Part shown: positions 1-13,001 of the stretch, one piece after another
Layout: each line of letters opens with the position of its first letter
Position numbering within the stretch: the first letter of the stretch is position 1
Assembly: GCA_045046875.1 (NCBI GenBank)
Contig: JASFYY010000147.1
Location: 1 to 13,001, forward strand
Origin: Verrucomicrobiota bacterium
Lineage (GTDB): Bacteria; Verrucomicrobiota; Verrucomicrobiia; Verrucomicrobiales; DEV007
Direction of reading: 5' to 3'
Length of the DNA: 13,001 nucleotides
Translations under genes and position numbers: made by a program
Notes under the pieces: model-generated
The model's database searches: none
Seen by the model: only the letters and a program-made list of their open reading frames with translations
What the model was told of the DNA's origin: nothing

Positions 1-191
1 GCTATATCATTGAGCACCGTTGGTGCAAAAGAGATGAAAGCAAACTGTCCTGTAAGGACAAAATGTGATAGCCCAGTGCGAAGCGCTGGGGTTAAATCGT
101 TTTTATTGTCAGCCCTAAAAGGGCGACATGATGTTGATGGGTGATAAGGTAGCTTTCAATAAGCAATGGCTAACTTTTTTGTTCTGCACCC
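1..191. mobile_element. Right-hand part of a MITE-like element (copy 1, truncated by the window start)
   Basis: By manual alignment 1-116 matches 2787-2902 (109/116) and 121-189 matches 2953-3021 (63/69). Similarity stops at the position equivalent to the right end of copy 2. Confidence 0.8.
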
Positions 192-284
192 ATAGCGGGG
201 GCAGTCGGAGAAAGGTTGCCCGATATTTTTTTGGAAGCACTGATGAACTTCGGTGGACACTGGTTTGTTTTTCCCGGTCTGAAT

Positions 285-1526
285 CTACTCAGTCTCTTTG
301 GGTAGTTTGATGGTGAAGGGGTCAAGATTGGCCAGCTCAGTGGCGAGTTCTTTACCGGGCTTGTCCCTTCCCATCGCAAAAGCCAGGCCTCCTCCTGTTG
401 CTAACAGGCTCCAGTAGTTTGCGGCAGCCTTGTCCTTGGCCAGTTGGGGATCTTTTTTGTAGCACCATGCGATGGTTTTTAACGAGGACGTATTGCCCTG
501 AATCCAAGCGGCTTTGGCCAGGAGTAGTGACATTTTGTGGTTTTTTTTCACTCCAATTCCATCCGAGTAAAAATAGGCCAGTTGTCCCAGTGCAAATGAG
601 TGTCCAGTGGCTGCGGCCTTTTGCAATAGTGCCACACCCGTCGGGGGATTGATTGGGTATCCATAAGGGCCGTTGAGCAGAGCCAGTCCTTTTTCCATAA
701 ATCCCAGACTATGTCCGGTTGCCACCGCATTCTCGACCCACTTTTGGGCTTCTTGTTCGGACGAGCCCTCGACTTTAAGTCTTTCGTAAAAGGCTGCCAA
801 GTTAACCATTGCGTAGATGTCCCCTCCTTTTGCCGCGCGTCGAGTCCAAGACATTGCCTGAGCCGCATCTTTGCCACGCGGCGCTTGACCGACAGCCAAC
901 ATGAATCCTAGATCCTTCATGCCGCTCGCGAGTCCCATCTCGGCGGCTTCGCGGTAATGTTTGATAGCTGATTCCGGGGCGCTCTGTTGCTCTTTGGCGC
1001 CCACTTCTACCAAGGCCTGGGCGAAACCTGCCTTTGCACTGTCACGGAGATGTTCCCTGGCGTATTTCCCAGCTATTTTATAGGCATCCGAACTGTCTTT
1101 GAAGCTGCTCACGGAGATGGCTCCATTTTCGTCTGCTTCACTGAGATAGCTTAGCATATACGAGTCTAGGGCTGAGCGTGGTTGTCGTTTTTCCAAGGCT
1201 TTGCGAAGCTTAACATTGCACGCCCAGCGTATCTTCTGGTCACGTCGCACACCTGCTCCATCCATGTGGCAACGCATTAGTATAAAGGTGGCCAGGAGGT
1301 CACCCTTATTGTGTCCTGCGAGTGCGGTGCGATATGTTTCAAAGTCCGGAAGGAGGAAGAATCGAGCAAAGGCATAATGTCCATCCCGAGGAGCGTTAGC
1401 ATCGGTTATTAGTTCCTGGTATCGTCCATTGCCAAGCAATTGATCGCGGCTACCCGCTGCCTTGCAAGGAGTTGAATAAATGCAAAAAAAGCACACAGGA
1501 ACTAAAGCGGTTAAGAGCATTTTCAT
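285..1526 (-). CDS. Sel1-like (SLR/TPR) repeat protein with probable signal peptide
   Basis: The long ORF extends to a TTG at 1562; the ATG at 1526 gives MKMLLTALVPVCFFCIYSTPCKA, which is signal-peptide-like. Repeated SLR motifs: AAEMGLASGMKDLGFML, AAKGGDIYAMVNLAAFY, AAATGHSFALGQLAYFYSDGIGVKKN. Confidence 0.8.
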   Translation of the reverse strand: MKMLLTALVPVCFFCIYSTPCKAAGSRDQLLGNGRYQELITDANAPRDGHYAFARFFLLPDFETYRTALAGHNKGDLLATFILMRCHMDGAGVRRDQKIRWACNVKLRKALEKRQPRSALDSYMLSYLSEADENGAISVSSFKDSSDAYKIAGKYAREHLRDSAKAGFAQALVEVGAKEQQSAPESAIKHYREAAEMGLASGMKDLGFMLAVGQAPRGKDAAQAMSWTRRAAKGGDIYAMVNLAAFYERLKVEGSSEQEAQKWVENAVATGHSLGFMEKGLALLNGPYGYPINPPTGVALLQKAAATGHSFALGQLAYFYSDGIGVKKNHKMSLLLAKAAWIQGNTSSLKTIAWCYKKDPQLAKDKAAANYWSLLATGGGLAFAMGRDKPGKELATELANLDPFTIKLPKETE

Positions 1527-1591
1527 GAATGTGAGGCTAACATTGTCCTGTAGCTTGTTCAAACAGTAGCAGTTGTTCGGTCAATGATTTC

Positions 1592-1619
1592 TTGCACCGC
1601 TCTTGGGATTCTCTAACTT
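1592..1619 (+). promoter_or_regulatory. Possible sigma70-type promoter for the hemF-like gene (possibly leaderless)
   Basis: TTGCAC (1592-1597), 16-bp spacer, TAACTT (1614-1619). The ATG at 1626 follows 6 nt later with no Shine-Dalgarno. Confidence 0.3.
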
Positions 1620-1625
1620 CCTGTA

Positions 1626-2690
1626 ATGTCTATATCACCTCGCGCCATCGATGCTTTGAAGCTGGTTTCCGATTTGCAGTCACGCTTCGTGAAGGGGCTG
1701 GAAGCAGTGTCCTGTGGAAACGGGGTGGCGGTGGATTTTGCTTTGACGCAGTGGTTGCGTGATGGTGGGACTCACGGTGGGGGCAATCGTTATACGGCGT
1801 CGGACGGTGTGTTTTTTGACCGGGCTTCGGTGAATGTGTCGCAGATCCATTATGAGGACCTTGCTGAAAAGAAGCTGGCTTCGGCGACTGCCATATCGAC
1901 GATCATCCATCCGAGCAACCCTCATTGTCCGTCGGTGCATATCCATATCAGTTGGACCGAGATGAAAGAGGGGGCGGGTTATTGGCGTATCATGGCGGAT
2001 TTGAATCCTTCAGTGGTGCACGAAGCCTATCGTGATGAGTTTATTGAACTCATGCAGCAAGCCGCCCCTTTACAGTATGAAGAGGCATCGGCTCAGGGGG
2101 ATCGTTATTTTTTCATCCCGGCATTGGATCGCCACCGTGGAGTCGCCCATTTTTATCTGGAGAGCTACCGCAGTGATGATGCGCTTGCCGACAGGGCGTT
2201 GGCTGAGGTTTTTGGCAAGGCGGTGATCGATGGTTATTTGGAGATCCTTAGGAAAGCGTCGCAGGGCTATCCGGTTTTTGATGAAGCTGATCGCTCGGAG
2301 CAGTTGGCTTACCACACGTTGTATTTGTTCCAGGTTCTGACCCTCGACCGGGGAACCACTTCGGGACTGCTGGTCCATGATCAGAATGATCTGGGTATCA
2401 TGGGGTCACTGCCTTCGCATGTGGATCGAAAATTGCTGGTGAGTTGGAAGGAGAGTGTGGCACCACCACAGCAAGGTTTGCAGCAAGCCTTGCTTGAGGC
2501 CTTGCCTGAGGATGGGGTGGTGACGGATGAGGTGAAGTTAGAGTTGGCTAAGGCGGTGCGGGAGCACTATAGGAAAAATCCAGATGCGTTGTCATTTCAG
2601 GCTTCGGGAAATGTGGTTCCGCCAACGGTTGAAAATCATAGGTCGTCGTTAGGGGAGAAGGAACCACCAATGGACACGAATAAACACTAA
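1626..2690 (+). CDS. hemF: Oxygen-dependent coproporphyrinogen III oxidase family protein (divergent HemF-like)
   Basis: 354 aa with HemF-like motifs in the expected order: WLRDGGTHGGG, FDRASVNVSQI, STIIHPSNPHCPSVH, DRYFFIP..RHRGV, LDRGTTSGL, GIMGSLP. Confidence 0.8.
   Translation: MSISPRAIDALKLVSDLQSRFVKGLEAVSCGNGVAVDFALTQWLRDGGTHGGGNRYTASDGVFFDRASVNVSQIHYEDLAEKKLASATAISTIIHPSNPHCPSVHIHISWTEMKEGAGYWRIMADLNPSVVHEAYRDEFIELMQQAAPLQYEEASAQGDRYFFIPALDRHRGVAHFYLESYRSDDALADRALAEVFGKAVIDGYLEILRKASQGYPVFDEADRSEQLAYHTLYLFQVLTLDRGTTSGLLVHDQNDLGIMGSLPSHVDRKLLVSWKESVAPPQQGLQQALLEALPEDGVVTDEVKLELAKAVREHYRKNPDALSFQASGNVVPPTVENHRSSLGEKEPPMDTNKH
2661..2690 (+). repeat. AACCAC-type ~10-bp-period short repeat, copy A; supplies the last codons and stop of hemF
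   Basis: gaaccaccaatggacacgaataaacactaa is 27/30 identical to 5520-5549. Confidence 0.75.
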
Positions 2691-3023
2691 GAGGGTAAGG
2701 CAAAATGGTTAAGCTGCTGACCGCTATGCGTTTCGCCCTTGCAGGGCTGGGAGAATTGGATTTTTAACCCCAGCGCTTCGCACTGGGCTATAACATTGAG
2801 CACCGTTGGTGCAAAGGAGATGAAAGCCAACTGTCCTGTAAGGACAAAATGAGGGAGCCCAGTGCGAAGCGCTGGGGTTAAATCGGTTTTATTGTCAGCC
2901 CTGAGCAGCAGTGTAGCGGCACCGAAACAAAGTGGAGATCGCCGGAGGCAACGGGCGAAATGATGCCGATGTGTGATAAGGTAGCTCTCAATAAGCAATG
3001 GCTAACTTTTTTGTCCTGCACTC
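2691..3023. mobile_element. 333-bp non-autonomous MITE-like element (copy 2, complete) with 9-bp target site duplication
   Basis: AAACACTAA lies directly on both sides (2682-2690 and 3024-3032). The left end GAGGGTAAGGCAAAATGGTTA matches the reverse complement of the right end GAGTGCAGGACAAAAAAGTTA at 15/21. A second copy is at 1-191. No credible coding capacity. Confidence 0.8.
2729..2962. repeat. REP-like inverted doublet (REPIN/BIME-like) inside the MITE
   Basis: Perfect 27-bp inverted repeat 2763-2789 / 2856-2882. Outer pairs cagggctg 2742-2749 / cagccctg 2896-2903 and tttcgccc 2731-2738 / gggcgaaa 2953-2960. Local hairpins gccc-ttgca-gggc, gcacc-gtt-ggtgc, gtcct-gta-aggac. Confidence 0.8.
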
Positions 3024-3105
3024 AAACACTAAATGTGAATGGTTTATGGTTTGATAAAGATGTTGCGTTACCCATACAGTTGAGATTTTCTGACTATTGA
3101 ATGAA

Positions 3106-3879
3106 ATGAATTCCACGCCCCCTCCCATTCCTAACCATTCCAGGCCTAATGGTGAACCCGGAAGCCCGTGGAATATCTGGGCAACGACTGGGTTTACGTT
3201 TGCGATCATGGCTATTTATCTAGTTGTTCAAACGCTGGTCTTTCTGGTGTTTATGTTCATCTTGTCGGCTAAGGGCGATGTGGATGTGGATGTGGAAGAA
3301 CTCGCAGAGAGCGGTTTGTTTTTTGGCATCGCCTCATCGGTGTCGGCAGTGATCAGCACCTTGTTGGTGATAGGATGTGTGGCGTTGAAAAAAGGTGTCC
3401 GCATTGTTGATTATCTAAAGTTATATCGTCCCCGGCTGCGTTCTATCGTGATCTGGACGGTTTTATTTTTTGTGATTTTCACGCCAATAGACTGGTTGCG
3501 CATTGAGGTTTTTGAAAAGCCGGTGGTGCCCGAGTTTATGCTGGATGCTTATCTGAGTTGCGATTTTTTACCTATTCTGTGGTTTGCGATATTGATTGGT
3601 GCGCCTTTTGCAGAAGAATTTCTTTTTCGCGGCTTCGTGTTTGAGGGTATCAAACATACACGAATGGGAAGCGTTGGCGCGGTGGTGATTTGTTCGCTGG
3701 TGTGGTCAGCCGTCCACCTTCAGTATGATTTGATAGATATGAGTGTGGTTTTTTTGGGAGGCCTGTTCCTCGGAGTAGCAAAACTGAGAACCGGCACCTT
3801 GTGGGTGCCGATTATTTTGCATTTCATTTGGAATTTGGGGGCAATGATTCAGACGGCTATGGCGGCTGCGCAGGTTTGA
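3106..3879 (+). CDS. CPBP family (Abi/CAAX prenyl protease type II-like) intramembrane glutamic endopeptidase
   Basis: Multiple hydrophobic helices plus family motifs APFAEEFLFRGF (EExxxR), WSAVH (FxxxH-like) and ILHFIWN (HxxxN). ATG at 3106 preferred over TTG at 3097. Confidence 0.88.
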   Translation: MNSTPPPIPNHSRPNGEPGSPWNIWATTGFTFAIMAIYLVVQTLVFLVFMFILSAKGDVDVDVEELAESGLFFGIASSVSAVISTLLVIGCVALKKGVRIVDYLKLYRPRLRSIVIWTVLFFVIFTPIDWLRIEVFEKPVVPEFMLDAYLSCDFLPILWFAILIGAPFAEEFLFRGFVFEGIKHTRMGSVGAVVICSLVWSAVHLQYDLIDMSVVFLGGLFLGVAKLRTGTLWVPIILHFIWNLGAMIQTAMAAAQV

Positions 3880-4037
3880 GAAGAGGCTTGTGGTAATTGA
3901 AAAAAAATGATCAGATTAGAATGATGGCAATAACTGCCTGTGTTTGATTTTTTAAATACACTTGGATCAAAATAAATCGTGATGAAAGTTAAAAAAGGGA
4001 GGAGAACGGGGTGGTTAATGTGGACGCGGCGGCATGG

Positions 4038-4071
4038 TGAAGGTCAGATAGACCTTCAATTCTGATTTTTC
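4038..4071 (+). terminator. Putative intrinsic terminator or palindrome between the CPBP gene and the nuoD promoter
   Basis: TGAAGGTC-agata-GACCTTCA perfect 8-bp stem (4038-4058), followed by T-rich attctgattttttc. Confidence 0.4.
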
Positions 4072-4120
4072 TAGGCTGGCTTCGCGTAAAAAGCATCCTG
4101 CAGCCCTTATAAAACGGACT

Positions 4121-4138
4121 TTGTGAAATTTTTCACAA
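4121..4138. promoter_or_regulatory. Palindromic operator TTGTGAA-ATTT-TTCACAA (Rex consensus; core also fits CRP-family TGTGA-N6-TCACA)
   Basis: Exact match to the established Rex box TTGTGAAWWWWTTCACAA, upstream of NADH dehydrogenase genes. Identical copy at 10580-10597. Confidence 0.75.
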
Positions 4139-4145
4139 ATTCATC

Positions 4146-4174
4146 TTGCCGATGTTTTTGTCTGCGTCGATAAT
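4146..4174 (+). promoter_or_regulatory. Sigma70-type promoter of nuoDEFG
   Basis: TTGCCG (4146-4151), 17 bp, GATAAT (4169-4174). Both hexamers and the spacing are conserved in the duplicate upstream of nuoH. Confidence 0.65.
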
Positions 4175-4216
4175 CCCGCGACTTGGAACAACTCGGAACA
4201 GAAATCGTTTCCCGAT

Positions 4217-5476
4217 ATGGCAAAAACAGTTCAAGAAATTGAGGCACCAGATGCGGCGGCTAAAGCGGCGGCGCAGGTGGAGGCCTATCAGCAAACGACG
4301 GAGGATATCGTCGGTGAAAAGCTGGTGTTGAATATGGGGCCTTCGCACCCAGCGACACACGGGGTGCTGCGTCTGATCCTTGAGCTGGACGGGGAAGTGG
4401 TGACCAAAGCGACGCCGGATATCGGCTTTTTGCATCGCGGTGATGAAAAAATCGCCGAGAACATGCAGTATAATCAATTTGTGCCTTACACCGATCGCTT
4501 GGACTACCTGGCTCCTTTGGCGAACAATGTGGCTTATGCGATGGCGGTGGAAAAGCTGATGGATTGGGAATTGCCACCACGAGGTCAGGCGATTCGCGTT
4601 TTGTGCTGCGAACTGGCTCGTATTTCGGCTCACTTGTTGGGCTTGGGCGCTTACGCGATGGATGTCGGGGCGCTGTCGGTGTTTTTGTATACTTTCCAGG
4701 AGCGTGAATATATTTACGATTTGAGCGAGCAGTTGACCGGTGCGCGTTTTACCACTTCTTACACCCGCGTCGGTGGCATGACTCGGGATTTACCGGAGGA
4801 TTTCCCGGCGGCGGTGCGGAAATTTTGCGAAGGTTTCCTGAAAACTTTGCAGGAGACGGAGGATTTGTTGTCACGGAATAAGATTTTCATCGACCGGACG
4901 CAGGATGTCGGGGTGATCACCAAAGAGGATGCGATTTCTTACGGATTGAGTGGACCCAATCTGCGTGGTTCGGGGGTGGAGCACGATGTGCGTAAGTCGA
5001 ACCCTTACCTGGGTTACGAGAATTACGATTTTGATATTCCGGTGGGTGAGCATGGCGATTCTTACGATCGTTATGCGGTGCGCATGGAGGAGATGCGTCA
5101 GAGTGTGCGCATCATTCATCAGGTGCTGGATACTTTGCCGGATGGGCCGATCAATGTGGAGGATCCCAAAAATATGCTGCCGAAGAAGGAGCGGGTGTTG
5201 ATGAGCATGGAGGAGTTGATCCGCCATTTCATGTTGGTGACCGAGGGCATCGATGCTCCGGCGGGAGAAGTTTATTTTGGAGCTGAGAATCCTAAGGGCG
5301 AGCTTGGTTTTTATATTAATAGTAAAGGTGGCGGAGTGCCTTACCGGATGAAAATCCGCAGCCCGTCTTTTTGTAACTTGAGTATCCTGCCGAAGATCTT
5401 GCCGGGACACATGATGAGTGACTCGGTGGTGATATTGGGCAGTTTGGATTTTGTGATGGGGGAGTGTGATAGGTAA
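4217..5476 (+). CDS. nuoD: NADH-quinone oxidoreductase subunit D
   Basis: LNMGPSHPATHGVLRL, GFLHRGDEK, DRLDYL, ENPKGELG, GSLDFVMGECDR. Confidence 0.98.
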   Translation: MAKTVQEIEAPDAAAKAAAQVEAYQQTTEDIVGEKLVLNMGPSHPATHGVLRLILELDGEVVTKATPDIGFLHRGDEKIAENMQYNQFVPYTDRLDYLAPLANNVAYAMAVEKLMDWELPPRGQAIRVLCCELARISAHLLGLGAYAMDVGALSVFLYTFQEREYIYDLSEQLTGARFTTSYTRVGGMTRDLPEDFPAAVRKFCEGFLKTLQETEDLLSRNKIFIDRTQDVGVITKEDAISYGLSGPNLRGSGVEHDVRKSNPYLGYENYDFDIPVGEHGDSYDRYAVRMEEMRQSVRIIHQVLDTLPDGPINVEDPKNMLPKKERVLMSMEELIRHFMLVTEGIDAPAGEVYFGAENPKGELGFYINSKGGGVPYRMKIRSPSFCNLSILPKILPGHMMSDSVVILGSLDFVMGECDR

Positions 5477-5643
5477 GAAGAATTCAGGAGTTAGAATTCA
5501 GAATTCATGCAGTCGAAGAGAACCACGAATGGACACAAATGAACACTAATTCAGGAGAAGAAGTTTAGGAATAGGAGATAGAGCCGAGGCGAAGACGAGA
5601 CAGACGGAGTGTAGCGAAGTCAATTTAGAATTTAGAAAAGAGT
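5477..5643 (+). repeat. Purine-rich nuoD-nuoE spacer with AGAATTCA(G) short repeats and an AACCAC-type repeat (copy B, 5520-5549)
   Basis: agaattca at 5479, 5493 and 5500; aattcaggag at 5481 and 5548; gaaccacgaatggacacaaatgaacactaa at 5520-5549; aatttagaatttagaa just before nuoE. Confidence 0.65.
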
Positions 5644-6144
5644 ATGGCATTGAAAGTTCCAGTGGATCTTGAGAAAGAGATGGATGAGCGCATCGCGCAT
5701 TATCCGGAGTCCAAACGCAGTGCGGTGTTGCCGCTGTTGCATTTGGTGCAGGAGCATTTTGGCTATATCAGCGAGGATGCGGTGGAGTGGGTGGCCAAGA
5801 AGCTCGAGTTGGAGCCGATTCGGGTGCTGGAGGTGGTGACTTTTTATCCAGGCTTTCGTCAGAAGCAGGTGGGCAAACATCATATCCGGGTGTGCCGGAC
5901 TTTGTCTTGTGCGATGGCGGGTTCTGCGGAGCTGATGGATGAGTTTTGTAAAAAAGCGAAGATTGACCGCTCGGCGGTATCGCATCACGATCCGATTGCA
6001 GTCAGTGAGGATGGCAAATACAGCATTGAGTTCGCCGAGTGTCTGGCGGGCTGCGGCACCGGGCCGGTATGCATGGTGAATGATGATTTTCATGAACAGG
6101 TCGGAGCGGAGAAGCTCGAAGAAATACTTAACAAGTGCGATTGA
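5644..6144 (+). CDS. nuoE: NADH-quinone oxidoreductase subunit E (2Fe-2S)
   Basis: RSAVLPLLHLVQ, VVTFYP, CRTLSC and ECLAGCG cysteine ligands. Confidence 0.97.
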   Translation: MALKVPVDLEKEMDERIAHYPESKRSAVLPLLHLVQEHFGYISEDAVEWVAKKLELEPIRVLEVVTFYPGFRQKQVGKHHIRVCRTLSCAMAGSAELMDEFCKKAKIDRSAVSHHDPIAVSEDGKYSIEFAECLAGCGTGPVCMVNDDFHEQVGAEKLEEILNKCD

Positions 6145-7553
6145 TGGCTAAGGTGAAATACATCGCGGGTAAAGAACCGCACGCCAAAGAGCACCGGATG
6201 ATCTTCAAGAATGTGGATCGCGAGGGCTGGGATACGTCGCTGAAGACTTACGAAAAAGAAGGCGGTTACAAGCAGTTGGCCAAGGCGCTGAAGATGGAGC
6301 CGAAGGCGGTGCAGGACGAGGTCAAAGCGGCCGGTCTGCGAGGTCGTGGCGGGGCGGGATTTCCGACGGGGGTGAAGTGGGGTTTTGTGCCTCCCAACAA
6401 TACCAAACCGGTGTACCTGATCTGCAATGCGGATGAGTCAGAGCCGGGTACCTTCAAGGATCGTTATATTATTCATCAGGATCCACATCAGCTGATCGAG
6501 GGGCTGATCATTTCGGCTTACGCGGTGGGCGCGCATTTGGCTTATATTTATATCCGCGAGGAATTTCCCGAGGGGGCGAAGATTCTGGAGGCAGCGATTG
6601 AGGAGGCGCGTAAGAAAAAATACATTGGCAAAAATGTGCTGCGCAGTGGTTTTGAGCTGGAGGTGTATGTGCACCGTGGGGCTGGAGCTTATATTTGTGG
6701 GGAGGAGACGGGTTTGATCGAGTCGTTGGAGGGCAAACGTCCTTATCCACGCATCAAACCGCCGTATTTCCCAGCGGCGATGGGTTTGTATCTCTGTCCG
6801 ACGATCGTGAACAATGTGGAGTCGTTGTGCCATGTGAAACACATCATCGACATGGGGGCGGGCGCCTACGGCAAGTTGGGCACGCCACGCAATACCGGGA
6901 CGCGTATTTTGTGTGTCAGCGGCGATGTGCAGAGACCGGGTTATTATGAAATCCAGGTGGGCAAGGTCACCATGGGTGAGCTCATCAACGACATGTGCGG
7001 GGGGATGAAAAAAGGGCGCAAGCTGAAAGCGGTGATTCCTGGTGGATCTTCGTCGAAGATTTTACGTGCGGATGAAACTTTTACCCTGAAGCAGGGCGAT
7101 AAAGAGATGAAGATTGGGCTTAATGACATCCCGATGGATTTTGACTCACTGATGGCCTGTGGTTCGATGGCGGGTTCGGGTGGCGTGATTGTGCTCGATG
7201 ACAGCCGGGCGATTTCCTGGGTGTTGAACAATTTGAATACCTTCTATGCCCACGAATCCTGTGGGCAGTGCACACCTTGCCGTGAGGGTTCGGCGTGGAT
7301 GAAAAAGATCACTGATCGTATTGTCAGTGGCAATGCTTCGCCCGAGGATGTGGATACTTTGGAATCGGTGGCTTACAACATCGATGGCAAGACGATTTGT
7401 GCTTTTGGTGAAGCCTGTTCATGGCCGACCGAAGCGATGGTGGCGAAATTCCGCGATGAGTTGATCGGCGATACCGATGGTAAAAACGCCAAAGGGCCGG
7501 TGAGCAAAGAAACGCAGGAAGCGGCGAAAAATTTAAAACCTTTGACGACCTGA
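6144..7553 (+). CDS. nuoF: NADH-quinone oxidoreductase subunit F (FMN/NADH binding)
   Basis: GLRGRGGAGFPTG, NADESEPGTFKDR, GAGAYICGEETGL, ESCGQCTPCREG, TICAFG. The ATG at 6144 overlaps the nuoE stop (TGATG). Confidence 0.98.
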   Translation: MAKVKYIAGKEPHAKEHRMIFKNVDREGWDTSLKTYEKEGGYKQLAKALKMEPKAVQDEVKAAGLRGRGGAGFPTGVKWGFVPPNNTKPVYLICNADESEPGTFKDRYIIHQDPHQLIEGLIISAYAVGAHLAYIYIREEFPEGAKILEAAIEEARKKKYIGKNVLRSGFELEVYVHRGAGAYICGEETGLIESLEGKRPYPRIKPPYFPAAMGLYLCPTIVNNVESLCHVKHIIDMGAGAYGKLGTPRNTGTRILCVSGDVQRPGYYEIQVGKVTMGELINDMCGGMKKGRKLKAVIPGGSSSKILRADETFTLKQGDKEMKIGLNDIPMDFDSLMACGSMAGSGGVIVLDDSRAISWVLNNLNTFYAHESCGQCTPCREGSAWMKKITDRIVSGNASPEDVDTLESVAYNIDGKTICAFGEACSWPTEAMVAKFRDELIGDTDGKNAKGPVSKETQEAAKNLKPLTT

Positions 7554-7560
7554 TTATCTG

Positions 7561-9285
<1,725 letters not shown>

Positions 9286-9300
9286 TGGCATGGGGTTGCC

Positions 9301-9389
9301 TTCCGGCTGTCCCGGCTTGGCGACGGCTCTAATCCGTGAATAGCTGCCGAAGCATTCGGCATCACATTGCGGTGGCTCTTACAGCGGAA
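9301..9389. other. Structured spacer between convergent nuoG and nucleotidyltransferase genes (possible terminator or degenerate REP)
   Basis: TGCCGAA-gca-TTCGGCA hairpin at 9345-9361, enclosed by ttccggctgt (9301-9310) / acagcggaa (9381-9389), which pair with one bulge. Confidence 0.35.
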
Positions 9390-9398
9390 ACACAAAAA

Positions 9399-9854
9399 TT
9401 ACTGATCTGGACAGGGCAAATGTTCGATGTCATTTTGGTCTTTCGGCCGATTACTTGCTTTTTTGGCACGAATCAGGTCGTTTGAATTTAAGAAATTGAT
9501 TTCAAGTCCATCTACGCTTTCGATTACGCGTTGCGAATAAGCCGGTTCAAATTCCAGTCCTTTCATTTTCATCATCATATCGATGCGAATAGGTTCGTTT
9601 CCCATTTTCAGCACATCAAACTTAGTATCGAGGAAATCTTCTTTTTTAATACCTACTGATCCAGCACCAAACCGGTCAAGCACTACCATCATCCGCGAAG
9701 CGTTTGTCTCCGTGGGATGGATCCATCTATCGATGTCTCCAGTATATCTTGGGTAACCGTGAAAAGTAACTGCATATCCGCCTCCGACGAGATACTCAAT
9801 GCGCTCTTCGTTCAACAGCTGTAAAAACTCTTTGAAGTCGGGGTAAATTTCCAT
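9399..9854 (-). CDS. Minimal nucleotidyltransferase (Pol-beta superfamily, DUF6036/AbiEii-like), putative TA component
   Basis: YLVGGGYAVTFHGYPRYTGDID (GG...DxD), IRIDMM (third acidic residue) and C-terminal LIRAKKASNRPKDQNDIEHL. Alternative ATG at 9860. Confidence 0.85.
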   Translation of the reverse strand: MEIYPDFKEFLQLLNEERIEYLVGGGYAVTFHGYPRYTGDIDRWIHPTETNASRMMVVLDRFGAGSVGIKKEDFLDTKFDVLKMGNEPIRIDMMMKMKGLEFEPAYSQRVIESVDGLEINFLNSNDLIRAKKASNRPKDQNDIEHLPCPDQ

Positions 9855-10020
9855 CGTCATCCAGTTTGATCATGAGGCTGCGTAATTGCTCTAAAGCCCG
9901 TAGCCGCTCACAAGGGCTGTGGTGTTGCCAATATTCCCAACCAGACGCTTTGTCAGCCTCTTCTGCCGAACATCTTTCGATGGTAAAGCGATCAAGTCTG
10001 GCGGTTTTCTGTTTGCGCAT
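9796..10020 (-). CDS. Small 74-aa partner protein upstream of and overlapping the nucleotidyltransferase (putative antitoxin or accessory)
   Basis: ATG start. The pattern EYWQHHSPCERLRALEQLR...PRLQRVF is one I recognise from small ORFs that precede this nucleotidyltransferase type. Overlaps the downstream gene by about 60 nt. Confidence 0.7.
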   Translation of the reverse strand: MRKQKTARLDRFTIERCSAEEADKASGWEYWQHHSPCERLRALEQLRSLMIKLDDDGNLPRLQRVFTAVERRAH

Positions 10021-10148
10021 GGTTACAACTTACGAAGTTAAGAGAATAATTGTAAGAGTGCAAACGGCCGGGGCAGGTCCTAAGTTATTGAAGGTCCTAG
10101 TGCTCTTGTATCTGCTGGAAAAATGCAAAAATAGTCTATTTTGTTCGT

Positions 10149-10375
10149 ATGGAGTTACTCTAAAAGCAATAGAAGCGACGATTGGTGCTGATAGGACGTA
10201 TTGAAACAGTGCTGCCTTTGCCTATAGCGAAGAGGACCAAGGTTATTTTTTGACGGTGCTTGTTGAGGATGATGTTGATGTTGATTTGGCTGCTGCAGCT
10301 GAGTCGTCGTGGAGCAAGGATTGGAGCCGTAAGGAAGAAGATGAAGCCTGGGCGTTTTTACAAGAGGAAGCGTAG
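10149..10375 (+). pseudogene. Frameshifted antitoxin-like gene (DUF2281-like C-terminus, MazF/PemK-associated type)
   Basis: Manual translation gives VTLKAIEATIGAD (10154-10192) / shift / GRIETVLPLPIAKRTKVI (10194-10247) / shift in a T6 run / LTVLVEDDVDVDLAAAAESSWSKDWSRKEEDEAWAFLQEEA* (10250-10375). The ATG at 10149 is out of frame with the first block. Confidence 0.65.
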
Positions 10376-10527
10376 TTCTCGTCGAGTTCCCATTCAGTCA
10401 TGGCATGTGGTCGGCGGACGCGATCATAGCGGCTACTGCGAGTGAGCATCAACTTTCTTTGGTTACAGCTGATGCCAAACATTATCGATTTTTACCCGAT
10501 ATCGAAATTGTGGTCTTGAAGCCTTGA
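10348..10527 (+). pseudogene. Chimeric toxin relic: MazF/PemK-like N-terminus fused to a PIN (VapC)-like C-terminus
   Basis: The frame starting at CTG 10348 reads LGVFTRGSVVLVEFPFS-HGMWSADAIIAATASEHQLSLVTADAKHYRFLPDIEIVVLKP*. It is absent from the ORF track. Confidence 0.7.
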
Positions 10528-10559
10528 TGAGCGGCGCTATTGGAACAAATTTCCGCTTC

Positions 10560-10635
10560 CAGCCCATATAAAACGGACTTTGTGAAATTTTTCACAAATT
10601 CACCTTGCCGATGTTTTTGATCGCGTCGATAATCC
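10560..10635 (+). promoter_or_regulatory. Duplicated nuo promoter module upstream of nuoH: operator 10580-10597, -35 TTGCCG 10605-10610, -10 GATAAT 10628-10633
   Basis: 71/76 identical to 4101-4176 by manual alignment. All 5 differences lie outside the operator and the two hexamers. Confidence 0.8.
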
Positions 10636-10781
10636 TGCAAATTTGAAACGTGGGAGTTTTCTCGTGATTTTTAAATTTCCGCTATTTGCTCTGTTATCAG
10701 GCATCCGCTAGTAGAAAAAGAGGATGCTTTAGGCGGGCAGATTCGGTTGCAATTGTTTATTTTGTTTACTGAAAACCGTTC

Positions 10782-11906
10782 ATGGATTGGATTAATTTAG
10801 CAGTGACCTTGATCAAGATCGTCGTTCTGACGTTCATGGTGCTGTTGCCGATGATTGCCTACTCGGTGTGGGCGGAGCGGCGAGTGGCGGCCAAGATCCA
10901 GAACCGGGTCGGGCCGAACCGCACGGGACTGGGATTCCTTTCATATTGGATTCCTTTTACTAAATTCGGTTTGTTTGGGTTGGGGCAGCCGATTGCGGAT
11001 GGTTTGAAGTTTATTTTCAAGGAGGATTTCACTCCGGGGCATGTGCGCACGGGTTTTTTCTGGTTGGCTCCCGCTTTGACGATGGTGCCAGCCTTGATGA
11101 CTTGTGCGGTGATCCCTTTTGGCAGTGAGTTGAATATCGCGGGTTATAAGATCCCGCTGGTGATCGCGGATCTGAATGTCGGACCGTTGTTTATTTTTGC
11201 CATCGCCTCACTCAGTGTTTACGGCATCGTGCTGGCGGGCTGGGCGTCGAACTCAAAATACTCTTTCCTCGGCGGGGTGCGTTCGACCAGTCAGATGATT
11301 TCCTATGAGATCTCGCTGGGACTGTCGATTGTGCCGATTCTGATGATTTTCGGTGAGCTGAATTTGACAGAGATCGTGAAGTGGCAGGATGTCAATGGTT
11401 GGCTGTTGCTTCCGCTGTGGGGTGAAGGTTTGAGTTTGCAGGGGTGGGTTTTGCTGATCCCGGTTTTGATCTCTTTCATTATTTTCACTGTTTCGATGTT
11501 TGCGGAGACCAACCGTTTGCCTTTTGACTTGCCGGAGTGCGAAACGGAGCTGGTGGCGGGTTACCACACCGAATACAGTTCGATGAAGTTCGCTTTGTTC
11601 TTTTTGGGAGAATACGCGGCGATGATCATTGGTTCGGGGCTGGCGGTGACGTTGTTTTTGGGAGGCTGGTCGTTGCCGTTCGGCATTGGCAGTGATTTGG
11701 TCGACAAACCTTTGTGGTTGGGCATTGCTCACTTTTTCTGTTTCCTGATCAAGATGATCTGTTTCATCCTGCTGTTCATCTGGGTGCGTTGGTCCTTGCC
11801 GCGTTTCCGTTATGATCAGTTGATGCGTCTGGGCTGGGTGTTCTTTTTTGAAATCGCCTTGGCGAATGTATTTTTAACCGCTTTGATTTTGCTCTATTTT
11901 AAATAA
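10782..11906 (+). CDS. nuoH: NADH-quinone oxidoreductase subunit H
   Basis: AERRVAAKIQNRVGPN, QPIADGLKFIFKED, GWASNSKYS, QMISYE, AETNRLPFDLPECETELVAGYHTEYS, LPRFRYDQLM. Confidence 0.98.
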   Translation: MDWINLAVTLIKIVVLTFMVLLPMIAYSVWAERRVAAKIQNRVGPNRTGLGFLSYWIPFTKFGLFGLGQPIADGLKFIFKEDFTPGHVRTGFFWLAPALTMVPALMTCAVIPFGSELNIAGYKIPLVIADLNVGPLFIFAIASLSVYGIVLAGWASNSKYSFLGGVRSTSQMISYEISLGLSIVPILMIFGELNLTEIVKWQDVNGWLLLPLWGEGLSLQGWVLLIPVLISFIIFTVSMFAETNRLPFDLPECETELVAGYHTEYSSMKFALFFLGEYAAMIIGSGLAVTLFLGGWSLPFGIGSDLVDKPLWLGIAHFFCFLIKMICFILLFIWVRWSLPRFRYDQLMRLGWVFFFEIALANVFLTALILLYFK

Positions 11907-11923
11907 GCACTGTTTTTTGAACC

Positions 11924-12454
11924 ATGGCCATTGTTGTAAAACGTCCAAAACTGACTTTCGGTGAGAAGATCTATCTCTCATCGATCGTGAAGGGTATGCG
12001 GATCACTATGGGTCATTTCTGGCGGGCGCTGTTGGGCAAAGGCACGGTGACGATGCAGTATCCCGAGGAAAAGTGGGATGAGAACCTGCCGGAATACTAC
12101 CGTGGTGCGCCGGCGCTGGTGACGGATGAGCAGGATCGTGAGCGCTGTGTGGCTTGTCAGTTGTGTGAATTTATTTGCCCGCCACGGGCGATCACGATTT
12201 TACCTGAGGAGATTCCCTCGGATGACCAATGGGCAAAGGTAGAAAAACGTCCGCGCAAATTTGAGATCGACATGGCGCGTTGCATTTACTGCGGTTTTTG
12301 TCAGGAAGTTTGTCCAGAGCAGGCGATTTTCCTGCGTAAGGATTATGCGATCACCGGCACCTCACGCGAGGAGATGGTGCACGACAAGAGTAAGTTGTAC
12401 GAAATCGGCGGGGTCCGCGAGGGACTGGTTAATAAATGGAACAAGCTGAAGTGA
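11924..12454 (+). CDS. nuoI: NADH-quinone oxidoreductase subunit I (2x 4Fe-4S)
   Basis: TMQYPEEK, CVACQLCEFICP and CIYCGFCQEVCP. Confidence 0.97.
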   Translation: MAIVVKRPKLTFGEKIYLSSIVKGMRITMGHFWRALLGKGTVTMQYPEEKWDENLPEYYRGAPALVTDEQDRERCVACQLCEFICPPRAITILPEEIPSDDQWAKVEKRPRKFEIDMARCIYCGFCQEVCPEQAIFLRKDYAITGTSREEMVHDKSKLYEIGGVREGLVNKWNKLK

Positions 12455-12957
12455 TGTTGGACTTATTGTTTTACATATTTTCGGCCCTAACGGTCATTGG
12501 AGCTCTCGGGGTGATTGTGAATAAAAATCCGGTGACGTCGGCTTTTTGCCTGATCGCAGCTTTCATCGGGTTGGCGGCTTTGTTTATTCAACTGGACGCT
12601 TACCTGGTGGGAATCATTCAGATTCTGGTTTATGGCGGTGCGGTGATGGTGTTGTTTTTGTTCATCATCATGCTGATGGATCTACCGAGTGAGGAACGGC
12701 GTAAGTTTGGCTGGAGCGCGGTGGCGGGTGGTATTTTGGTGGGTTGTGTGTTTGTGGTGCAGTTGGTGCGGGTGCTGGGGGATTACTCGGCGGGCTCGCG
12801 GGTGATGCAGGATTTGCCAGTGGGTGTGGAGTCGGATGTGGAGCAGATTGGTAAGTTGATGTTCACCCAGTATTATTTTCCGGTTCAAGTGGTGGGTGTT
12901 TTGCTGCTGATCTCGACGATCGGGGTGATTGTGTTGAGCAAAAGAGAGTTGGATTGA
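12454..12957 (+). CDS. nuoJ: NADH-quinone oxidoreductase subunit J
   Basis: Hydrophobic, with KNPVTSA and QILVYGGAVMVLFLFIIMLMD. The ATG at 12454 overlaps the nuoI stop (TGATG). Confidence 0.95.
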   Translation: MLDLLFYIFSALTVIGALGVIVNKNPVTSAFCLIAAFIGLAALFIQLDAYLVGIIQILVYGGAVMVLFLFIIMLMDLPSEERRKFGWSAVAGGILVGCVFVVQLVRVLGDYSAGSRVMQDLPVGVESDVEQIGKLMFTQYYFPVQVVGVLLLISTIGVIVLSKRELD

Positions 12958-12981
12958 TTGGAGAGTGAAGAAAAAGATTTT

Positions 12982-13001
12982 AACCGCGGATGGCGCGGAT
13001 A
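12982..13001 (+). repeat. Start of an AACCGCGGAT-type 9-bp-period repeat after nuoJ (truncated by the window end)
   Basis: aaccgcggat-ggcgcggat-a. Same AACC-initiated periodic design as 2661-2690 and 5520-5549. Confidence 0.45.

Follow-up and report, generated by a model that had tools for sequence, protein, structure and literature searches.

The element at positions 2691-3023 of the window, the 13,001-nt stretch of verrucomicrobial DNA analysed here, is a copy of a non-autonomous MITE with a DDE-type 9-bp target duplication, and it encloses a REP-like hairpin doublet. Very probably it is a MITE that has ISKra4 ends and duplicates 9 bp of its target; it is likely moved in trans to sites upstream of predicted promoters, and its doublet likely comes from an IS200-like Y1 system. 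Related genomes hold several such elements, some of which match hairpins of their own host, which makes it likely that repeats belonging to one mobile system are spread by another.

The element at 2691-3023 and its surroundings

The window is contig C147 of the source assembly (G000; 163 contigs, 94.7% complete). The initial annotation had described a 333-bp element bounded by AAACACTAA, with ends matching at 15 of 21 positions and an inner 27-bp inverted repeat, and all of this was reproduced: AAACACTAA abuts the 333-bp element on each side, its 21-nt ends are identical at 15/21 (counted by eye) and the 27-bp inverted repeat is perfect (2763-2789/2856-2882). Folding of the element region was stronger than in 100 of 100 shuffles (z -6.64). 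It is flanked by the genes for a coproporphyrinogen oxidase and a CAAX protease (the latter at 3097-3879). As had been reported, no transposase was seen among the window ORFs inspected, six of which were scanned against Pfam.

A second copy with more than 90% identity had also been noted. The copy is indeed there, cut by the contig start, and it aligns to the 2691 copy in two pieces (94% over 116 nt and 89% over 75 nt) because the latter has an extra ~46 nt within a hairpin loop. The 2691 copy is aged, whereas the 287-bp family consensus ends in GGG, and it is longer than the consensus because ~50 nt stand in for a 4-nt hairpin loop. A ~30-50-nt repeat of this kind occurs in loops of REP-like hairpins in the window (2903-2952) and on contigs C67, C43 and C141 of G000 (38 motif matches in the assembly), as well as in G002 copies and in matches from G003, G004, G030 and G039, and it may represent a tiny mobile unit of its own.

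Table 1. Features of the element and its surroundings in the window.
Feature	Position	Strand	Remark
MITE copy	2691..3023	+	333 bp; family consensus 287 bp
Left copy of 9-bp target duplication; also tail of host repeat	2682..2690	+
Right copy of 9-bp target duplication	3024..3032	+
End matching 3' (right) end of ISKra4 IS	2691..2718	+	counted by eye
End likely from IS left end	2983..3023	-	counted by eye; beyond the 21-nt repeat, suggestive
Cargo arm 1	2731..2813	+	hairpin A 2735-2747; hairpin B 2769-2787 with tag; hairpin C 2800-2812
Cargo arm 2 (inverted)	2832..2960	+	hairpin C 2832-2846; tag 2854-2857; hairpin B 2858-2876
Cargo arm 2, hairpin A	2898-2902 / 2953-2957	+	loop filled by insert 2903-2952
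Secondary insert replacing 4-nt loop of hairpin A	2903..2952	+	~50 nt; separate small repeat
Second MITE copy, cut by contig start	1..191	+	full-length ortholog in G005 C307
Unrelated intergenic repeat, element inserted at its tail	2661..2690	+
Predicted sigma-70-like promoter (TTGATA, 18 nt, TACAGT)	3051..3080	+	consensus match; starts 28 nt past element end

Several other features of the window were recorded. The left 9-mer (2682-2690) forms the tail of one copy from a second intergenic repeat family, which has short tandem units, occurs in the window at 2661-2690 and 5520-5549 and has 52 matches in G000. In the coproporphyrinogen oxidase ORF (2643-2690) the stop codon of G003 and G005 is gone (TAG vs TCG), and the ORF therefore runs to a TAA within the left duplication. 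Both NADH-dehydrogenase gene blocks are preceded by a copy of an 88-nt direct repeat (4101-4188 and 10560-10647; 90%) that contains a palindrome, and a DUF6036 nucleotidyltransferase gene (9399-9860, minus strand) breaks an opposite-strand run of NADH-dehydrogenase genes.

The family is dispersed in the genome and flanked by 9-bp duplications

BLAST and profile searches of G000 yielded 106 family loci, 90 of them with at least one end; since some loci are halves at contig edges, the copy number is ~80-90. Most copies are 85-95% identical to the 287-bp consensus, which was built from 47 of them. Among 41 genomes, full-length matches were confined to G000, G002 and G005. Thirty family members showed no transposase homology. 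The family is short, dispersed and bounded by terminal inverted repeats, as expected of a MITE.

Flanking duplications were assessed in the 35 good-ended, two-ended copies among 48 examined. At a length of 9 bp, six were perfect, 15 had at most one mismatch and 19 at most two, as compared with 0.08 expected for the last class from 1000 shuffled pairings (maximum 1). Nine bp alone stood out, the counts at 7, 8, 10 and 11 bp being 3, 3, 2 and 0. The proposed DDE-mobilised MITE with a 9-bp duplication is thus borne out by 19 of the 35 copies and by an exact empty site elsewhere, while the remaining 16 copies, at their ends and flanks, have no clear 9-bp duplication.

Comparison of 43 G005 copies with G000 gave 17 shared copies, 20 unpaired ones, whose flanks often lay on separate G000 contigs, two with short flanks and four flagged cases. 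The latter comprised one exact empty site, where the flanks of copy L208 meet at a lone 9-mer at G000 C8:39103 with an overlap of exactly 9, one likely empty site on C142, one shared copy with an internal deletion and one unclear case. For the locus 2691-3023 the empty site that had been suggested as a check was not recovered: G005 carries the element, G003 has the neighbour gene with another downstream region, G001, G002 and G004 gave no match at E 1e-30, and contigs of four runs contained no join across the element. Another G000 copy (C44:9402-9546) has lost the stretch between its left end and a 9-nt internal sequence that resembles the terminal repeat.

The ends match those of ISKra4 insertion sequences

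By-eye comparison of the consensus with IS ends showed that the 2691-2718 end agrees with L118 and L121 at 27 of 28 nt, and the 2983-3023 end with an IS relic on G000 C28 at 28 of 41 nt. L118 is a 1865-bp IS in G003 whose transposase scores 268.5 bits with NF033572 (cut-off 205), and it has no 9-bp duplication. Three further full ISs share the MITE ends (L164, 1856 bp; L165, 1848 bp; L095, 1768 bp), all with perfect 9-bp duplications and with NF033572 scores of 247-268 bits, above the same cut-off. A full-length IS with this terminus, as the initial annotation had anticipated, therefore exists in relatives (L118, L164, L165 and L095), and G000 keeps the relic alone, a 204-nt left end of 80% identity that is the only ISKra4 remnant in the assembly. 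No intact ISKra4 transposase is present in the G000 assembly; G005 contains ISKra4 IS fragments. An exact scan with the 21-nt end returned at least 80 titled records, 78 of them verrucomicrobial among the matches listed, and of 201 genomes of the order, 19 from two families contain the end motif (at most one mismatch).

These matches support ISKra4, a Mutator-like group (p-MULT 4), as the putative partner. An enzyme of IS256/Mutator-like type had been proposed, and the Mutator-like DDE part of that proposal stands, in the form of ISKra4. IS256 proper (Transposase_mut, PF00872) was tried and rejected: G000 holds only a fragment of it and the ends do not match.

Between the two ORFs of the ISKra4 genes an A-run is conserved, A8 in four and A9 in two of L118, L164, L165, L095, L232 and L079, and the L118 ORFs are fused in frame, which suggests programmed frameshifting and a natural constitutive copy. 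An A-run between two ORFs has been ascribed to ISMich2 (PMC3942029).

Insertion is often at a fixed distance upstream of promoter-like sites

The MITE often lies at a fixed distance upstream of promoter-like sites, a feature absent from the first reading of the sequence. Flanks fell outside long ORFs in 78 of 112 cases, as against 9% of the genome. A TTG starting at +28 outside the end was found at 27 of 112 G000 ends vs 2.4% background (p 2e-19), with both sides of the MITE represented (18/62 right flanks, 9/50 left flanks), together with TAnnnT at +50-52 (p 6e-5). Other families and ISs show the same TTG, outside 25 of their 198 ends (p 5e-14). A -35-like box lay beside 17 of the 35 copies, on one side or both, compared with 0-8 at 18 other offsets; the +28 TTG is absent from three quarters of MITE ends. 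At TTG-positive ends with a near ORF, the ORF points away in 16 of 25 cases, and at other ends in 29 of 71 (crude ORFs). The promoter predicted at the window copy precedes the CAAX-protease gene.

Members of the ISKra4 group insert upstream of sigma-70/sigma-A promoters, on either side, with a spacing of 13-17 nt as counted there (PMC3942029). The spacing here is 27 nt from the end and 18 from the duplication, and the published range may count the duplication differently. The fixed-distance insertion of that group is therefore seen here as well, relative to promoters that are consensus matches only. Targeting of REPs or other repeats was also considered and rejected, since repeats were no more frequent in the flanks (7 of 112) than in intergenic windows (195 of 3000, 6.5%).

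The interior is a doublet of hairpin units related to flanks of Y1 genes

The MITE interior is a tail-to-tail inverted pair of three-hairpin units. The consensus tag, ATAG, lies inside the three-hairpin unit, and a type-1 doublet (classical RAYT) was found in 0 of 30 family members. Among 15 Y1 flanks, those of gene L247 in G002 gave local alignment scores of 72-86 with the MITE cargo (shuffled maxima 28-36); arm 1 is homologous to the unit downstream of this gene (score 72) and arm 2 to the unit upstream of it (score 57, shuffled maximum 28). G002 hosts both the MITE and this Y1 gene. A cargo-arm profile found 8 matches in 58 Y1-gene flanks vs 0 in 53 distant controls. The unit thus flanks Y1 genes in inverted orientation and also occurs free, as a REP-like unit of a Y1 system does.

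The cargo-flanked Y1 genes are present in G002, G004 and G005. They are IS200-like, encode 150 aa, pass NF033573 and carry Y---Q--HH, the signature of subclass-1.2 TnpA-Y1 (PMC6006769); because of this signature, class 3 TnpA-Y1 was dropped as a source of the cargo. The link between the doublet and HUH enzymes drawn in the initial annotation holds in that the Y1 flanks are homologous to it; the units are three-hairpin subclass-1.2 units, not classical GTAG RAYT ones. A gene flanked by the palindrome, which had been predicted, exists in these three genomes and not in the G000 assembly, where a subclass-1.2-like Y1 gene is absent and where the cargo type was not found beside the six of 15 Y1_Tnp matches whose flanks were inspected. 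With neither an intact ISKra4 transposase nor a subclass-1.2 Y1 gene, neither enzyme is therefore shown in the G000 assembly. G000 also has ~12 similar 330-400-aa Y1_Tnp-domain genes (on C88, C43, C2, C55, C50, C8, C85, C63, C109, C1, C29 and C141), with no obvious flanking REPs where inspected, and on C77 a RAYT-like gene between GGAG-tagged hairpins.

Of 102 cargo units detected in G000, 81 lie within MITE loci and 21 are free, which agrees with the earlier suggestion that the MITE gives palindromes a second route to spread. The free units and the homology to Y1-gene flanks would also fit a REPIN or BIME spread by a Y1 (HUH) enzyme, with the ISKra4-like ends as passengers or look-alikes. Such a reading could likewise account for ends that vary more than stems relative to the consensus (11.6 vs 5.2%) and for an internal stretch that resembles the terminal repeat over ~14 nt. 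It is nevertheless very improbable and largely refuted, as the 9-bp duplications and the 9-bp empty site coincide exactly with the ISKra4-type ends, and the +28 promoter signal is common to ends with other cargo or with a transposase. HUH transposition is not known to produce such target duplications. An ISKra4-ended MITE remains our preferred reading. As a separate observation, the G000 terminal repeats diverge more than the interior between orthologs too (11.5% vs 5.4%), for which misalignment at the edges, conversion between the two ends or selection for dead ends could account.

Hairpin B, tag and hairpin C align end to end with the Rfam model Acido-Lenti-1. Relative to its cut-off of 37 bits, arm 1 (2769-2813) scores 21.4 and arm 2 (2832-2876) 28 bits; in G000, where 150 of 1039 candidates were scored, there are 66 matches, at least five of them above the cut-off and four of those in MITE loci. 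Such scores invite the view that the interior is a functional small RNA or a regulatory leader, kept by the host and distributed by the MITE, and conservation relative to the consensus would suit it: variation in stems is half that at other positions (3.7 vs 10.3% for GC sites), and compensatory changes make up 23 of the 25 two-sided ones in stems, a count that is inflated because copies share descent. However, the motif occurs in inverted pairs and flanks the Y1 genes L137 and L247 at 33-34 bits, and the covariation is equally explained by DNA hairpins recognised by a Y1 enzyme. Moreover, in 17 orthologous G000/G005 pairs the element is as similar as its flanks (95.6 vs 95.5%), and stem divergence (4.3 vs 5.4%, p 0.2) is not significantly lower, so there is no sign of hairpin selection after insertion. 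We therefore regard a host-kept RNA as improbable and favour mobile DNA hairpins, which may be kept among actively copied templates.

The same ends enclose other hairpin doublets in related genomes

At least 72 distinct two-ended elements, in 16 clusters among the matches listed, share these ends; four clusters have transposase homology and 12 do not. Among the latter, again for the matches listed, a REP-like doublet occurs in a member of eight clusters and at least one unit in ten. In control windows doublets were found in 14/1500 and 31/1500 (1-2%), and single REP-like matches in 15-22%. Cargo varies from family to family. There are doublets tagged with GGAG (171-265 bp), one with GCAG (236 bp) and a pair of GTGG type (195 bp); subclass-1.2 units are oppositely oriented in elements of 407-420 bp, and a 100-bp family has yet another palindrome. 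The census is a sample, and the REP detector was designed after the cargo was known; F2, F3, F10, F11 and F12 may share one origin. With a post-hoc detector and possibly a single GGAG lineage, at least four to five captures are therefore counted, and not twelve.

Three families match Y1 flanks of a host genome, and one tested (F12) does not. Family F3 of G004 matches the doublet behind the RAYT-like gene L251 of that genome (score 87 against 26 for the next; its protein reaches 74.5 bits, below the 80-bit cut-off), and F7 of G080 matches the flanks of the G080 Y1 gene L246 (score 195, next 42). The cargo of F1, F2, F4 and F12 had no match in 15 Y1 flanks, including four Y1 loci of G004, the genome of F12, and F1 and F8 contain no REP by the detector used. 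Among the elements sampled there was no full IS with the doublet inside, which is the intermediate predicted.

Given the same element and the same enzyme, the association of ISKra4 MITEs with REPs might still be incidental, the product of one or two old captures in hairpin-rich intergenic DNA with no advantage from the hairpins. Neutral divergence after insertion, the 15-22% of control windows with single REP-like matches, five GGAG-type clusters that may be one lineage and the hairpin-free elements F6, F8 and L076 all speak for this. Against it stand the cargo types, of which at least four to five are unrelated, the two opposite unit orientations (F0 vs F7) and the three families that match Y1 flanks of a host genome; control doublets amount to 1-2%. 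Insertion sites also show no enrichment in repeats (7/112 vs 6.5%), so that neighbourhood alone does not explain the cargo. We consider an incidental link possible, if doubtful.

Two further kinds of element were noted. L190 (G184 C47, cluster F13) is 517 bp long, is bounded by ISKra4 ends, encloses two Y1-type units and what may be the remnant of a Y1 C-terminus (a weak 25-aa match, E 0.001 pairwise; none in an all-element search), and is a candidate capture intermediate. L388 and eight related metagenome loci represent a minimal 87-101-bp MITE with the same ends and a single, different palindrome; several of their duplications are 8-bp rather than 9-bp.

Discussion

The element is real and a variant of a known MITE type; the nesting of a REP doublet in ISKra4 ends is new in the literature searched. 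Like the ISKra4 group, it has terminal repeats ending in C, a 9-bp duplication and insertion upstream of promoters, and unlike the ISs of that group it lacks a transposase and measures ~100-500 bp (PMC3942029). The word MITE is absent from the main text of that paper, and none of the supplement matches listed starts with any of three end 9-mers tested. No description of an ISKra4 MITE or of a REP-carrying MITE was found in the openly accessible literature searched.

Bacterial MITEs such as Correia/NEMIS, RUP, ERIC, Nezha and MITEAba12 are likewise short, intergenic, bounded by terminal inverted repeats and flanked by duplications, fold strongly and are mobilised in trans, as would be the case here (PMC3184786). 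The present element differs from those described there in that its interior is a doublet of an HUH system and not an IS remnant, in its anchoring to promoter-like sites and in combining one end type with several cargo families. REPs, REPINs and BIMEs, with their RAYT, and subclass-1.2 TnpA-Y1 systems also form inverted doublets of GC-rich hairpins with a short tag (PMC6006769, PMC3733652), and their units likewise flank Y1 genes and occur free (PMC6006769), whereas the cargo here has three hairpins, an NTAG-type tag inside and DDE ends around it. REPINs and MITEs are handled as distinct classes, and the IS-REP links reported are of ISs inserting into REPs, the reverse of this element, in the parts of the literature available (PMC6006769, PMC3733652, bioRxiv 2021.07.10.451892). 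Typical terminal structures are generally absent from subclass 1.2 (PMC6006769). Acido-Lenti-1 (RF01687) is listed as a small RNA of unknown function (PMC2864571, bioRxiv 10.64898/2026.10.21.760802). Here, by comparison, its motif is part of a Y1-flanking DNA repeat and of MITE cargo.

Pack-MULEs, which belong to the Mutator superfamily, and MICs consist of ends of non-autonomous DDE elements around foreign DNA. TIMEs, like our element, also carry foreign DNA between such ends (PMC4133298). The element differs from all three in that its cargo is a non-coding mobile hairpin repeat and not genes or gene pieces.

We propose that a Y1-type hairpin doublet came to sit inside an ISKra4 element, most likely through Y1-mediated insertion or as filler DNA in deletion repair, and that, with the transposase body lost, ~28-41 nt remained of either IS end. 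The transposase would then have copied the MITE out via a circle and been guided to promoter regions, as the published behaviour of the group suggests (PMC3942029). The burst would mostly predate the split of G000 and G005; since then the transposase would have been lost, or lies in an unassembled part, and the copies would be decaying neutrally. Such capture would have been repeated several times in Verrucomicrobia, which would turn ISKra4 MITEs into a vehicle for multiplying resident REP families and setting them in front of promoters. As for a function, our guess is that the fold-back doublet helps to pair the ends of a very short element or buffers neighbouring genes. Possibly, though we hold this only tentatively, a promoter-targeting ISKra4 lineage in Verrucomicrobia repeatedly and selectively builds MITEs around the REP doublet of its host, as a synapsis aid or insulator, and the Acido-Lenti-1 RNA is a DNA end-unit of subclass-1.2 Y1 elements.

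REPINs and MITEs are regarded as distinct classes that differ in their enzymes and rates. A REPIN is here nested in a MITE, repeatedly, and about four fifths of a REP-like family lie in the MITE although G000 has no matching Y1 gene. The nesting offers a second answer to how REPs multiply. An Rfam small RNA, Acido-Lenti-1, is reinterpreted as hairpins of mobile DNA, and end structures are assigned to the little-studied subclass-1.2 Y1 proteins. The family also provides a compact natural substrate of 100-290 bp, with ~110 mapped ends, for promoter finding by transposases of the ISKra4/ISLre2 type. If the wider proposal is true, REPs would be hyper-parasites or partners of a DDE transposase, able to replicate fast and independently of their own Y1 enzyme, and would be delivered en masse in front of promoters.
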